Shown here one piece after another: positions 1-64,000 of a stretch of 64,000 bases of DNA; position 1 is the stretch's first letter, and every line of letters begins with the position of its first letter. Below the pieces are notes generated by a model. That model ran no database searches, was not told the origin of the DNA, and worked only from the letters and a program-made list of their open reading frames with translations. Location: the NCBI GenBank assembly GCA_034421575.1, contig DAOUKG010000049.1, positions 31,928 to 95,927 of the forward strand. Direction: 5' to 3'. Source of the DNA: Dehalococcoidia bacterium (lineage in GTDB: Bacteria > Chloroflexota > Dehalococcoidia > Lucifugimonadales > VXLM01). The position numbers and the translations under genes were made by a program.

Positions 1-207
1 TACAATGAAGGCGCTGGACGCAATAGCGACGACGATGGCGGCTTGGAGCACCACGTCGACGACCAGCAGAATCAGAAGGAGGGCCAGTGTGGACAGCGCG
101 CACTGGAAGAGGTAGTTCCTCCAGTGACGTCGGAACTTTCTGTCTATCAGCCGGCCTTCCAGCAGGAGGAAACGAACGGACCAGCGTTTGTCGATCTTGT
201 ACAGCAT
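1..207 (-). CDS. HPP-family-like integral membrane protein, N-terminal part (gene continues past the left edge)
   Basis: ATG at 207..205 opens a frame that stays open to base 1 (MLYKIDKRWSVRFLLLEGRLIDRKFRRHWRNYLFQCALSTLALLLILLVVDVVLQAAIVVAIASSAFIV). A basic N-terminus is followed by a TM helix and an A-S-S-A-F stretch reminiscent of HPP proteins. It is missing from the ORF track because it is truncated. Confidence 0.4.
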   Translation of the reverse strand, partial: MLYKIDKRWSVRFLLLEGRLIDRKFRRHWRNYLFQCALSTLALLLILLVVDVVLQAAIVVAIASSAFIV

Positions 208-406
208 GAGACCCGGTATTTTCTACGGCAACGGTAAATCTATCATAGGTTGGAGGAACACGCTCACCTTGATTCTTTGGTTTGATGGCGAAGATGATCC
301 TCGCCATCACGAAAGGGAGGAGTACGCCTCCAAAGCTATTACGAATTGAAGAGAATGCTCAAGGGGATTCGAGGTCTCTGTATGGGAACGGTTGGGACGG
401 CTACAA

Positions 407-436
407 TTGACATAGCTGCGGACGAATACCTAGAAT
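407..436 (+). promoter_or_regulatory. sigma70-like promoter (TTGACA - 18 nt - TAGAAT) for the K+ transporter operon leader
   Basis: TTGACA at 407..412 and TAGAAT at 431..436, read directly. It lies about 180 nt upstream of the trkH-like start. Confidence 0.5.
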
Positions 437-448
437 CCTACGTTGTAC

Positions 449-616
449 GCAGCCTCGACCGAACGAACGAGGGACTCCACTGAGCAGTTCATGGACTACG
501 CTTGAGGAGACTGGCCGCCGGCAGCGCGCACCATGGTACGCGTTCGTTTCGAGGGCGTTCACGACGCGCGGTGGAGATACCGGGTTTGTTCCCCGACCGC
601 TGATTCCGGCGCTTGC
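449..616 (+). promoter_or_regulatory. candidate c-di-AMP riboswitch (ydaO/kimA class) in the 5' leader of the K+ uptake operon
   Basis: The leader carries, in the expected order: ACGAGGGACUCCA (467..479), GAGGGCGUUCAC (551..562), GGUGGAGAUACC (570..581) and CCCCGACCGCUGAUUCCGG (591..609). These resemble the conserved ydaO blocks (ACGG(A/G)GGA(A/C)CC, GGGGU(G/U)AAUC, AGGGAUACC, CCCGAC(A)GCUAACUCCGG) as I recall them. A long-range complement exists between CGAACGAACG (461..470) and CGTTCGTTTCG (541..551). The element starts a few nt after the predicted TSS and ends at the TTG start codon. Confidence 0.45.
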
Positions 617-617
617 C

Positions 618-1901
618 TTGCTGGGGTTAACTCTCGTCGGCGCCACCGTGCTGCTGCTTCCGTTCAGTCACAGCGGCGGGGGCTTTGCCCCGATAATGGA
701 CGCGATCTTCGCCGCGACCTCGGCCACTACCACCACCGGACTGTCCACCCAAGATGTGACCACGTTCTGGACCTTGCCGGGCCAAGTTACGATTCTCGTC
801 CTCACTTTCCTTGGAGGACTGGGATTCACGGTGGCCGCCAGTCTCCTCTTGCTCAGGGCGGGACGGAGAATGGCATCGGCATTGGATGAGGACACCGGCG
901 ACGCCCCATCTCTGGGAAACGGAAAGCGCCTCGCCCTTCGAATCGCTCTCATCATTGTCGGGATACAGCTGCTCGGCTTCATCGCGCTCCTGGTGAGGTT
1001 CTCTTTCGTCGAGTCGATGTCCGACGCGGTTCCCAGAGCGCTGACGACGACTGTTCTTGGGTTCAACAACGCCGGGTTCATCGGCCTTCTCGATGTTGGA
1101 GAGGGTGAAGCACTGGGCGCCGACTGGGGAACGCTCGCAATTTTCGGAGTGCTGGCCGTGCTTGGGGCGGTGGGCTGCATTGTATTGCTGGACATAGGGC
1201 GAAAGAGACGACCGGCGAAGCTTTCTCTCAATACCAAGTTCGTGCTGGCCATGACGGGTCTCATAGCACTGCTCGGTACGGCTGCAATCCTCGCGTTCGA
1301 GTTTGATAACTCGGACACAATCGGAGATCTTGCCCTCGCAGACAAGGTGTCCATCTCCGCCTTTGAGGCAATCGCCGGAAGAACGTCGGGGATCACCACC
1401 GTTGACCATGCGGAAACCGAACAGCACACGAGCCTGCTGATGATGGGGCTAATGCTCGTGGGGGGCGCGTCCGCATCGACAGCCGGGGGGATCAAGGTGA
1501 ACACATTGACCGTGCTGTTGGTGGCCGTTCTCGCCGCACTCGGCGCAAGACGCGGCACGTCCATGTTCCAGCGGGAATTGTCGTTTGTCCAGGTAAAGCA
1601 CGCGATGACATTGTGCATCTTGATGCTCGGTTTGACCCTTTTGGCAGTGATACTCATCACCCTTTTGGAAAGGGGCCATGTGTCACCGTTCATCGACGTG
1701 ATGTTCGAGATGGTCTCGGCGGTCAGCTCCGCCGGGCTGAGCACGGGTCTTTCGTCTGAACTTTCCGTCTGGGGGAAACTGGTCATGACACTTGTCATGT
1801 TCGCCGGCCGCGTGCTCACTCTCACCGCGGCGCTGCTCATGATCGGCAATCTGAACCGGGTACGATATAGCTATGCGGTCGAGCGGGTGACCATCGGTTA
1901 G
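618..1901 (+). CDS. TrkH/KtrB family potassium uptake protein (membrane subunit)
   Basis: 427-aa multi-pass membrane ORF with repeated pore-loop-like motifs (ATSATTTTGLST, GASASTAGGIKVNT, VSAVSSAGLSTGLS). TTG start. An RCK gene follows. Confidence 0.9.
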   Translation: MLGLTLVGATVLLLPFSHSGGGFAPIMDAIFAATSATTTTGLSTQDVTTFWTLPGQVTILVLTFLGGLGFTVAASLLLLRAGRRMASALDEDTGDAPSLGNGKRLALRIALIIVGIQLLGFIALLVRFSFVESMSDAVPRALTTTVLGFNNAGFIGLLDVGEGEALGADWGTLAIFGVLAVLGAVGCIVLLDIGRKRRPAKLSLNTKFVLAMTGLIALLGTAAILAFEFDNSDTIGDLALADKVSISAFEAIAGRTSGITTVDHAETEQHTSLLMMGLMLVGGASASTAGGIKVNTLTVLLVAVLAALGARRGTSMFQRELSFVQVKHAMTLCILMLGLTLLAVILITLLERGHVSPFIDVMFEMVSAVSSAGLSTGLSSELSVWGKLVMTLVMFAGRVLTLTAALLMIGNLNRVRYSYAVERVTIG

Positions 1902-2036
1902 CGACAAAGACCAATCGAGGGCGCCGCCACGACATAGTTTCATTGGCGGCCAATCCGGTATAATTCATCCGTTCCATGCGTCTCTCGATTTCGGAATCGC
2001 AGGGTACGCCACTCTTCACCGGGGACCACGAGAACA

Positions 2037-2693
2037 ATGAAACAGCAAGTCGTCGTCATCGGTCTAGGCAGGTTCGGTTCGAGCGTAGCCAACTCGCTGT
2101 ATAACCTGGGTCACGACGTTCTCGCGATGGACGTGAACGAAGACCGGGTACAGAGCATGATGGGGCATGTGACCTTCCCGGTTACGGGCAACGCCGCCAA
2201 CGAGACGGTCCTCCGTGAGCTTGGGGTTCCGGACTATGAGGTGGCCGTAGTAGCCATCGGTTCCGACATCGTGGCGAGCGTCCTGTCGACGGTGAACCTC
2301 AAGAACATGGGCGTACCGTACGTGATTGCCCGCGCTCACGACGACCTGCACGGCAATACGCTGGAGCGCATCGGCGCGGACAAGGTAATTCACGCCGAGA
2401 CCGAGATGGGCACCCGGCTGGCGCACAACATGTTCAACCCCAACGTCCAGGAGTATCTCGAATTGGCGCCGAACTTCGGGTTCAGCCGCATTCGCGTGCC
2501 GGATGAGTACGCGGACAAGACCATTGACGAGGTCGATCTAACCGGTCCGAGAGACAAGTACGGCCTTGCAGTCGTAGCGATAAAGCGGGGAAGAGACATC
2601 ACGCTCAATCCCGACACGAGCGACCGGCTTCGGCCGGGGGACGTGCTGATTCTGGCGGGGCGGGACGAGCTATTGGACCGTCTGCCCACCTGA
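2037..2693 (+). CDS. TrkA/KtrA family potassium uptake protein (RCK N + C domains)
   Basis: VVVIGLGRFGSSVA Rossmann motif at the N-terminus, with a C-terminal TrkA-C-like segment (GDVLILAGRDELL). At 218 aa it is KtrA-sized. Confidence 0.9.
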   Translation: MKQQVVVIGLGRFGSSVANSLYNLGHDVLAMDVNEDRVQSMMGHVTFPVTGNAANETVLRELGVPDYEVAVVAIGSDIVASVLSTVNLKNMGVPYVIARAHDDLHGNTLERIGADKVIHAETEMGTRLAHNMFNPNVQEYLELAPNFGFSRIRVPDEYADKTIDEVDLTGPRDKYGLAVVAIKRGRDITLNPDTSDRLRPGDVLILAGRDELLDRLPT

Positions 2694-2754
2694 TGGCCGG
2701 CTCGCGAGAGCTAACCGGCCACACCATGATGATTGACAGGGTGCTGATTTTCCA

Positions 2755-3225
2755 TTGCTGAGACTGAGGAATCGGGATGGCATCGCGATCAAATCGGCGC
2801 TAGTCGCCGTCTCCGGCGGCCCTGTGGACGAGTTTGCCGTTCGTTACGCCGCCCAGATGGTGGAGTCCCAGCGGGGGAGCCTCTACGTGGTCCACGTGAT
2901 AGAAGTGGACCGCGGCCTGCCGGTGGACTCAGAGCTGCCCTTTCACACGAGCCGGGCCGACGATTTGCTGGACAGGATGGAACGCGCGGCAGACTCGTTC
3001 AAATGCAAGGTCTATCCCGAGCTGCTTCAGGCGCGCCGCGCGGGACACGCGATTGTCAATGAAGCGGCAGAGAGGGATGTTGACGTGATCGTGGTCGGGA
3101 TACCCTACAAGACGAAGTACAGCAAATTCACCATGGGAGACGCGGTCCCCTACGTTCTCGAACATGCGCCGTGCCGGGTCCTTCTCTGGCGGGGGGAGAT
3201 CCCCGAAGAACCGCATCACGAATGA
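2755..3225 (+). CDS. universal stress protein (UspA family)
   Basis: USP layout: ALVAVSGGP...YVVHVIEV...DVDVIVVGIPYKTK...APCRVLLW. The TTG start is uncertain. Confidence 0.8.
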   Translation: MLRLRNRDGIAIKSALVAVSGGPVDEFAVRYAAQMVESQRGSLYVVHVIEVDRGLPVDSELPFHTSRADDLLDRMERAADSFKCKVYPELLQARRAGHAIVNEAAERDVDVIVVGIPYKTKYSKFTMGDAVPYVLEHAPCRVLLWRGEIPEEPHHE

Positions 3226-3268
3226 ACGACACAAAACCATAGGGACAGGACCGACGTTCAATAGTTCA

Positions 3269-3706
3269 ATGATAGACAGGCCGTTACTTGGACCGAACCA
3301 TATCCTGATCGTGGGCTGCGGCGAACTCGGAGCGACCATTGCGAGAGAACTCGTCGAGCACGGCAACACCGTCCACGTGTTGGATAGGACTCCGCGAGCG
3401 TTCGAGCGTCTGCCCGAAACGGCTGTGGAAGAGGGTCGAATTCTCCCCTTTGCAGGTGACGGCGCCTCTCACCAGGACCTCATACGGGCGGGCATTCGAG
3501 ACGTGGACGTGTTCATGTCCCTCATGTCCAGCGATACCGCCAATATCCTTTCCGCGCAGGCTGCAAAGCAGGTATTCGGCGTCGAGGTCGTGGTCTGCCG
3601 TGTGGATGATCGAGACTTGCAGGGCATGTACGAGGAGATGGGCCTGATCGCGATCGGCGCGACATCGCTGCTCGTAGATGTTGCAGTTCAATCGGCGACG
3701 GCTTAG
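3269..3706 (+). CDS. TrkA-N (RCK N-terminal, NAD-binding) domain protein
   Basis: HILIVGCGELGATIARELVEHG Rossmann motif. I chose the ATG at 3269 because the longer ORF from 3164 overlaps the usp gene. There is no TrkA-C domain. Confidence 0.75.
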   Translation: MIDRPLLGPNHILIVGCGELGATIARELVEHGNTVHVLDRTPRAFERLPETAVEEGRILPFAGDGASHQDLIRAGIRDVDVFMSLMSSDTANILSAQAAKQVFGVEVVVCRVDDRDLQGMYEEMGLIAIGATSLLVDVAVQSATA

Positions 3707-3721
3707 TCAAGGAATTCGCAG

Positions 3722-4399
3722 ATGCACGTTGTAGTGGTGGGAGCCGACAGGATGGGACGGGCCGTATCCCGCTGGCTGCTTGCGGGAGGCCATGAGATCG
3801 CAGTCGTCGACGCCAGCCGAAAGAAGTGCAGAGCCGTCGATGAGGCCTTTGGCAGCGTCTCCGTACTCGGAAGCAGCGTCGACCGAACAGTCCTTGCCAG
3901 AGCCGGCGCAAACCGGGCGGACCTGCTCATCGCGACGGGGAATGACGACGGAGTGAACCTCGTCACCTGCCAGATTGCCAAGCATCGCTTCGACATACCG
4001 ACGACCATATCGGTCGTCACGCGTTCCGACCATGTCGAGCTCTTCAATCTCCTCGGTGTAGACGTCGCAGTGGACGTTCCCGACCTCATCCTCAACCAGA
4101 TACAGGAGGGCGTTGCCTCCCACGGCATTACGCACCTGAAACCGCTGCCTGCAGACGGAACGGAGCGGTCATTAGTGTCGATTCACATTTCCGGCGCGTT
4201 CGGAACCGATGGGCGTCGACTCGATACGTTCCCGTTCCCCGAAGGCACGCTCCCCTCCCTGATAATCACGCGCGAGGGCACTCCCATGCTGCCCACCGGA
4301 GACATGGAAGTGAGGGCGGGCGATGAGATCATTGCCGTCACCACGGCACAGGGAGAGGACGAACTGCGTGACCTGCTCGCGACCGGCCCACCTGTGTGA
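3722..4399 (+). CDS. TrkA family protein (RCK N + C domains)
   Basis: MHVVVVGADRMGRAVSRWLLAGGHEIAVVD Rossmann motif. C-terminal TrkA-C-like segment (GDEIIAVTTAQGEDEL). AAGGA lies upstream of the ATG. Confidence 0.85.
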   Translation: MHVVVVGADRMGRAVSRWLLAGGHEIAVVDASRKKCRAVDEAFGSVSVLGSSVDRTVLARAGANRADLLIATGNDDGVNLVTCQIAKHRFDIPTTISVVTRSDHVELFNLLGVDVAVDVPDLILNQIQEGVASHGITHLKPLPADGTERSLVSIHISGAFGTDGRRLDTFPFPEGTLPSLIITREGTPMLPTGDMEVRAGDEIIAVTTAQGEDELRDLLATGPPV

Positions 4400-4446
4400 G
4401 CACCAAGAGGTCTTTCACGCAATGAAGTCAAGTCGTTGAATAGCCG

Positions 4447-4899
4447 ATGAACGAAGGAGGACGCATGTCGAGTCAAGCTTCCATAAAGCTGAACTGGGAA
4501 GAGAATTGGAAGTTCACCGCCTCGGATGACTACGGCCACAAGGTCACGGTTGACGCGCCGATGAGGGACGGGGACGAGTTCGACGGCTTCAAGCCAACGC
4601 ACCTGATGATGAGCGCCTTGGGAGCGTGCACCGGAGTCGACGTGGTCAGCATATTGCAGAAGAAACGGCAGGACGTTTCCGGGGTGGAGATACAGGTGAC
4701 CGGCACACAGGAAGACGAGTGGCCCAAGGAGTGGACGGCGTTCAACGTTCACTACGTGGTGAGTGGCCGGGGAGTGGACGAGAAGGCCGTTCACCGGGCG
4801 ATTGAGCTTTCCGAGGGGAAGTACTGCTCCGTCGGCGCGACGCTGAAGGGCACCGCGACGATAACCACGTCGTTCGAGATCGTGGAGGACGGCGGGTAG
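4447..4899 (+). CDS. OsmC family peroxiredoxin-like protein
   Basis: OsmC two-Cys pattern (SALGACTGVDVVSIL ... GKYCSVGATL). An alternative start at ATG 4465 is preceded by AAGGAGG. Confidence 0.85.
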   Translation: MNEGGRMSSQASIKLNWEENWKFTASDDYGHKVTVDAPMRDGDEFDGFKPTHLMMSALGACTGVDVVSILQKKRQDVSGVEIQVTGTQEDEWPKEWTAFNVHYVVSGRGVDEKAVHRAIELSEGKYCSVGATLKGTATITTSFEIVEDGG

Positions 4900-5186
4900 C
4901 GTCGATTCCCCACGATTCTGGCAGCTTACTCAAAACACCCTCACCCCCGCCTCGAGTACGGGGCAGGCCCCAGCTCTCTCCCACGACGGGCTTAGCACAC
5001 GGCACCTCTTCCGACAGGTACAAACGAGTTGCCCACTTGCGGAAAGTCAGCGCCCGAACTCGAGGTTTTGGAAGCTGACACGGCTTGCTCCTCATCGCAG
5101 ATCCGGCCTCCCTCCAAAAGGCGTCGCGCATTAAGCCCATGACGGGAGAGGGGTAAATCAGAGGTCTCCCCAACGGCAGAAGCTCT

Positions 5187-6278
5187 TTACAGATGCCGTT
5201 CGAGGCGGGGGACTTGGAGCTCGGCGGCGAGGTGGTCAAAGTACTCTACGACTTCGCGGTGGAGGGGGATGCCGTTGGCGCGGCGGTCCTGCTCGTGCTC
5301 GTACTCTGAGAGGCCGGCGTAGAAGACGCGGTCGTGGCCGGGGGCCGGTTCGGCCTCGCGGAGGGCCTTCAGGACGCCGTCCATGTTGTCCTTGAACTCG
5401 TCGAGGTCGGCGAAGGCCTCGATGTCGAAGGCCATGAATACGTGCTCGCCGCTTATCTCGCCCGTCAGCATGGTTGGGCGCTCGCCGGGCATGAGGGTGC
5501 TCATGATCATTACCATCATGGCGAGGCCGTATGCTTTGTGGGAGCCCAGCTCGCGGGTGCCGGCGAAGGGGAGCATGGGCGGATCGTCGGAGTCGGGCGG
5601 GTCGATCTCGCGCATGGTTGGGGTTCCTTCGTCGTCCGCGAGCCAACCGGGAAGGAGCTTGACGCCCATGCGCTGGGCGAGCCTGATCTTGTTCTGGGCG
5701 ACGCCGGTCATGGCGGCATCGAAGATGAAGGGGGCCTCGTTGCGGGCGGGGGCGGCGAATCCAATGGGGTTCGTGCCGAGCATTCCCCTGGCGGCAAAGG
5801 TGGGGACCATGCGCGAGCCGCCGGTGGTGAGGACGAGTCCGAGCATGTCCTGGCGGGCGGCGGTCATGGCGTGGACTCCAAGCGCGCCGGAGTGTCCGGC
5901 GTTGATGAGGGAGACGTAGCCTACGCCGACGTTTCTCGCCTTCTCGACGGCGAGGTTCATGGCCGTGCGACCGAGGATGATGGCGAGGCCCTGGTCAGCG
6001 TCGATGACGGCGGTGGCGGGGGTCTCTCGCAGGACGCGCCACTGCGGGTCTGCCTTGATGCGGCCGTCGCCGTAGCGCTCGACGTAGACCTTGACCATGT
6101 TGGAAACGCCGTGGCTCTCGACGCCCCAGAGGTCGGCGGTGACGAGGGTCTCGACGGCTGCGTCGACGTTGTCGGGCGGCTCGCCCATCTTGGCGAAGAT
6201 GGCGGAGAGGGTATGGCGGAGGGACTCGTGGGGGACGCGGACCTGGTGTTCGGTGGGTACTTTGAAGCGTTCGAGCAT
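5187..6278 (-). CDS. Ldh_2 family oxidoreductase (malate/L-lactate/sulfolactate dehydrogenase-like)
   Basis: 363 aa. GVESHGVSNM and NPIGFAAP motifs are typical of the Ldh_2 family. Confidence 0.85.
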   Translation of the reverse strand: MLERFKVPTEHQVRVPHESLRHTLSAIFAKMGEPPDNVDAAVETLVTADLWGVESHGVSNMVKVYVERYGDGRIKADPQWRVLRETPATAVIDADQGLAIILGRTAMNLAVEKARNVGVGYVSLINAGHSGALGVHAMTAARQDMLGLVLTTGGSRMVPTFAARGMLGTNPIGFAAPARNEAPFIFDAAMTGVAQNKIRLAQRMGVKLLPGWLADDEGTPTMREIDPPDSDDPPMLPFAGTRELGSHKAYGLAMMVMIMSTLMPGERPTMLTGEISGEHVFMAFDIEAFADLDEFKDNMDGVLKALREAEPAPGHDRVFYAGLSEYEHEQDRRANGIPLHREVVEYFDHLAAELQVPRLERHL

Positions 6279-6349
6279 CTTTTGTGTTTTTGTATAGGGG
6301 GTTGGGGTTGGAGGGTGGCGGTGGGGATTATACAGGATGTGGAGGGTTG

Positions 6350-6790
6350 GGCTGCCCTTCGACAGGCTCAGGGCGAACGGTAAAGGGTGGGCGAGGAGGA
6401 TTCACCGCAGAGGGCGCGGAGGGGGGATTCACCACAGAGGGCACAGAGATCACGGAGAGGAAATAAGAGATGGATTCCCGCCTACGCGGGAATGACGGAA
6501 TTGGGGTTCGGCGCGGAGGGCGCGGAGTGGGGAGAAAGGGGGGAGGCGTTGGAGTGCCCTTCGACAGGCTCAGGGCGAACGAGGGGAAGGGCGTGGGGGA
6601 TTCACCGCAGAGGGCGCGGAGGGGGGATTCACCACAGAGGGCACAGAGATCACGGAGAGGAAATAAGAGATGGATTCCCGCCTACGCGAGAATGACGGAA
6701 TTGGGGTTCGGCGCGGAGTGCGCGGAGAGGGGAGGAAGGGGTGAGGTGGTGGGCTGCCCTTCGACAGGATCAGGGCGAACGGTAATGGGT
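6350..6790. repeat. tandem direct repeat, period about 210 bp, about 2.1 copies, built from hairpin modules
   Basis: 6391..6520 is almost identical to 6601..6730 (GATTCACCGCAGAGGGCGCGGAGGGGGGATTCACCACAGAGGGCACAGAGATCACGGAGAGGAAATAAGAGATGGATTCCCGCCTACGCG(G/A)GAATGACGG...). CCCTTCGACAGG(C/A)TCAGGGCGAACG occurs near 6355, 6557 and 6757. Confidence 0.9.
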
Positions 6791-7000
6791 GAGGCGTTCT
6801 AATGACTGTCGGAACCCCCTCTCTGTATCTCTCCCCCGGCGGGGGAGAGATTGTGGTTGTCTGTATCTCTGTCCCAGCGGGGGAGAGATTGATTTGCGGT
6901 ACAACCCTCACCCTAGCCCTCTCCCGCGACGGGAGAGGGGATAGGTCGCCCTCTCTTCTGCTCTCTGCGACGACGGGAGAGGGGGCATTTGGTTGGCTTT

Positions 7001-7999
7001 TCAGCGCCAGCGGATTACTGCGCCGAGGATGTCGGTGTCGCCCTGGTCGAGGCGGTGGTAGACGGTGGGGAGGTCTTGCCAGTTGAATTGGTGGGTGATC
7101 ATTGGGTCGACGGGGAGGGAGCCGTTGGCGATGAGGCGGGCTGTGAGCTTCATGGAGTTCATGCGGTCCCAGCGGAGGTCGGTTGGGCGGTAGCCGAGCG
7201 ATGCGCGGAGGGTGTAGCGGGTGGTCATGTAGGGGTGGCCGACAGGGTTGAATGTGGGGGAGTCGGTGTGTCGGGCGACGACGACGACGTTGCCGTCCTG
7301 CCGGACGATTTCGAGCGAGGTCTGGATGGCGGGCCAGGCGGAGGCGGTCTCGAGGACGAGGTCTGCGCCGCGGCCGTCGAAGTAGTCGATGACCTGCCGG
7401 GTGAGGTCGTCGTCCGCGGGGTCGAGGACGAGGTCGGCTCCCATGGCGGTGGCGACCTTTCTGCGGCTCTCGCTGTAGTCGATGCCGACGGTGCGGAAGC
7501 CGAATGCGGAGCAGTAGGCGATGGCCGAGAGGCCGATGACGCCGAGTCCGACTATGGCGACGTTCTCGCCCGGCTGCGGTTCGCCGTGGCGGAGTCCAAG
7601 CTGGCCGACTCCGAGGATGTTGAGGAAGACCCCCTGCTCGTCGGTCACAGCGTCGGGGAGCTTGAGGGCGTCGCGCGCCGGGGTGATGGCGTACTCCTTG
7701 TGGGTACCGGCGCAGAAGACGCGGTCGCCGACGCTGAAGTCGTCAACGTCCGAGCCTACTTGGGCGACCTCGCCGACCATGGAGTAGCCGTTTTCGATGG
7801 GGCCGTCGGGGAAGCGGACGCCGCCGTGGAGCCACTCGCCGTCCTCGTCGACGGGGATGTAGCGGTAGACGCGGATCTCCGTGCCGGTGCTGACGGCGGT
7901 GACGTTTGCGCGTACGAGCAGGCCGTCGGGGGGGCACTTTGGGATGTCTACGTCGTCGAAGCTCGCCTGCCTGGGGCCGGTGATTACGAGTCGTTTCAA
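7001..7999 (-). CDS. zinc-type alcohol dehydrogenase / MDR superfamily oxidoreductase
   Basis: 332 aa with a GroES-like N-terminus (GYSMVGEVAQVGSDVDDFSVGDRV) and the Rossmann motif GENVAIVGLGVIGL. Confidence 0.85.
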   Translation of the reverse strand: MKRLVITGPRQASFDDVDIPKCPPDGLLVRANVTAVSTGTEIRVYRYIPVDEDGEWLHGGVRFPDGPIENGYSMVGEVAQVGSDVDDFSVGDRVFCAGTHKEYAITPARDALKLPDAVTDEQGVFLNILGVGQLGLRHGEPQPGENVAIVGLGVIGLSAIAYCSAFGFRTVGIDYSESRRKVATAMGADLVLDPADDDLTRQVIDYFDGRGADLVLETASAWPAIQTSLEIVRQDGNVVVVARHTDSPTFNPVGHPYMTTRYTLRASLGYRPTDLRWDRMNSMKLTARLIANGSLPVDPMITHQFNWQDLPTVYHRLDQGDTDILGAVIRWR

Positions 8000-8435
8000 T
8001 TGATGCCTCCGGGGTGGTGGTGAGGTGCATTATAGCGGTGGGGCCGAAGAAAGTAGAAAGTATTGCGTAGGCGAGAGACGGATACATCGTACCTTGCGGA
8101 AGGGGGGATTCGGCGCGGAGGGCGCGGAGAGCGCGGGGAGGAAAAGGGGTTTTTGCCCTCACCCTAGCCCTCTCCCACGACGGGAGAGGGGATTAGATTC
8201 CCGCCCCGTATCGTGGTACGGGGTGACGTTCTTTCGCGGGAATGACGGGTGGGCTGTAAGTGTTCAGTCTTGGTGAGGGGAACCGCGCCTCACACAAGGG
8301 CGGTTCGCGAACCGCCCCTACGTGTTGGGACAAATTCAGTCGAAGTCGCACATAGATATCATTAACTCTGAACGGTTATCGGCGAGACACGGATGTGTGG
8401 GGTAAGATTCGCACGGTGATGACGAGGAGGGTGTT

Positions 8436-9308
8436 ATGGGACTAACGGTAGTGAGCTGGAATATTGCCAAGAGGCACGCGCCTTGGTGTGAGTTGGTGGG
8501 GATGGGTGCGGATGTGGCTCTGCTGCAGGAGGCGGGGCCGCCGCCGGAGGGTGTAGGCCCGCTGGACATTGGGCCGCGAGAGGCGTGGGACTCTCATTCT
8601 TGGAATTCGGACTGGTGGCACGGGCGCGGCTGGAAGGCTCTGTTCGACCGTTGGCCTATGGTGGTGAAGCTGTCGGACCGGGTGGAGGTTGAGTGGTTCA
8701 AGCAGGTCAGCCCGGTATGGGGCGGTGAGCCGGATGAGATCGAAGTGAGCGGAGTTGGGACGATAACGGCGGCGCGTGTGACGCCGAGGGACGGCTCGAC
8801 TGAGCCGTTCATTGCAGTTTCGATGTATGGGCGGTGGTTGGGCCCGCATCCCACCGCAACCGGAGACTGGATCTACTCCGACGCTTCCGCTCACCGCATC
8901 ATTTCCGACTTGTCGACATTCATTGGTTATTACGACCGCCCGTCAGAGCATCGCATATTGGCGGCCGGGGACTTGAACATGTCGTTCAACAGCACTGATG
9001 AATTCGATCATCGGGCGCAGACCGTTCTGGACCGGTTCCAAGCACTGGGGTTGAATTACATGGGGCCCCAATATCCCGCCGGCCGCCGAGCCGACCCCAT
9101 ACCCGCGCACCTGAACGAAGAGTCTCTGGACGTTCCCACCTACTACCATGTGCCGTCGAACACTCCAGCCGGGGCCTCCACCCAGCTTGATCACGTCTTC
9201 GTCTCACGAGGGTTTCACGAAGATGTCCAGACGAGAGCGCTGAACGAGGTCGATGAGTGGGGAGCGAGCGACCACTGCCGGGTGCTGATCGAGATTGGGG
9301 AGGGATAG
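8436..9308 (+). CDS. endonuclease/exonuclease/phosphatase (EEP) family protein
   Basis: VVSWNI...DVALLQE...AAGDLNM...LDHVFVS...SDHCRVLIEI are the canonical EEP catalytic blocks. GAGGAGGG lies upstream. There is no signal peptide. Confidence 0.85.
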   Translation: MGLTVVSWNIAKRHAPWCELVGMGADVALLQEAGPPPEGVGPLDIGPREAWDSHSWNSDWWHGRGWKALFDRWPMVVKLSDRVEVEWFKQVSPVWGGEPDEIEVSGVGTITAARVTPRDGSTEPFIAVSMYGRWLGPHPTATGDWIYSDASAHRIISDLSTFIGYYDRPSEHRILAAGDLNMSFNSTDEFDHRAQTVLDRFQALGLNYMGPQYPAGRRADPIPAHLNEESLDVPTYYHVPSNTPAGASTQLDHVFVSRGFHEDVQTRALNEVDEWGASDHCRVLIEIGEG

Positions 9309-9357
9309 GGGGTTGGGGGTTGCGCCGTGATCAACACTTGAGGCGTTGGCATCAGCG

Positions 9358-10257
9358 TTATCGAGCGCAGGCTTTCATCGACTCTTCAAGATTTTCGTTG
9401 AGGTTGCGGGCACGTCTATACGCTTCGTAGACGCAATCCAAGTCGTGGGTGTGTCGCAACTCTTCGATCCTGTTGCCGACTTCTCGGAGCTCCTGGGTCG
9501 TGATGGTGCCTTTGGGCGCACCGTCCAGACTATCCTCTGAATACTTTCTGTCGTAAAAGCTGTCGCCTTCGTGCTGCGGCAACCAACGCCATTGCTCGTC
9601 CTCCAAAAGGTTCGGCGATCGCATTTCGCTCGGCAACCTCGCGAGGAAAAAAGTCTCGATCTTTGATGAAATGTTCTCAAGCCCTTCAAGGAAGTGAATG
9701 TTGTCAAGGAATAGGACTGCTTCCCGGTCGTCAAGGTACAGGTAGTCTTGGCGGAGATTGGCAATACTTTCTGGACGGACGCATTCCGCGTCAGGATAGG
9801 TTCCGTAGTAATCCCATCCAACCTGCCAAACAACTATGTAGTCAAGAGAGACCGAACCACGGAATGCCTCGAAGGCCCTAAAGATCATCTCGATGGCCGG
9901 GTAGTGTCTCTCGCCGTCGTCATTGCTGTTTCTTATACTTGCGATGCGAGGGTGACTTGAGACCAGTTCGGCCCTCACGACTACGTCGACGTCCAAGAAC
10001 CGCTCTTCCCATGTGGGCTGGCCTTGCTCGGTTTGCTTAGCAGGAACGAAATCGGAACCCGCCAATCGCTCCCGAGCTTCCTTGCAGTGCTCCGATGTGT
10101 AGACCGGCTCGCGCGTTAGGGGTACGCTCGTTGCTGTCGCCATCCTTTCGGCGGCAGTCCAAGTTGGAGTCGGAGTTGACGAATCCGACTTGAGTTCAGG
10201 CCCACCGTCTCCGCAAGATAGCAACGCCAACAACAGTACGACTGGCATGAGCCGCAT
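9358..10257 (-). CDS. hypothetical lipoprotein
   Basis: Signal peptide with lipobox (MRLMPVVLLLALLSCGDGG). No recognisable domain. It is a distant paralog of 10387..11238. Confidence 0.6.
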   Translation of the reverse strand: MRLMPVVLLLALLSCGDGGPELKSDSSTPTPTWTAAERMATATSVPLTREPVYTSEHCKEARERLAGSDFVPAKQTEQGQPTWEERFLDVDVVVRAELVSSHPRIASIRNSNDDGERHYPAIEMIFRAFEAFRGSVSLDYIVVWQVGWDYYGTYPDAECVRPESIANLRQDYLYLDDREAVLFLDNIHFLEGLENISSKIETFFLARLPSEMRSPNLLEDEQWRWLPQHEGDSFYDRKYSEDSLDGAPKGTITTQELREVGNRIEELRHTHDLDCVYEAYRRARNLNENLEESMKACAR

Positions 10258-10386
10258 TTCGCAGTCTCAACCTTCTCCCCCTCTGTCTCAATGCAGGGTT
10301 CTGATTCTACCATCCGTTGACTGTGCGTGTATCCGTTTGTACCATTGCCTCGCATTGAGGGGGATAGCAAAACATGGAGGTGCGCC

Positions 10387-11238
10387 ATGCGCGCTGCTTT
10401 ACTACTGTTGTCACTCTCAGTGCTGGCCGGCTGTTCGTTGATACCGGTTGGGGATGCCGGAGATCGTGAATGCGTGAATTCCAGGCCTCTCCGTGCGGCT
10501 GCCCCTGCCCTCGCTCCCATTCCTCAGCCAAAACTGCTCAGTCGTACCATCGAAGAGCGCGTAGCAGGCGCAGTCGGTGTAGCGATGGTCCGTCTGGAAT
10601 CAACCACATACCAGCTACCCGACCGAGCTGCGAACAACCGCATCAATCTTGGCACCGTTACGCTCGATTTCGCCGTATTGGAGTCTCTGAAGACCGGGCG
10701 GCACGTGCCAGAGCGGGTCAGGGCGCGCATGGGTGTGGGCTACGCCTGTGAGTATATCGAGAACGACGAACGCGACATGGAAGCCCTCGCCGAGTTGAGC
10801 GCCGACCTCGAAGAGTTCTTTGGCAACAGGGAATTGATCATGTTTCTGCCGGGGTACGGCGGCTTTGGACTGACGAGGGCGATAGTCTCATACCACGAGA
10901 GGCCATGGGATAGGCTGGAAGATAGGTATAAAATGTGGGGAGCCTGGAACGACGGCTCGCAATGGCTACTGCGAGCCGAAGGCATGGGCAGCGACCAAGA
11001 CCCTCACTTCGTCGATCCTCTCGATGCCGTATATACGGTGCATGTGCCGGAGAACACCATTGCGCTGTCGGAGATCCGCGAGAGGGTGAACGCCGTGATT
11101 GCCGAAGAGGAGGAGCGAGGGGTTGAGTGCGTTGGCGCACACTACCTATATCAGTGGTATGTGAGGTCAAACGAGGAGAGCTGGTATCGCGGGCGGGTTG
11201 GGTCGGACGGAACGCCGATAGAGTGCATCGAAATCTGA
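10387..11238 (+). CDS. hypothetical lipoprotein (paralog of 9358..10257)
   Basis: Starting at ATG 10387 gives MRAALLLLSLSVLAGCSLIP, which contains a lipobox. C-terminal blocks align with the neighbour (RELIMFLP/REAVLFLD, SEIRERVNAVIAEEEE/QELREVGNRIEE, ECVGAHY/DCVYEAY). Confidence 0.6.
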   Translation: MRAALLLLSLSVLAGCSLIPVGDAGDRECVNSRPLRAAAPALAPIPQPKLLSRTIEERVAGAVGVAMVRLESTTYQLPDRAANNRINLGTVTLDFAVLESLKTGRHVPERVRARMGVGYACEYIENDERDMEALAELSADLEEFFGNRELIMFLPGYGGFGLTRAIVSYHERPWDRLEDRYKMWGAWNDGSQWLLRAEGMGSDQDPHFVDPLDAVYTVHVPENTIALSEIRERVNAVIAEEEERGVECVGAHYLYQWYVRSNEESWYRGRVGSDGTPIECIEI

Positions 11239-11698
11239 CGCGAAACGCAACGTTATTTCAATTGGGGGTGATGAGGCCGTATTCTCGACTGATCAGGGTA
11301 AGTGTTCAGTCTCCGTGAGTTGGATTGTGAAGACCCCCTCTCTGTATCTCTCCCCCGCCGGGGGAGAGATTGATGGTTGTCTGAATCTTTTCCCCGGCGG
11401 GGGAGCACCCTCACCCCAGCCCTCTCCCGCGAACGGGAGAGGGGATTAGATTCCCGCTTTCGCGGGAATGACGGTTATTCAAAGTCCTCCTTTCGCCGGT
11501 ATGACGGTTATTCAAAGGCGTTCTTTTGCGGGTATGACGGTGGCTGTGTGCGTTGTGCCCTCTCACGAAGTCTGAACAGTTACGTTGGGAGGGCGTCGGT
11601 TCTTGGTCGTGTTTTAGTGTGGTACCATGTCGGCAGCGTGGGGAGCATGGTCCTACACGACTACTCAGGCGCGTCATCGCCTGCAGCGAGGTGATCGA

Positions 11699-12238
11699 AT
11701 GATAGGCAGAATGCTGGGCGCGGCCCGGTTGGATGTTGCCACGTACGAAGATGTGGAGGCGGACGGCAAAGCCACCATACAGGCGCTGATCGTGGTGATT
11801 GTCGTCACCATCGCGAGTGTGGTTGGCGAGATGCTGGGTGGCGGAGATAACTTCGACGTGGTCAATGCGCTGGTCATCGGAGTAATCCGAGGAGTGGTGA
11901 GTTGGGCAGTCTGGGCGCTGGTAACGTGGATGATCGGCGCCACGATATTGAAGACGGAAGCGACCGAAGCGGACTGGGGACAACTGGCTCGATGCACAGG
12001 TTTCGCCCAGACGCCGGGGCTTCTGAACTTGTTCAGTTTCGTACCGGCAGTCGGGGGACTCGTTACGATCGTGGCATTTCTGTGGACGTTCGCGGCCATG
12101 GTCGTCGGCGTTCGGCAGAGCTTGGACTACACGTCGACCTTCAGGGCTTTCTTCGTGATCCTGATCGCGTTCATCCCGGTGGGCATCATAAACATCGTCA
12201 TCTACATGGTCACGGGCGGGAACGTCTCGGCGTCGTAG
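11699..12238 (+). CDS. Yip1-domain membrane protein
   Basis: MIGRMLGAARLDVATYEDVEADGKATIQAL is followed by about 5 TM helices, the typical bacterial Yip1 layout. I prefer the ATG at 11699 over the longer ORF, which runs into repeats. Confidence 0.65.
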   Translation: MIGRMLGAARLDVATYEDVEADGKATIQALIVVIVVTIASVVGEMLGGGDNFDVVNALVIGVIRGVVSWAVWALVTWMIGATILKTEATEADWGQLARCTGFAQTPGLLNLFSFVPAVGGLVTIVAFLWTFAAMVVGVRQSLDYTSTFRAFFVILIAFIPVGIINIVIYMVTGGNVSAS

Positions 12239-12332
12239 GGTCCGGCCTTATACCCAATTGGGTGTGATGAGGCCGTATTCTCGCTGACTGGGTAAGTGTT
12301 CAGTCACCGTGAGTTGGATTGCGAAGACCCCC

Positions 12333-12510
12333 CTCTCTGTATCTCTCCCCCGGCGGGGGAGAGATTGTGGTTGTCTGAATCTATTCCCCGGTGGGGGAGA
12401 GATTGTGGTTGTCTGAGTCTATTCCCTAGTGGGGGAGAGATTGTGGTTGTGTATCCCCCAGCGGGGGAGAGATTATGGTTGTCTGAATCTTTGCCCTCGT
12501 GGGGCAGCAC
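12333..12510. repeat. tandem array of four hairpin units of about 40 bp (TCTCCCCC-NGN-GGGGGAGAGATTGTGGTTGTCTGA)
   Basis: Read directly. The units are contiguous with no unique spacers. Two-unit versions occur near 6828..6900 and 11340..11405. Confidence 0.85.
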
Positions 12511-12713
12511 CCTCATCCCCGTATCGAGTACGGGGCGGGCTCTACGCCGGAATGACGGGTTAGGGATACTGTGTCACGTGGTTTGCGGTGTAATCACAAC
12601 GCCATTGGCATAGGTCTCGATTCTCAGGCCTCTTATCCAGTCCCTGATACCCCGCATCACCCCAAAAAACATGAGCCTCCCCACCGTGCAGCAATCGAGG
12701 CGTTTGTGTCACG

Positions 12714-13631
12714 TCATGCACGTTCTGGCGGTTGCCGAACGCGTACGGCATAAGCTATCAGGATTACCAAAACGAGCGAGAGGATCCAGATCATGATCCC
12801 GAGTACGGGGGGAACGAACTCGGTTACTTCGAGATCGTGACCAGCCCAGATCCGCAGAGTTATGTAGACCGGCAACAACCCGCTCATCCCGAACAGCGTG
12901 AGGATCGTTTCCCTATATGAGCCACAGGCGGGGTCAAAGCGTGGCAACACCTGACTCGTGAAGCGGTCAATTGCGTCGCTGAATACAGCGACATTCAAAG
13001 AGCCCCCCCGGTGCTTGAAGTCAGTCTCCTGCGGCCCGCCAGCCATATCAAGCCGAGACAGCACCCAAACAGCGAAAAGCGTTACCAAGAGGGTAATGAC
13101 AACCAAATCCCAAGCGACCGGCCCGCCTACAAACCTAGCAAAGACGAGGTTCGGCATGAGCAAACCTAAACCATTGAAGACGGTTGCCAACCCTATTAGC
13201 ACGAGTGCGTGATTGAAGCTGGTTGTGGACGCCTGTCTCGCGAACCAAACCAGTATCGCGTTTGATGCAAGAAATGTTCCCAAACTCCACCACGATGCTG
13301 AAACTACCGACGATTGTTCAATATCCGCCACGTCAAGGACCAGATAGTCAACAGTGGCGACGGCTTCGTATACGAACGCAAAGCCCCACAACAGAGACAG
13401 GGTAGTCCTCCCCAAGCGACGTACACGGAAGTAGAGGATGCCTAGAAGTACCAGCGAGACGTTTAGAAGCGGCGCTGTATATGAAGGGGAAGAATCAACG
13501 TCGAAGGTGATGTTGAAATTGCCGAAAACATGAGTGAGAAGCCACCAACTCGTTTGTTCAACGAGCGTGATGCCTATGAAAAGCATCAGTTCCCATCGAT
13601 ATCGTGATGCTAAATGAGTCAGTGTCGCCAT
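12714..13631 (-). CDS. hypothetical multi-pass membrane protein (paralog A)
   Basis: 305 aa with about 8 hydrophobic segments. The N-terminus MATLTHLASRYRWELML and the C-terminus AYAVRVRQPPER are shared with 13781..14725. Confidence 0.65.
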   Translation of the reverse strand: MATLTHLASRYRWELMLFIGITLVEQTSWWLLTHVFGNFNITFDVDSSPSYTAPLLNVSLVLLGILYFRVRRLGRTTLSLLWGFAFVYEAVATVDYLVLDVADIEQSSVVSASWWSLGTFLASNAILVWFARQASTTSFNHALVLIGLATVFNGLGLLMPNLVFARFVGGPVAWDLVVITLLVTLFAVWVLSRLDMAGGPQETDFKHRGGSLNVAVFSDAIDRFTSQVLPRFDPACGSYRETILTLFGMSGLLPVYITLRIWAGHDLEVTEFVPPVLGIMIWILSLVLVILIAYAVRVRQPPERA

Positions 13632-13780
13632 TCTCGGCTTCCTCTTACGGCCCTATCACCCGCGTCGGCCCGCTAGTGATACCACCCTTCGCCTGCGATG
13701 TACAGGCGCGTGCCACCTTCGCTGCCGCTTCCGGAGATACAGGTTCTTCCCGGAAAGCGTCTGCTGTGCACGAGCAAGGT

Positions 13781-14725
13781 CTAAGCTGTTGCCGACGGTT
13801 CGATTGTCCCCGGTCGTTCCGGCGGCTGACGAACACGTACCGCGTAGGCGAGGCCTATGATCAAAGCTGTCTCGACTGCCCACCACAAAAGCTGAATTGC
13901 CGAGAACGCGAAGACATCAGTGAGTTCCGGACCTTCGCCAATCCAGGGTCCGAATTTTGAGCCGACACGCAGTAGACAGCTCAGACTCAACAGGGCGATG
14001 ATCACCTCTTTGTACCTGCCTCGATCGGGGTCAAATCTCGGCAAAACTCGGCTCATCAAGAATTTCACCGTGCCTCCGAAAAAGGAGACGTCCCTGGGGG
14101 CGCTACGTTTGGCGGCAGTAACGTCTGAATCGTCAACACTGTGAAGCCGCGTCAACACCCACAACGCGAAGAGCTTCAGTACGGCATTGAGAATGGCGGT
14201 CTCCCAGGAGAATATCCAGCCGTCCAGTGTGGGGAAAGGAACGAAAGGTATGAGGATGCCCGAGCCATTGAGGGCTGTCGACAGGGCTATAAGCAGGAGT
14301 GCGTGGTTGAAGCTGAACCTTGACGCCAGTCTTGCGAACCAGACCAACACGATGATTGATACCAGTAACTCTACACCCGTCCACCAAAATGACCAAACCA
14401 CAAACAACTGCACTACCTCATCGATCATCACGCTAAAGAATAGATCGACTATCATGCTGGATACTGCGAATACCAACACGTAGGCCCACGCCAAGGTCAG
14501 CATGGATCTGCCTAAGGCACGTACATGGAAGTAGAAGATGGCCAGCAGAATCGGCTGGACGATCGAGAGTAGCCCTAAAGCGAGTGTGCTGGCGTCAAGT
14601 AAGGCGTCGAGTGCGATCAGAGGGACAATCAGCAATAGCCCGATCACGCCCGACACGAACGGGATGACAAGGACCAGCATCAGTTCCCATCGATAGCGTG
14701 ATGCTAAATGAGTGAGTGTCGCCAT
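13781..14725 (-). CDS. hypothetical multi-pass membrane protein (paralog B)
   Basis: 314 aa with the same termini and topology as paralog A. AAGAGGAAG lies upstream of the ATG in both copies. Confidence 0.65.
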   Translation of the reverse strand: MATLTHLASRYRWELMLVLVIPFVSGVIGLLLIVPLIALDALLDASTLALGLLSIVQPILLAIFYFHVRALGRSMLTLAWAYVLVFAVSSMIVDLFFSVMIDEVVQLFVVWSFWWTGVELLVSIIVLVWFARLASRFSFNHALLLIALSTALNGSGILIPFVPFPTLDGWIFSWETAILNAVLKLFALWVLTRLHSVDDSDVTAAKRSAPRDVSFFGGTVKFLMSRVLPRFDPDRGRYKEVIIALLSLSCLLRVGSKFGPWIGEGPELTDVFAFSAIQLLWWAVETALIIGLAYAVRVRQPPERPGTIEPSATA

Positions 14726-15013
14726 TCTCGGCTTCCTCTTACGGCCCTATCGTTCGCGTCGGTCCGCTAGTGATATCACCCTTCGCCTGTTATGTACAGG
14801 CGCCGTGGTGAGTGCTCAGAGTTCATAGGGTGAACATCCCCCACCCCTATGGATACCCGCCCCGTATTGTGGTACGGGGTGACGGTATGACGGTGGCTGT
14901 GTGCGTTGATCGCTCTCACCGATTCTGAATAGTTAGGTACCGTGCATCCGAGTTTGACACCCTGCATCCCATCTGAGAGCATACTTCAAACCTACGGGAG
15001 GCTCGCTATAGCC

Positions 15014-16273
15014 ATGCCCAAGCCGATCAGCCACGTCGTTCGCCGACCGGGGCCGCGTCCCGGAGACCCCGATGTCGAGATTCCCGTCGCCGAAGACCTC
15101 GTGACCGTGCCCGGCCACCCGGTGCGCGAGGCCGACATTTCCTTCTACGCCCGCGAGGAGCCGCTGGAGCAGTGGCACATGGAGAAGGGGGCCGACCGCG
15201 ACTGGGCTTGGACGGTCTACTCCGACGAGTTCTCCGAGTTCCGCAAGGAGCATGACAGCACTGTCAGGCCGCTCGTGGCGGAGTCGAGAGAGACCGCCGA
15301 AATCGAGCCGACGGGCGAGCCGGATGACACCATCGACGTGACCGAGACGATTCGCGCCAAGGGGAAGGAGCTCGGATTCGGCGAGGTGGGGTTCACCCGG
15401 TACGACAGGCGGTACACGTACAAGAGCAAGAAGGGCTGGGTGAAGTTCAACAACGCCATCTGCCTCGCGTGGGAGCAGGACTACGACGCGACCCAGTCTA
15501 CGATCAGCATGGCGGCGGAGCACGCGCACTATGGCGCGTACGAGGTCATGGGCGAGGCGGGCCTGCGGCTCGGCGACTTCATCCGCACCCTCGGCTACCG
15601 CGCCCAAGTACACAACCCGAACGACGCGAGCGCGCCGACCATCCCGTATTTCGTCAACGCGGGACTTGGGCAGCTCGGGGCAAACGGGCAGTTGCTGATG
15701 CCGCACTTCGGGTCGCGCGCGCGGCTCATGATGATCACCACCGACGCGCCCGTGCGCCACGACGAGCCGGTCGACTACGGCATCAACAAGTTCTGCGACA
15801 AGTGCCAGGTCTGCGTCCAGCGGTGTCCGGCGCGGGCGCTCGTGCGCGAAAAAGTGTGGTGGCGCGGCGCACTCAAGAACAAGGTCATCTACGACCGCTG
15901 CCGTCCCCTGATGGTCAAGCTGGACGGGTGCGGCGTCTGCATGAAGGTCTGCCCCGTGCAGAAGTACGGCATGAAGCCGGTCATGGAGCACTACGTCGAG
16001 ACCGGCGAGGTGCTCGGCAAGGGGACAGACGACCTCGAAGGGTTCCCGGTGCCCGACGGCCGGTACTTCGGCTCCGGCGAGCTTCCTCACTTCGACCGCG
16101 AGTTCTTCGACTTCCCGCACGGCACCCGCGAGCAGTGGCTATTCGAGCAGCTCAAGGAGCGAATGGACGCCGGCGAAGAGGTGACGGAAGAGGAGTTGGC
16201 CGAGTTCGCCGAGCAGGTCAGGGAAGCCGTCGGTCAGACCAAGCAGGGCTGGGGCAGCACGACGGACGATTAG
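15014..16273 (+). CDS. reductive dehalogenase / epoxyqueuosine reductase (QueG)-like iron-sulfur protein, cytoplasmic type
   Basis: NAGLGQLGANGQLLMPHFGSRARLMMITTDAPVRHDEPVDYGINKFCDKCQVCVQRCPARAL plus a second cluster (CGVCMKVCPVQ) matches the RdhA/QueG core followed by 2x[4Fe-4S]. There is no twin-arginine signal. The ATG at 15014 is preceded by GGGAGG. Confidence 0.65.
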   Translation: MPKPISHVVRRPGPRPGDPDVEIPVAEDLVTVPGHPVREADISFYAREEPLEQWHMEKGADRDWAWTVYSDEFSEFRKEHDSTVRPLVAESRETAEIEPTGEPDDTIDVTETIRAKGKELGFGEVGFTRYDRRYTYKSKKGWVKFNNAICLAWEQDYDATQSTISMAAEHAHYGAYEVMGEAGLRLGDFIRTLGYRAQVHNPNDASAPTIPYFVNAGLGQLGANGQLLMPHFGSRARLMMITTDAPVRHDEPVDYGINKFCDKCQVCVQRCPARALVREKVWWRGALKNKVIYDRCRPLMVKLDGCGVCMKVCPVQKYGMKPVMEHYVETGEVLGKGTDDLEGFPVPDGRYFGSGELPHFDREFFDFPHGTREQWLFEQLKERMDAGEEVTEEELAEFAEQVREAVGQTKQGWGSTTDD

Positions 16274-16534
16274 GGGGTGTGTGCGTCGGTCCGTTCGCGC
16301 TGAGCAGCGTTGCGCCCACACGCCCTTCGACAGGCTCAGGCCGAACGTACTTTCTCGTGGTTGCACGGCAGTTACTGACACCCCTGCACGGCCGCGATCG
16401 GCCTGAGTTTGTCGAAGGGCCAATGCACAGGTGTGTATACGAGAGTATAGGCTGCCAGATATACACCCCTTGTATTCCCAGAATACTGGGGTATTATGGA
16501 AATGGACGTTCCGAGTACCCCCGGACCGTATCAC

Positions 16535-16567
16535 CTGCGAAGCCTGCGGCTTCGCAGTTTTGTTTTT
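16535..16567 (+). terminator. rho-independent terminator
   Basis: CTGCGAAGCC-TGC-GGCTTCGCAG, a perfect 10-bp stem, is followed by TTTTGTTTTT. Confidence 0.7.
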
Positions 16568-16677
16568 CCGCGGAGAGACCTATGAAGTGGCTACCATCAT
16601 CGTATAAACCATCTCGGGGATAGCGCTTTCGAAACTATTGCGGATCCAATCGAATCATTTGATTAAGGAGAAAAACA

Positions 16678-16911
16678 TTGGAGCGGGTAAGAAATATAAC
16701 CCACTTGCGTCGTCTCATGCGAGGGAGAGATGTTTGGATACAGGCAGACGTCCCCGGTGGCACTTATGATGTGCCGGTTCCGAAATCGACTGCCGAATAT
16801 CTATGGAGAATTACTGAGTGGGAAGATTTCCATTTGGAGTACGAGAAACCAACACCCGGTGATCTCGACCTGTTTTGCGAACCAGGGGAACTAGGCGAAT
16901 CTTCCAGCTAG
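16678..16911 (+). CDS. hypothetical small protein (AT-rich islet)
   Basis: 77 aa, TTG start preceded by AAGGAG. No recognisable motif. Confidence 0.35.
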   Translation: MERVRNITHLRRLMRGRDVWIQADVPGGTYDVPVPKSTAEYLWRITEWEDFHLEYEKPTPGDLDLFCEPGELGESSS

Positions 16912-17011
16912 TCAGTGTGGGAGAATATGACTGCATAATCCCTCCAACGCAGTTGATACTCCTCACACGTCAAAAAAAGCCAATTATGATTGCGAATGAA
17001 AGGAGAAGAAA

Positions 17012-17593
17012 ATGGGTAACTCGGTACCAGAGGCGTTCATCTTTATGAAGGTGGTGAGGGAATACGATGGAAAGACTCTCGATAAGATTGTGGAACGAAA
17101 GCAACGTGAACTGAACGACGTGGGAATGACTTACTGGGGCTATGGTGGGACCATTCTTGACCCCACGAAACAGGTTCAGCCCTTTGTAGGGCGGTGGTTC
17201 AGAGAGCAGGAGCCCATCTACTTGTTGATGCACCGAACAAAAGGCAAATTCAAGTCAGAAGCTTCTCCAGCCAAGGCCACCCGATACTCCGTAGCCAAGA
17301 AAGATGAGAAAAGTTGGGAAGACATCCCACCTGGAATCCATCTCCAGCGCACAAAGTGCGCCTTGGTGCTCGACGAGATAATAGAGCTAACGCCACATCA
17401 GGAACTTAACCTTCGAGATTACGAGGTTGGTATCGGGCCAAGCTGTGGAAACAACGCCGCCGAGTACCTGAAGGCGCCAAATAGCAAGGGGTGCTTTGTG
17501 AAGGCGGAGTCAAGGTATCTTGGCCCTGCTGTGGAGGCGTGCATCACATACCTTGCCCGTCTGAAATTTCCGTACGCAGTCTTCCTCGGATAG
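17012..17593 (+). CDS. hypothetical protein (AT-rich islet)
   Basis: 193 aa with a strong RBS (GAAAGGAGAAG). The composition looks like a real coding region. No family recognised. Confidence 0.55.
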   Translation: MGNSVPEAFIFMKVVREYDGKTLDKIVERKQRELNDVGMTYWGYGGTILDPTKQVQPFVGRWFREQEPIYLLMHRTKGKFKSEASPAKATRYSVAKKDEKSWEDIPPGIHLQRTKCALVLDEIIELTPHQELNLRDYEVGIGPSCGNNAAEYLKAPNSKGCFVKAESRYLGPAVEACITYLARLKFPYAVFLG

Positions 17594-17603
17594 GCCCCGC
17601 AAC

Positions 17604-18671
17604 CTACAGCGGTGGTTCCTGGTACTCCCTGTCCTTTCGGTATACCACGAGCCTGCTCAATGCGTCGGTGATGAAGATGCGGTTCTGGTCGTCGATGTCG
17701 ATGCCGACGGGCCGAGAGAACCTGTTGAGGAACTCAATGGGGGCGTCGTTGTGGTTGAGGCGCTTGATGCTTTCCGGGTCGCGGTCCAGGGCGTACTGGC
17801 CTGCCTTTGAGAGTTCGTGCATGTCTCCATACAGAGCGGTGAGGACTTCGCCGTCCGGCTCGTAGATCTGGACACGCCGGTTGCCCCAGTCGGTGACGTA
17901 GACGTCGCCGTCGCTGTCGACGGCCACGCCGGAAGGGTTGCACAGCGAGGATGGCGACCCGTTCTGCGAGCCGAAGGACATGAGGTGCTCGCCGTCCGGG
18001 CTGAACTTCTGGACGCGGTTGTTGCCCCAGTCGGCGACGTAGACAGCACCCTCGCAGTCGATGGTGATGCCCCACGGCCGGTTGAACTCTCCCTGAGAGT
18101 TTCCGGGTGAACCCCACGATTTGAGGTAGTCGCCCGTCCTCGTAAACACCTGGACGCGGTTGTTCATGCTGTCGACGATGTAGAGGTCGTCGTTGGAGTC
18201 GAAGGCGATCCCTGCGGGGCCGTTGAGCATCCCAGGCTCGGAGCCCTTCGTGCCCCACCGGTCGATGTACTCCCCATCGGCGCCTTGTTGGGGGAATGCC
18301 ACGATTCCCTCCGGGTCGAATGCCGATATCGTGCATTCGTACTCGTCTGAGGCGAAGACGGTCCCGTCGGTCTTCGAGATGGCGATGCCGACGGGCCAGG
18401 TGAAGCCTCCGCGAGCGAAGTCTCCTATGTGGTCCTCGTCGATGGTCGTCTTGCTGATGCGAAGGTAGGCGTCGTAGCTGCGGATTTCCAGCTTGGGATA
18501 GCCCCAGCCCCGACTGATGACGAAGAGGATGTCGTCGCCCGCCGCCGCGACGTCCATCGGGTAGCAGTACCCGCCCGTCCTGCCGAACTTGCTCTGGTTG
18601 TGCTCGGCCGTCTGCCGCCCGAGGTTATGGCTGTAGTGCCACGTCCGTCCCGCCGCCGTGGTCGTGATCAT
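17604..18671 (-). CDS. NHL repeat-containing protein (six-bladed beta-propeller), paralog 1 of 3
   Basis: Repeated blocks F(N/D)RPWGI(T/A)ID..G.VYVADWGN.RVQ(K/I)F are typical NHL blades. 355 aa, no signal peptide. Confidence 0.85.
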   Translation of the reverse strand: MITTTAAGRTWHYSHNLGRQTAEHNQSKFGRTGGYCYPMDVAAAGDDILFVISRGWGYPKLEIRSYDAYLRISKTTIDEDHIGDFARGGFTWPVGIAISKTDGTVFASDEYECTISAFDPEGIVAFPQQGADGEYIDRWGTKGSEPGMLNGPAGIAFDSNDDLYIVDSMNNRVQVFTRTGDYLKSWGSPGNSQGEFNRPWGITIDCEGAVYVADWGNNRVQKFSPDGEHLMSFGSQNGSPSSLCNPSGVAVDSDGDVYVTDWGNRRVQIYEPDGEVLTALYGDMHELSKAGQYALDRDPESIKRLNHNDAPIEFLNRFSRPVGIDIDDQNRIFITDALSRLVVYRKDREYQEPPL

Positions 18672-19028
18672 CGTTGCCTCACCTCCGGTTGGAACACTCG
18701 AAAGACTTTAGATGGTGTGTGAGAGGTCTGCAAAATCGGTCATGGTGAGTTTGTCGAACCATGAATTGCCCTTCGACTCTTCGACAAGCTCAGGGGAGCC
18801 AGGCTTTCAAGTAACTGCCCTCGGCTAAGTTGGAGCATCACCCTCACCCTAGCCCTCTCCCACGACGGGAGAGGGGATAAGAGGGCCTTCGACAGGCTCA
18901 GGCCGAACGTGCTTCCTCGCAGCCACACGGCAGTTACTGACACCCCGGCACGGCCTCGCGCGCCGGGCGTAACGCTACTCAGGGCGAACGGATCATATAG
19001 CTCTGTAAGCACCTTCGCACACACCCTC

Positions 19029-20096
19029 TTAGAGCGGCGGCTCCTGGTAGTCGCGGTCCTTGTTGTAGACGACGACCCTGCTCAACGCGTCAGTGATGAA
19101 GATTCGGTCGTGCTCGTCGATGTCGATGCCGACGGGGCGGGAGAACCTGTGTGAGTACTCAAGCGGCGCATCGTAGCGATTGAGCGTCTTGATGCTCTCG
19201 GAATCACGTTCCAGGAGGTACTTTCCCGCCTTTGACAGCTCACGCATGTCTCCGTACAGCGACGCGAGCACCTCGCCGTCCGGCTCGTAGATCTGCACAC
19301 GCCTGTTCCCCCAGTCGGTGACGTATACGTCGCCGTCGCTGTCGACTGCCACGCCGGAAGGGTGACTCAGCGACGACGCCGACCCGTTCTGCGAGCCGAA
19401 TGTCATCAGGTGCTCACCGTCAGGGGCGAACTTCTGCACCCGGTGGTTGCCCCAGTCGGCGACGTAGACCGCTCCCTCGCGGTCTATGGTGATGCCCCAG
19501 GGCCGGTTGAACTCTCCCTCGGAATCGCCGACGGCACCCCACGTCTTGAGGTAGTCGCCGTTCTTAGTGAATGCCTGGACGCGGTTGTTCAGGCTGTCGA
19601 CGACGTAGAGGTCGTCGTTCGCGTCGAAGGCGATTCCGGTAGGGCCGTTCAACATTCCCGGCTCGGAGCCCTTCGCCCCCCACCGATCTATGTGCTCACC
19701 GCCGGCGTCACGTTCGGGAAACACCACGATCCCGTCCGGATCGAAGCGCGATATCGTGCACTCGTGCTCGTCGGAGACGAACACGTTGCCGTCAGTTCCC
19801 GAGACGGCGATGCCGGCCGGCCAGGTGAACGCGCCACGGGCGAAGTCACCGATGTGGTCCTCGTCAATCGTGGTCTTGCTGACACGAATGTAAATGTCGT
19901 AGCCGAATGACACGATCACCTGATAGCCCCAACCGCGACTGACGACGAAGAGAATGTCGTCGCCGGCGGCGGCAACGTCGACAGGGTAGCTGTAGCCGCC
20001 CGTCCTCCCGAACCTGCTCTGGTTGTGCTCGGCCGTGTGCCGCCCCATGATATGGCTGTAGTGCCACGTTCGGCCCGCTGCCGTGGTCGTTTTCAT
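19029..20096 (-). CDS. NHL repeat-containing protein, paralog 2 of 3
   Basis: Same architecture as paralog 1. The ATG at 20096 (MKTTTAAGRTWHYSH) is preceded by GGAGGTGA, as in paralog 1. Confidence 0.85.
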   Translation of the reverse strand: MKTTTAAGRTWHYSHIMGRHTAEHNQSRFGRTGGYSYPVDVAAAGDDILFVVSRGWGYQVIVSFGYDIYIRVSKTTIDEDHIGDFARGAFTWPAGIAVSGTDGNVFVSDEHECTISRFDPDGIVVFPERDAGGEHIDRWGAKGSEPGMLNGPTGIAFDANDDLYVVDSLNNRVQAFTKNGDYLKTWGAVGDSEGEFNRPWGITIDREGAVYVADWGNHRVQKFAPDGEHLMTFGSQNGSASSLSHPSGVAVDSDGDVYVTDWGNRRVQIYEPDGEVLASLYGDMRELSKAGKYLLERDSESIKTLNRYDAPLEYSHRFSRPVGIDIDEHDRIFITDALSRVVVYNKDRDYQEPPL

Positions 20097-20340
20097 CGAT
20101 GCCTCACCTCCGGTTGGTACACTCGAAAGATTTAGGGGTGTGTGAGAGGTCTGCAATATCGTTCATGGTGAGCTAATTGCCCTTCGACAAGCTCAGGGGA
20201 GCCAGGCTTCCAAGTAACTGCCCTCGCCTAAGTTGGAGCATCTCCCTCACCCTAGCCCTCTCCCACGACGGGAGAGGGGATAAGAGGCCCTTCGACGGGC
20301 TCAGGGCGAACGGATCATATAGCTCTGTAAGCACCTTCTT

Positions 20341-20497
20341 ATACCAATTGGGTGTGACTAGGCCGTATTCTCGACTTATCGGACATTCTGGATTCCGGCC
20401 CCGTATCGTGGTACGGGGTGACGTTCCTTCGCCGGAATGACGGGTGAGACTTGGCTGTGCATGGCAAATTCACGGTGTAGTCAAAACGAAATGGTAT
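20341..20497. mobile_element. MITE-like composite repeat with ATACCAATTGG ... CCATTTCGT/AATTGGTAT ends
   Basis: Homologous to 27666..27794. Partial left ends occur near 11255 and 12249. It interrupts an otherwise duplicated NHL spacer. Confidence 0.6.
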
Positions 20498-20508
20498 TAC
20501 ACACCCTC

Positions 20509-21573
20509 TTAGAGCGGCGGCTCCTGGTAGTCGCGGTCCTTTGTGTAGACCACGAGTCGGCCCATGGCGTCCGTCACGATGACGCGGTCCTGATCGTCGA
20601 CTTCGATGCCAACCGGTCTGGAGAACTTGTTGAGGTACGCCGTCGGCGCGTCGAACTGGTTGAGCCGCTTGATGCTCTCCGGGTCGCGCGCCAGAGCGTA
20701 CTGCCCGGCCTTGGACAGCTCGCTCATATCTCCGTACAGCGCCGCAATCACGTCGCCGTCCGGCTCGTAGATCTGCACGCGGCGGTTGCCCCAGTCTGTG
20801 ACGTAGACGTCTCCGTCGCTGTCGACGGCAACCCCGGCAGGGTGACTCAGCGACGATGTCGACCCGTTCATCGATCCGTATGTCCTGAGGTGTTCTCCAT
20901 CGGGACTGAACTTCTGCACGCGGTGGTTGCCCCAGTCGGCGACATAGACCGCCCCTTCGCGGTCGATGGTGATGCCCCAAGGCCTGTTGAACTCTCCCTC
21001 ACCGTCGCCGGAAGCGCCCCACGTCCTGAGAAAGTCGCCACTCTTGGTGAAGACCTGAACGCGGTTGTTCAGGCTGTCGACGACGTAGAGGTCGTCATTG
21101 GCGTCGAACGCGATTCCGGCGGGGCCGTTCAGCATTCCCGGCTCGGAACCCCTCGTGCCCCAACGGTCGAAGTACTCGCCGTCCGGGTCGCGCTCGCAGA
21201 ACGTCTGGATGGCGTTAGGGTCGAAGAGTGAAATGTTGCACTCGTACTCGTCGGAGGCGAATACGCTGCCGTCGGTCTTCGAGACGGCGATCCCCACCGG
21301 CCAGGTGAAGCCACCGCGAGCGAAGTCGCCGATGTGATCTTCGTCAATCGTCGTCTTGCCGATCCGGGTGAATACGTCGAAGTCGTACGACACGTTCGGG
21401 AATCCGTAGCCGCGACTGATGACGAAGAGAATGTCGTCGCCCGCCGCAGTGACGTCCACCGGGAAGCCGTAGCCGCCCGTCCTGCCGAACTTGCTCTGGT
21501 TGTGCTCGGCCGTCTGACGCCCCAGGTTGTGGCTGTAGTGCCACGTCCTGCCCGCTGCCGTGGTCGTAATCAT
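20509..21573 (-). CDS. NHL repeat-containing protein, paralog 3 of 3
   Basis: 354 aa. The N-terminus MITTTAAGRTWHYSHNLGRQTAEHNQSKFGRTGGY is identical to paralog 1. Confidence 0.85.
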   Translation of the reverse strand: MITTTAAGRTWHYSHNLGRQTAEHNQSKFGRTGGYGFPVDVTAAGDDILFVISRGYGFPNVSYDFDVFTRIGKTTIDEDHIGDFARGGFTWPVGIAVSKTDGSVFASDEYECNISLFDPNAIQTFCERDPDGEYFDRWGTRGSEPGMLNGPAGIAFDANDDLYVVDSLNNRVQVFTKSGDFLRTWGASGDGEGEFNRPWGITIDREGAVYVADWGNHRVQKFSPDGEHLRTYGSMNGSTSSLSHPAGVAVDSDGDVYVTDWGNRRVQIYEPDGDVIAALYGDMSELSKAGQYALARDPESIKRLNQFDAPTAYLNKFSRPVGIEVDDQDRVIVTDAMGRLVVYTKDRDYQEPPL

Positions 21574-21608
21574 CGCGGTCTCCTGCGAAAGTGCGGAAAG
21601 CCCACGCG

Positions 21609-22742
21609 CTAGTTCTTGAAGATCGGCGGGCGCTCGAACTCGCCGCCCACGATCTCGCGTTCGTCGATGCCCATCCAGTCGTCGAGGATGGCGGCGTACG
21701 GGCCGCGGAAGTCCATGCCCGGCGCGAGATCGCCCTCAACCAGCTTGTCCGCCTCGATGCTGGGGTACTCGCCGTACTGTCCGCCATTGACGTTCGGACC
21801 GATGACGAATGCCACGCCTCCAGCCCCGTGGTCGGTGCCGCCGCCGTTTTCGCGGACGCGACGCCCGAACTCGGAGAAGACCAGCATCGTCACGTTGTCC
21901 GCCGCGTCGTGGGCATTCAGGTCGTCCCAGAAGTCCGCTATGGCGCCCGACACCTCACTCCAGAGGCGGGGATGGTTGACGCCCTGGGCGGCGTGTGTGT
22001 CGAACCCGCCGAACTCGGTGTAGAGGATGCGCGACCCTATGTCGGCCATGTGGATCATGGCAACGTCCCGGAGCCTCTGAGCGACGGTGTTGGACGCGTA
22101 CTCGACCTGGGACGCGTACTTCTTGGGAGCGACCGCTATCTGGTCGGCGCCGTTGAGCGCGTCCATGCCTGTCTTGGCGATGTACTCGGCAACCGGGCCG
22201 CGACCGATGGCCGGCGCGTACATCTTGGCAAAGCGGTCGAGCATCTGCGCGCGAATCTCCGCCCTCTCGACGGAGGTGAGCATGCCGTAGGTGTCGATGT
22301 TCGCCACCGAGGCGGCGGAAACTCCGTCCGCAACCAGCGCCCTCGGCAGCCCCTGGCCGACGTTGACGGTGGTGACGGGGTTCTCCCCGTTCGGGTCGAT
22401 CTGGCGGGTGGCCTTGCCGAGCCAGCCCTGGGAGGCGAACTCGTCCGGCTCCGCCGTGTGCCAGATGTCCATGCAGCGGAAGTGCGACCGGTTGGAGCCG
22501 GCCCATCCGACGCCGTGCAGGACGGCAACCTCGCCGCGAGAGTACATATCGTGCAGGGGACCCATCGAAGGGTTGAATGCTACATGGTCATCGAGCTTCA
22601 ACAGGTCATCTTCGGCCAACTGGAGGAGCGGACGGTTATCGAAGTAGTGGGGATTGGCGAAGGGCACGACCGTGTTCATGTAATCGTTCCCGCCGCTCAA
22701 CTGCAGCACGACCAGGACGGGGTCTTTGCTCGTGGTTGTCAT
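21609..22742 (-). CDS. DUF1501 domain-containing protein (sulfatase/alkaline-phosphatase-like fold)
   Basis: MTTTSKDPVLVVLQLSGGNDYMNTVVPF..., FSEFGRRVRENGGGTDHG and GGEFERPPIFKN match DUF1501 as I know it. I chose the ATG at 22742 (RBS AAAGGAAAAGG). The longer ORF overlaps the DUF1800 gene. Confidence 0.8.
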   Translation of the reverse strand: MTTTSKDPVLVVLQLSGGNDYMNTVVPFANPHYFDNRPLLQLAEDDLLKLDDHVAFNPSMGPLHDMYSRGEVAVLHGVGWAGSNRSHFRCMDIWHTAEPDEFASQGWLGKATRQIDPNGENPVTTVNVGQGLPRALVADGVSAASVANIDTYGMLTSVERAEIRAQMLDRFAKMYAPAIGRGPVAEYIAKTGMDALNGADQIAVAPKKYASQVEYASNTVAQRLRDVAMIHMADIGSRILYTEFGGFDTHAAQGVNHPRLWSEVSGAIADFWDDLNAHDAADNVTMLVFSEFGRRVRENGGGTDHGAGGVAFVIGPNVNGGQYGEYPSIEADKLVEGDLAPGMDFRGPYAAILDDWMGIDEREIVGGEFERPPIFKN

Positions 22743-22800
22743 CACACACCTTTTCCTTTCGTTCAGCTTGTGCTGATCAGCGTGAGGCTTCCTTGGGCCG

Positions 22801-24207
22801 TCAACCGAATTGGTACTCCTTGGTACCCGCAATGAGGGCGAGCATGTCCGCCACTCTCTCCGAGAACCCATCGAATTCGCCGTTTTCTCCATATACGATA
22901 GGGCCGCCATTCTCCGCCTGCGACACCAACTGCCCGTATGTCTCGTCGTCGACCGAGTCGAGTCCCATTTCAAAGAGACAGCGGTCGACGAATGCGTTGG
23001 TGGTCATCGTCCCGCCGTTGTTGCCGACGCGCCTGGCCATCGCGCGAACACCCGGCGATGTCGTGTCTCGAAGTCGTTCGGCAACGAAGTTGACCCGGTT
23101 GATAAGGGCCCCGCTGTTGATCCACTCGCCGCCCGTGTGCCAGCCCTCGACCGTGGGCGGATTCAAGAGGTCCTGCCCCATCGTGCCCGGTTCGAGCGCG
23201 AGCAGTCCCCAATTGGGGTTGGGGCCGTTGTACGACTCGGTCATCTTGAGGGTTGAGGCAACGATCTCGGCGGGGTTCTTCACCTTCTTGTACATGGCCT
23301 CTTTGAAGAAGTCGGAGTTGAACAGGGTCCGCAGCACGGGCCTCATCTCCAGGTCCGAATTGATGAAGACCTCACAGAGCATGTCTATGGCCTCGGGGTT
23401 CTTGGGCCGCTCGTTCGGCCACTTGGGCACTTCCGGCTCGTCCTCCACGAAGAAGCTGTACATGTGGCGCATGATGAACCGCGCGCACGCCGGCTGGCGG
23501 ACGACGATGTCGATGATGTCCTCGCCGTTGAAGTTGCCGTTGAACCCCATGAACGTCTTCTCGTTCTCGTCATGGTCCTCCGCCCGGTAGTCGAACCGCC
23601 ACGACTCCGGGGGGTAGGCCAGACCGCGAGACTTACCCGTGAACGTCCAGCCGGTGAACGCCCTCGCGCACTCGTAGACATCCTTCTCCGTGTAGTAGCC
23701 GACACCGAGCGAGAACAGCTCCAGGAGCTCGCGTCCCCAGTTCTCGTTCGGGGCGCGCTTGTGGTTGTCCTGGTTGTCGAGCCAGTAGATCATTCCCGGA
23801 TCGCGTGCGAGCTGCACCAGCAGGTCGCGGAAGTTGCCGAGACCGTGACGGCGGAACATGACGATCTGGTCGTGCATGGTGTTCGCCGTCTCCACCTTGT
23901 CAAGCCCGGTGGCGAAGACGTGGTGCCAGAAGAGCGACACCTTCTCCTGGAGCGCGCGCGGCGAATTGACCATGCGGTACAGCCAGTTCATCTGCGCGTG
24001 CTCGGCGGCGGTGATGTACTCGGTCATCGGAAGGTAGCGGAAGAGCAGGGCCTCGTCGATGTCGGGTTCCGCCTCGGGGGACAGGAGCCTCTCGACGGTT
24101 GCCTCGTAACCCTGCTCGACGAGGTGTTCCAACTCATCGTGAGTGGCCCCGAAACCGGCCCGCCGCATGAGGTGGGCCATCAGTGCGACTTCTTGTCGAT
24201 CAGCCAT
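22801..24207 (-). CDS. DUF1800 domain-containing protein
   Basis: MADRQEVALMAHLMRRAGFGATHDELEHL..., FWHHVFATG and GREL(L)ELFSLGVG are typical DUF1800 blocks. The ATG at 24207 is preceded by AGGAGG. Confidence 0.8.
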   Translation of the reverse strand: MADRQEVALMAHLMRRAGFGATHDELEHLVEQGYEATVERLLSPEAEPDIDEALLFRYLPMTEYITAAEHAQMNWLYRMVNSPRALQEKVSLFWHHVFATGLDKVETANTMHDQIVMFRRHGLGNFRDLLVQLARDPGMIYWLDNQDNHKRAPNENWGRELLELFSLGVGYYTEKDVYECARAFTGWTFTGKSRGLAYPPESWRFDYRAEDHDENEKTFMGFNGNFNGEDIIDIVVRQPACARFIMRHMYSFFVEDEPEVPKWPNERPKNPEAIDMLCEVFINSDLEMRPVLRTLFNSDFFKEAMYKKVKNPAEIVASTLKMTESYNGPNPNWGLLALEPGTMGQDLLNPPTVEGWHTGGEWINSGALINRVNFVAERLRDTTSPGVRAMARRVGNNGGTMTTNAFVDRCLFEMGLDSVDDETYGQLVSQAENGGPIVYGENGEFDGFSERVADMLALIAGTKEYQFG

Positions 24208-24281
24208 CGTTTGCGCCTCCTGAAGGGTGCTATCCGAGCGATGTTCGCCAACCGCGCATACGCCTTCTATTTTGGACAAAG

Positions 24282-24328
24282 ATTGTACCGACTCTAGTCA
24301 ACCTACTCAATACCATACTGGTATTGAG
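24282..24328 (-). promoter_or_regulatory. candidate promoter (-35 TTGAGT, 17 nt, -10 TACAAT) overlapped by a perfect 10-bp inverted repeat (operator candidate)
   Basis: Plus-strand ATTGTA at 24282..24287 and ACTCAA at 24305..24310. The palindrome CTCAATACCA-TAC-TGGTATTGAG spans 24306..24328, about 100 nt upstream of the DUF1800 start. Confidence 0.4.
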
Positions 24329-24487
24329 TAACGCAATCCGTGTTTGAGGGTGATTTTCGGGCAGATCCGGAGATCGTTTGTGGTGAGCTTGCCGAACCAT
24401 GAACGGCGCTGCCGCCCTTCTGCAGGCTCAGAGTCTACCCTGTACTCTCCGATAGGGGGCGGAAGTCCAGTAGTCGGGGTAGTGGAT

Positions 24488-24640
24488 CAGGGCAATCGCA
24501 TTTCACACAGGGTCGGGCGTTGAGGGGCCTCCCAACCCACCTCTCTGGACTCCGGCTCCGTATCGTGGTACGGGGTGACGTTCCTTCGCCGGAGTGACGA
24601 TTGCTGGTGTTCCTATCAACTCTACATGCTATTGCCCTAG
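24488..24640. mobile_element. MITE-like element (degenerate 16-bp terminal inverted repeats) carrying a nested hairpin-module insertion
   Basis: Same element as 50693..50818, plus an internal CCCGTATCGTGGTACGGGGTGACGTTC module. Confidence 0.7.
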
Positions 24641-24736
24641 GAGCCTGTCGAAAGCAGATTCTCTTTCCGCGCTCTCTGGACTACAATATCAGGGGTTCGT
24701 TCACACTCATCCCCACACAGGCAAGCCCCATATCGC

Positions 24737-26224
24737 ATGGACTACGAAGTCGTCATCGGTCTTGAGGTCCACAGCCAGCTGCTGACGCGGAGCAAGATGT
24801 TCTGTGGGTGTGCGGCGTCGTACCAGGACGCGGCCCCAAACACGATGGTGTGTGAAGTCTGCATGGGGATGCCGGGCGTCCTGCCCACCATCAACCGCCG
24901 GGCGGTGGAGATCGTCATCGCGACGGGGTTGGCCCTCGACTGCACGGTGTCCGGGTTGACGAAGTTCGACCGGAAGAACTACCCGTATCCCGACCTCATG
25001 AAGGGGTACCAGATTTCGCAGTTCGACCAGCCAGTCGCGAAGGACGGCAAGTTGACGGTCGACGTGGACGGCACGGAGCGCACGATTCGGATCAATCGCG
25101 TCCACCTCGAAGAAGACGTGGCCAAGCTGTCGCACCACACAGGATACGGGGGAGAGCGCTACAGCCTGCTGGACATAAACCGCGCGGGCGTCCCCCTGAT
25201 GGAGACCGTCAGCGAGCCGGACATGCGCTCGGCCGAAGAGGCCCGCGCCTACCTCACGTCGCTGCACTCGATTCTCCGGTATATCGGCGCGAGCACGGCG
25301 AACATGGAAGAGGGCAGCTTCCGCTGCGACGCGAACATCAGCGTCCGTCCGGCGGGAGCGACAGAGCTTGGCCCGAAGGTCGAGGTCAAGAACATGAACA
25401 GCTTCCGGTCGGTCTTCGGCGCGCTCACGTACGAGGCCGACAGGCAGACCCGACTCGCCCGCCGTGGCGAACGCATTGTCCAGGAGACTCGCGGCTGGGT
25501 CGAGGAGAAGAGCATTACGGTATCCCAGCGTGTCAAGGAAGGCTCGTCGGACTATCGCTACTTCCCGGAACCCGACCTGCCGCCGTTCGTGATCGACCGA
25601 GACTGGGTCGATCATGTGAAGGGCGATCTGCCGGAGCTTCCGCGAACTCGGAAGGCGCGTTTCATGGAGGAACTCGGCCTCTCGTCATACGACGCGGGAC
25701 TCCTGACGGCTGAGAAGGCCACGGCGGACTATTTCGACTCGGTGATCGCAGTCCGGTCCGTCGAGGGCGATGCACTCTCACGGCTGGCAAAGTCCGCGAG
25801 CAACTGGATGCTCGGCGAGCTTACGAGGCTGATGAAGGAGACCGACACCGAGATTGACGACATTCGAGTCCGTCCGGGCCAACTGGTCGAACTGATCGAC
25901 ATGACAGAGGAAGGGAAGCTCAGCTCCAACCTGGCGAAGGACGTCTTCGTCCGGATGTACGAGACGGGACGCGGCCCGGCTGAGATCGCCGAAGAGGCCG
26001 GGCTCGTGCAGGTGAGCGACGTCGACCAGGTTGCCTCCGCCGTGGATGCGGCTATCGCCGGGAATCCCCAGGCGGTCGCCGACTACATGGAGGGGAAGAA
26101 CAAGGCAATCGGCTTCCTCGTGGGACAGGTGATGAAGGAGACTCGCGGAAAGGCCAATCCGCGCATGGCGTCGTCGCTGGTGAAGGAAAAGCTCGACGAG
26201 ATGAGGCAGGCGGTGCCGAGTTGA
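24737..26224 (+). CDS. gatB: Asp-tRNA(Asn)/Glu-tRNA(Gln) amidotransferase subunit B
   Basis: MDYEVVIGLEVHSQLLTRSKMFCGC..., RINRVHLEEDVAKL and a C-terminal YqeY-like tail give the canonical GatB pattern. Confidence 0.95.
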   Translation: MDYEVVIGLEVHSQLLTRSKMFCGCAASYQDAAPNTMVCEVCMGMPGVLPTINRRAVEIVIATGLALDCTVSGLTKFDRKNYPYPDLMKGYQISQFDQPVAKDGKLTVDVDGTERTIRINRVHLEEDVAKLSHHTGYGGERYSLLDINRAGVPLMETVSEPDMRSAEEARAYLTSLHSILRYIGASTANMEEGSFRCDANISVRPAGATELGPKVEVKNMNSFRSVFGALTYEADRQTRLARRGERIVQETRGWVEEKSITVSQRVKEGSSDYRYFPEPDLPPFVIDRDWVDHVKGDLPELPRTRKARFMEELGLSSYDAGLLTAEKATADYFDSVIAVRSVEGDALSRLAKSASNWMLGELTRLMKETDTEIDDIRVRPGQLVELIDMTEEGKLSSNLAKDVFVRMYETGRGPAEIAEEAGLVQVSDVDQVASAVDAAIAGNPQAVADYMEGKNKAIGFLVGQVMKETRGKANPRMASSLVKEKLDEMRQAVPS

Positions 26225-27513
26225 GGGCAAGCAACGGGTCGGGTCGTACGGGTCGCGGCAGTTGGGAGACCTTCCTGAAGTTCGCCTACGCCGGCCTGGG
26301 CGTCAAACGGTGGTTATTCCTGTGGTCTGCGGGAGTCGGAATTATCGCCATCGGCCTGGCGTTCGTCTCCAAGAACGTCTTTGACATCTACCTGCCCAAC
26401 TTCCTGCCGTGGTACCTTGAGGGCGTGCTCCTCGGAGGAGTGGGAGTTGTCGCGGTGGTCGTGTCCGTCTACGGCCTGTACCGCTCGGTTGGGCACCTCG
26501 TCCTGGCCACGTCAGGAATCGACTCCCTGGCCGACACGCTGTACAACCGGCGCTACCGCTCGCGAGGTCCGCGAATCGTCACGATCGGCGGCGGCACCGG
26601 CATGTCGGTGCTGCTCCGCGGACTCAAGGAACACACCGACAACATCAGCGCCATCGTGACGGTGGGTGACGATGGCGGAAGCTCAGGACGGCTGCGGGAA
26701 AACCTGGGAGTCCTTCCACCGGGCGACTTTCGAAACTGCCTGATAGCGCTCTCCGACGACGAGACCCTTGTCCGAGACCTGTTCCAGTACCGGTTCGACC
26801 GTGGAGAGGGTCTGGAGGGCCACAGCTTCGGCAACCTCTTCATAGCCGCAATGACCGAGATCACCGGCAATTTCGAGGCTGCGTTGGAGGAGTCCAGCCG
26901 GGTGCTCGCAGTGCACGGCAGAGTCATACCGGCCACGAACGAGAGCCTGCATCTATCCGCCAGACTCTTCGATGGCAAGGTTATCGACGGAGAGTCGAAC
27001 TTCGAAGGCAACCGCGTCCTCATCAAGGAGCTGATGGTGCGTCCCAAGGATGCGACGGCCGTGCCGGCCGCCATCGACGCGATACGCGACGCCGAGATGA
27101 TCGTGATAGGTCCAGGCAGCCTGTACACCAGCATTCTTCCCAACCTGCTTGTGAATGGAATCGCACAGGCGGTGGTGGACTCCGATGCCCGAAAGCTCTA
27201 CGTCTGCAACGTCGCCACGGAGAGCGGCGAGACCATCGGATACACCGTGGCAGATCACCTTTCCGCCCTCCAACAGCATACAAGCGATGAGATCGTGGAC
27301 TACGTCATCGCCAACAGCGGCATTGCCGAGCTGGGCCCGCCCTTCAAGGGCCGTCTTGTGGAGCAGGATGGAAGGGATGTCGAGCACGCCAGGATTGTCA
27401 CCGCCGACCTGATAGATGCGACTTTTCCCGTTCGACACGACGCGGGTAAGCTAGCGGACTGCATCCTCGGGGTGTATCATAGAGGGGTTCCTGAAGCTGA
27501 AGCGGTTAGGTAG
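26221..27513 (+). CDS. YvcK-like gluconeogenesis factor (CofD-related family) with an N-terminal membrane extension
   Basis: RIVTIGGGTGMSVLLRGLKEHTDNISAIVTVGDDGGSSGRLRE is the family hallmark. About 100 extra N-terminal residues include two hydrophobic helices. The TTG start overlaps the gatB stop. Confidence 0.85.
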   Translation: MRASNGSGRTGRGSWETFLKFAYAGLGVKRWLFLWSAGVGIIAIGLAFVSKNVFDIYLPNFLPWYLEGVLLGGVGVVAVVVSVYGLYRSVGHLVLATSGIDSLADTLYNRRYRSRGPRIVTIGGGTGMSVLLRGLKEHTDNISAIVTVGDDGGSSGRLRENLGVLPPGDFRNCLIALSDDETLVRDLFQYRFDRGEGLEGHSFGNLFIAAMTEITGNFEAALEESSRVLAVHGRVIPATNESLHLSARLFDGKVIDGESNFEGNRVLIKELMVRPKDATAVPAAIDAIRDAEMIVIGPGSLYTSILPNLLVNGIAQAVVDSDARKLYVCNVATESGETIGYTVADHLSALQQHTSDEIVDYVIANSGIAELGPPFKGRLVEQDGRDVEHARIVTADLIDATFPVRHDAGKLADCILGVYHRGVPEAEAVR

Positions 27514-27665
27514 TTATCACATACTTGTAAGACACTTCGTTATCCTTAGGCAACAGTGTCATTCCCGCGAAAGCGGGAATCCAAGTCTGGATAGTATGTG
27601 CTCTCGGGAGGAATAGATTCCCGCTTTCGCGGGAATGACGGGAAAGGTTAACGTTACCTAGCGTA

Positions 27666-27794
27666 ATACCAATTGGGTGTGATGAGGCCGTATTCTCGAC
27701 TGACTGGACTTTCTGGATTCCGGCCTTCGCCGGAATGACGGGTGAGTTGGCTGTATCACGACCAATTCACGGTGAGTTCAAAACGAATTGGTAT
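27666..27794. mobile_element. MITE-like composite repeat (ATACCAATTGG ... CGAATTGGTAT)
   Basis: Its terminal inverted repeats are visible directly. It is homologous to 20341..20497. Confidence 0.6.
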
Positions 27795-27840
27795 AAGTAA
27801 GGAACGTCGACCTTGATGGAACGACGGGGTAGAGGTACAG

Positions 27841-28062
27841 ATGGACTTTGAGACGGCGATGAGTTTCGTTCAGATCGCACTCAGCATTGTGCTGGTGACG
27901 GTCATTCTCGTGCAGGTACGAGGCCAAGGCGTTGGCCTGTTCGGCGGCGGGGAGAGTTCCTTCCGCACCCGTCGAGGCATCGAACGCACGCTCTTCCAGT
28001 TCACCATCGTCCTTGTCGTCATCTTCATCGTGACCTCGATCATCAGGGCACGCATCTTCTAG
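27841..28062 (+). CDS. secG: preprotein translocase subunit SecG
   Basis: 73 aa with two TM helices flanking the Gly-rich loop VQVRGQGVGLFGGGESSFRTRRG. Confidence 0.8.
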   Translation: MDFETAMSFVQIALSIVLVTVILVQVRGQGVGLFGGGESSFRTRRGIERTLFQFTIVLVVIFIVTSIIRARIF

Positions 28063-28153
28063 GCGATATTGCCGTTCGCCCAGTCCGCTTGGGTTCTGGG
28101 CGCCAGGCGCTGGATTCCCGCGTTCGCGGGAATGACGGTGTGGGGGTGGCACC

Positions 28154-28993
28154 GTGTCCAACAGGGTACTCACCTTCACGACGGACTTCGGCTCCTCCGA
28201 CGGGTACGTTGCCGCCATGAAGGGCGTCGCGCTCGGAATCGCGCCAGACCTGACCCTGGTTGACGTCACCCACGAGGTTCCCCGTCACGATATCGTGCAC
28301 GGCGCTTTCATTCTTGGAGGCGTGTACCGCTACTTCCCCGCCGATACCGTCCATGTCGCCGTCGTCGATCCCGGAGTCGGCACCAGCAGGAAAGCCGTAG
28401 CGCTCGTGACCCCAGCCGGGGTGTTTTGCGCCCCCGACAACGGCCTGCTCTCCTATGTCCTCAACGACCACCTCACAGAGGACGAGTCCCGTTTCGAGTC
28501 GGCGGAGTTCGGCGAGCCGAGCGCGATGCCCGTGCCCGACGGATGTGCGGTGTACGAAATCTCCAACCCCGCCTATCGTCTCGAACCGGTGAGCGACACG
28601 TTTCACGGCAGGGACATCTTCACGCCTGCCGGCGCCCACCTCGCGTCCGGAGCACCGCCTGAACACCTGGGTGATCGGCTGCATGAGATAACAGTCTTCA
28701 ACCTCTTCACCGTTGAACAGCTTGGCGACGCTCTGACGGGAAGAGTGATCCACGTCGACCGTTTCGGCAACGTGGTCACTAACATTACCGCCGGTCAACT
28801 CCCGGATGGCGACATCGTCGTGGAAGTTGCGGACACGAAGATTCACGGCCTGAGCACGACGTTTGCAGACGCCGACGGGCTTCTCGCGCTCATCGGCAGT
28901 CACGGCTATCTCGAAATTGCGGAGAACCTGGGGAGCGCGGCGAAACGTCTCGGCATTGGGGTTGGTGACACGGTCGTCGTCCATGCCGGCTGA
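28154..28993 (+). CDS. SAM hydrolase / SAM-dependent chlorinase-fluorinase family protein (DUF62)
   Basis: LTFTTDFGSSDGYVAAMKGV, VAVVDPGVG and FHGRDIFTPAGAHLA are family motifs. GTG start. Confidence 0.85.
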   Translation: MSNRVLTFTTDFGSSDGYVAAMKGVALGIAPDLTLVDVTHEVPRHDIVHGAFILGGVYRYFPADTVHVAVVDPGVGTSRKAVALVTPAGVFCAPDNGLLSYVLNDHLTEDESRFESAEFGEPSAMPVPDGCAVYEISNPAYRLEPVSDTFHGRDIFTPAGAHLASGAPPEHLGDRLHEITVFNLFTVEQLGDALTGRVIHVDRFGNVVTNITAGQLPDGDIVVEVADTKIHGLSTTFADADGLLALIGSHGYLEIAENLGSAAKRLGIGVGDTVVVHAG

Positions 28994-29080
28994 GCGTTGA
29001 CCTCGGACAACTCCCTCGTTATCCTTCGCCGAGTGCGAGCCAAGGCAAGGCCTCGCCAATACCAACTATGGAGATTCACG

Positions 29081-30013
29081 ATGCAAGAAATATACCTTTC
29101 CAAGTACGTCGGAAGCTCAGGCGAGCGCGTTGGGAGCATGAACGGCGACCGGCTGTACGACCTGAACCTCTGCGCTGTCACCCAGCTCTCGGAAGACTAC
29201 GGCATCAAGGACGCCTACAGGCTGGCCAACCAACTGGTGCCAACCGACCTGCAGGACTTCCTGCGGGCGGGCGACGCGGCGTTGTCCGCAGCCAGGCGGG
29301 GACTGCAGTGGGTGATAGAGAACGGCGCGAACGAAGGGCCGACCGGCGAGGCGATCCACTTCGACCGCAACCACGTGACCCTGAAGGCGCCCATCGTGCC
29401 CGACACGAAGGTCATCTGCATGGGCGACACCTACGTCAGTCACGCGGAACTGGCGGGTGCAGAGCAGCCGGAGAGTCCCGGCATATTCTTCAAGATGAGC
29501 GGCGTGGTCGTCGGCCCCGACGAGTTCGTGGTCTACCCAAAGAACTATCACCCAAAGCCCCTCGTATACGACACGGAGATGACCGTCGTCATCGGCAGGG
29601 ATGGCATGAGCATCGCCGAAGACGACATCGACGACCACATCTGGGGCTACACCGTCCTCAACGACCTGACGCTCCGTGGCGTCAAGGACATGGGCCCGCG
29701 CTACAAGTGCTTCGAGTCGAGCGCTCCTGTCGGGCCGTGGATAGTCCCGAAAGACCAGATCGAAGACCGCTACAACCTTGATCTCACCTTTCGCATCAAC
29801 GGCAAGGTCGTCCAGTCGGGGAACACCAGCAATCTCGTATTCACCATCCCGCGAATGCTGAGCGAGGTGTCCGAATACCACGCCCTACGCGCCGGAGACA
29901 TCATCTGCACGGGCGGTCCAGGCGCGACCGAAGAGATCCAGGTCGGCGACATCATCGAGGCCGAGGTGGAGGGCATCGGCACACTCAGGAACCCGGTGAA
30001 GCTCGAGGACTGA
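29081..30013 (+). CDS. fumarylacetoacetate hydrolase (FAH) family protein
   Basis: The C-terminal FAH domain motifs are present: CMGDTY..., DTEMTVVIG, GYTVLNDLT.R and GDIICTGGPG. The ATG at 29081 follows GGAG. Confidence 0.85.
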   Translation: MQEIYLSKYVGSSGERVGSMNGDRLYDLNLCAVTQLSEDYGIKDAYRLANQLVPTDLQDFLRAGDAALSAARRGLQWVIENGANEGPTGEAIHFDRNHVTLKAPIVPDTKVICMGDTYVSHAELAGAEQPESPGIFFKMSGVVVGPDEFVVYPKNYHPKPLVYDTEMTVVIGRDGMSIAEDDIDDHIWGYTVLNDLTLRGVKDMGPRYKCFESSAPVGPWIVPKDQIEDRYNLDLTFRINGKVVQSGNTSNLVFTIPRMLSEVSEYHALRAGDIICTGGPGATEEIQVGDIIEAEVEGIGTLRNPVKLED

Positions 30014-30014
30014 T

Positions 30015-30539
30015 TTAACCGACGTAGGCGTTACCGAACCGCTCGGAGTGGGCCACTTCGGACAGGTCCTTCCGCCGTCTACGAATACCCTTGATGTGGT
30101 CGTGCCGGTACCCGAACGGCATGATGGTTATCAACTCGACGTGATCGGGCATCCCGATGAGGTCCTTCGCGGCCCGGTTCTGGTCAGGCTCGTGGAACGC
30201 AACGAAGCACGTCCCCATGCCCTCCGACCATGCCAGGACCTCCATCTGCTGGAGCGCGCGCCCGCTGTCGAGATCGGGCCTGTCGGCAGTGCGCCTGTCC
30301 ATGCCGATCGCGATGGCCACCGGCGCGTCGGCGAGGAACGGCCCGTAGGTCGTGATGCCGCCGATCTTTCGCAGCGTCTCTCGATTCTTGATAACGATGA
30401 AGTGCCACGGCTGCCGGTTCCGTGAGCTTGGCGACCACAAACCTACCTGCAGCAGCTTGGTAACGATCTCGTCCGGCACCGGATCGGGCTTGAACTGCCG
30501 CACCGTCAACCGCGTTCGAAGGGCGTCCCAGACTTCCAT
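30015..30539 (-). CDS. nitroreductase family protein
   Basis: RLTVRQFKPDPVPDEIVTKLLQVGLWSPSSRNRQPWHFIVI is the classic nitroreductase N-terminus. Starts at ATG 30539. Confidence 0.85.
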   Translation of the reverse strand: MEVWDALRTRLTVRQFKPDPVPDEIVTKLLQVGLWSPSSRNRQPWHFIVIKNRETLRKIGGITTYGPFLADAPVAIAIGMDRRTADRPDLDSGRALQQMEVLAWSEGMGTCFVAFHEPDQNRAAKDLIGMPDHVELITIMPFGYRHDHIKGIRRRRKDLSEVAHSERFGNAYVG

Positions 30540-30953
30540 ATCTGCCTCCCATGCAATGTGGGGTGAGAATCGCACTTACTGTATCATGCAGACCAATACA
30601 CCATTCTCCGCGACGGTCGTTAACGAGATTAAAGGCCGATTGAGTCTCCAGGTTGTGTCGACATTTCCCGTCATTCCCGCGAAAGCGGGAATCCAGAGTG
30701 GGGTACACATATGCTCTCTATGAAGAATAGATTCCCGCTTTCGCGGGAATGACGGTGGGCTGTGTGCGTTGAGCACTCTCACGAAGTCTGAACAGTTACA
30801 GTAGAGCGAGAACTTTGAAATGAGGGGTAGGTATAGGGGGTGAGATTTGTGTTCTACGATCACTGGGCGGGTTTGAAACCCGCCCCTACCGGGTCATAGC
30901 CTCGATACACTTCAATTCCAGGATTTTGAATCACTAGCAATGAGGCAAAGCAC

Positions 30954-32186
30954 ATGAACGCATTTGATGAAGTGAACCAGTTCTTCGACCGTGCCGCCGA
31001 GCACCTGGGACTCGACGACGGTACCCGCGACCTCCTGAAGAAGCCGTGGCGGGAACTGACCGTGTCGGTGCCGGTCCGCATGGATGACGGCTCGATCCGG
31101 GTCTTCAACGGATATCGCATCCAGCACAACGCGGCCCGTGGCCCATACAAGGGCGGAACGCGCTTTCATCCCGCCGCCGACGTGAACGAGGTGCGGGCGC
31201 TTGCCTCCCTCATGACGTGGAAGACGGCAGTCGTCGACATCCCGTTCGGCGGCGCGAAGGGCGGGATCCAATGCGACCCGCGCACATTGAGCGAGTCCGA
31301 GCTCAACCGCATGACGAGGCGGTACACCACGAACATCCGCCACCTGCTGGGAGTGAACCGCGACATCCCCGCTCCCGACATGGGAACCGACTCGCAGACG
31401 ATGGCATGGATGATGGACGCCTACGGCGCAATGGCCGGCTACACGCCGGGCGTCGTGACCGGCAAGCCTATCGAGCTCGGCGGTTCAGTGGGCCGGGACG
31501 CCGCTCCCGGACGCGGGGCAGTCTACGTGATGGGAGAGGCCGCGAGGGACATGGGGCTCACCGTCGACGGCGCTCGCGTCGTCGTTCAGGGCTTCGGGCA
31601 GGTCGGCAGCTGGGCCGCCCGCATCGCCCACGAGATGGGCTGCAAGGTCATCGCTGTGAGCGGCATCGAGGGCGGGATCTACAATCCGCGCGGACTCGAC
31701 ATCCCCAAGGTCGTCGAGCATCTGAAGGAAGGCTCCGGCGTCGTCGGATTCCCCGGCGCGGACGATGTCAACAACGACGATCTCCTGGAGCTCGACTGCG
31801 ACGTGCTCGTGCCCGCCGCCATTGAGAGCGTCATTCACCAGGGCAACGCCGACCGTATCAAGGCGGCCGTCGTAGTGGAGGCGGCGAACCACCCCGTCAC
31901 ACCGGAGGGCGACGCCATCCTGAACGACCGGGGAATTCACGTCCTGCCCGACATCCTCGTCAACGCCGGTGGCGTCGTCGGCTCCTACTTCGAATGGACG
32001 CAGAACCTCTACCAGCACAAGTGGGACGAGGAAGAGGTCAGCGCCGAGCTTCACAAGATCATGTCGAGCGCCTACCGCGACGTCTGGGAAATCGTCCAGC
32101 GCGAGCGCGTCACCTTCCGGGAGGCGGCATTCCTGCTAGGCGTGGGCCGCGTCCACCACGCCGCGAAGTTGCGGGGGTTTGTGTAG
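30954..32186 (+). CDS. gdhA: Glu/Leu/Phe/Val dehydrogenase (glutamate dehydrogenase)
   Basis: GPYKGGTRFHP, DIPAPDMGT and the Rossmann motif VVQGFGQVGSWAA. 410 aa. Confidence 0.9.
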   Translation: MNAFDEVNQFFDRAAEHLGLDDGTRDLLKKPWRELTVSVPVRMDDGSIRVFNGYRIQHNAARGPYKGGTRFHPAADVNEVRALASLMTWKTAVVDIPFGGAKGGIQCDPRTLSESELNRMTRRYTTNIRHLLGVNRDIPAPDMGTDSQTMAWMMDAYGAMAGYTPGVVTGKPIELGGSVGRDAAPGRGAVYVMGEAARDMGLTVDGARVVVQGFGQVGSWAARIAHEMGCKVIAVSGIEGGIYNPRGLDIPKVVEHLKEGSGVVGFPGADDVNNDDLLELDCDVLVPAAIESVIHQGNADRIKAAVVVEAANHPVTPEGDAILNDRGIHVLPDILVNAGGVVGSYFEWTQNLYQHKWDEEEVSAELHKIMSSAYRDVWEIVQRERVTFREAAFLLGVGRVHHAAKLRGFV

Positions 32187-32337
32187 GAGGGGGTGGCTAG
32201 GTCGTCAGGTACGCTGAGGTTCTCTTGACGGCTTTGGTACTGGCGGTGACGGCGGCTGAGGCGGGGGCGGTATAGGGATGGGAGGCCTGGGCGGGTAGCC
32301 GGCGTTCTCCCGAACGTCTTCAGCGCTCTTATCTTTG

Positions 32338-32835
32338 TCAGGAGGCGAATTCCGCTTGTACGGACTCATACGCCTCCTGGGTGCACTGTTCGTTCAAAGC
32401 ATTGTCGGTAAGACCATGCTCGAGGGCCGGCTTGGTAATTTCATTCAGTTTGCGCTGCAGGGCTTCGACTTGCTGGGGAATGTCTTGGCGATCCGCGTTC
32501 AGATTGGACCACAGATGCTTCCAGTCGATGATGAGATCGTCACACTGGCTGCGGATGACCGATGCGACGGCAGCCTTCTTCGAATAGTTGGCGTAGGATG
32601 ACCAGATAGCCGACGCGGCCACTGCGAGTGACAGAAGCGTCGGGATCAGACCCGGCAAGCTGGCAATGAGCGTTGCTGCGGCTCCCGTCGAGCAGAGCGC
32701 GATGAACACCGTCAAACCGAAATGCCACCGTTGCAGGCGCACTGCAAGGCGACCATAGTAGCGGCTCAACCTCTCGGCATCCAGCAACCCGATCCAAACC
32801 TGCCGAGTGTAGTACTGACTATCCACCTGCATCAT
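32338..32835 (-). CDS. hypothetical 2-TM protein (helix-TM-TM-helix layout; SLATT-like effector candidate)
   Basis: Start is ATG 32835 or 32832, with GGAGG 3 or 6 nt upstream and TGGTACAAT (an extended -10) about 30 nt upstream. Two adjacent hydrophobic helices (FGLTVFIALCSTGAAATLIA / IPTLLSLAVAASAIWSSY) are flanked by amphipathic helices. Confidence 0.6.
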   Translation of the reverse strand: MMQVDSQYYTRQVWIGLLDAERLSRYYGRLAVRLQRWHFGLTVFIALCSTGAAATLIASLPGLIPTLLSLAVAASAIWSSYANYSKKAAVASVIRSQCDDLIIDWKHLWSNLNADRQDIPQQVEALQRKLNEITKPALEHGLTDNALNEQCTQEAYESVQAEFAS

Positions 32836-32886
32836 CAGCCTCCGCCACTCCAGGTTGGGAACTATTGTACCAGTTTCAAGTTCGTC

Positions 32887-32956
32887 CCGCGAGGCGGCAT
32901 TCCTGCTAGGCGTGGGCCGCGTCCACCACGCTGCGAAGCTGCGGGGGGTTGTGTGA
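32887..32956 (+). pseudogene. orphan duplicate of the last 70 bp or so of gdh (encodes ...REAAFLLGVGRVHHAAKLRGVV-stop)
   Basis: 32887..32956 aligns with 32117..32186 with about 5 mismatches, in the same orientation, 770 bp apart. Confidence 0.85.
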
Positions 32957-33005
32957 TTGGTGACGTTTCGCCGACTCTGGCCAGTCTGCAATTAGACTTC
33001 GAGCG

Positions 33006-33635
33006 TCACCAACCGGAGGGTTTGGTGATCACGCCAACTTCATCTGTGAGTGTGCCAGGAAGCTGGCTCCGCCGCAGGTGGCTCTTCCATAGACGCTTGA
33101 CGTAGGTTGCAGCCTCGGCCAACTCCCTAGGACTGGCATTCCTAGCGTCGGGATTGACCAGCGTGACACGAAGTCCCAAATCGTCCCTGACGTACCGCAT
33201 GGCGGAGGCGAAGTCTGCATCGTTTGAAACGACGACCGCCTGTTCGTACTCTCCGTTGAACCCATCCACCAGCAGGCGAGTGGCAAGATTCACGTCCGAA
33301 CCCTTCTCCTCGGAGTCTCTGACAAGAACGTGAGTCGGCAGTCCAAGTATCGGCTCCGCCAGCGGACGGCGCTTGACCCCGGATCGGAATGTTCCGTAGT
33401 AGACGGATAGGATAGGCAGCGTCGCCAGAGCTCGTAGATATATGAGTTGACGCTGGGCTTGCCCAGGATTGTTAGGACGCGCATCGAGCCGAGCGGTGAA
33501 GTAGCAGACCCTATTGATTGTGTCCTGAGGGAAGAGGGTCTCGGCGAGCTTCCGCTGATCCAACCACCTGAATGGAGTGTCTTTGAGGGCACGATAGTAG
33601 AGATTGAAGCCATCTACGTAGATGTTGGTTTTCAG
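33006..33635 (-). CDS. NYN domain (LabA/PIN-like) ribonuclease family protein, probable CTG start
   Basis: The frame is open upstream of the track's TTG (33563) and encodes the canonical NYN N-terminus KTNIYVDGFNLYYRAL. The only plausible initiator is CTG at 33635, 6 nt after AAGGAGAG. The acidic core EEKGSDVNLA...VVVSNDADF is present. Confidence 0.8.
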   Translation of the reverse strand: MKTNIYVDGFNLYYRALKDTPFRWLDQRKLAETLFPQDTINRVCYFTARLDARPNNPGQAQRQLIYLRALATLPILSVYYGTFRSGVKRRPLAEPILGLPTHVLVRDSEEKGSDVNLATRLLVDGFNGEYEQAVVVSNDADFASAMRYVRDDLGLRVTLVNPDARNASPRELAEAATYVKRLWKSHLRRSQLPGTLTDEVGVITKPSGW

Positions 33636-33644
33636 TCGCCTCTC

Positions 33645-33682
33645 TCCTTACAAAGACAGAGACCGCCTCGAAGGGCGGTCTC
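33645..33682 (-). terminator. rho-independent terminator copy located immediately upstream of the NYN RBS
   Basis: GAGACCGCC-CTTCGA-GGCGGTCTC (33659..33682) is followed on the minus strand by TGTCTTTGT and then AAGGAGAG. Confidence 0.5.
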
Positions 33683-33761
33683 GACCCTACCGGCGAAGCG
33701 ATAGGGGTGGTAACGAAATACTACCACAGCGGACAGAGTTGTTCAAAGTGTGCTAGGCGGC

Positions 33762-33867
33762 GTAAGTGTTCAGAGTTGGTGATGTGCAATCTCCGCGCCT
33801 TTCTGGATACCCGCTTTCGCCGGAATGACGGTGGCTGTGTGCGCTCTCAGGAAGTCTGAACAGTTAC
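33762..33867. mobile_element. MITE-like element with GTAAGTGTTCAGA ... TCTGAACAGTTAC terminal inverted repeats
   Basis: The TIRs were read directly. Same family as 42398..42542 and 11298..11583. It sits between two copies of a 117-bp duplication. Confidence 0.65.
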
Positions 33868-33886
33868 TGGTAATCAATCGCTACTC

Positions 33887-33924
33887 TCTTTACAAAGACA
33901 GAGACCGCCTCTAAGGGCGGTCTC
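33887..33924 (-). terminator. rho-independent terminator of valS
   Basis: GAGACCGCC-CTTAGA-GGCGGTCTC is followed by TGTCTTTGT on the minus strand, about 70 nt after the valS stop. Confidence 0.6.
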
Positions 33925-33994
33925 GACCCTACCGTCGAATCGATAGGGGTGGTAAAGAAATATTACCACAGCGGACAGAGTTGTTCAAAGTGTG

Positions 33995-36559
33995 CTAGGC
34001 AGCCCCATCCTCCGTCACGGACACCGAGAAGGCGCCGTCCGCCACTGTGGCGAATTCGCCTACGCGGCCAGCGTCCTTCACGTCCAGCAGCGACCGCTCA
34101 AGGATGGCTATGCGTTCAGCCGTGTCGCGCACGACGACCTTGCCTACGGGCGCGCCCAGTGACAGGTTCGAGTCGCTCTTGAACCGCCTGATCTCGCCGA
34201 GCACCTCGCTGGCGACCTCGTAGACCGCCTCCTCGGCGATGCCTCCGGCCCTTGCCCGGATGGCGTCTCCGCTCGGCCACTCAGCCCGGTGAACGCTGCC
34301 TTCCTTCCACCACGACCAGACCTCTTCCGTGACGAAGGGAACGTGTGGCGCGAAGAGCTTGAGGAGCGTCTCGATTGCCAGGCACAATGCCGCCCGCCCG
34401 GAGTCTCTAGCCGAATCTCCGCGACTGCCGTATGTGCGGCCCTTGACGAGCTCGATGTAGTTGTCCGTGAAGAACCAGAAGAACGTCTCGGTAATCTCCA
34501 GCGCCCGTGCGTAGTCGAACTTGTCGAAGGCCTCGGTGACGTCGTCCACCAGTTCCGCGAGACGCGCCAGCATCGCGGCATCGAGCGGCTCGGTGATCGC
34601 CGCGTCTTCGTCCGCGCCCTCGGCGTTCGACAGCGCAAACTTGCTGGCATTCAGGAGCTTGATGGCAAGCCTCCGTCCGACCTTCATCTGGTTCTCGTCG
34701 AAGGCTGTGTCTCGTCCCAGCCGTCCGCTGCATGCCCAATACCGAACGGCATCGGCACCGTACCGCTCGATCAGGTGCATGGGAGTGACCACGTTCCCCT
34801 TGGACTTCGACATCTTCTTGCGGTCGGGGTCGAGCACCCAGCCGGATATGGCAGTGTTCTTCCACGGCAGGCTGTCGTGCTGCAGGTGCGCCCGCACGAC
34901 CGTGTAGAAGAGCCACGTCCGGATGATCTCGTGCGCCTGCGGCCGCAGGTCCATCGGGAACACCTGCGGCATGAAGTCGTCCTTCTCGCCGAATCTTCCC
35001 ACCACCTGCGGCGAGAGCGACGAAGTTCCCCACGTGTCCATCACGTCGGGGTCGCCCGCAAAGCCTCCGGGCATGTCGCGCCGGTCTTCGGTGTAGCCGT
35101 CCGGGACGTCCCGGTACGGGTCGATGGGCAGCTGATCGTCCGTGGGAGCGATGGGGTTGTCGTAGTCAAGCGAGCCGTCGGCGTTCACCGGGTACCACAG
35201 CGGAATCGGCACGCCGAAGAACCGCTGCCGGCTGAGCAGCCAGTCGGAGTTCAGGCCGTTCACCCAGTTTTCGTACCGCACCCGCATCGTGCTCGGATGC
35301 CATTCCAGTTCACGACCGCGCTCCAGGAGCTGCTCTCGCAGGTCCATGTCGAGCCCGCCGTTCTTGAGGTACCACTGCCTGCTCGTGACGATCTCCAACG
35401 GGCGGTCGCCCTTCTCGTAGAAGCGGACAGCGTGAGTGATCGGCTTCGGCTCGGCCTGAAGCTCACCGGTCTCCTCCAGGAGTTCGGCCATTCGCCTCTT
35501 GGCCTGGTACACGCGCAGTCCCGCCAACTCGTCGTAGTGCTTCTGCGCCTGCGCCGGGTCGCACGACTCCCATCCCTCCGTGCCCCACTCGACGGACGCG
35601 AACCGTCCGTCGCGGTTGACGATGCTCCGAGTCGCAAGCTGCATCTCTCTCCACCACACCACGTCCGCCGTGTCGCCGAATGTACACACCATCGCCGCGC
35701 CGGAACCCTTCTCAGGGTCTGCCGCCTCGTGCGCCACGACAGGCACCTCCGCGCCAAACAGGGGAGTGGTCAGCTTCTTGCCGAAGAGTCCCTTGTAACG
35801 CTCGTCGTCGGGATGGGCCACCACGGCCACGCAGGCGGGCAGCAGTTCCGGTCGCGTCGTCTCGATGGGAACGAAGCCACCCTCGTACCGGAAATGGAGC
35901 CTGTGATAGGCAGCATCCTCGTCGCGGTCCTCGATCTCCGCCTGGGCCACAGCCGTCTGGAATGTCCAGTCCCACAGGGTGGGCGCCTCTCGCTGGTAGG
36001 CCTCACCACGCGCGAGATTGTTGAGGAAGAACCGCTGTGAGATCCTCTGCACCGTCTCGTCGATCGTCGCGTAGGTGAGCGACCAGTCGACCGACAGTCC
36101 CAGGTTCCGCCAGAGGTCCTCGAACGCCTTCTCGTCTTCCTGCGTCAGGCGGTGGCACAGCTCAATGAAATTCCCGCGCGAAATCGCAATGGCCGACTTG
36201 GGCGGCTTTTCAGGCGGCTCGAAATCGGGGTCGTAAGGCGTCGTCGGGTCGCACCGCACACCGTAATAGTTCTGCACCCTGCGCTCGGTCGGCAGGCCGT
36301 TGTCGTCCCACCCCATCGGGTAGAAGACCTCCATGCCCCGCATCCGCTGGTACCGCGCGATCGTGTCGGTGTGCGTGTACGAAAAGACGTGCCCGACGTG
36401 CAGCGAACCGCTCACCGTCGGGGGCGGCGTGTCTATGCTGAAAATCTCATCTCTGCCCTTGGAGTTGTCGAAGTCGTATACGCCGTTGGAGTCCCACTCA
36501 TCCAGCCACTTCGACTCCACACCGTTCAACGACGGCTTCCTGGGTATGTTGAACGCCAT
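33995..36559 (-). CDS. valS: valine--tRNA ligase
   Basis: Class I signature motifs SGSLHVGHVFSY (HIGH) and KKMSKSKGNVV (KMSKS). PMGWDDNGLPTERRVQNYYGVRCDP is typical of the actinobacterial/archaeal-type ValRS. ATG at 36559 (MAFNIPRKPSLNG). Confidence 0.9.
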   Translation of the reverse strand: MAFNIPRKPSLNGVESKWLDEWDSNGVYDFDNSKGRDEIFSIDTPPPTVSGSLHVGHVFSYTHTDTIARYQRMRGMEVFYPMGWDDNGLPTERRVQNYYGVRCDPTTPYDPDFEPPEKPPKSAIAISRGNFIELCHRLTQEDEKAFEDLWRNLGLSVDWSLTYATIDETVQRISQRFFLNNLARGEAYQREAPTLWDWTFQTAVAQAEIEDRDEDAAYHRLHFRYEGGFVPIETTRPELLPACVAVVAHPDDERYKGLFGKKLTTPLFGAEVPVVAHEAADPEKGSGAAMVCTFGDTADVVWWREMQLATRSIVNRDGRFASVEWGTEGWESCDPAQAQKHYDELAGLRVYQAKRRMAELLEETGELQAEPKPITHAVRFYEKGDRPLEIVTSRQWYLKNGGLDMDLREQLLERGRELEWHPSTMRVRYENWVNGLNSDWLLSRQRFFGVPIPLWYPVNADGSLDYDNPIAPTDDQLPIDPYRDVPDGYTEDRRDMPGGFAGDPDVMDTWGTSSLSPQVVGRFGEKDDFMPQVFPMDLRPQAHEIIRTWLFYTVVRAHLQHDSLPWKNTAISGWVLDPDRKKMSKSKGNVVTPMHLIERYGADAVRYWACSGRLGRDTAFDENQMKVGRRLAIKLLNASKFALSNAEGADEDAAITEPLDAAMLARLAELVDDVTEAFDKFDYARALEITETFFWFFTDNYIELVKGRTYGSRGDSARDSGRAALCLAIETLLKLFAPHVPFVTEEVWSWWKEGSVHRAEWPSGDAIRARAGGIAEEAVYEVASEVLGEIRRFKSDSNLSLGAPVGKVVVRDTAERIAILERSLLDVKDAGRVGEFATVADGAFSVSVTEDGAA

Positions 36560-36781
36560 GTGATTCCACCCCAAATGGGAGCATCCGCTCCCTTCGTCAA
36601 TTGCAGCTAACTGTACCATCCAATGGGTGACTATCCAACCATATAGCAGCCGTTTGCTGTGGAGAATTCGTCGTCGAATCTCATAAAGTGCCACTATATG
36701 TTGTGTACGGGGTATGGTCAGGCCTTACACTTTGGGGTACTATATCGTCCGACGCTTCTGCAGAGGAGTCCCCCGAAGGTG

Positions 36782-37432
36782 GGCTATCAGCACACGTTGA
36801 AGCTCGATCCCGACGTCGGGAACCGTGCCATCGATGCCCTGCGCGAGTTCGGCGACTGGGCGCGCGCAACGTTCATCGACGATATTTCCAGTTCCCTGGA
36901 GATCGGTCTTCCGTTCATCGACCAGCCCGGAGATGAGCTCGACCTGGACTCTCTGCGGGACGAGTTGCTGGAAGAGTACCCGAACGGTTACGACTGGACG
37001 GGCATTTCCAACGTCATGCTCATCCACAGCCCCAACCAGGTGGTCTATGTCTCCATCGACAATCCGGACCACACCAAGCTGGCCCGCGACGTACTACCGC
37101 GCGAGGCATGGCCGTCATACGTAAACGGCTCCCCCAAACTCGTGGGAGACGCCTTCCAGATTCCTATGGACCTCGGCGTCATTGACTCGCCGCGCGCCGT
37201 CGCCCCCGTCCTGTGGTGGGAGGACATCTCGTGGCCTCAGTTCGTCGGCCCTGAGGCAATGTCCGCCCTCTTCAAGATCATGGACCGATGGGACGCCCTC
37301 CAGGTCTGGGCAAGCATCGCGGAGGCTGAATACCGCGCTCGCAGGACGTTCGACGCCCGCGTAGGCGACTGGTCGGACCGCGTCCTCCAAGAGGCCGACG
37401 CCCCAGCCAACAGCGGCGAGACCGCGAATTAG
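36782..37432 (+). CDS. hypothetical protein
   Basis: The coding-like frame is open from 36659. I prefer the GTG at 36782 (AGGAG 10 nt upstream); alternatives are 36659 and 36698. No family recognised. Confidence 0.5.
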   Translation, partial: GYQHTLKLDPDVGNRAIDALREFGDWARATFIDDISSSLEIGLPFIDQPGDELDLDSLRDELLEEYPNGYDWTGISNVMLIHSPNQVVYVSIDNPDHTKLARDVLPREAWPSYVNGSPKLVGDAFQIPMDLGVIDSPRAVAPVLWWEDISWPQFVGPEAMSALFKIMDRWDALQVWASIAEAEYRARRTFDARVGDWSDRVLQEADAPANSGETAN

Positions 37433-38598
37433 CTCCGCGTTCCTCGCCCCAGCCGCTCGTCTTCAGCCTCCAGCCACTCGTAGTACGGACGCGGCATGGG
37501 CTCCGGGTCGCCAAGACCATTCTCTCGACGCCATCGCAGCAATGGATGGTCCCGTTCCGCCTGTGGGAGGTCGACCGGACGCCCATAGGCAGCCGACTCG
37601 AAGATGCCCATGATGATCTCTAGGACGTGCGTGCCTTCGACGCCGCTCGACTCATGGTCGCGTCCCTCGTCCAGTGCGGCGACGAACTCCTCGACGAACC
37701 AGTAGTCGTCCAATGGCCCGCTGCTGCTGGGATCGTAGCTCTCCAAGGTCTCGGCTTCGAGCCGATGCCACCTATCATGCTCTCCGTCCGGCAGTGACTC
37801 CGCACTCTCCAACAGCCACGCGCCCTCTGTTGTATTGAAAAGAGCGCGCCCCTCCGTGCCGAGGATTTCCAGGACGTGCCCCGCCTTGTCCACGACCGGC
37901 ATCCTGTGCTGCAAGAGCGTGGCCGTCACGCCATCGTCGAACTCCATGTGCGCGCTTATCGACTCACCGGCCAGCGTTCCCATCCCGCTGGGAGACGGCA
38001 CCACGTCTTCCGGGGCTATGGGACGCCCGTCCGTCCTCGCCGTCGCGTACACCCTGCGACAGAGCCCCGTGATCTTCATCATCGAGTTCAGCGAGTGAGT
38101 TCCGATGTTCAGCAGCCCGTACCCGCCGTAGTACCCCTTGCCGCTGCTGTTGACGTGTCGTACCCTGCCGATGCGCCCGTCTGCTATCACCCGTTGAATC
38201 GCCCGCATGGCCCCTCCCGACCGCGACTGGTGGTGCACCGCGACCCGAACGTCCTTCTCGGACGCCTTCGCCAGCACGTCGTCGGCTTGGTACAGCTCGA
38301 CGCAGATGGGCTTCTCCACCTCTATATGGACTCCGTGCTCCAGCACGCGCATGGAGAGTGGATAGTGAAACTCCGTGCCCGTCGGTATCGCGACGATGTC
38401 CGGCTTCGTTTCCACGATCATCGCATCGAGGTCGTCGTACCTCGCCGAGACGCCAAGCTCGTCGCCAAGGGAGTCGACGCGCTCCTGTACCAAGTCGCAG
38501 AGGCCGACCACCTCCGTACGCGGGTGGGCGTGATAGGCCCGTCCCGCCGTGCCGCCCCGTCCCCGGCACCCGAGAATGGCCACCCTGTACGTTTTCAT
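37429..38598 (-). CDS. Gfo/Idh/MocA family oxidoreductase
   Basis: MKTYRVAILGCRGRGGTAGRAYHAHPRTEVVGLCD Rossmann N-terminus and the EKP motif (HIEVEKPI). Confidence 0.9.
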   Translation of the reverse strand: MKTYRVAILGCRGRGGTAGRAYHAHPRTEVVGLCDLVQERVDSLGDELGVSARYDDLDAMIVETKPDIVAIPTGTEFHYPLSMRVLEHGVHIEVEKPICVELYQADDVLAKASEKDVRVAVHHQSRSGGAMRAIQRVIADGRIGRVRHVNSSGKGYYGGYGLLNIGTHSLNSMMKITGLCRRVYATARTDGRPIAPEDVVPSPSGMGTLAGESISAHMEFDDGVTATLLQHRMPVVDKAGHVLEILGTEGRALFNTTEGAWLLESAESLPDGEHDRWHRLEAETLESYDPSSSGPLDDYWFVEEFVAALDEGRDHESSGVEGTHVLEIIMGIFESAAYGRPVDLPQAERDHPLLRWRRENGLGDPEPMPRPYYEWLEAEDERLGRGTRS

Positions 38599-38759
38599 CG
38601 GTCAGGCCCCCTGCGTGGTTTCCGGCAGATTATACGCCAAAGGTGCGCGGGGCATGTGCTACCGCATATTTCTCTGCGGAACCCTGCGGTGCAGGGACGG
38701 TCGATCACGACTATTGTAGGGCGACGTGTTTAATACGGACACTCAAACGTGTTAGAATT

Positions 38760-38957
38760 ATGCACCTATTGGAGACACGGGCACATTGGATTCGTCAAAG
38801 GTTGGAGCGGGACGGTTGGTACCTGCGCCGCCACGGAGCCAGCCACGATATCTACGCACATCCACAAATATTGGGCATCGTGACGTTGCCGCGACATCGA
38901 ACGGTCAAGCCTGGAGTAGCTCGGTCCATCGCAAAGAAAGCAGGCTGGGAGGAATGA
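38760..38957 (+). CDS. hicA: type II toxin HicA (mRNA interferase)
   Basis: RLERDGWYLRRHGASHDIYAHPQILGIVTLPRHRTVKPGVARSIAKKAG matches the HicA/YcfA pattern. Its stop overlaps the hicB start (ATGA). Confidence 0.8.
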   Translation: MHLLETRAHWIRQRLERDGWYLRRHGASHDIYAHPQILGIVTLPRHRTVKPGVARSIAKKAGWEE

Positions 38958-39346
38958 TGAGATATCCGGCGCTTATCGAAGGCGGAGGCCAGGATTACGG
39001 CGTGGTGTTCCCCGATCTTCCTGGAATCGTGGCAATGGGGGATACCTTGGATGAGGCCATTCGCAACGCGGAAGAAGCCCTCCAAGACTATGCTATCGAG
39101 GCATCGAGGGACGGTTTATCACTTACGCCTCCCAGCGCGTTGGAAGACGTGAAAGTCCCACCGGGCTGCGCTTTGACATCCATTCTCCTCGTCCGCACCT
39201 CACCCGATCGTAGGAGCGTACGTCTCAATCTAACGCTGGACGCAGGCATAGCCGATACCATCGCCTCTGAAGCTCGGCGTCGCGGCATTACGCGCAAGAG
39301 CTATCTGGAGTGGATCGTGCGCCGCACAGCCCAGATGGGCGGGTGA
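38954..39346 (+). CDS. hicB: type II antitoxin HicB
   Basis: YPALIEGGGQDYGVVFPDLPGIVAMGDTLDEAIRNAEEAL is the HicB N-domain. The C-terminus is RHH-like (RLNLTLDAGIADTIASEARRRGITRKSYLEWIV). Confidence 0.8.
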   Translation: MMRYPALIEGGGQDYGVVFPDLPGIVAMGDTLDEAIRNAEEALQDYAIEASRDGLSLTPPSALEDVKVPPGCALTSILLVRTSPDRRSVRLNLTLDAGIADTIASEARRRGITRKSYLEWIVRRTAQMGG

Positions 39347-39357
39347 ATGGTCTGTAA

Positions 39358-39684
39358 ATGGGCAGTCCGTTCAGACCGTGGAAACTGATCCAGCGCAGTA
39401 TTCACCTCTCTTATGAAACGGACCTTCCCAATAAAATGACTGTTGTCCGAAATGTTCCACTCCTCTACGCAGGTCTTGCCGTAGCACTGGCAGTTGGGCC
39501 GGTGTTGTGGTCCGGCGTTCGATTTCTCCAAAAAAGGGAGGGTGGAGGAAGCATTATTGCAAACGACGGATGGGGCGACCTTCCCTTCTTGCTCGTCCCT
39601 GCATTCCTAGCGTTGCTGGGGTTCGTCGCCCTCTTTAAGTGGGAATCACAGGACTGGCGTGGGGCGCTTGGACGGTGGCAATAG
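39358..39684 (+). CDS. hypothetical small membrane protein (possibly the 5' part of a frameshifted gene)
   Basis: Hydrophobic helices in a more AT-rich stretch. It overlaps the next ORF in another frame. Confidence 0.35.
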   Translation: MGSPFRPWKLIQRSIHLSYETDLPNKMTVVRNVPLLYAGLAVALAVGPVLWSGVRFLQKREGGGSIIANDGWGDLPFLLVPAFLALLGFVALFKWESQDWRGALGRWQ

Positions 39685-39935
39685 TGTTGCTTTTCGGTAC
39701 CCTCGTCGGTATGGGCGCAGGCCCGTACTTCTGGCCTGCCGCCGCCGCATTCTTTCTCGCGACTTGCGTCCAACAGGGTTCATGGTGGGCAATAGGGTGC
39801 GCATGGCTGATTTCTCTGTTGCTTACGCTCTTCGCTTATAGCATGGCAGGCGCCAGTTCGTACTTCTGGCCTCCGGTGGCGGTACTGGTTCTAGCAACGG
39901 GTACGGTGGGGATATCTCTTGCCAAGAGGCGATAG
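39639..39935 (+). CDS. hypothetical small membrane protein (possibly the 3' part of a frameshifted gene)
   Basis: Three hydrophobic helices and a repeated YFWP motif. Confidence 0.35.
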   Translation: MGITGLAWGAWTVAIVLLFGTLVGMGAGPYFWPAAAAFFLATCVQQGSWWAIGCAWLISLLLTLFAYSMAGASSYFWPPVAVLVLATGTVGISLAKRR

Positions 39936-40026
39936 GACTTCGCTACATCGCCAAATGGCTATGACCATGCAGTAAGGCTCTGCCGGGTTTGGTATCATCA
40001 CTCGACACGTTTCCGAAGGAGCGCCT

Positions 40027-41229
40027 ATGCCGTCCGTCCGAGACCCCATCCGCCCACCTTCCCTCACACCCGCTGAGGCCCGCGAGCTACACTACGAGGC
40101 CCTCGTCATCGACGCGCAGCAGCCGCCCGCCACGTCCGGCTTTCTCTTTAATGACAACATGCGCGCGGCCCTCGCCGCCCTTCATGAGCGGGGCGTCGAC
40201 CGGGGGATAGCAGGCAACCGCATGGCCCGCATGGCCGCCCGCGAGGTGCAGACCAATCCCGAGGCCGTCAAGGACTACGTCGGTCTGTGGAAGACGTCCG
40301 GCGTGACGATCGGAGCGGGCACCTACATCGCGGGAAGCCGCATAGAAGTCGCCTTTGAGTCTGCCGTCAAGCGCATCGCCGAGGCTCGTTCGATGATCGA
40401 CGTGCTCGGCGGCGAGGTTGCCCTCATCCTGAACGCGGACGATATCGAAAGGGTCTACCGCGATGGCAAGCACGGGGTAATCATCGACTTCCAGGATACT
40501 GTGCCATTCGGCACCGACATTGATCGAATCGACCTCTTCTACAATCTCGGCCTGCGCCAAGTCCAGCTTACCTACAACCTCCGCAACCTCGTCGGCGACG
40601 GCTGCACGGAGCACAACCCCAGCGGCATCACGTACTACGGGCGCACCGTCGTGGAGCGTCTCAACGAGCTGAACATGATCGTCGACGTGAGCCACTGCAG
40701 CGAGGCCGTAGGCTGGGACGCCATCGAGCTCTCCACCGCGCCCGTGATCGTCAGCCACTCCAACGCGAAGGCCGTCACCTATCACGACCGCGCCAAGAGC
40801 GACGAGCTAGCGAAGGCCATCGCCGACCAGAACGGCTTCTTCGGCGTCACCATCGTCCCGGGCTTCGTGCAGGACGAGTCGACCGCCGCCACACTCGACC
40901 ACTTCGTCGACCACGTCGTCCATCTCGTCAATGTCATGGGCCTCGACCACGTCGGCATCGGCAACGACAAATGCGGACCGGGCGGACAGACGGGTTCCCT
41001 GATCGAATACCCCGACGACATGCCCGATCTCCCGCACGGAGCGTTCGACTGGAGCGGCTTCCGCCGGGAGCACCGCGTCCACGACGACTACCACAACGTT
41101 GACTACCAGACCTTCGCCGACTGGCCCCTCCTCACCATGGCGCTCGCCAAGCGCGGATTCAACGAGGACGAACTCCGCAAGCTCCTCGGTCTGAACTACC
41201 TGCGCGTGTTCAGGGATATCGTGGGGTAG
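40027..41229 (+). CDS. membrane dipeptidase (peptidase M19 family)
   Basis: QLTYN.RN, VDVSHCSE, VIVSHSNA and HVGIGND blocks are typical of M19 dipeptidases. AAGGAG lies upstream. Confidence 0.85.
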   Translation: MPSVRDPIRPPSLTPAEARELHYEALVIDAQQPPATSGFLFNDNMRAALAALHERGVDRGIAGNRMARMAAREVQTNPEAVKDYVGLWKTSGVTIGAGTYIAGSRIEVAFESAVKRIAEARSMIDVLGGEVALILNADDIERVYRDGKHGVIIDFQDTVPFGTDIDRIDLFYNLGLRQVQLTYNLRNLVGDGCTEHNPSGITYYGRTVVERLNELNMIVDVSHCSEAVGWDAIELSTAPVIVSHSNAKAVTYHDRAKSDELAKAIADQNGFFGVTIVPGFVQDESTAATLDHFVDHVVHLVNVMGLDHVGIGNDKCGPGGQTGSLIEYPDDMPDLPHGAFDWSGFRREHRVHDDYHNVDYQTFADWPLLTMALAKRGFNEDELRKLLGLNYLRVFRDIVG

Positions 41230-41271
41230 AATGAGTATGGGACCCACACAAGGCGAATGTGGAGGCGCGAT

Positions 41272-41445
41272 TTGACTACATACGTACTTACAGCGGAGAT
41301 GGAACAGGACGAGGATGGCCGTTGGAGCGCATGGATCGACTCGCTGCCGGGTTGCGCCGCTTGGGGCCACACCCGCCAAGAAGCCCTTCTCACACTGCAG
41401 GACGCCGCCGATGCGTACATCGAAGATATGGAAGATGCGGGTTAG
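41272..41445 (+). CDS. HicB-like / UPF0150 family antitoxin domain protein (orphan)
   Basis: YVLTAEMEQDEDGRWSAWIDSLPGCAAWGHTRQEALLTLQDAADAYIE. The TTG at 41272 lies 6 nt after GGAGG. Confidence 0.65.
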   Translation: MTTYVLTAEMEQDEDGRWSAWIDSLPGCAAWGHTRQEALLTLQDAADAYIEDMEDAG

Positions 41446-41581
41446 AGGGTTTTTCTAAAGGTGCTGTCGAGCAACATCATTGCGTTCGCCCTGAGTCTGT
41501 CGAAGGGTGGTTCATGGTTCGACAAGCTCACCACGAACGGTTTTCACGGCCCCGGGAAACACCCTCTTAGACACTCGTGAT

Positions 41582-42052
41582 TCAGTCCGCGCCGGCCGTG
41601 ACAGGTTCGCGTTCTCCCAATCGGTTTTCGAGCGCGATGATCCGCGTCCGATGCTCCTCGACGGACTCGTTCAGCGCGTCGAGCGCAGCCCTAGCTGTGG
41701 AGGCTTCGACAAGCAGCCTGACGAGGTGAGAATTCAAGCTGACTCCTTCCCTCGCGGCGTCCCGCGAGAGACGGTAGTGAACCGACTGGGGCAGTCGGAG
41801 CAGAACGCGCCCGCTGAAACCTCGCGCTTCAACCGGTTCGGGCACGGCGTAGCCGTTTGCCAGATGGTCTTCGATCCAAAGCCGCTTGGCCTCGTTCAAG
41901 TTTTCAATGGCCTCTTCGGGAGTGTCGCCATGGGAAACGCAGCCTGGAAGATCGATGATCTCGGCTGCCCAATAACCCCCGTCATCCGATTCATGCGTCA
42001 ACTCCACGGGGTAGTCCAGTCCCAGATAGTATTCCAAAGACTTGCCAGACAC
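41582..42052 (-). CDS. hicB: type II antitoxin HicB
   Basis: YPVELTHESDDGGYWAAEIIDLPGCVSHGDTPEEAIENLNEA plus a C-terminal RHH-like segment (RVLLRLPQSVHYRLSRDAAREGVSLNSHLVRLL). Confidence 0.8.
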   Translation of the reverse strand: MSGKSLEYYLGLDYPVELTHESDDGGYWAAEIIDLPGCVSHGDTPEEAIENLNEAKRLWIEDHLANGYAVPEPVEARGFSGRVLLRLPQSVHYRLSRDAAREGVSLNSHLVRLLVEASTARAALDALNESVEEHRTRIIALENRLGEREPVTAGAD

Positions 42053-42090
42053 CTACCTCCCCCTTTCAGCGAACGACACATAGTTGCGGA

Positions 42091-42330
42091 TCATTTCAAC
42101 GACTCTACTTCTTCGATCTTCCGTATGGCGGTACGCACGTATACCGGACGCACTTCATCACTTTCCACGACAGTGAGCTTTATAGGAGACCCCGGATACC
42201 CAAAGACGCGATGGCTTCCCCTCGACCTCGACAAAACGAAACCGTAACTCTCCAACAGGCTGCGCAGTTCCCGATATGAGACGTTCCGTTGACTGTTCTT
42301 GAGCCTTGCAAGGAGTTTACTGTTTGGCAC
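42091..42330 (-). CDS. hicA: type II toxin HicA
   Basis: YRELRSLLESYGFVLSRSRGSHRVFGYPGSPIKLTV matches the HicA/YcfA pattern. It lies directly upstream of the hicB gene at 41582..42052. Confidence 0.75.
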   Translation of the reverse strand: MPNSKLLARLKNSQRNVSYRELRSLLESYGFVLSRSRGSHRVFGYPGSPIKLTVVESDEVRPVYVRTAIRKIEEVESLK

Positions 42331-42397
42331 GCAGGGCCTGCGATTTTATTAGCATTTTGCCGGAATGATATCACATACGATAGCATCCGTGAACCGG

Positions 42398-42542
42398 GTA
42401 AGTGTTCAGAGTTGGTGAGGGGAACAACCCTCGCCCTCACCCTAGCCCTCTCCCACGACGGGAGAGGGGATTGGATACCCGCTTTCGCGGGTATGACGGT
42501 GGCTGTGTGCGTTGTGCACTTTCACGAAGTCTGAACAGTTAC
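42398..42542. mobile_element. MITE-like element (GTAAGTGTTCAGA ... TCTGAACAGTTAC TIRs) with internal hairpin modules
   Basis: TIRs read directly. The interior contains the CCCTCACCCTAGCCCTCTCCCACGACGGGAGAGGGGAT module and the GGATACCCGCTTTCGCGGGTATGACGG module. Confidence 0.65.
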
Positions 42543-42601
42543 AAATCGGGTTGGAGAGAGAGAACGTTGACCGCCCACCCTCCCGGTGATAGTGTTCGGC
42601 C

Positions 42602-43486
42602 ATGGACGCAGAGGAGATGACCACCAACGCCGCCGACTCCTTCCAGCGTCCGTTCCCGGCCCTAACGCCTGCCCAACGCTACCACTTCGACGTCTTCGGG
42701 TACGTCGTTGTCGAGAACACGCTGACCGCGGAGGAGACTGCAGCGGTGCTCAACGCCCTCCAGAGCCTCAAGCGCGAGTTCGAGGCCACAGGCGACCCGA
42801 CCGGCACGATCATCCGAAACTGCCGCGTGTCCGGCTACTCGCCAACCAACATGCACTTCGCCCACGTGCTCGAGACCGATCCGGCCATTCTTGACTACAT
42901 CACCAACCCCTGCCTCGTCGGCATGGCAGAAGAGGTCGTCGGCGGAGTGGTGCGCCTCTCCGAGTCCGAGGCCATCATCAACCGCCGCGATCCCGACTCC
43001 TACTCCGATCCCGAACCGAAATTCGGCTTCCACTTCGGCACCCGGCCTCCACACGGTACCTACACTGGCAACGGGCTTTTTCACAGCAACATCGTCAAGA
43101 CGCTCACCAACCTCACCGAGCTCGGCCCGGACGACGGCGGAACGGTCGTCATCGCCGGCAGCCACAAGATCGCCCTCCAAATGGAGGACATCGTCGCCTG
43201 CGCCTACGAGGACCGCTCCCTCATCCACCAGGTGGTCGCGCCCGCCGGTTCCAGCGTCCTCTTCGCCGAGTCGCTCATCCACGCAACCGGCCAGATCCGC
43301 AGCGACCGCGAGCGCACCATCATCATCACCGGCTACACCCCGCCGATGTTCAAGGCCGACACCAGCCAGGAGCCCAGCCCCGAGTTCCTTTCTGACCTGC
43401 CGGAGCACATCAGGGACTACCTCATCGGCAGACAGCAATGGTCGTGGACGCCGCGATTTCGGTCCCTGCGTGAGGGGCGGGGGTAG
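42602..43486 (+). CDS. phytanoyl-CoA dioxygenase (PhyH) family Fe(II)/2OG oxygenase
   Basis: QRYHFDVFGYVVVENTLTAEE at the N-terminus, then GGTVVIAGSHK and SVLFAESLIHATG. Confidence 0.8.
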   Translation: MDAEEMTTNAADSFQRPFPALTPAQRYHFDVFGYVVVENTLTAEETAAVLNALQSLKREFEATGDPTGTIIRNCRVSGYSPTNMHFAHVLETDPAILDYITNPCLVGMAEEVVGGVVRLSESEAIINRRDPDSYSDPEPKFGFHFGTRPPHGTYTGNGLFHSNIVKTLTNLTELGPDDGGTVVIAGSHKIALQMEDIVACAYEDRSLIHQVVAPAGSSVLFAESLIHATGQIRSDRERTIIITGYTPPMFKADTSQEPSPEFLSDLPEHIRDYLIGRQQWSWTPRFRSLREGRG

Positions 43487-43611
43487 GGGGATTCGCCAAC
43501 GTTAACGAAGAAGACGCCTAATCATTCAGAGTGTGCAAAGAGGCCAACCTAGCTCCCAGACTGCTCCCGTCATTGAATTCCAAACTCCTTCGAGCGTGGT
43601 AGACTGTAGAT

Positions 43612-43923
43612 ATGAGTATTTCGCTATCTCCAGAAGTTCAGCGTCGTATTGAACGAACATTGAGTGATGGCCGGTACAGTTCGGCAAACGAACTCATGCT
43701 CGACGCACTCGATGCGTTGGAAGGTGCTCACGAGGAGTCGTCGGAGCAGACGGGTCGGTTCGACGCGGAGATTGGCGAGGCCTTGCGAGAGATTGAGCGC
43801 GGCGAATACACGGACTACTCCCAAGAAGAGCTTTCGCGCGTCTTCAAACGTGCTCGGTCCCAAGGCTTAGAACTTCTGGCTGAGACTCATCCGCACAGAA
43901 TTGCCAGTCAAGACCTCACATAA
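43612..43923 (+). CDS. ribbon-helix-helix antitoxin, ParD-like (orphan; no adjacent toxin)
   Basis: MSISLSPEVQRRIERTLSDGRYSSANELMLDALDAL resembles the ParD/COG3609 N-terminus. Confidence 0.6.
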   Translation: MSISLSPEVQRRIERTLSDGRYSSANELMLDALDALEGAHEESSEQTGRFDAEIGEALREIERGEYTDYSQEELSRVFKRARSQGLELLAETHPHRIASQDLT

Positions 43924-43945
43924 CCTGTTGCGAGAACCGCTCCCC

Positions 43946-45139
43946 CTACCCCTCCGCCTGTGACAGCGCATATCCACGCGACTCCGTCACTGACCGCGTC
44001 TGGTCGGCGAGCCCCTCGAACCGGTCTCCTATGCGGAACCAGTCGCCGAGCGGGTTCGGTATGTCCTCCACGACATCGGCGATGACCGCACCGAGCGACC
44101 CGCCGAACTTGAACCCGTGACCGCTTCCGCCCGTGGCTACGATGACCCGCTCCGTGCCTGGGGCGCGGTCGATGATGAAATGGTCGTCGGGCGTGGCGCA
44201 GTACAGGCAGGCGCGAACGTCCACCACGCGGCCTCGTCCCCAATCGGGAATGCGACGCCGCAGGTACTCCAAGGCCTTGTCCCGAAACTCCTGTGATCCC
44301 GCACGGTCGATGTCCGGGTCGACGATCTCGCCAATCCCCTCGATGGCCACCTTCACGAACCCCTCACGGAGCAGGGGGAAGCCGTACCAACCATTCACGT
44401 CGGGATCGTCCGACCACACCGGGAACCGTCCGCGCACGAACTTTTCCGGCTTCTCGACCTCGATGAACATCATCTCGCGGAGGGTCACCAGCAGATTCCT
44501 GCCGACCTCCGGCACGAGCCGTCCGCTCCACACTCCGCCCGCCACGACCACCCGGTCGAACTCATGCGTCTCTCCGTCCGCCACCTGAATCGTGGCCCCA
44601 CTCGCTGACTCGTCGACGGCCCTCACGGGCGACTCCTCCAGTACGACAACGCCGTCCTCGCGGGCAATTCCCGCCATCATGGCCACCGCCCGCTCGCTCT
44701 CGATGTACCCCGCCCAGTCGTCCAGTACGCACACCTCGTCGTCGTCGATGACGAACTGCGGGAAGCGCTTGCGCCCCTCTTCGGCCGTCATGATGGTGAG
44801 GTCGGCCCCTCGGCTCTGGAGATAACGCCAGTTCTCGTACATGCCGCTGCCCGGCTCGAAGCCGCGCATGATCTTCATGCCGCCCGTCTTGTGGTATACC
44901 GACTCGCCCGTTCGCCGCTCCCATGCCCGCCACTGCGCCGCCGCTCGCTCAACGAGCTCCACGTACGGCCCGCCGTCTCCATACCACGTTCGCCGTATGC
45001 CCTTCGCCACGTCAGTAGATGTCGCGTTCTCGTAGGGCACCTTCCCCTGATCGAAGACCGTCACGTCATGTCCGCGCTCGCGCAGATCGATCGCCGCCGC
45101 AAGCCCGAACACCCCTCCGCCGATGATTCCAACGTTCAT
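43946..45139 (-). CDS. FAD-dependent oxidoreductase (DAO/sarcosine oxidase-like)
   Basis: MNVGIIGGGVFGLAAAIDLRERGHDVTVFD dinucleotide-binding motif. 397 aa. Confidence 0.85.
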   Translation of the reverse strand: MNVGIIGGGVFGLAAAIDLRERGHDVTVFDQGKVPYENATSTDVAKGIRRTWYGDGGPYVELVERAAAQWRAWERRTGESVYHKTGGMKIMRGFEPGSGMYENWRYLQSRGADLTIMTAEEGRKRFPQFVIDDDEVCVLDDWAGYIESERAVAMMAGIAREDGVVVLEESPVRAVDESASGATIQVADGETHEFDRVVVAGGVWSGRLVPEVGRNLLVTLREMMFIEVEKPEKFVRGRFPVWSDDPDVNGWYGFPLLREGFVKVAIEGIGEIVDPDIDRAGSQEFRDKALEYLRRRIPDWGRGRVVDVRACLYCATPDDHFIIDRAPGTERVIVATGGSGHGFKFGGSLGAVIADVVEDIPNPLGDWFRIGDRFEGLADQTRSVTESRGYALSQAEG

Positions 45140-45263
45140 AGCCGATCACCTGTAGCACACGTTGATCTGGCAGGCAGTGTACACCACCTATGAGGGGGGT
45201 TTCCGAAACGGTCCCGCGACAGCCATATAGGGCAGGACAAAAGGGTAGGGTTAACGGAGGCTC

Positions 45264-46121
45264 TTACGAAGCCACGTACCTGTCGACGAACCCCTGCGGG
45301 AATCCCGCCACCTTGTCGAGTACGTACTCCGGCGCAACCTCACCGCGCTGTGCGGGCGGGTAGGCCGCCTCGAACATGAAGTACCCCTGGTAGTCGATGT
45401 CCTTGAAGGCGTCGAACACTCCCGCCCACGCGAGTTCGCCGTCCAGCGGTGAGAAGTGGTCGCGGTCGACCCAGTCGTGGAGGTGCAGGTGGAACAGCCG
45501 GTTGCCGCACTGCACCATCGTCTCGCGGGCGCGCTCGACTTTGATGAACGGGTTGACCTCGTCGTCGTCCCGCGTGTGTCCGACATCCACCACCATCCCG
45601 AACCGGTCCGACCCGACCTTGTCCACGAAGGCAGTGTAGTCCGCAAGGTCCTGCCCGTTCTCGATGGTCAGCTTGATCGACGTGCCTTCAAGCTGATCGA
45701 GCATCTCATGAATGCTCTTCTCCGACGGCTCCTCCGGCCGGAAGTGGCACACCATGACCCCGGCTCCCAGTTCTTCTGAGTTCTTCGCCGCCGCCACGCC
45801 TTCCTGCACGGCCTTCTTGCGGTTGTCCTCATCGTCGGAGTTGAACAGATAGCCGGGACAGTGCGTGGAAACTATCTTTATCCCCGCGCTCTCGCACTCC
45901 GCCCGGAGCCACGACGTGTACTTCGAGTCTGCGACGTCCAAGTGGCCAGGATTGCCGAGGCCGCATACCTCGATGTAGCGGATGCCCCGCTCGGCTATCA
46001 TCCCGATATCCTGCGACTGCAGCAGCCGGTCGCGCTCGAACACGATGGTTGAGGTACCCAGCCGCTCCGCGATCTCGTCCGATGTCCAGCCGTACGCCGA
46101 CATGCCGTTAGATTCAGTCAT
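45264..46121 (-). CDS. sugar phosphate isomerase/epimerase (xylose isomerase-like TIM barrel)
   Basis: IRYIEVCG..., KIVSTHCP, LTIENG and LHLHD metal-site blocks. Confidence 0.85.
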   Translation of the reverse strand: MTESNGMSAYGWTSDEIAERLGTSTIVFERDRLLQSQDIGMIAERGIRYIEVCGLGNPGHLDVADSKYTSWLRAECESAGIKIVSTHCPGYLFNSDDEDNRKKAVQEGVAAAKNSEELGAGVMVCHFRPEEPSEKSIHEMLDQLEGTSIKLTIENGQDLADYTAFVDKVGSDRFGMVVDVGHTRDDDEVNPFIKVERARETMVQCGNRLFHLHLHDWVDRDHFSPLDGELAWAGVFDAFKDIDYQGYFMFEAAYPPAQRGEVAPEYVLDKVAGFPQGFVDRYVAS

Positions 46122-46426
46122 TGGAGCTCTCCTCGGAGACGGATTCGGCGGCCAGAAATGGCCACGCCGTCAGGTACCGTACTTCGGCTCAAAGGCGGTG
46201 TCAACAAGCAACGGAGACGTAGACCCCGCACTACGCAGCGTTAGCCAAGCGTTATGCTCCGCGCATCCTTCGACAAGCTCAGAGTCTGTTCCGTACTGGA
46301 TACGGGGCCGAACGGGGCCACGCAGGGGATTGTCAGTAACTGCCTTGAACACGACCTCTTTTCCCTCTGCGTTCTCAGCGGTGACCTGTCCTGAGCAGTT
46401 ACTTGAAAGCCCGTCGAAGGGCTACC

Positions 46427-47299
46427 CTACACAACCAGCCCCGCCGTCTCCACAGCCTCCCGCAACTCGCGGTACGTGAACTCGCTCGGCGGCACATCGG
46501 GATGCCGCACGTTCACCGACGAGAACACCCCACGCAGCCGCAGCGTCTCCTTGACGAGGTGCAGCGACGACGGCCCCGCTCCCTGCGTCATCACCCGCAA
46601 CAGCGGCGTCATGCGATTGAACGCCTCCACGGCTCCCGCATCGTCGCCCGACTGATACAGGTCCCACACCGCGCGAAACAGATCGGGGAACGCCGCGTGC
46701 GGCATGATCCCCACCGAACCACGCCGCATCTCCTCAACGAAGAACGACCCACCCGCACCACCAAACACCGTGAGCGCGTCGCCGCCCTCCTTCACGAACC
46801 CCGCAATGCTCGCCGGCGTCGGCGGGTTCTCCGCCTTGATGTACTGAACGCCCTCGATCTCCCGGGCCATCTCTCCCGCCAGCGCGGGCGACACCGCCGC
46901 CGTTGGCACGTCCTGGATGAAGATCGGTATGGTCGTCGCGTCCGACACCCGGCGGTAATACTCCTTCGTAACATCCGCAGAAACACCCACCGGCGGCGTG
47001 ACCATCGAGGCGTCCGCGCCGAGCTCCTCAGCCCGCCTGCTGTACTGGACGGTCACAGCCGTACTGGGCGCTCCCGTGTTCACCACCACGGGCACTCTGC
47101 CCGCCGCCTGCTCGACCACCGTCCGCGTCGCCACGTCGCGCTCCGCCTCCGACAGCTTCACCACCTCGCTCGCAAACGCGATCCCAACCCCATGCACACC
47201 GTTCTCGATGACGAAGTCCACCTCCCGCCGCAGGTTATCCTCATCGATCCGGTCAGAGTCGTCGAACGGCGTCGCAAGGATGGGAAACAGGCCCTTCAT
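46427..47299 (-). CDS. dihydrodipicolinate synthase family protein
   Basis: MKGLFPILATPFDDSDRIDEDNLRREVDFVIENGVHGV is the typical DHDPS/NAL family N-terminus. Starts at ATG 47299. Confidence 0.85.
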   Translation of the reverse strand: MKGLFPILATPFDDSDRIDEDNLRREVDFVIENGVHGVGIAFASEVVKLSEAERDVATRTVVEQAAGRVPVVVNTGAPSTAVTVQYSRRAEELGADASMVTPPVGVSADVTKEYYRRVSDATTIPIFIQDVPTAAVSPALAGEMAREIEGVQYIKAENPPTPASIAGFVKEGGDALTVFGGAGGSFFVEEMRRGSVGIMPHAAFPDLFRAVWDLYQSGDDAGAVEAFNRMTPLLRVMTQGAGPSSLHLVKETLRLRGVFSSVNVRHPDVPPSEFTYRELREAVETAGLVV

Positions 47300-47318
47300 G
47301 GTTTGGGATGTCAATGGC

Positions 47319-48530
47319 CTACCTCGTCGAACCATCGGTTGTTCGGCTGCCGGCTGACTCCAAGAACATGTACAGCGGATAAAGCTCGTTGACGAATCTG
47401 TAAGCGCCCCGTCCCGCCTCCAAGTCCTGCTCGACTATACCCAATTCTCGGAGACGTCGAAGCAGATTGTCGAAAACCCTACTTTCGTTTTCGTCCAAGC
47501 GGCGCATGACTTCACTCCTGGTAAACTCGGAAGGAGACACTGCCGGGATCATCTTTCGGACGATAGACCGGTAGCGGGTGCTCCGAACTGCGCGATAAAA
47601 GGCGGGATCAAGGTACTTCGTTCCTACGTTTTCGGCCGCTAGCACCAGGCCGCTCATCGCGTCCTGCTTTCGTACCGCACTGCCGGAACTCTTCCAAAAC
47701 ACCGAGTCTCCGATCTCCTGCATCAATATCGGGAGCCCGCTGGAGTAGGTAACCATAAGGCCCAAAGCATCCTCTTCGATTTTCATTCCTGCTTCGTCAA
47801 ACGCCCTAATAAAGAAATCCCGGACTTCCTCGTTCGTCAGCCTCGGGATGTCAACTGTCTGGAATACCCTCATGAGGGAAGGCTGGGCGGCAGCTAAAGC
47901 ATCCTTCTTCTCAACCGTGCCGCTGACCATTACCAGCACCGGGAAAGGCCCAAAGTGCGTGGCTACGCTGTCGGCGAACGACTTATACCAGTTCGCAAAT
48001 TCCGGTGTGTCGGCTAGACCGTTGATGTCGTCGAGAATGACAAGCAAACCCGAGCGATTCTCCGATATGGTTGCTACCAGATTGCCAAGAGCATCTGGGA
48101 AGTTTCTTGCAAGTCCGGTCAGCTCCTCTCTCGGTGCGTCAAAGGTGACTGACACCCCGAAGAGTCCGATCTGCTTGATCCGGTCACCGAACAGTTCTAC
48201 AACTCGCTCGAACCAGTCTTGGTGACGTGATTCCCGCAGAACTTCCTCTAGAACGTGCCGTACAAGCTCTTCCAGAGACGTGACCCCACCGAGGTACGTG
48301 TGGATCCCCAGCATGTTGTTCCGGCTGATTGCGATTTGACGAAGATAGGACGCGAACGAACTCTTCCCAATTCCTCTGTCACCGCTTAAGAAGACACTCT
48401 GTAATCTGCCCGTTGCGGCCTGATCAATATGCCGAGCTACTTGTTGGAGTTGCTGCGACCGCCCAACGAATAACTCGATCGGCACCGGACTGCCCGGAGT
48501 AAAGGGGCTGTTTTCAGGTTTCGTGTTCAT
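47319..48530 (-). CDS. AAA+ ATPase (Orc1/Cdc6-like or archaeal-ATPase type) with C-terminal winged-helix
   Basis: FVGRSQQLQQV...VFLSGDRGIGKSSFASYL (Walker A), LLVILDDIN (Walker B), and a C-terminal RLRELGIVEQ wHTH-like segment. It is visibly more AT-rich than its flanks. Confidence 0.75.
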   Translation of the reverse strand: MNTKPENSPFTPGSPVPIELFVGRSQQLQQVARHIDQAATGRLQSVFLSGDRGIGKSSFASYLRQIAISRNNMLGIHTYLGGVTSLEELVRHVLEEVLRESRHQDWFERVVELFGDRIKQIGLFGVSVTFDAPREELTGLARNFPDALGNLVATISENRSGLLVILDDINGLADTPEFANWYKSFADSVATHFGPFPVLVMVSGTVEKKDALAAAQPSLMRVFQTVDIPRLTNEEVRDFFIRAFDEAGMKIEEDALGLMVTYSSGLPILMQEIGDSVFWKSSGSAVRKQDAMSGLVLAAENVGTKYLDPAFYRAVRSTRYRSIVRKMIPAVSPSEFTRSEVMRRLDENESRVFDNLLRRLRELGIVEQDLEAGRGAYRFVNELYPLYMFLESAGSRTTDGSTR

Positions 48531-48549
48531 TGTCTCGTCGAATCAATAC

Positions 48550-49299
48550 CTAGTACGTCGCCCGTCCGCCGCTGATGTCGAACACCGCGCCCGTGCTGAA
48601 CGAGCATTCCTCCGACGCCAGCCACGCGACGAGCGCCGCGACCTCCGACACCTCGCCCGTGCGCCCCATGGGTATCTTGGAGATCATGTAGTCTATGTGC
48701 TGTTGGGTTAGCTGTTCAAGGATGCGCGTCCGCACCACGGCCGGGGTGATGCAGTTCACGCGGATGCCGGTCGACGCAAGCTCCTTGCCGACGGACTTCG
48801 TCAGCCCGATTACCCCCGCCTTCGTCGCCGAGTAGGGCACCGCCTTCGGGTTGCCCTCCTTGCCCGCGATGGAAGCGATGTTGATGACCCGCCCGTAGTC
48901 CCGTTCGATCATGTGCGGAATCACGTAGTGGCAGAACGAGTACACACCCCGCAGGTTCGTCCGGTACACCCGGTCCATCTCCTCAAGCGGCAGCTCCCAG
49001 ACGCTCGCCGAATGGCCCGCGATCCCGGCATTGTTCACCAGGATGTCGATCCGTCCCCACCTGTCGATGGCCCGCTTGGCCGCCTGCTGCGCCGTCTCGT
49101 CGTCTCCCACGTCACCGAGCACGATTTCCGAGTCCACCCCCTGCTCCGCCAGCGCCTGCGAAGCCTGCTCGGCAACGTCGGCATTCATATCGACGATGGT
49201 GATCCTGGCCCCTTCGCTCCCAAGCCTCTGCGCTATCCCAAAACCCAGACCCTCGCCCGCACCCGTCACTATCGCTACCTGTTCGTCAAACCTAGACAT
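48550..49299 (-). CDS. SDR family oxidoreductase
   Basis: VAIVTGAGEGLGFGIA, NNAG and the YSATK catalytic motif. Confidence 0.9.
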   Translation of the reverse strand: MSRFDEQVAIVTGAGEGLGFGIAQRLGSEGARITIVDMNADVAEQASQALAEQGVDSEIVLGDVGDDETAQQAAKRAIDRWGRIDILVNNAGIAGHSASVWELPLEEMDRVYRTNLRGVYSFCHYVIPHMIERDYGRVINIASIAGKEGNPKAVPYSATKAGVIGLTKSVGKELASTGIRVNCITPAVVRTRILEQLTQQHIDYMISKIPMGRTGEVSEVAALVAWLASEECSFSTGAVFDISGGRATY

Positions 49300-49402
49300 C
49301 GATGCTCCTCAACTTAGAAATATTGACCATATCAGTCATTCCCGTGGAAGCGGGAATCCATCTCCCCCTCTGCGATCTCCGCGCCCTCTGCGGTGAGTCC
49401 TC

Positions 49403-50596
49403 TTACGTCGCCTCCGCCAAATACCTGCTCGCCGCCGATACCGCCGCTCCCTGCGCGACCTCGTATCCCTCGTCTGGCAAGATCCCCTCCAGCCCCGACA
49501 GCAGCGCCAGCAGGTACTCCGCCTTGCTTGACTCGCCCATCAGCCCTATCCGCCACACGTTCCCGTCGAACGGCCCGAAGCCCTTGCCAATCTCTATCGT
49601 GTGCTCCCTCAACAGACGCTGCCGCACCGTCGCGTCATCGACTCCGTCAGGTATCTTCACCGCCGTGATCTGGTCGAGCCGATTCGCCTCCGCCACCAGG
49701 AAATCGAGGCCCAACGCCGCGACACCCGCCCTGAGCGCAGCCGAGTTCCGCTGGTGACGCGCTATCCTGTCGTCGAGACCCTCTTCGAGCACGATCCGCA
49801 GCGCCTCGCGCAGTCCCAGGATCATGCTCACCGGGGCAGTGTGATGGTACACATGCTCGGGCCCCCAGTACTTAGCGATCAGCCCCAGATCGAGGTACCA
49901 CGATGGCGGCTTCGTCGTCCGGGACGCGATCACCTCCAGCGCTCTCGGCCCAACCGCCACCGGCCCTATTCCCGGCGGCGCGCCCAGGCATTTCTGGCTG
50001 CACGAGTAGGCGTAGTCGATTCCCGTCTCGTCGAAGGCAAACTCACTCCCGCCCAGCGACGTCACCGCGTCCACCATGAGCAGAGCGCCTTGTTCCTTCG
50101 CCATTCGTGCAATCTCATCCAACGGCTGCAGCACGCCGGTCGAGGTCTCCGCGTGGACCACCGCCACCAGCTTTACAGAGTCCTGCCGGTCCAGCTCCTC
50201 TGCCAGCATCTCCGGCGGGAACGGTTCACCCCACTCGCCTCGAAGGACCACGGCGTTGGCCCCAAGCCTCTCTGCCATGTCCGCCATCCGCTCTCCGAAG
50301 TACCCGCACGAGCAGATGACCACCGTATCGCCGGGTTCCAACAGGCTGTTCAGCCCCGCCTGCATTCCCGCGCTTCCCGTGCCAGGCAGCGCAATCGCAA
50401 GCCCCTCTTCCGTCCGAAACACCAGCCGCAGAAGCTGCGACAACTCGTCCAGCACGACCATGAACTCAGGATCGGCGTACCCGATCATCGGCGACATCAT
50501 CGCCTGCAGCACGCGCGGACTCGTGTTGCTCGGCCCCGGCCCCAGCAGAATTCTCGGCGGCATCACCGGCACCTTCGAATCGGGTAGGCTGCTCAT
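49403..50596 (-). CDS. alanine--glyoxylate / serine--pyruvate aminotransferase (class V)
   Basis: LLGPGPSNTSPRVLQAM N-terminus. SCSQKCLGAPPG contains the PLP lysine region. Confidence 0.9.
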   Translation of the reverse strand: MSSLPDSKVPVMPPRILLGPGPSNTSPRVLQAMMSPMIGYADPEFMVVLDELSQLLRLVFRTEEGLAIALPGTGSAGMQAGLNSLLEPGDTVVICSCGYFGERMADMAERLGANAVVLRGEWGEPFPPEMLAEELDRQDSVKLVAVVHAETSTGVLQPLDEIARMAKEQGALLMVDAVTSLGGSEFAFDETGIDYAYSCSQKCLGAPPGIGPVAVGPRALEVIASRTTKPPSWYLDLGLIAKYWGPEHVYHHTAPVSMILGLREALRIVLEEGLDDRIARHQRNSAALRAGVAALGLDFLVAEANRLDQITAVKIPDGVDDATVRQRLLREHTIEIGKGFGPFDGNVWRIGLMGESSKAEYLLALLSGLEGILPDEGYEVAQGAAVSAASRYLAEAT

Positions 50597-50692
50597 CTTC
50601 CATCACCTCATCGTCGCGGGAGTTGTCCCGTGCGCGCGCCGTATTATAGGTGACTCCCTGCTTCCTTCCAAGCCGCCACTCCCGTACGTCAT

Positions 50693-50818
50693 CAGGGCAA
50701 TCGCATTTCACACAGGGTCGGGCGTTGAGGGGCCTCCCAACCCCACCCGTCTGGACTCCGGCCTTCGCCGGAGTGACGATTGCTGGTGTTCCTATCAACT
50801 CTAAATGCGATTGCCCTG
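50693..50818. mobile_element. MITE-like element, 126 bp, with perfect 16-bp terminal inverted repeats (CAGGGCAATCGCATTT ... AAATGCGATTGCCCTG)
   Basis: TIRs read directly. A second copy lies at 24488..24640. Confidence 0.75.
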
Positions 50819-50928
50819 CCACCCCGCACCGTCAATCCGGCAGAGGCGGGAATCCAGAAATTCCTCGGCCAAGAAGTACCTAACGCTGGGCCGAACGAAG
50901 CCCCTATGCCCCTCATGTTTACCAACTT

Positions 50929-50958
50929 TTCACTTTTCAAGCCTTCTCCCGGTATAAT
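50929..50958 (+). promoter_or_regulatory. candidate promoter (TTCACT - 18 nt - TATAAT)
   Basis: A perfect TATAAT at 50953..50958, 34 nt upstream of the ATG at 50992. Confidence 0.45.
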
Positions 50959-50991
50959 CGAATGGTATCGTAACGTTAGAGACTGGACGCC

Positions 50992-52116
50992 ATGAAGCGA
51001 TTCATCCACATATCGGGTTTCGGCCTGCTGGCCCTCATGTCGCTTGCAGTTGTCTCCTGCGGCGGAGAGCCCGACACCCCTGCCGAGCAGCCGACCACCG
51101 TCGCCCAGACCGTCCCGACCGTCGCGCCTTCGCCCGTGCCGACCGATACGCCTGAACCGACGGCTACCACGGAACCGACGCCTCAGCCGCCGACCTCGAC
51201 CCCGGCTCCGGTCCCAACCCCAACGACGCCTCCAACACCTGAACCCACCGCAACGGAGGTACCAACCGCCACTGCGACGATGGTACCGACCTCCACGCCT
51301 ACGACGGTCCCGACGGCCACGTCAACTCCTGTCCCAACTCCGACCTATACACCCATTCCCACGGCAACATCCACGCCGGTGTCCGCTCTGACGGTCGTAC
51401 CAGCCACCACTTCAGGCAGCCAGGCCACAGCAGAGCCCACCCCAACAGCTACCGCTACCTTCATCCCAACGTTTACCCCCAGGCCCACTCGCACGCCAAC
51501 TCCAACGTTGACGCCCACGCCTACGATTACCCCAACTCCGCTGCCGCCGACTCCGACGCCTATCCCTCCGACTCCCACGAACACACCGGTGCCGCCGACG
51601 CCCACCTACACACCCGTCCCGCCGACCGCGACAGCCGTGCCGGAACCTGAGCCGACTCGGGCTGCAGTCACTGCCGAACCCGGCACGAATGTCGGCAATC
51701 TCGCCCCCGAATACGTCCTGAACATTGCGGGAGGCAACCAGGTGAGTTCCACCGACCTCGTGGCGCAGGGGAAGCCCGTCTTCATCCTGTTCCACGCAAC
51801 GTGGTGACCGGACTGTCGCGCCGCGTTGCGGGGCCTGACCGAAGTCTATCCGCCACTCAAGGATAAGGTGGCACTCTACGCCGTGGCCTTCAACGAGCCT
51901 CTCAGCGATCTGCAGGAATACCAGAACAACAGCGGTCATGCCGGTACGGTGGCCAAGGCTGTGGGGAACATGATCAGAGACTTCAGAGTGACGCAGCAGT
52001 CCACCAAGGTGGCCATCGACGGGAACGGTGTAATCATCTACCGTAGCGGCTACGGACGGGGCAGCGCGGCCGAGTGGGCCGCCGTCCTCCAAGAACTGGC
52101 CAACAGCGCGCAGTAG
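50992..52116 (+). CDS. TlpA/ResA-like thioredoxin-fold lipoprotein, predicted selenoprotein (TGA 51805..51807 read as Sec; active site W-U-P-D-C)
   Basis: ORFs 50992..51807 and 51826..52116 are in one frame, separated only by TGA. Lipobox LAVVSCGG. A Pro/Thr linker of about 200 aa. Then [12 protein letters not shown]-[TGA][10 protein letters not shown]...YAVAFNE...[19 protein letters not shown], a complete thioredoxin fold only if the TGA is decoded. Confidence 0.7.
51818..51834 (+). promoter_or_regulatory. candidate bacterial SECIS hairpin
   Basis: GCGCCGC-GUU-GCGGGGC, beginning 11 nt after the UGA. The loop starts with G about 20 nt from the UGA. The stem has one G.G mismatch. Confidence 0.4.
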
Positions 52117-52216
52117 GAGACGCTACACAATCATCGGTCAAACCGGCGAAGAGAAGTCACCCCGTACTCGATACGGGGCGGGAATCCACTAACAAGATCG
52201 TGGAGGTGACAACGTC

Positions 52217-52888
52217 ATGAATCGCGCAATCATCGTCCGATTGGTTATCGGCTCAATCATGGCACTTTCGCTGCTGACCGCTGTCGCATGCGGAAGCGGT
52301 TCGGATTCTTCCGACGAGTCTCAACCCTCCGATACGACTACGACCTCTCCTGCGCCTGCGCCTCCTCCGCCCGCAGCGCAGACTTCCCCGCCACCCGCAG
52401 CCGCGCCGCAACCAACTACTGCTCCTGCGCCCGCACCGTCCGAGGAAACCGTCCCCGTCGGACACCGTGTCGGCGACCGCGCGCCCGACTACATGCTGGC
52501 CCTCACCGGCGACCGGCAGGTCAACTCGACCGATCTCGTGTCCGAGGGGAAACCGGTATTCATCCTGTTCCACGCGACGTGGTGACCGGACTGTCGCTCC
52601 GCGTTGCGGGGCATAAGTTCAGTCTACCCGGCCTATGAGGACTCGGTTGACTTCTACGCGGTAGGTTTCAATGAGGGGTTGGATGTCCTATCGGCAGCCC
52701 AGGACAGAAACGGACATCCGGGAGAAGTGGCAAAGCCGAGCGATTCGATGCTAAAAGACTTCAATGTGACGCGCCAGTCCACTAAGGTAGGCATCGACGC
52801 GAACGGCATAATCGTCTACCGTGCCGGAATCGGCCAGGGTGATTCCAATGAATGGGAGGGTGTTCTCAAGGAGCTGGCGGCTAACTGA
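52217..52888 (+). CDS. TlpA/ResA-like thioredoxin-fold lipoprotein, predicted selenoprotein (TGA 52583..52585 read as Sec; W-U-P-D-C)
   Basis: ORFs 52217..52585 and 52604..52888 are in one frame. Lipobox LTAVACGSG. A short Pro/Ala-rich linker. Then [12 protein letters not shown]-[TGA]-PDCRSALRGI...YAVGFNE...STKVGIDANGIIVYRAGIG. GGAGGTGA lies upstream of the ATG. Confidence 0.7.
52596..52612 (+). promoter_or_regulatory. candidate bacterial SECIS hairpin
   Basis: GCUCCGC-GUU-GCGGGGC. Same hairpin as in the paralog, but the mismatch position is now a U.G wobble, giving 7 continuous pairs. Confidence 0.4.
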
Positions 52889-52905
52889 CGCCTTTGCCAA
52901 ACACC

Positions 52906-53871
52906 ATGACTGACACCCGCCTCAAATTCGTCGTACCCGGCGACAACCCGCCGCAGATTCAGGGATCGCCCCACCTCGACCGGCTCGATCCCTACGGCGA
53001 CGTCGATCTCTACCTCGACCGTCCTTCGAGCATGGAAGATCAGCTCGAACGCGCGCGTGACGCACACGTCATCATCAACACGCGTGGCGCAGTCAAGTGG
53101 CCCGCCGAGGCCCTACGCGCCCTGCCGGACCTGCGAATGATCGCCACCTGCTCCATCGGCGTCGACATGATCGACATCGAGGTCGCCCGTGAGCTCGGCA
53201 TCGTCGTCAGCAACCAGCCCGGACGCACCGCCCCCGTCGTCGCCGAGCACATCGTCGGCCTGATGTTCGCCGCCGCCAAACGCGCCGCCTTTCAGACCAT
53301 CGAGCTAAAGGCCGGTCGCTGGACCCTCATGCAGAACGTGACGCTCCAGGGCAGTACCATCGGCATCATCGGCACCGGCAACGTCGGACGCGAGGTAGCC
53401 CGCATCGCCAACGCCCTCGGCATGAGGTGTCTCGCGTGGACCTTCAACCCTTCACCTGAACGAGCCAAGGAACTCGGCGTCGAGTTCGTCGACCTCGACG
53501 ATCTGCTCAAGCAGTCCGACGTCGTCAGCCTTCACGTCCGCCTCAGCCCGGACAGCCACAACATCATCGGCGCCCGCGAGCTTGGACTGATGAAACCCGG
53601 CGCGATCCTCATCAACGGCGGACGCGGCGAGCTTGTCGACGAGACGGCCCTGGTCGACGCCCTCCAATCGGGACACCTTGCCGGCGCGGGCCTCGACGTC
53701 TTCTCCCAGGAACCTCTGCCCGCCGACCATCCCATCCTGGGCTGCGATCAGGTCGTCCTCACGCCCCACCTCGCCGACCAGACCCCCGAGGGCATCGAGC
53801 TCCTCAACGAGGGCGCAGTAACCAACGTCATCGCCTTCCTCGAAGGCCGCCCCAACAACGTCGTAACGTAA
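52906..53871 (+). CDS. D-isomer specific 2-hydroxyacid dehydrogenase (phosphoglycerate dehydrogenase-like)
   Basis: GSTIGIIGTGNVGREVARIA Rossmann motif, INGGRGELVDE and TPHLADQT. I prefer the ATG at 52906 over the TTG at 52894. Confidence 0.9.
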   Translation: MTDTRLKFVVPGDNPPQIQGSPHLDRLDPYGDVDLYLDRPSSMEDQLERARDAHVIINTRGAVKWPAEALRALPDLRMIATCSIGVDMIDIEVARELGIVVSNQPGRTAPVVAEHIVGLMFAAAKRAAFQTIELKAGRWTLMQNVTLQGSTIGIIGTGNVGREVARIANALGMRCLAWTFNPSPERAKELGVEFVDLDDLLKQSDVVSLHVRLSPDSHNIIGARELGLMKPGAILINGGRGELVDETALVDALQSGHLAGAGLDVFSQEPLPADHPILGCDQVVLTPHLADQTPEGIELLNEGAVTNVIAFLEGRPNNVVT

Positions 53872-53874
53872 GAG

Positions 53875-54260
53875 GGAAACCCTGAGCCTGTCGAAGGGCG
53901 CTTCGCGGGGAAACCGCCTCCCTTCCCTACTCTGCGCCCTCCGCGCTCTCTGCGGTGAACTCCCACGCTCCCCCGAGCATAGAAGCCCCGTTCACCCTGA
54001 GCCTGTCGAGGGGCACGCGCGGGGAAACCGCCTCTCTCCCTACTCTGTGATCTCCGCGCTCTCTGCGGTGAACTCCCCGGCTCCCCCGAGCTAGAAGCCC
54101 CGTTCACCCTGAGCCTGTCGAAGGGCACACGCGTGGAAACCGCCTCTCTCCCTCCTCTGCGCCCTCCGCGTTCTCTGCGGTGAACTCCCCGGCTCCCCCG
54201 AGCATAGAAGCCCCGCCTGTCGAAGGGTCGAACGGCTCAATGCCTGTGGTGAACTCCCCT
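53875..54260. repeat. tandem direct repeat, period about 113 bp, about 3.4 copies (reverse-complement relatives of the 6350..6790 modules)
   Basis: CCTGAGCCTGTCGA(A/G)GGGC recurs near 53881, 53995 and 54107. Each unit contains CTCCGCGCTCTCTGCGGTGAACTCCC. Confidence 0.9.
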
Positions 54261-54267
54261 GTTCCCC

Positions 54268-55425
54268 CTACGACTCCGTCCGACGTCGAAACGGCTGGTC
54301 CCTTCGATAGGTGGCGACCCGCCAGAGCCACTCCGCAGGCCCGAACAGGAATCGACTCAACCACACCTGCGACCACCACACCTGCAGCACCCACACCCCG
54401 ATCACGAACGCCAACACGACGCTTCTGCTCATGAAGTCGGCATCACCCAGCAATACTGTCAGAACGAGCACACCCAGCACCGTCTGAGACAGGTAGTTCG
54501 TCAGCGCCATCCTCCCGACTGCGCGTAGACGCTTCTTCAGCCAATTCTCCGCGCCATTGTTCCAGAGGATGATGAGGCTCATGTATCCCAGCGAGGCCGG
54601 AATCGTGCCCAGCGTGTTGGGAATCTGGCCGATGAAGGCGATCTCCCGCGAGTAGTCGTTCATCGCGGTAACGATGACGGCTGCGGCGGCAAGCGGCAGG
54701 CCGACGGCAAGCCCGACCACAGCGGTTCGGCGATATGTCCTGGCGGGCAGCCCGCCGTCCATAAAGCCGGCGCGATACAGGCCCGCGCCGACGAGGATCA
54801 GACCCAGTGCGCGTAGAAAGAACCCCAGCAGGAAGACTTGTGTAATGGCCTCGTCGTCCGCGGCCTCCCCGGGCGTCCAGAGACCGGATACTGATGCATC
54901 GGTCGTGTCGGCAATGCTCTGCGTGAGCAGCGTACTGCCAATGGACAGCAGAAACACGGCAACACCAAGGGAGATGAGCGCCCAGTTCGGCAGCTTTCGC
55001 AGGGCCAGCAGAAAGACCGATGATACGGCGTAAACCATGAGTATATCGCCGTCCCACAACTGGAAGTGGAGGAGACCGATTCCCAGCAGCAGCGCGTTTC
55101 GCCACAGGTTCAGGACGACTGCGCGTCTTCCTTTCTCGCTGGCACGGTCGATGAAGAGGATCATCCCCGCGCCGAACAGGAGCGAGAACAGTCCCATGAA
55201 CTTCTGGTCGACGAAGACCTCGCCGAGGATGCCCACGGTCCAGTCGAGCCATGTCTCCGAGCCGCCCGCGCTCAGATTGAAGTAAGACGCATCGCCAAGC
55301 CCGAACTGCACGGCGTTCATCAACAGAATGCCTAGCACCGAGACCCCGCGTATCAGGTCGAGGCTGGTTATCCGCCCCGACTCGCGTACCGGACCCGCTT
55401 CAGTGGTCTGAGAAGAAGTCGCCAA
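54268..55425 (-). CDS. DUF418 / YeiB-like membrane protein
   Basis: RITSLDLIRGVSVLGILLMNAVQFGL is followed by many TM helices. The longer ORF N-terminus runs through repeat modules. TTG 55425 (GAGGAA upstream) is a tentative start. Confidence 0.75.
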   Translation of the reverse strand: MATSSQTTEAGPVRESGRITSLDLIRGVSVLGILLMNAVQFGLGDASYFNLSAGGSETWLDWTVGILGEVFVDQKFMGLFSLLFGAGMILFIDRASEKGRRAVVLNLWRNALLLGIGLLHFQLWDGDILMVYAVSSVFLLALRKLPNWALISLGVAVFLLSIGSTLLTQSIADTTDASVSGLWTPGEAADDEAITQVFLLGFFLRALGLILVGAGLYRAGFMDGGLPARTYRRTAVVGLAVGLPLAAAAVIVTAMNDYSREIAFIGQIPNTLGTIPASLGYMSLIILWNNGAENWLKKRLRAVGRMALTNYLSQTVLGVLVLTVLLGDADFMSRSVVLAFVIGVWVLQVWWSQVWLSRFLFGPAEWLWRVATYRRDQPFRRRTES

Positions 55426-55818
55426 GAGTCTAGGTTCCTCAGGTGAGATTGGGAGATTCACGCAGACTCGGTTCAGTCGATGTCCGCGGCGGGCATTGTA
55501 CAAGAAACCCCGGCCAACCCATCGTAGGGGCAACCCTTGTGGTTGCCCGTCCCCGATACCTCGCCACCACCCGTCATTCCCACGAAAGCGGGAATCCAGT
55601 CCCCGGACCCTACTGGCTCGTTCAAACCCCATTTTCATTCCAGGTGGTGAGGGTGAAGACCCTCATGAGATATTCCGAACGCGGCGAGGGATCTACAGTC
55701 CTCACTCTTCCAGAACCCACCCCATAGACAACACTCCCTCCCCCTCCGCGCCCCCTGCGTTTAATCCGTACTCCCGCTTTTGACTTCACCCTGCTCACTC
55801 ACCCATAATATATCCATC

Positions 55819-56613
55819 ATGGATGAACGACTCGCAACCAACCGCGCCAACTGGAACGAACGCACCCCCGTCCACGCAGCCTCCGATTTCTACGACGTGG
55901 ACGGCTTCAAAAAGGGACGCATCACCCTCACCGACATCGAGCGCCGCGAGGTCGGCGACGTGTCCGGCAAGTCCCTCCTCCACCTCCAGTGCCACTTCGG
56001 GATGGACACCATGTCGTGGTCGCGCCTCGGCGCAAAGGCCACCGGCGTTGATCTATCCGACACCGCCATAGACCTCGCCAGCTCCCTCAACGACGAGATT
56101 GGAACAGACGCGCGATTCATCCGCTCCAACGTCTACGACCTGCCGGACGTCTTGGACGAAGAATTCGACATCGTCTTTACGTCCGTGGGAGTCCTGAACT
56201 GGTTGCCTGATCTCGACAAGTGGGCCTCAGTCGTGCATCGCTTCCTTCGACCGGGCGGCACGTTTTACGTACTCGACATCCACCCTTTCATAGGCATCTT
56301 CGATGAGGACGATTCGGGAGACATTCGCCCGACATACGACTACTTCCACCAACAGTTCTACTCCGAAGGCAATCACCAGACCTACACCGGAGGTGACTCC
56401 ATTGCCAGCCCCGTCTACGAATGGCAGCACAGCCTCGGCGAGATCGTAACCGCCTTGACTCAGTCCGGGCTCACCATCGAATACCTCCACGAGTTCCCTC
56501 TGTCCTTCTTTCACGCCTTCCCAACGATGACCAAACACGATGACGGATGGTGGCGCTTCCCTGAGCGCAACGACTCCTTCCCGCAGATCTTCTCGATCAA
56601 GGCTACCAAGTGA
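55819..56613 (+). CDS. class I SAM-dependent methyltransferase
   Basis: GKSLLHLQCHFGMDTMSWSRLGAKATGVDLSDTAIDLA (motif I region). Starts at ATG 55819. Confidence 0.8.
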   Translation: MDERLATNRANWNERTPVHAASDFYDVDGFKKGRITLTDIERREVGDVSGKSLLHLQCHFGMDTMSWSRLGAKATGVDLSDTAIDLASSLNDEIGTDARFIRSNVYDLPDVLDEEFDIVFTSVGVLNWLPDLDKWASVVHRFLRPGGTFYVLDIHPFIGIFDEDDSGDIRPTYDYFHQQFYSEGNHQTYTGGDSIASPVYEWQHSLGEIVTALTQSGLTIEYLHEFPLSFFHAFPTMTKHDDGWWRFPERNDSFPQIFSIKATK

Positions 56614-57335
56614 GTCGCGTCTTCCATCCGGATTCACGGCGAGAGGCTCGGCAGGAGCCTGTCAAACTCAGTGTCACGGAGGGCTACTCTCGCTGGGCCA
56701 AGTTCTATGACACCAAGTGGAACACCCTCATAGCTGCGGAAGAGCTGCACTCGCTGCCGATACTCAATAGCCTGGAGGGTGAGACCGCGCTCGACGTCGG
56801 AGCGGGAACGGGTCGCTTCTCTCTCAAGCTTGCGCGAAACGGGTGGAAGGTCACTGCCCTCGATCCCAACTCGGAAATGCTCTCGATTGCCAAGCGCGCC
56901 GCCGCCAAAGAGTTGCTTCCAATTCAGTTCATGCACTCACCGATAGGACGAGGCATATCCATCCCGTCAGGTTCTTTCGACCTGGTTGTCTGTGCCCTGA
57001 CTCTCTGCCACATTCCCGACCTCAGGGGATCTGTCAATGAGTTTTATCGTGCCCTGGCCCCCGGCGGCCACCTACTCATTACCGACGTGCATCCTGACTT
57101 CATTGCCGCCGGTTTCCCGACGCAGTTCGTCGAGGACGATGTGACCTATCACCTGCCCAACGAGCCGCATACCCGTGACGACTACCTGCAGGCCATTGCG
57201 GATACCGGCCTCGACATATCGAAAGTGTTGGAAATTCCCGGCAGAGAGGTTCCCGGGGGCTTCATCAACCCATTCATGCGAGAGAACTTCGGTGACGTGA
57301 ACTTCGGCCTGATAGTGCTGGCGCAGAAGGAATAG
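56610..57335 (+). CDS. class I SAM-dependent methyltransferase
   Basis: ALDVGAGTGRFSLKLARNGWKVTALDPNSEML and LAPGGHLLITD. The GTG start overlaps the upstream stop. Confidence 0.8.
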   Translation: MSRVFHPDSRREARQEPVKLSVTEGYSRWAKFYDTKWNTLIAAEELHSLPILNSLEGETALDVGAGTGRFSLKLARNGWKVTALDPNSEMLSIAKRAAAKELLPIQFMHSPIGRGISIPSGSFDLVVCALTLCHIPDLRGSVNEFYRALAPGGHLLITDVHPDFIAAGFPTQFVEDDVTYHLPNEPHTRDDYLQAIADTGLDISKVLEIPGREVPGGFINPFMRENFGDVNFGLIVLAQKE

Positions 57336-57389
57336 CACCCAAGAAACACCTGAGATCTCGGCCATCTGCCCTTATAAGAGAAAACTCAC

Positions 57390-58010
57390 TTGAGCAACCC
57401 CATACAAATAACCTTCATGCGGCATGGCCGCTCCCGCGCCGACGACGAGATGGTGCACGAGGGAAGGTACGACTCGCCGCTCACCGATGTCGGACGTGCA
57501 CAGGTGAGGGCGCGCGCCGAGAAATGGAAGCAAAGCGGCGTCACCTATGACCTGATCGTCGCCAGCACCCTCGTCCGAGCATCCGAGAGCGCCCGGATAG
57601 TCGGCGAGGTCCTCGACATCCCCATAGAGTACGACCCCAACTGGATGGAGCGCGACAACGGCCCCCTGGCCGGTCTCCCCTTCGACGTGGCGAGGGAACG
57701 CTACACCAAACCTGACTACACCAACCCCTTCCAGCCCCACGTCCCCTCCACAGGCGAGGGTGAAAGTGGCTGGGACCTGCTGGGCCGAGGCGCAATGGCC
57801 CTCCAGAGCATCGTGAGACGCGAACTGCCCTCGACACTCGTGGTTGCCCACGGCGGCGTCCTCAACGCCGCCATGTATTGCATAGTTGGAGTATCCCCGC
57901 ACCCCGGCGTCGTGCGCTTCGCATTCGGCGACGCCTGCTTCGTGCGCACCTCCTACGACCCCGAAAGCGACCAATGGACTATCCGGGAAATATCCGCCCA
58001 GCCAGATTGA
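57390..58010 (+). CDS. histidine phosphatase family protein (phosphoglycerate mutase-like)
   Basis: ITFMRHGRSRAD (RHG motif) and VVAHGGVLNA. Confidence 0.85.
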   Translation: MSNPIQITFMRHGRSRADDEMVHEGRYDSPLTDVGRAQVRARAEKWKQSGVTYDLIVASTLVRASESARIVGEVLDIPIEYDPNWMERDNGPLAGLPFDVARERYTKPDYTNPFQPHVPSTGEGESGWDLLGRGAMALQSIVRRELPSTLVVAHGGVLNAAMYCIVGVSPHPGVVRFAFGDACFVRTSYDPESDQWTIREISAQPD

Positions 58011-58047
58011 GTCCCTTTTGGTAAACTCCCTGCAAGGAGATCCAAAC

Positions 58048-58443
58048 ATGAAAATCACCCGAAACAACCACCCGGACATCTACCCCGCAGGCCCAACCTA
58101 CATCCGCTCGATCCGCGCGGGCAACACCCTCTACCTCGCAGGCTGCACGGCCCGCAACTCCGACGCCGAGGGCGGCCCCGTTTTCGACCAGCTTCGCGTC
58201 ACCCTCGACCGTATCGTCCGAATCGTCGAGGCCATGGGCGGTACCGCCTCCAACATCGTCGCCATGACCACCTATTGCACCGACATGCGTACGATGTGGC
58301 CCATCGAGGGCGAGCAGGTGGAGATATGGGAGCACTACTTCAACGGCCTCTGGCCCACCAACTCCTACGTGGAGATCACCGCCCTCGCCGAGCCCGGTCT
58401 GAACGTCGAGATCACGGCAACCGCCGTCCTCGACGATGACTAG
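58048..58443 (+). CDS. RidA/YjgF family protein
   Basis: Starts at ATG 58048 after AAGGAGA. TLYLAGCTA...NIVAMTTYCTD...YVEITALAEPGLNVEITATAV is a typical RidA fold signature. Confidence 0.85.
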   Translation: MKITRNNHPDIYPAGPTYIRSIRAGNTLYLAGCTARNSDAEGGPVFDQLRVTLDRIVRIVEAMGGTASNIVAMTTYCTDMRTMWPIEGEQVEIWEHYFNGLWPTNSYVEITALAEPGLNVEITATAVLDDD

Positions 58444-59242
58444 CCACACCCTCACGGACCGCGTCGACCGGGCAATCGACGAGTTTCCCATCTATGCAGG
58501 CGGAGAACGCTTCGAGGCCGAAGGCGCCGTCTTCGTAAGACACCGCTCCATACCCGACACGTACTACGCAAACCGCGTCGAGCAAGTGACCGCCTCGACG
58601 CCGGAAGAGATCGCCCGTCTGAGCGAGCGCGTCGAGGTTGAGTTTGAGGAATTTCGACACCGTTACTACTACGTCGATCGCGATACGCCGGTGGAGTTTG
58701 AGGCGTGGCTGCTCATGGAGGGCTACCAGCGCACCGACTCTCTCGTGATGGTGCTGACCGGCGAACTGCGCGGCGCGTCAAAGCCCTACGAAATTCGCCT
58801 CGTCGAGACCGACGCAGACTGGGAGGCTTACCACGATCTCATAGCCACTGCCGACCGGGAGTCCGACCGCAGCACGCCCCCACGCACCGCCAACGACAAC
58901 GCCTCGGAAGCGCAAGCCCAACGAATAGCCACCCTTCAGTCCATCTCCCCACCCGTGCGGTACTGGCTCGCATACACTGAAGGAGCACCGAGGGCATTCT
59001 TCTCGTCATGGACGAGTAGTGACGGCATAGGGGTTCTCGACGACCTCTACACCCACCCCGACTATCGCCGTCGGGGCCTCGCGACCGCTCTCGTTCACCA
59101 CTGCGTGGCCGATGTCCGGGCAAGAGGCGCTGGCCCCGTCGCGCTCGAAACCGACCCCGCGGAAACCCCAAAGCACATGTACGCCGCCATGGGGTTTCGC
59201 CCGCTATCCCTATCCCACGAGTACCTGAAGACCTTCGAGTAA
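58436..59242 (+). CDS. GNAT family N-acetyltransferase
   Basis: DLYTHPDYRRRGLATALVHHCVADVRARG (acetyl-CoA binding motif A) and MYAAMGFRP. Confidence 0.8.
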   Translation: MTSHTLTDRVDRAIDEFPIYAGGERFEAEGAVFVRHRSIPDTYYANRVEQVTASTPEEIARLSERVEVEFEEFRHRYYYVDRDTPVEFEAWLLMEGYQRTDSLVMVLTGELRGASKPYEIRLVETDADWEAYHDLIATADRESDRSTPPRTANDNASEAQAQRIATLQSISPPVRYWLAYTEGAPRAFFSSWTSSDGIGVLDDLYTHPDYRRRGLATALVHHCVADVRARGAGPVALETDPAETPKHMYAAMGFRPLSLSHEYLKTFE

Positions 59243-59405
59243 GTCGGTCTCGCTGAATCCGTAACCGCTTCGGGAAGCAAGCCCGTCGTAGGGGCAACCC
59301 TCGTGGTTGCCCTTCCCCGTCGCCAATACATCGTCATTCCCGCGAAAGAACGTCACCCCGTACACGATACGGGGCGGGAATCCAGCACCCAGCACCTAGA
59401 ACCTG

Positions 59406-60197
59406 TCACCAGATACTCCACCCGCCGTCGACGATCAGATTGTGTCCAGTAATCCACGATCCCGCAGGCGACGCCAGCAGCGCCACCGCCCCCTTGAGGT
59501 CCTCCGCCACACCGGTCCGTCCAAGAGCGTTGGCCTGTCGCGCCCGCTCGACCATGATCGGATCGGCAGTCGGCCCTGGTATCTGGCCTGGACTGATGCA
59601 GTTGGCCGTGATGCCTGAGTCCCCAAGCTCCATCGCGAGATAGCGCGTGAAGTTGATGATGCCGCCCTTTGCCGTCTGGTAGGCCGCCCCGCCTCGCTTG
59701 AATCCCGTCCCATCGTAGAAGCGCTTATCGTTCGTCAGCGACCCGTGAATCGAGCCAATCGTGATGATCGACCCCGATCCCTGCTTCACCATCACCTTCG
59801 CGGCCTCATTCGCGCACAGGTACGCGCTCGTCACATTCATTTCCAGCGTCGCCATGAACTCCGAAACGTCGCCGTCCGGGATGTACGTCGGCTCCGCCGC
59901 TCCCCCGCCCGCGTTGCACACCATCACGTCCAGCCGTCCGTGCCGTTGGACAATGGCATCGACCATCACGGCGACCTCGTCAGCATCCGTCGCGTCGCAC
60001 CCCATCCCCTCCACCTTCAGCCCCTCAGCCGACATCTCCGCCGCGACCTGCTCGCAAAGCTCCCTGCGTCTACTCGCGATGATTACCGTCGCTCCAAGCT
60101 CGGCCAGCGCCGTCGCCATCGCGCGACCAAGATGCGTCCCGCCGCCGGTTACGACGGCAACGCGACCCGTCATATCGAACTGTTCAGTAATATTCAT
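59406..60197 (-). CDS. SDR family oxidoreductase
   Basis: GRVAVVTGGGTHLGRAMA, NAGG and the YQTAKGG catalytic motif. The ATG is at 60197; an alternative GTG lies at 60212. Confidence 0.9.
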   Translation of the reverse strand: MNITEQFDMTGRVAVVTGGGTHLGRAMATALAELGATVIIASRRRELCEQVAAEMSAEGLKVEGMGCDATDADEVAVMVDAIVQRHGRLDVMVCNAGGGAAEPTYIPDGDVSEFMATLEMNVTSAYLCANEAAKVMVKQGSGSIITIGSIHGSLTNDKRFYDGTGFKRGGAAYQTAKGGIINFTRYLAMELGDSGITANCISPGQIPGPTADPIMVERARQANALGRTGVAEDLKGAVALLASPAGSWITGHNLIVDGGWSIW

Positions 60198-60199
60198 AG

Positions 60200-60430
60200 C
60201 TAGAACGAGCACCCAATTCCATTCTTTCCGATCTGCACCTCGTCGCCGTCCACGTACACCGGCGTTATCCGGTCGCCGTCCGTCAGCGCCAAAAGCTCAG
60301 GAATCCGCTCCGGTTGTTGAAACAGGTCAACCTCCTCGTACTCCACACCGTCCCTCCGAAGCTCCCGCTTCAGGTCGGTCGTATACCCGCATCCGGGGTA
60401 CGTGTAGAGGATCGGTTTCGTCTGTGTCAT
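60200..60430 (-). CDS. glutaredoxin-like small protein with single N-terminal Cys (PGCGYT) and C-terminal GCSF-stop
   Basis: 76 aa. ILYTYPGCGYTTDLKRELRRDGVEYEEVDL...TPVYVDGDEVQIG is a glutaredoxin/NrdH-like fold. A Cys lies three residues from the C-terminus. Confidence 0.6.
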   Translation of the reverse strand: MTQTKPILYTYPGCGYTTDLKRELRRDGVEYEEVDLFQQPERIPELLALTDGDRITPVYVDGDEVQIGKNGIGCSF

Positions 60431-60452
60431 CCTTGTGCCTCTAATGCGTATT

Positions 60453-61094
60453 CTAACCCGCTATTCCCGGCCTGACTATCGGTGTTCCCGACTCGATGGC
60501 GCAAAGAAGTTCCTCCACAGCGTGACAGAGACGACGGAACGAACGAGAACGACGCTGCGTGTGTTCGATGTCGATGAACGTTGATAGCGACGCTTGGTCG
60601 CTCGTCTCTGTGTATGCTCGTCCATGTGGCATAGCTCGCTTTAGCCAAGCCTTGGCATGGACGTCTTCCACATTTCCCTGATACGACTCTGTCTCGTCTA
60701 TTCCAAGCCTCGTCCTAATCTCCATTCCTTGTTGGGAGTCCAAACTCGCTAAGAACCATGTTTCGTGTTCTCTATTCGCCTCTACGATAGTGACGGATTT
60801 CGCCAAGTTGAGGTCTTTCGTTCGTTTGACAAGGTTACCGACCTCTTCGACGGGACATTCGTCGTCGGCATCCAAGAGAACGAGAATTCCGGCGCACGAT
60901 GGCTCAATAGATGCGTACCGGACGAATTTCTCATAGTCCTTAATTAAGTTCTTTTTGCCTTTGGCCCTCTTTGGGCTTTCGACTGTAATGTCGTACCTCG
61001 TAAAATGCTCCCACAATATTCTTCTTAGCAGCGTAGGGACAGCTTTGCTGTCTCCGAAACCTTCTACCACCGGCACAATGCTCCGTGGGGTCAT
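60453..61094 (-). CDS. DUF4276 / Toprim-like (OLD-nuclease-type) protein
   Basis: IVPVVEGFGDSKAV, ILVLLDADDECP and NREHETWFLASL resemble the acidic Toprim-type blocks of DUF4276 proteins. Its start overlaps the upstream ATPase stop (ATGA). The region is AT-rich. Confidence 0.6.
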   Translation of the reverse strand: MTPRSIVPVVEGFGDSKAVPTLLRRILWEHFTRYDITVESPKRAKGKKNLIKDYEKFVRYASIEPSCAGILVLLDADDECPVEEVGNLVKRTKDLNLAKSVTIVEANREHETWFLASLDSQQGMEIRTRLGIDETESYQGNVEDVHAKAWLKRAMPHGRAYTETSDQASLSTFIDIEHTQRRSRSFRRLCHAVEELLCAIESGTPIVRPGIAG

Positions 61095-62380
61095 GTCCGC
61101 ACTCCGGCGAGTCGCAGACCTTCCATGCTGTGAAGCTCGCCAGTGGTAAAGAGTCCTTGCTTGACCGCTTCAGCCTGCGTCTCGGAAACCTCCCCGACCT
61201 TCGTCTCTCCGTCCATGAACTCGACTGCCCGGATGCAGTCAACGGGAAATCGGTCGATGAGGTCCGGGCTGTGCGTCGTAATGACGACCTGTTGCCGCAA
61301 GGACGCTTCCTCCAATATCTCGGCGAGCGCGGTCAGAACTCCGGGATGGACTGCCGACTCAGGCTCCTCGATTCCAAGAAGGGAAGGCCTGCCTAGCTGG
61401 TAGATCGCAGTCAATAAGGCTAGCATCCTCAATGTGCCATCCGATTCTTGAGCAGCGTTGAACCATTGGTTCTGGCCGGGAACTATATTCGAGTGCTTGA
61501 ACTGCAACACAAGATATTCACCCACCGGCTCTGACTTGACATCGGTTATCCCCGGCATTAAATGCTTCAAGGCATCTCTAAGTTCTCTGAAACCCTGAGA
61601 CGTGAGTTCTTCGGGACCTTCTACTGTTCCGTTATTGCGCCGCATCCGCCACAACACGGACGCAAGGTTCGATCCGTATTCATCAAGAAGACTTGGCCCA
61701 GAGTTTTTCTCAAGCCCTCGGAGCGTATCGGGTGAAACACGGTAAAACCCCAGGCTGGATAACGCTCGTTGCAGTTCAAGAAGGCTTCGATGCAGTCTTT
61801 CAAGAGAAAATTGCGCCCCTGCATTGTGGGCGAAACTCGCATAAGCGACGTTCGAATAATACTTGAAGAACAGTAAGTCTTCTGAGGGTAAGGGGCTTGG
61901 AGCACTAGAGCCAGAAGCATATACCCCTCTAAGGTAGGCGGACACAGTCTCGGGTTCTATTACTTGACGATCTTGGATGTCGAAGGCAATTTCCCCCGAG
62001 TCGGTAGCAAGTTGATAGCTGCCGTACTCACGTTTGACTAGGCCGTTGCCATTCGGATCATTTGTTAGGACGAAATTGTAGTCAAGGGTGAGGTCTCGGA
62101 TAGTTGCCGTAAACCCGATCTCTGCGTCGCAATTCGACAGATGCTGAATGACCCACATTCCATGTCGTTGTGAAATTGCGTAGCCCAGCCCACGCGACAC
62201 GGCGTCCCTGATGAACCTGAGTACATCTAACACGTTGCTCTTCCCGGACGCATTCGGCCCCACGAGCACAGTTAGCGGACCCAACTCCATGTCAAGCTCG
62301 CGGATGGAGCGGTAGTTCTTCGCACGTATGCGGGTGATGCGGAACCCGCTGTTGTCAATAGCGCTGTCGTTCATACTCAT
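61091..62380 (-). CDS. ABC/SMC-like AAA ATPase (AAA_15/AAA_21 type)
   Basis: Walker A VLVGPNASGKSNVL, signature-like ESDGTLRMLALL, Walker B SLLGIEEPESAVHP and H-loop VVITTHSPDLI. RBS AAGGTGAAG. Confidence 0.8.
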   Translation of the reverse strand: MSMNDSAIDNSGFRITRIRAKNYRSIRELDMELGPLTVLVGPNASGKSNVLDVLRFIRDAVSRGLGYAISQRHGMWVIQHLSNCDAEIGFTATIRDLTLDYNFVLTNDPNGNGLVKREYGSYQLATDSGEIAFDIQDRQVIEPETVSAYLRGVYASGSSAPSPLPSEDLLFFKYYSNVAYASFAHNAGAQFSLERLHRSLLELQRALSSLGFYRVSPDTLRGLEKNSGPSLLDEYGSNLASVLWRMRRNNGTVEGPEELTSQGFRELRDALKHLMPGITDVKSEPVGEYLVLQFKHSNIVPGQNQWFNAAQESDGTLRMLALLTAIYQLGRPSLLGIEEPESAVHPGVLTALAEILEEASLRQQVVITTHSPDLIDRFPVDCIRAVEFMDGETKVGEVSETQAEAVKQGLFTTGELHSMEGLRLAGVRT

Positions 62381-62463
62381 AGCTTCACCTTGCAGGATAA
62401 GTCTATCACGCCCACCGATATGATAAGGTATCCCCCTAGCGAGACGACTACGGGGCCGTGTGC

Positions 62464-63855
62464 ATGAACGTCATCTGGATAGTTGCCGACACCTTTCGAC
62501 AGGACCACCTCGGCGCATACGGCAAGAAGCCCATCCTGACCCCCTCGCTCGACGCTCTGGCCGCCAGGTCCACCCTCTTCACGAGACACTACGCCGCCGG
62601 ATTCCCGACCATGCCCACCCGCGCCGACCACGCGCTCGGTCGCTGGACGATGTCCTTCATGGGCTGGGAGCCGCTGCCCGACGATGCCACGACCCTCGCC
62701 GAGATCCTCGCCTCCAACGGCTACCACACCGCCGCTATGGTCGACACGCCCTTCTACCTGCGCGGCGGCATGAACTACGACAAGGGTTTCCAGACCTTCT
62801 CCATGTACACAGGGCAGGAGGGCTCGGTAACCCGTCTCCTGACGCACCACCACCACGAGTCCCGCGACGCCCGTGAGGCATGGCGCTTCGAGGCCGACCG
62901 CAACGTCGCCCAGACCGTCACGCGGGCCATGCAGTGGCTCCAGCTTCACTACACCGAGGACTTCTTCCTCTACATCGACACGTGGGACCCCCACGAGCCA
63001 TGGGACGCCCCCACGTACTACTCCCGCCTCTATATGCCCGACCACGACGGCGAGGTGGTGCAACCTCCCTACGGCTTCTGGCAGGAGGCCCCCGGCTACA
63101 CCGAGGAGAAGGTCGCCAAGGCGCGGGCCGCCTATGCGGGCGAGGTCACGATGGTCGATACGTGGATCGGCTACCTCCTCCGCATGGTCGAAAACATGGG
63201 CCTCACCGACGATACCGCCATCATTTTCACCTCCGACCACGGCTTCTACTTCGGCGAGCATGGCGGCCTGTTCGGCAAGATGACCTTCGCCAAGCGCCCC
63301 GACGGAACCATGTTCCAACACGGCGACCCCGGTTCCGCATGGACATTCTCGCCCCTCTACGAGGAGACTACCTCGATTCCCCTGATCGTCCATGTGCCCG
63401 GATCGGAGCCCAGCGTCTACAACGGCCTGACTTCCGCCATCGACGTGATGCCGACCGTCCTTGAAGTCCTCGGTCAGGACATTCCCGGATGGGTGGAGGG
63501 CAAGTCGCTTCTTCCCAAGGTCCGGGACACGGCCACACCCGGACGCGAGTTCACGGTGACCACCGTCCCCTTCGCCGATCCCGGCGATCCCGTGCGCTCC
63601 GTCGACAACTTCCGGCGCAAGCTGGAGAGCAGTCTTGTGACCACCGTCTCCACCGACGAGTGGGTGCTGCTCTACTCCACCGATGAGGGCATGTCCCAGC
63701 TCTACCATCTCCCAACCGATCCCGGACAGGAGCGCAACGTCATCGCCGACAATCCCGACGTCGCGCGAGGCGTCCATCAGCACCTCGTCAAGTTCATGCA
63801 CGACACCAACCTGCCCGAACGCCGTATTCAACCAAGACTCGAACTCAGAATGTAA
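62464..63855 (+). CDS. sulfatase-family (alkaline phosphatase superfamily) hydrolase with Thr at the formylglycine position
   Basis: NVIWIVADTFRQDHLGAYG, HYAAGFPTMPTRAD (T-M-P-T-R instead of C/S-x-P-x-R) and FTSDHGFYFGEHG. Confidence 0.8.
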   Translation: MNVIWIVADTFRQDHLGAYGKKPILTPSLDALAARSTLFTRHYAAGFPTMPTRADHALGRWTMSFMGWEPLPDDATTLAEILASNGYHTAAMVDTPFYLRGGMNYDKGFQTFSMYTGQEGSVTRLLTHHHHESRDAREAWRFEADRNVAQTVTRAMQWLQLHYTEDFFLYIDTWDPHEPWDAPTYYSRLYMPDHDGEVVQPPYGFWQEAPGYTEEKVAKARAAYAGEVTMVDTWIGYLLRMVENMGLTDDTAIIFTSDHGFYFGEHGGLFGKMTFAKRPDGTMFQHGDPGSAWTFSPLYEETTSIPLIVHVPGSEPSVYNGLTSAIDVMPTVLEVLGQDIPGWVEGKSLLPKVRDTATPGREFTVTTVPFADPGDPVRSVDNFRRKLESSLVTTVSTDEWVLLYSTDEGMSQLYHLPTDPGQERNVIADNPDVARGVHQHLVKFMHDTNLPERRIQPRLELRM

Positions 63856-63874
63856 GTTTGGAGGAACCGCCACT

Positions 63875-64000
63875 ATGAAAAAACGCCAGGATAAACTCGT
63901 GGGGCCGGTCGTATCCCTGCCCACGTTCGTCGACGACGACCATAACCTCCTCCTCGACAGGCAGGCCAAACACATCCGCTGGCTCATGGACCACGGCATC
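63875..64000 (+). CDS. dihydrodipicolinate synthase family protein, N-terminal fragment (runs off the right edge)
   Basis: The ATG at 63875 lies 10 nt after GGAGG. MKKRQDKLVGPVVSLPTFVDDDHNLLLDRQAKHIRWLMDHGI resembles the DHDPS/NAL family N-terminus. Confidence 0.45.
   Translation, partial: MKKRQDKLVGPVVSLPTFVDDDHNLLLDRQAKHIRWLMDHGI

Follow-up and report, generated by a model that had tools for sequence, protein, structure and literature searches.

Does an in-frame TGA at the same catalytic position of two neighbouring genes from a marine Dehalococcoidia bacterium end translation, or is it read as an amino acid, and if so as which one? In the 64-kb stretch of DNA analysed here (the window), the public gene calls and the NCBI annotation list each piece of this gene pair as a separate 'hypothetical protein'. 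The original prediction had joined the pieces two by two, each pair in a single reading frame and linked by a TGA followed by P-D-C-R, and had read the TGA as selenocysteine (Sec). Both structural points were confirmed: the ORFs 50992..51807 and 51826..52116 share one frame of 1125 nt, the ORFs 52217..52585 and 52604..52888 share another of 672 nt, both lengths are divisible by 3, and the TGA codons at 51805 and 52583 are each followed by CCG GAC TGT CGC, encoding P-D-C-R. Our analysis indicates that both are very probably selenoprotein genes in which UGA is read as Sec, each encoding one thioredoxin-fold lipoprotein, and that gene finders would split each of them in two because the catalytic Sec is written as TGA.

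Table 1. Positions in the window of the two genes and of the elements predicted or recognized within and between them.
Feature	Position	Strand	Basis
Gene 1, complete, 374 codons, stop TAG	50992..52116	+	one 1125-nt frame; domain match
Gene 1 layout: signal peptide, ~205-aa Thr/Pro-rich linker, thioredoxin-fold domain	50992..52116	+	
Gene 1 lipoprotein signal peptide, predicted lipid-modified Cys23	50992..51060	+	lipobox pattern match
Gene 1 in-frame TGA, predicted Sec codon, W-U-P-D-C	51805..51807	+	aligns with first Cys of ResA/DsbE CxxC
Gene 1 resolving Cys codon TGT of UxxC	51814..51816	+	Cys kept across homologs
Gene 1 SECIS-like hairpin GCGCCGC-GUU-GCGGGGC, one G.G mismatch	51818..51834	+	
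Gene 1 invariant Q-S-T-K at thioredoxin-fold cis-Pro loop position	51997..52008	+	alignment
REP-like repeat copy, intergenic (gene 1/gene 2), outside the recoding signal	52151..52211	not assigned	
Shine-Dalgarno-like GGAGGTG, 8 nt upstream of gene 2 ATG	52202..52208	+	sequence reading
Gene 2, complete, 223 codons, terminal stop itself TGA	52217..52888	+	one 672-nt frame; domain match
Gene 2 layout: signal peptide, ~53-aa Pro/Ala/Ser/Thr linker, thioredoxin-fold domain	52217..52888	+	
Gene 2 lipoprotein signal peptide MNRAIIVRLVIGSIMALSLLTAVA, then predicted lipid-modified Cys25	52217..52291	+	lipobox pattern
Gene 2 in-frame TGA, predicted Sec codon, W-U-P-D-C	52583..52585	+	
Gene 2 resolving Cys codon TGT	52592..52594	+	
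Gene 2 SECIS-like hairpin GCUCCGC-GUU-GCGGGGC, 7 bp	52596..52612	+	
Gene 2 invariant Q-S-T-K, Ser replacing cis-Pro	52775..52786	+	alignment

The joined products were compared with the Pfam profiles, of which AhpC-TSA (PF00578) has a gathering cut-off of 26 bits and Redoxin (PF08534) one of 26.6 bits. AhpC-TSA was matched over nearly its whole length by gene 1 (43.7 bits, E 3e-11, profile positions 1-121 of 124) and by gene 2 (39.1 bits, E 8e-10, positions 1-123 of 124), and Redoxin was matched with 27.1 and 29.2 bits, respectively. Scanned alone against Pfam, the downstream piece of gene 1 and the upstream piece of gene 2 each gave no domain match, in agreement with the claim that neither half is a complete domain. 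The thioredoxin-fold domains of the two genes share 58% protein identity. As had been proposed for the W-C-x-x-C catalytic position of TlpA/ResA/DsbE proteins, the TGA column aligned with the first Cys of the CxxC motif in ResA, DsbE/CcmG and tryparedoxin. In three alignments Ser108 of the invariant Q-S-T-K lined up with the cis-Pro of the fold, which in ResA/CcmG/TlpA lies in a conserved loop opposite the CxxC, a correspondence established by sequence alignment only. Both genes, and most full-length Cys homologs, also matched a lipobox pattern (K/R within the first 7 residues, a hydrophobic core, [LIVMFWSTAG]2-[LIVMFYSTAGCQ]-[AGS]-C, Cys at residues 15-35), which we take to be that of PROSITE PS00013. 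The claim that both proteins begin with lipoprotein signal peptides thus fits this pattern, with Cys23 and Cys25 as the predicted lipidation sites. In gene 1 the linker that follows consists of 32% Thr and 29% Pro.

To what extent the TGA is shared was determined in 41 distinct gene copies, which came from the window, close relatives, 14 reference Dehalococcoidia/Chloroflexota species, both ancient paralogs and divergent metagenome relatives. TGA occupied the catalytic column in 41/41 of them. It was found in 33/33 distinct copies of both paralog clades from the window, the close relatives and the 14 reference species, in 6/6 copies from metagenome relatives that are far more divergent, and in the second domain of L079, a syntenic two-domain relative whose domain 1 has a Cys codon (TGC) and is 43% identical to gene 1. 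The gene duplication is older than the divergence of at least 10 species (minimum identity, 55%). Because 41/41 homologous copies carry TGA, the shared column is beyond chance, and the argument that the same position in two paralogs reflects neither error nor random nonsense was strengthened by the many independent assemblies. A Cys codon (TGC/TGT), mostly within WCPxC, occupies the column in all 32 full-length representative clusters and in distant homologs, so that homologs carry either TGA, within the clade, or Cys, in full-length relatives, as the original prediction anticipated. About 106 of the 147 representative clusters are TGA-type fragments. The resolving Cys is kept with synonymous variation (TGT in 28 homologs, TGC in 5), and the xx residues of UxxC vary (PD, SD, PS, SS, GV, PV, SV) while the TGA stays fixed. 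As far as seen, the clade is restricted to Dehalococcoidia/Chloroflexota and related metagenome contigs.

A SECIS-like hairpin, with a stem of 6-7 bp, a C/A-G-U-U-G loop and 16-17 nt from the UGA to the loop, follows the UGA in these genes. The published bSECIS model calls for a loop of 3-5 nt, N1-G-[G|U]-N-N2, and a minimum free energy (MFE) below -7.5 kcal/mol (PMC13188914), and the hairpins of both genes agree with all four of its constraints. Folding of 51 nt gave an MFE of -16.5 kcal/mol for gene 1 and -21.4 kcal/mol for gene 2; the fold-energy z-score was -2.19 for gene 2 and unremarkable for gene 1 (0.07-0.08). In codons +1 to +9 after the TGA the third-position diversity falls to.071, and TCC-GCG-TTG-CGG had no synonymous variant among 33 sequences. 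The TTG at 51826-51828, read as an ORF start, encodes Leu and makes up the apical loop of the SECIS. Inside the close Dehalococcoidia clade 5/7 stem pairs are invariant, which precludes a covariation test there. In a wide alignment 87.8% of the cells were paired, against 29-61% when slid, and compensatory changes were seen in 4/6 pairs. The covariation score of 0.302, against 0.137±0.036, was reached by 0/500 shuffles and comes from 15 sequences only, 6 of them divergent, because the stem lacks variation inside the close clade; the structure, moreover, had been derived from these same sequences. L079 offers an internal comparison: a perfect hairpin of 7 bp (-14.0 kcal/mol) is present in its TGA domain, and its Cys domain, where the Leu is encoded by CTC, has none (-3.1 kcal/mol).

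Rfam returned no SECIS, either at the gathering threshold on the whole window or at E <= 10 on 51700-52750. The suggested check for a SECIS behind each TGA gave a hairpin that agrees with the bSECIS model and covaries, and no match to an Rfam SECIS family. Its position in the coding region right after the UGA, its loop, stem, spacing and MFE all fit the consensus bacterial SECIS. It has no sequence similarity to the prototype, E. coli fdhF, and matches no Rfam model, and its binding by SelB is a prediction. The sole notable Rfam match was a sub-threshold one, to an unrelated intergenic repeat.

Other readings of the TGA were weighed against these data. Were the TGA codons genuine stops, the genes would be pseudogenes or carry nonsense or sequencing errors, and at most truncated N-terminal fragments would be made. 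The separate annotation of each piece is consistent with this, as is the use of TGA as a normal stop in the window genome, where it terminates 12/39 confident genes, and it also ends 18/33 of the family genes themselves. The 41/41 conservation across independent assemblies and two paralog lineages that split before at least 10 species diverged nevertheless effectively refutes this explanation, which we consider extremely improbable. The part downstream of the TGA is under undiminished, coding-type purifying selection, with nucleotide diversities at codon positions 1/2/3 of.234/.194/.422 as compared with.185/.138/.432 upstream, and contains 0 stops in frame versus about 4 in the other frames; the N-terminal fragment, as judged from the gene 2 upstream piece, has no domain match on its own. 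Alternatively, the N- and C-terminal pieces could be separate translation products, the C-terminal one starting at TTG, that come together in one thioredoxin fold. An invariant TTG 7 codons past the TGA is indeed a candidate start, used by gene callers throughout the family ('MRxLK...' fragments), yet it has no upstream Shine-Dalgarno sequence, whereas the true start of gene 2 has GGAGGTG. Between TGA and TTG lie six codons whose protein sequence is conserved while synonymous sites vary, and this scheme would leave the indispensable resolving Cys, which they include, untranslated. A ribosome-binding site for the downstream part, which together with a start of its own would have spoken against the original prediction, was not seen. 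Moreover, the Cys-form homologs are single chains, the C-terminal piece would lack a signal peptide although the N-terminal one is predicted to be exported, and the Cys domain of L079 has CTC instead of TTG; we give a split protein hardly any credence.

A third possibility is that a near-cognate or suppressor tRNA inserts a standard amino acid (Cys, Trp or Arg) at the UGA, perhaps with stimulation by the hairpin, as could be the case, for instance, in a lineage without Sec machinery. Hairpin-stimulated read-through occurs in other systems, which lends this some plausibility, as does the failure to find Sec machinery in the loci searched: selA, selB, selD and tRNA-Sec were all absent from the 64-kb window, from 8 kb more of the source contig and from 20 related loci. 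Such genes need not be linked to the locus, and their absence near it is therefore uninformative. Global reassignment is excluded because TGA ends 12/39 window genes. Against a standard amino acid, the hairpin fits a SelB-type bSECIS in loop sequence, size and spacing, and the site is the redox-active Cys of UxxC, the motif in which bacterial Sec is most often found (PMC2398784, PMC13188914). The class also includes very selenoprotein-rich MAGs: in BSepDB, Dehalococcoidia MAGs rank within the top ten bacteria for selenoprotein richness (PMC13326102). For Chloroflexi there is a report of tRNA-Sec (PMC5389517). A literature search for selenoproteins of SAR202/sponge bacteria was without result. 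We judge the incorporation of a standard amino acid to be quite unlikely. Taken together, all the sequence-level predictions of the selenoprotein reading that were open to test here held, and this reading is supported. A crude GC3-based search of the 64-kb window for in-frame TGA codons gave no additional convincing selenoprotein gene; it also missed the TGA of gene 2 and is thus insensitive.

Selenolipoproteins and UxxC thioredoxin/Prx-like selenoproteins have been described before, and the gene pair is a well-supported further example. With the 'Prx-like thiol:disulfide oxidoreductase' selenoproteins it shares a PF00578 match above cut-off, UxxC (not TxxU) with Sec replacing the first, N-terminal Cys of CxxC, many homologs of the Cys form, a bSECIS right after the UGA and a marine distribution. 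The assignment to this family, whose references include Geobacter WP_010940744.1, was made by PF00578 and UxxC. The pair differs from them in encoding lipoproteins with a Pro/Thr-rich tether and Q-S-T-K for the cis-Pro loop, and the present clade occurs in tandem genes or two-domain fusions. ResA, CcmG (DsbE) and TlpA gave the best solved-structure matches (profile E 1e-10 to 1e-8, whole domain) and are similar in the W-C-x-x-C position, extracytoplasmic membrane tethering and size; they differ in their conserved cis-Pro, which is Ser here, and in their Cys, here a predicted Sec. The original assignment to the TlpA/ResA/DsbE type accordingly stood for likeness of fold and failed for ResA/DsbE identity, the cis-Pro being replaced and the NCBIfam scores lying far below their cut-offs: 42.3 and 37.9 bits against 170 for ResA (NF002854), and, for DsbE-CcmG, 35.8 and 25.7 against 123 (TIGR00385) and 36.8 and 31.1 against 359 (NF011941).

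The Rcas_1661 family thioredoxin-like (seleno)lipoprotein (NF041057), the locus-tag prefix of which presumably points to a Chloroflexi (Roseiflexus) origin, likewise comprises thioredoxin-like lipoproteins in Sec and Cys forms. Membership was rejected: only gene 2 gave a match, of 15.5 bits against 190, confined to its low-complexity N-terminal region. No curated NCBIfam family matched the gene pair. Genes for cytochrome c maturation, CcdA/DsbD, Sco and Msr were not found in the window or the flanks examined. The neighbouring genes, partly syntenic, encode Aminotran_5 (aminotransferase) and 2-Hacid_dh (2-hydroxyacid dehydrogenase) proteins. A function deduced from operon context was discarded, these two having no known link to thiol:disulfide exchange and offering no hint of a substrate or redox partner.

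What we infer, as follows, concerns SelB/tRNA-Sec decoding in the Dehalococcoidia host, lipidation and export, the substrate, and which way electrons flow. [quoted passage not shown] Each gene would yield one polypeptide that starts with a lipoprotein signal peptide, continues as a Pro/Thr-rich tether of low complexity and ends in a TlpA/Prx-like domain with W-U-P-D-C. Export and lipidation would place this domain on the outer face of the cytoplasmic membrane, where it may act as a thiol/selenol:disulfide oxidoreductase, Sec attacking and the downstream Cys resolving the selenenylsulfide.

A wider interpretation, which we put forward tentatively as a possibility that we would not yet favour, is that these genes belong to a selenolipoprotein subfamily of their own within the TlpA/Prx-like superfamily, one for which no model exists yet. 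It would be marked jointly by Sec outnumbering Cys, the invariant Q-S-T-K for the cis-Pro, a family-specific SECIS laid over the (S/A)-(A/E)-L-R codons, and a customary layout as tandem genes or as two domains, at times a Cys domain paired with a Sec domain. This arrangement suggests, as part of the same tentative interpretation, that marine and possibly sponge-associated Dehalococcoidia run an extracytoplasmic selenol/thiol relay in two steps.

If the selenoprotein reading is right, many public Dehalococcoidia/Chloroflexota records contain, per genome, two selenoprotein genes that are listed as four 'hypothetical protein' fragments. Annotation pipelines will go on splitting both genes because no curated NCBIfam model covers them, and the invariant TTG within the SECIS loop would reliably mislead gene callers into a false start. 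The gene pair leaves the current understanding of selenocysteine biology unchanged; what it would contribute is Sec enzymes tethered to the membrane outside the cytoplasm, in a lineage already noted for its richness in selenoproteins. L079 documents Sec/Cys interchange at a syntenic locus, and the compact, well-conserved SECIS could help define SelB specificity in Chloroflexota.

The UxxC selenoproteins of the original prediction are supported by the pairing of TGA with Cys codons among homologs, by coding past the TGA, by a SECIS-like hairpin and by a related metagenome locus, L079, and selenocysteine decoding of both TGAs is considered highly probable. As that prediction had it, the four ORF pieces lie two per gene in one frame, at the coordinates it named, each pair forming a single frame of 1125 nt (gene 1) or 672 nt (gene 2), and both joined products read W-U-P-D-C. 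When the joined products were searched with TGA translated as Cys, Pfam AhpC-TSA was matched nearly end to end by gene 1 (profile 1-121 of 124, 43.7 bits) and gene 2 (1-123 of 124, 39.1 bits; cut-off 26), and Redoxin was also matched by both. Scanned singly against Pfam, neither the downstream piece of gene 1 nor the upstream piece of gene 2 gave a match, in agreement with the view that neither half is a complete domain. The closest solved structures were 2m72 (an uncharacterised thioredoxin-like protein), ResA, DsbE/CcmG and tryparedoxins, and in alignments to solved thioredoxin-fold structures the TGA coincides with the first Cys of W-C-x-x-C, as had been proposed. Both N-termini fit the pattern of the predicted lipoprotein signal peptides (Cys23 in gene 1, Cys25 in gene 2), which are followed by Pro/Thr-rich tethers of ~205 and ~53 residues, respectively. 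A Q-S-T-K motif (51997-52008 in gene 1, 52775-52786 in gene 2) is invariant across the subfamily, in Sec and Cys forms alike. It aligns to the cis-Pro loop of ResA, CcmG and 2m72, where Ser would take the proline position; cis-Pro is nearly universal in the thioredoxin fold, and judging from the alignment the subfamily has Ser or Thr there.

Coordinates of the predicted selenoprotein genes and of other features of the stretch
Feature	Position	Strand	Remark
Gene 1 and gene 2 (adjacent)	50992..52116, 52217..52888	+	each cut at an in-frame TGA in the mechanical ORF list
In-frame TGA codons	51805-51807 (gene 1), 52583-52585 (gene 2)	+	predicted Sec codons
REP-like repeat cores	6472, 6672, 27573, 28112, 30685, 49350, 55588		family mostly intergenic
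REP-like repeat variants	50846, 52178, 59374		as above
Three consecutive paralogous NHL-repeat / SMP-30-like beta-propeller genes	17604-18671, 19029-20156, 20509-21573	-	two with identical N-terminus
Two adjacent paralogous genes	12714-13631, 13781-14725	-	no Pfam match

TGA occupies the catalytic column in all 33 distinct nucleotide versions (window, close relatives, 14 species), and distant homologs carry TGC or TGT there (FFHATW-C-P-S/D-C), which is the Cys-or-TGA alternation expected of a selenoprotein column. In the 5 distinct divergent loci for which DNA was obtained, 6/6 copies were likewise TGA-split (UGVC, UPVC, USVC). Searched exhaustively by phmmer, the C-terminal piece of gene 2 gave 147 representative clusters, 32 of them full-length with CxxC (mostly W-C-P-x-C, many with lipoprotein N-termini) and ~106 short C-terminal pieces, many beginning 'M-R-x-L'. 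A neighbour-joining tree places the upstream copies in one clade and the downstream copies in another, and therefore the duplication is older than the split of at least 10 species; a second, recent duplication occurred in another lineage. A sequencing error or a random nonsense mutation is thus excluded, since TGA is conserved across copies, species and paralog clades and was kept through both duplications, as the occurrence of TGA in two diverged paralogs had already argued. Genome-wide reassignment of TGA was likewise rejected, as TGA terminates 12 of the 39 confident window genes; it is also the terminal stop in 18/33 of the selenoprotein genes themselves. If the downstream piece were a separate gene with its own ribosome binding site, a Shine-Dalgarno sequence would be expected before its TTG start, and none was found in the sequence there, in contrast to the GGAGGTG that stands 8 nt before the ATG of gene 2.

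Translation appears to continue beyond the TGA. Nucleotide diversity at codon positions 1/2/3 was.185/.138/.432 upstream and.234/.194/.422 downstream of it, the same third-position-dominated pattern on both sides, with 0 in-frame stops as against ~4 in every other frame. Between Sec and Cys the residues are variable (PD, SD, PS, SS, GV, PV, SV), and the resolving Cys alternates between TGT and TGC among homologs; the stretch from TGA to TTG is therefore under protein-level selection.

Nucleotide identity between the window paralogs peaks at 97% over codons -8 to +9 and is ~50-60% elsewhere. Among the 33 sequences, third-position diversity was six-fold lower in codons +1..+9, and TCC-GCG-TTG-CGG had zero synonymous variants, despite the many possible for Ser, Ala, Leu and Arg. 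This segment forms a hairpin, G-C-U-C-C-G-[C-G-U-U-G]-C-G-G-R-G-C, starting 11 nt 3' of the UGA, which agrees with all four published constraints on bacterial SECIS elements (PMC13188914): its loop reads C/A-G-U-U-G, its stem has 6-7 bp, the spacing is 16-17 nt, and the 51-nt folds of the two genes reach -16.5 and -21.4 kcal/mol. Rfam holds no matching SECIS model. No covariation was seen within the close clade, where the stem is invariant. In an alignment of 15 sequences including divergent relatives, 87.8% of cells were paired vs 29-61% with slid partners, compensatory double changes affected 4/6 pairs (C-G/U-A, G-C/C-G/A-U), and the covariation score was 0.302 vs 0.137±0.036, matched by 0/500 shuffles. 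The TTG taken as start by gene callers (51826, 52604) encodes Leu and lies in the apical loop of the SECIS. Fragments reading 'M-R-x-L-K/T...' from this invariant TTG are family-wide (related proteins P0062-P0194), a signature of the split selenoprotein genes of this family.

A natural control was provided by the syntenic L079 (positions 2001-3140; ENA ERZ28763718:ctg125757, 2.3-Mb contig), where one lipoprotein ORF with two thioredoxin-like domains stands in place of the tandem genes. Domain 1 (43% identity to gene 1) has TGC (WCPIC), Leu as CTC and no hairpin (-3.1 kcal/mol), whereas in domain 2 (47% identity to gene 2) W-TGA-PSC precedes a hairpin with a perfect 7-bp stem, GCGCCGC-GUU-GCGGCGC (-14.0 kcal/mol). 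The hairpin therefore tracks the TGA rather than the amino-acid sequence, and the locus shows Sec/Cys interchange and gene fusion inside the family. A similar two-domain protein, P0121, is all Cys.

When one genome was scanned for each GTDB species, with seeding partly on GKPVFILF (a motif uninformative on the TGA column), close relatives were recovered in 14 species (57-97% identity), all Dehalococcoidia or Chloroflexota MAGs and several of them complete chromosomes; in other phyla the remaining matches were only distant thioredoxin-fold proteins. The window lies within the 102-kb ENA metagenome scaffold ERZ23495174:NGUY21-1_SAMN17524325_METAG-scaffold_731. One 4.03-Mb contig, presumably of the same species as the window, has an identical TrkA protein and a common gene order over ~20 kb. 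On the near-identical metagenome contig L002 (51-2488; ENA ERZ23491282 scaffold_18694), gene 1 is absent. Upstream of gene 2, this contig has an IS1595-family transposase together with two genes for N6/N4 DNA methyltransferases, of which one includes an HNH domain; this suggests mobile-element insertion or replacement.

The REP-like repeat is a perfect hairpin, GTCATTCCCGC-GAAA-GCGGGAATCCA, with the core ATTCCC-N8-GGGAAT; GCGGGAATCC with at most 1 mismatch occurs 28 times vs 8.7±2.7 expected. The copy between genes 1 and 2 (52151-52211) has a sub-threshold match to Rfam RF02278. Two of the three NHL-repeat / SMP-30-like genes have an identical N-terminus, MITTTAAGRTWHYSHNLGRQTAEHN, and the two adjacent paralogs have near-identical N-termini (MATLTHLASRYRWELML...) and a GC3 below that of their neighbours.

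The genes neighbouring the selenoprotein pair (aminotransferase, SDR, 2-hydroxyacid dehydrogenase) are uninformative on substrate and redox partner. No selA, selB, selD or tRNA-Sec was found in the window, in a further 8 kb of the source contig or in related loci; these genes need not be linked to selenoprotein genes. At the lineage level, the literature supports Sec use: two Dehalococcoidia MAGs rank in the top ten of the BSepDB bacteria for richness in selenoproteins (PMC13326102), and tRNA-Sec species have been described in Chloroflexi (PMC5389517).

Membership of the curated thioredoxin-like (seleno)lipoprotein family NF041057 was rejected (15.5 bits vs 190), and the window proteins score well below the ResA and DsbE cut-offs. 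The classic class of bacterial selenoproteins, and the one with the most members, consists of UxxC proteins with a thioredoxin/Prx-like fold; it includes the 'Prx-like thiol:disulfide oxidoreductase' (PF00578, UxxC), the 'Prx-like protein' of the Sargasso Sea, and 'Prx-like 1' (225 sequences) and 'Prx-like 3' of GOS (PMC13188914, PMC2398784, PMC1088965, PMC1794560). The window genes, whose pieces are publicly annotated as 'hypothetical protein', are new, currently mis-annotated members of this already known kind and would not surprise a specialist; the finding is of use for annotation and for the definition of a Chloroflexota SECIS.

What the first reader, a model, noticed from the sequence alone, without database searches (positions are those of the whole stretch)
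60453..62380. AT-rich two-gene islet: ABC-type AAA ATPase translationally coupled to a DUF4276/Toprim-like protein (split OLD-like, candidate anti-phage module)
Between a glutaredoxin-like gene and a sulfatase-family gene lies a stretch of about 2 kb that is visibly more AT-rich than the flanks.

It encodes a 429-aa ATPase with Walker A (GPNASGKS), an ABC-signature-like SDGTLR, Walker B (LLGIEEPE) and an H-loop (TTHSPD). Its stop overlaps (ATGA) the start of a 213-aa protein with acidic VEG...DADD...E.W blocks that I recognise as DUF4276/Toprim-like.

ATPase + Toprim is the domain logic of OLD-family nucleases. The same logic underlies the Gabija GajA and PARIS AriA/AriB defence proteins, here split over two genes.

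I do not know of an experimentally characterised system that uses DUF4276 as the nuclease partner. That makes this a plausible uncharacterised defence pair.
Basis: partly seen in the sequence, partly recalled or inferred. Interest (0 to 1): 0.65.

Follow-up and report, generated by a model that had tools for sequence, protein, structure and literature searches.

The report
HEC-01 ATPase–Toprim defence-candidate gene pair
This is a real two-gene module, an ABC-type ATPase plus a small DUF4276 nuclease-like protein, that belongs to an already catalogued candidate anti-phage system called HEC-01; here it sits at a fixed chromosomal site in Dehalococcoidia, where its variable parts have been swapped between lineages.

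Summary
Genes of 429 aa and 213 aa lie on the minus strand with an ATGA stop/start overlap, all quoted motifs are present, and this is the lowest-GC stretch of the window.

The domain reading is right: A is an AAA_21/AAA_15 ABC ATPase and B is DUF4276. The novelty claim is not. PADLOC models identify the pair as HEC-01 (A 7.9e-86, B 3.8e-46). HEC-01 is a published candidate that gave no defence in one E. coli test and protected in another study. DUF4276 is also Mad4 of the characterised MADS system.

New findings:
- An A-type ATPase sits directly upstream of B in 79 of 79 informative loci.
- The pair has lower GC than its flanks in 67 of 68 loci.
- In ten related Dehalococcoidia genomes it occupies the same site (sulfatase | A-B-Grx-SDR), and no empty site was found.
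- A's central insert (six allele types) and B's core (three types) have been exchanged independently, while the flanks stay 79–97% identical.
- Both genes are under purifying selection.
- Neighbours in Chloroflexota are mostly housekeeping genes. On one Streptomyces plasmid the same subtype lies next to Gabija.

Most likely it is an ATPase-controlled Toprim nuclease acting in phage defence. It is a new member of a known kind.

The parts
62381..62457 (.). 77-bp intergenic region between the divergently transcribed sulfatase gene and gene A. It is the presumed promoter region of the module. An AGGTG Shine-Dalgarno-like motif lies 5 nt before A's ATG.
   Evidence: Sequence read. DNA identity here stays 82-90% in all eight syntenic genomes whatever A/B allele they carry. 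No sigma-70-like site was found in it by the consensus scan.
61091..62380 (-). Gene A (HEC-01A): 429-aa ABC-type (SMC/Rad50/OLD-like) ATPase.
   Evidence: PADLOC HEC-01A PDLC04178 7.9e-86 over residues 11-423. Pfam AAA_21 2.7e-33 and AAA_15 1.7e-19. AlphaFold model pLDDT 84.5. Foldseek top hits are PtuA, SMC, Rad50 and RecN heads at E 1e-14 to 1e-12. dN/dS 0.15-0.22.
62237..62260 (-). Walker A / P-loop GPNASGKS (aa 41-48) of A.
   Evidence: Residues G41, N43, A44, S45, G46, K47 and S48 are invariant in 30 homologs. Codons read.
61541..62143 (-). Hypervariable central insert of A (aa ~80-280): a beta-rich subdomain plus helices between Walker A and the signature motif. Proposed trigger-sensing/specificity region.
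   Evidence: DNA identity drops to 40-68% here in L003, L085, L007 and L008 while the flanks stay 84-96%. There are six allele types among ten syntenic genomes. Within the same allele type dN/dS is 0.23-0.35, against 0.04-0.16 for the ATPase halves. Alignment indels concentrate here.
61262..61450 (-). C-terminal ATPase motifs of A: signature-like QESDGT (aa 311-316), Walker B LLGIEEPE (334-341) and H-loop TTHSPD (368-373).
   Evidence: Q311, E312, S313, G315, T316, G336, E338, E339, P340, T368, T369, H370, S371 and P372 are invariant in 30 homologs.
61091..61094 (-). ATGA stop/start overlap coupling A to B. A GGAG lies 7 nt upstream of B's ATG.
   Evidence: Read. Across 79 loci the A-stop/B-start distance is -4 nt in 22 loci and at most 19 nt in 78.
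60453..61094 (-). Gene B (HEC-01B): 213-aa DUF4276 protein. It has a predicted Toprim-like alpha/beta core (aa 1-120) and a helical C-terminal domain (123-202).
   Evidence: PADLOC HEC-01B PDLC04196 3.8e-46. Pfam DUF4276 4.3e-10. AlphaFold pLDDT 93.4, pTM 0.90. dN/dS 0.10-0.12. Best viral-structure hit is an RloB-like protein, E 2.6e-4.
60762..61064 (-). Putative metal-binding catalytic residues of B: E11 (61064-61062) right after strand 1, D75-A-D77 (60872-60864) at the end of strand 3, and E111 (60764-60762) after strand 4.
   Evidence: D75 is invariant and E11 and E111 are at least 90% conserved in 125 representatives at 50% identity. D77 is invariant in the closer 25.
60510..60548 (-). Highly conserved C-terminal helix motif of B, SRSFRRLCHAVEE (aa 183-195). 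Candidate interface with A or with nucleic acid (inference).
   Evidence: S183, R184, S185, F186, R188, C190, H191, A192 and E194 are invariant in 25 homologs. DNA identity recovers to 72-78% here even where the rest of B is ~50%.
60431..60452 (-). 22-nt spacer between B's stop and the start of the glutaredoxin-like gene. The downstream Grx (60200-60430) and SDR (59406-60197) genes are conserved flank, not part of the module.
   Evidence: The spacing is 20-21 nt in L001, L002, L003, L084 and L085. Grx is absent from the 74 non-syntenic loci. Grx and SDR give no PADLOC hit.

Best explanation
The islet is a complete, intact member of the HEC-01 candidate defence system: a translationally coupled ABC-type ATPase (A) and a small DUF4276/Toprim-type metal-dependent nuclease (B).

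Most likely mechanism, inferred by analogy with PARIS, OLD/Gabija, Septu and MADS Mad3-Mad4:
- A forms ATP-dependent oligomers that bind B and hold it in check.
- A's hypervariable central insert recognises a phage-derived (or other invader-derived) trigger.
- ATP binding or hydrolysis then releases or activates B.
- B uses its E11/D75/D77/E111 acidic site to cut nucleic acid (DNA or tRNA; the substrate is unknown) and so stop the infection.

Shown here:
- family identity, intact ATPase and acidic motifs, and the ABC fold of A;
- strict A-to-B gene order and coupling, and purifying selection on both genes;
- persistently low GC compared with the flanks;
- independent replacement of A's insert and B's core at one fixed chromosomal site.

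Inferred, not shown: complex formation, nuclease activity, the trigger, the substrate and the anti-phage phenotype.
For: Family identity:
- PADLOC HEC-01A 7.9e-86 and HEC-01B 3.8e-46, both full length.
- Pfam AAA_21, AAA_15 and DUF4276 above threshold.
- A's model matches the nuclease-partnered ABC ATPase PtuA and SMC/Rad50 heads at E ~1e-14. Its closest solved sequences are OLD, GajA and PtuA.
- All ATPase motifs are invariant in 30 homologs.

Toprim-type active site in B:
- E11 follows strand 1 and D75xD77 ends strand 3, the Toprim arrangement.
- Recurrent sub-threshold hits to OLD-like_TOPRIM (9/25 and 12/125 members) and RloB (9/125).
- The top viral fold hit is RloB-like.
- The literature places DUF4276 in the Toprim superfamily with the metal site conserved.

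Obligate pairing: A lies directly upstream of B in 79/79 informative loci with tight junctions.

Arms-race-like evolution:
- Six A-insert and three B-core allele types in at least six combinations at one site with 79-97% identical flanks.
- In L003 the pair's dS is 1.7-2.0 against ~0.5 in the flanks.
- Insert dN/dS is about 3 times that of the ATPase halves.
- GC is below the flanks in 67/68 loci, p = 8e-13.

Defence links:
- The same sub-models sit next to a complete Gabija and a Fic toxin on plasmid NZ_CP107915.1.
- One locus is adjacent to HmaC (E = 0) and others to a type IV REase, PD-T4-2 and PycTM.
- The pair is also on a phage-like contig.
- One HEC-01 representative protected E. coli B.
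- mad3 and mad4 are required for MADS defence.
Against: - The HEC-01 representative tested by its discoverers gave no protection against any phage tried. The positive report is a single spot-assay result on a different homolog.
- In Chloroflexota the immediate neighbours are housekeeping genes with no recurrent defence or mobile partner. Only about 6-8 of 279 nearby genes have specific defence hits, and no background rate was measured.
- No empty site, tRNA, flanking repeat or integrase marks the islet as mobile.
- The pair is co-directional and nearly contiguous with Grx-SDR.
- B has no significant match to any solved Toprim structure in Foldseek's top 50, no PDB sequence hit, and an insignificant hhalign score against a GajA Toprim.
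- dN/dS never exceeds 1.
- No expression data could be obtained.
Confidence: 0.6

Rival explanations
1. A conflict module that is not primarily anti-phage. One option is a toxin-antitoxin-like or addiction pair in which B is a toxic nuclease neutralised by A. Another is a system aimed at plasmids or other mobile DNA, or at competing cells.
For: - The architecture is the same as in the best explanation, so apply equally.
- The pair persists at a fixed site with no empty site found, as expected if loss is costly.
- It is associated with TA genes in some loci: Fic on NZ_CP107915.1, RHH/PIN in L171 and HicA in L166.
- One HEC-01 gave no phage phenotype.
Against: - ABC ATPase plus nuclease pairs that have been characterised (PARIS, Septu, Gabija, MADS) act against phages.
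- A hypervariable sensor-like insert is not expected of a simple antitoxin.
- One homolog did reduce plaquing.
Confidence: 0.15
2. A housekeeping DNA-repair or RNA-processing ATPase-nuclease of Dehalococcoidia, comparable to RecF/RecN/SbcCD-type ABC ATPases or RNase M5-type Toprim enzymes. It would be inherited vertically and possibly co-expressed with the Grx-SDR genes.
For: - Same syntenic site in 10 of 10 related genomes, with no empty site.
- Neighbours are housekeeping genes.
- Purifying selection comparable to the flanks.
- Rare on phages (1 of 50,697 records) and plasmids (3 of 72,556).
- Weak RecF/SMC/Rad50 hits for A.
Against: - Allelic replacement of the insert and the nuclease core at 25-60% identity between genomes whose flanks are about 90% identical is not how housekeeping genes evolve.
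- GC3 is 0.56-0.59 against 0.75-0.85, and the GC deficit is family-wide.
- Distribution is patchy: 310 pattern-confirmed loci among 185,579 species genomes. Some genomes have two copies (L018/L058, L061/L062).
- Grx linkage is absent outside the closest lineages.
- The strongest HMM matches are defence-system models, while RecF and SMC scores are far below their cutoffs.
Confidence: 0.1
3. An orphaned or inactive remnant of a larger system such as MADS or Hma, or a decaying horizontally acquired islet with no current function.
For: - HEC-01 was discovered embedded in Hma systems and Mad3-Mad4 act within the eight-gene MADS. Here no helicase or DNA methylase is adjacent.
- Anomalous composition.
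- In one lineage the A gene is split into two ORFs.
Against: - Both ORFs are intact with every catalytic motif present.
- dN/dS is 0.10-0.22.
- The stand-alone two-gene arrangement is the rule in 79/79 loci.
- The source paper required candidates to occur outside Hma as well.
- The MAD3 equivalog score is 108.8 against a cutoff of 420.
Confidence: 0.05

Closest known systems
HEC-01 (Hma-embedded candidate 01; PADLOC-DB v2; Payne et al., bioRxiv 10.1101/2024.01.29.577857)
   Same: - Both proteins match the HEC-01A and HEC-01B models over their full length (7.9e-86 and 3.8e-46).
- It has the same two-gene A-to-B architecture: an ABC ATPase plus a TOPRIM-like DUF4276 protein.
[quoted passage not shown]
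   Different: - It is not embedded in an Hma system here.
- It lies at a conserved chromosomal site in Dehalococcoidia with cassette-like allele turnover, which the papers I read do not describe.
- The tested representatives are different homologs with conflicting phenotypes.
MADS Mad3-Mad4 (methylation-associated defence system, Pseudomonas aeruginosa)
   Same: - An AAA15/21-type ABC ATPase paired with a DUF4276 protein.
- A hits PADLOC mad3 at 5e-28 and NCBIfam MAD3 at 3.4e-31.
- mad3 and mad4 are each needed for defence.
   Different: - MADS has eight genes, with a methyltransferase and mandatory Mad6-8. None of these is near this pair.
- A scores 108.8 bits against the MAD3 equivalog cutoff of 420.
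- B gave no hit to any mad4 model at E <= 0.1.
PARIS (AriA ABC ATPase + AriB Toprim nuclease)
   Same: - A split two-gene ATPase + Toprim-type effector logic.
- A hits a PADLOC AriA model at 3.1e-33.
- It is placed in the same AAA15/21 tree of ATPase-powered defence systems as the DUF4276 pairs.
- It is the best mechanistic template: the ATPase scaffold releases the nuclease on sensing a trigger.
   Different: - AriB is DUF4435, and B has no DUF4435 hit.
- AriA and AriB coevolve and are rarely swapped. Here A inserts and B cores recombine independently.
- PARIS is often carried by phages and satellites. This family is almost absent from phage and plasmid collections.
OLD-family nucleases and Gabija GajA
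   Same: - ABC ATPase plus Toprim domain logic.
- The closest solved sequences to A's N-terminus are OLD (6p74, 5e-10) and GajA.
- There are sub-threshold OLD-like_TOPRIM hits in the B family.
   Different: - In OLD and GajA the two domains are fused in one polypeptide of about 570-680 aa, and Gabija adds the GajB helicase. Here they are two genes with no helicase.
- The window's B itself does not reach the OLD-like_TOPRIM model.
Septu / retron-Septu PtuA-PtuB
   Same: - PtuA gives the best structural matches to A (E 1e-14, TM 0.4-0.5).
- It is also an ABC ATPase partnered with a separate small nuclease.
   Different: - PtuB is an HNH nuclease, not Toprim/DUF4276.
- NCBIfam PtuA scores 38.7 bits against a cutoff of 500.
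RloA-RloB / AbiL (AbiLi-AbiLii) pairs
   Same: - An AAA_21-type ATPase with a small Toprim-related partner.
- The best viral structural hit of B is an RloB-like protein.
- Nine of 125 B-family members weakly hit Pfam RloB.
- A hits AbiLi at 2.5e-30.
   Different: - B is assigned to DUF4276, not RloB.
- All these matches are sub-threshold or much weaker than the HEC-01 models.

Membership tests
HEC-01 (PADLOC candidate system) | Protein matching a HEC-01A (ABC ATPase) model | tested here: met
   PDLC04178 7.9e-86, residues 11-423 on profile positions 5-381 of 399.
HEC-01 (PADLOC candidate system) | Protein matching a HEC-01B (DUF4276/TOPRIM) model | tested here: met
   PDLC04196 3.8e-46, residues 1-197 on profile positions 1-192 of 197.
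HEC-01 (PADLOC candidate system) | The two genes are adjacent and on the same strand | tested here: met
   4-nt ATGA overlap. The same arrangement holds in 79/79 informative homologous loci.
HEC-01 (PADLOC candidate system) | Anti-phage activity | not testable with these tools
   The literature conflicts: no defence and protection by one homolog.
Pfam DUF4276 (PF14103) | Score above the gathering threshold over the whole domain | tested here: met
   40.6 bits against 30.2, profile positions 1-192 of 192. 125 of 125 family representatives also match.
Toprim superfamily | Conserved Glu after strand 1 and a DxD motif after strand 3 of an alpha/beta core | tested here: met
   E11 follows strand 4-10. 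D75-A-D77 ends strand 67-75. D75 is invariant and E11 is at least 90% conserved in 125 representatives.
Toprim superfamily | Significant fold or profile similarity to an established Toprim domain | tested here: inconclusive
   - No Toprim in the top 50 Foldseek PDB hits; best E 4e-3, TM at most 0.40.
- hhalign against a GajA Toprim gives probability below 1%.
- Sub-threshold Pfam OLD-like_TOPRIM in 9/25 and 12/125 members and RloB in 9/125.
- BFVD top hit is RloB-like, E 2.6e-4.
- Published structural comparisons claim Toprim.
ABC ATPase (SMC/Rad50/OLD-like clade) | Walker A, signature motif, Walker B and H-loop, plus the ABC head fold | tested here: met
   The motifs are invariant in 30 homologs. 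Foldseek matches PtuA, SMC, Rad50 and RecN heads at E 1e-14 to 1e-12.
OLD-family nuclease (classes 1-2) / Gabija GajA | ATPase and Toprim fused in one polypeptide, with a GajB helicase partner for Gabija | tested here: not met
   There are two separate genes. The adjacent genes are sulfatase and glutaredoxin, with no helicase.
PARIS (AriA/AriB) | Effector of the DUF4435 (AriB) family | tested here: not met
   No DUF4435 hit for B or for 25 and 125 family members even at permissive E-values. No AriB model appears among B's PADLOC hits.
MADS | MAD3 equivalog score, and presence of the mandatory Mad6-8 and the methyltransferase | tested here: not met
   NF047739 scores 108.8 bits against a cutoff of 420. 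The neighbours are sulfatase, Grx, SDR, GNAT and RidA.
Septu (PtuA/PtuB) | PtuA equivalog plus an HNH partner PtuB | tested here: not met
   NF041760 scores 38.7 bits against a cutoff of 500. The partner is DUF4276, not HNH.

The most novel reading that the evidence does not exclude
In this Dehalococcoidia lineage, HEC-01 would be a long-resident, chromosomally fixed immune locus that diversifies by cassette exchange. The ATPase's central insert (sensor) and the nuclease's catalytic core would be replaced independently by recombination, anchored in the conserved ATPase halves and B's C-terminus. This would imply that A and B recognise each other through their conserved termini, so that specificity (A insert) and effector type (B core) are freely re-assortable. 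That contrasts with PARIS, where AriA and AriB coevolve. The natural chimeras (window, L084, L003, L085, L007, L008, L086) would then be a ready-made panel for mapping trigger specificity in ABC-ATPase defence systems.
Probability: 0.35. Interest if true: 0.55.

Novelty: new member of a known kind. Interest (0 to 1): 0.35.

Why it matters
HEC-01 is common (the B family alone has about 3,100 clusters at 50% identity). Its mechanism is unknown and its defence role rests on conflicting evidence. This locus does not change what kind of system it is.

It does add useful evolutionary evidence that the family behaves like an immunity locus. The A-B pairing is strict. The foreign-looking composition persists across the family. 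At one conserved chromosomal site, the ATPase insert and the nuclease core have been replaced independently and repeatedly.

That points to the insert as the specificity determinant. It also supplies natural chimeras for experiments. Finally, it shows that defence candidates in poorly studied, uncultured Chloroflexota can sit as solitary islets among core genes, where defence-island methods would miss them.

Tried and rejected
- Foldseek of the high-confidence B model against PDB gave only generic Rossmann-like noise and no Toprim.
- A profile search of the B family against PDB sequences gave 0 hits.
- hhalign of the B profiles against one GajA Toprim domain was insignificant. The template had a single sequence, so the test had low power.
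- I looked for marks of a mobile insertion. There are no tRNA genes in the window and only short chance-level direct or inverted repeats around the islet. No integrase or transposase is adjacent. No terminator-like sites were found, and promoter-like sites were not above the shuffle expectation.
- I searched for an empty site using the sulfatase as anchor in metagenome contigs. Only one further syntenic locus turned up (L086) and it is occupied. The other 79 sulfatase relatives lack the Grx neighbourhood altogether.
- I considered and rejected functional linkage to the downstream Grx-SDR genes. Grx is absent from the 74 non-syntenic loci.
- Rfam found nothing in 59000-64000.
- A literature search on 'Mad4' returned only unrelated papers.
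- No later paper in the library characterises or renames HEC-01.
Full report
**1. Observation.** The stretch 60453-62380 holds two minus-strand ORFs. A is 61091..62380 (429 aa) and B is 60453..61094 (213 aa). The stop of A (TGA 61093-61091) overlaps the start of B (ATG 61094-61092), and a GGAG lies 7 nt upstream of that start. The flanking genes are a glutaredoxin-family gene (4.4e-09) and a sulfatase (5.1e-39). The GC dip is real and not a chance fluctuation. The islet has GC 0.527 against a window mean of 0.606, the lowest of any same-size stretch in the window. GC3 is 0.59 and 0.56 for A and B against 0.75-0.85 for the neighbours. A is separated from the divergent sulfatase gene by 77 bp.

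**2. What the proteins are.** A matches Pfam AAA_21 (2.7e-33) and AAA_15 (1.7e-19). B matches DUF4276 end to end (40.6 bits against a cutoff of 30.2). Against PADLOC, A hits HEC-01A (PDLC04178, 7.9e-86) and B hits HEC-01B (PDLC04196, 3.8e-46), both over their full length. These scores are far above those for AriA, AbiLi, mad3, NsnB, GajA or Old. NCBIfam offers only sub-cutoff matches (MAD3 108.8 bits against 420; PtuA 38.7 against 500) and nothing for B.

In a 30-sequence alignment, A's Walker A, QESDGT signature, Walker B and H-loop residues are invariant, as is part of a C-terminal tail LFTxGELHSMEGL. Indels and substitutions concentrate between residues ~80 and ~300. The AlphaFold model of A (pLDDT 84.5) matches PtuA of Septu and retron-Septu and the SMC/Rad50/RecN heads at E 1e-14 to 1e-12. 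By sequence, the nearest solved proteins are an OLD nuclease, GajA and PtuA, over the P-loop region only. A is therefore an ABC-type ATPase of the kind that partners nucleases in defence systems.

**3. Is B a Toprim nuclease?** The B model is very confident (pLDDT 93.4, pTM 0.90). It has a strand-helix-strand core followed by a helical C-terminal domain. E11 sits directly after strand 1, D75-A-D77 ends strand 3, and E111 follows strand 4. This is the Toprim arrangement described in PMC12065111. D75 is invariant and E11 and E111 are at least 90% conserved in 125 representatives at 50% identity.

Independent tests gave mixed results:
- Foldseek against PDB returned no significant hit and no Toprim in the top 50.
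- A profile search of PDB sequences returned nothing.
- hhalign against one GajA Toprim was insignificant, although it aligned the two VEG motifs.
- The commonest secondary Pfam matches across family members are DUF3226 (15/25, 34/125), OLD-like_TOPRIM (9/25, best 5.7e-4; 12/125) and RloB (9/125); Glycos_transf_2 also recurs (10/25, 8/125).
- The best viral fold hit is an RloB-like protein (E 2.6e-4).

Two papers report structural similarity to Toprim with the metal site conserved. I accept Toprim-type as likely. I record the fold test as inconclusive here.

**4. What is already known.** HEC-01 is one of nine 'Hma-embedded candidates' of Payne et al. (bioRxiv 10.1101/2024.01.29.577857). It is described there as an ABC ATPase plus a TOPRIM protein. 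The representative tested in E. coli protected against none of the phages tried. [quoted passage not shown] A cold-seep study (bioRxiv 10.1101/2024.09.26.614923) reports that one HEC-01 representative protected E. coli B against at least one of T4, T5 and T7. DUF4276 is also Mad4 of MADS. The PARIS paper lists MADS3-4 and AbiL among ABC ATPase + TOPRIM systems. In MADS, mad3 and mad4 are each required for defence, and mad5 could be deleted only together with mad2 or mad3. I found no later paper that characterises or renames HEC-01.

**5. Conservation of the pair.** B has 209 word-indexed homologs and A has 1,380. An exhaustive profile search finds 3,111 clusters at 50% identity (1,917 at E <= 1e-10); the 150 best hits listed are all small proteins of about 110-280 aa. 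A pattern-based scan of 185,579 species genomes confirmed 310 loci. About 62 of the best 80 are Chloroflexota, mostly Dehalococcoidia, and the rest are spread over Acidobacteriota, Verrucomicrobiota, Armatimonadota, Desulfobacterota and others. In 79 of 79 informative loci an A-type ATPase ends just upstream of B on the same strand. The junction is a 4-nt overlap in 22 loci and at most 19 nt in 78. In that count the start nearest to A's stop was chosen, which favours short gaps. In 67 of 68 loci the pair has lower GC than its flanks (mean -7.0 points, Wilcoxon p = 8e-13). The compositional anomaly is thus a property of the family, not of this genome.

**6. The locus in its own lineage.** Nine other genomes or contigs (L001/L004, L005, L002/L006, L003, L084, L085, L007, L008, L086) carry the pair at the same site: sulfatase divergent from A, then B, Grx and SDR. 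The genomes with a record title are Dehalococcoidia MAGs of 1.8-4.4 Mb. I found no genome in which sulfatase and Grx are neighbours without the pair between them, although only ten such genomes were available. No tRNA gene, integrase or meaningful flanking repeat marks an insertion.

A sliding DNA comparison shows flanks at 84-96% identity in all eight loci compared. Two segments vary independently: A's centre (window ~62150-61550) and the first ~170 codons of B (~61100-60600). Segment by segment, the A insert falls into six allele types and the B core into three, in at least six combinations:

| Genome(s) | A insert type | B core type |
|---|---|---|
| window, L001, L005, L002 | a | a |
| L084 | a | b |
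| L003 | b | a |
| L085 | c | b |
| L007 | d | b |
| L008 | e | b |
| L086 | f | c |

A's N- and C-terminal ATPase halves stay at or above 70% identity in the nine closest genomes, and B's C-terminus does so in all ten.

In L003, synonymous divergence is 1.7-2.0 at the pair against ~0.5 in the flanks, so those alleles are older than the split of the host lineages. For L084's B core, dS was too saturated to compute. Both genes are under purifying selection (dN/dS 0.15-0.22 for A and 0.10-0.12 for B, against 0.05-0.21 for the flanks). Within one allele type the A insert evolves about three times faster at nonsynonymous sites than the ATPase halves (0.23-0.35 against 0.04-0.16). This pattern fits a long-resident locus whose specificity parts are exchanged by recombination, as expected of an immunity gene. 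It does not fit a housekeeping enzyme.

**7. Neighbourhoods.** I called genes crudely (greedy longest-ORF) in 74 non-syntenic loci.
- The nearest neighbour on each side (144 proteins) showed no recurrent family. The PADLOC matches listed (top 25 of 54 models) were all to generic IscS-like and ThiF-like enzymes.
- The second neighbours (135 proteins) included single strong hits to HmaC (E = 0), a type IV restriction enzyme (4e-99), PD-T4-2_B, PDC-S03, DUF499 and PycTM.
- Two fully annotated distant loci (L166, L171) are surrounded by housekeeping genes, with only scattered toxin-antitoxin genes 8-9 kb away.

Relatives of B are very rare in phage records (1 of 50,697) and plasmid records (3 of 72,556). 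On Streptomyces plasmid NZ_CP107915.1, however, the same HEC-01 sub-models (2.1e-118 and 6.2e-73) lie next to a Fic toxin gene and a complete Gabija (GajA 5.7e-189, GajB 1.4e-176). On NZ_CP108307.1 the pair is flanked by IS elements and conjugation genes. The phage-like contig carries the full pair. The defence or mobile association is thus occasional rather than general. Without a background rate I cannot call it enrichment.

**8. Mechanism and verdict.** The best-supported reading is an ATPase-controlled Toprim-type nuclease module of the HEC-01 family acting in defence against phages or other invaders. The variable insert of A would be the sensor and B the effector.
- Family membership is near certain.
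- The defence role is probable but unproven, about 0.6-0.7.
- The detailed mechanism (sequestration and release as in PARIS, or a regulated DNA nuclease as in OLD, Gabija and MADS) and the substrate are inferred only.

Rival readings are a toxin-antitoxin-like or non-phage conflict module, a housekeeping ATPase-nuclease, and a remnant of a larger system. They are less likely for the reasons given under each. The finding is a new member of a known kind. Its added value is the evolutionary picture at this locus, not a new type of system.

Noticed in passing
window 12600-15000: This is the second lowest-GC patch of the window (~0.54). It has two same-strand ORFs, 12714..13631 (-) 305 aa and 13781..14725 (-) 314 aa, that hit no Pfam family (E <= 1e-3) and no PADLOC model (E <= 1e-5). 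It may be another foreign or lineage-specific islet.
   Followed up: partly
window 60450-60478 (- strand): A sigma-70-like site (TAGTCA-17 nt-TAGAAT) lies inside the last codons of B, just upstream of the Grx start. The B-stop to Grx-start spacing is a constant 20-22 nt in six syntenic genomes. B's 3' end stays 72-78% identical at the DNA level even between divergent alleles. The Grx-SDR genes may therefore depend on a promoter embedded in B or on read-through from A-B.
   Followed up: no
L167-L170 (e.g. L167:2871-4157): In the lineage carrying B homolog P0117 (about 20 contigs from several samples), the A gene is called as two ORFs of 155 aa (P-loop half) and 227 aa (AAA_21 half) separated by ~135 nt. 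It is either a naturally split ATPase or a recurrent disruption of the insert region.
   Followed up: no
L018 and L058 (both OZ253476.1); L061 and L062 (same Desulfotomaculum MAG): Some genomes carry two separate HEC-01 pairs at different chromosomal positions.
   Followed up: no
L172 (NZ_CP107915.1 331497-339477): On this Streptomyces plasmid a compact defence cluster holds a Fic toxin gene, a HEC-01 pair and a complete Gabija (GajA/GajB) within 8 kb. An 850-aa protein with no PADLOC hit lies just downstream.
   Followed up: partly
L001:4497-4951 and L002:4686-5140: A small two-gene cassette (an 84-aa ParE-like protein plus a 66-aa partner) sits between the MPAB and DHDPS genes in two of the syntenic genomes. 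It is absent from L003, L084 and L085, so it is a toxin-antitoxin indel about 4 kb from the HEC-01 site. L001 also has an IS66 transposase (15473-16537) inserted between the two methyltransferase genes.
   Followed up: no
B family (alignments A1, A4): The commonest secondary Pfam match of B-family members is DUF3226 (15 of 25 members and 34 of 125 members; best 2.8e-6). This is more frequent than OLD-like_TOPRIM or RloB. I did not examine how DUF3226 relates to Toprim.
   Followed up: no
window 61541-62143 versus 62144-62380: Even among genomes that share the window's A-insert allele, synonymous divergence is lower in the insert (0.27-0.46) than in A's N-terminal 79 codons (0.97-1.13). This suggests further recombination breakpoints inside gene A.
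   Followed up: partly
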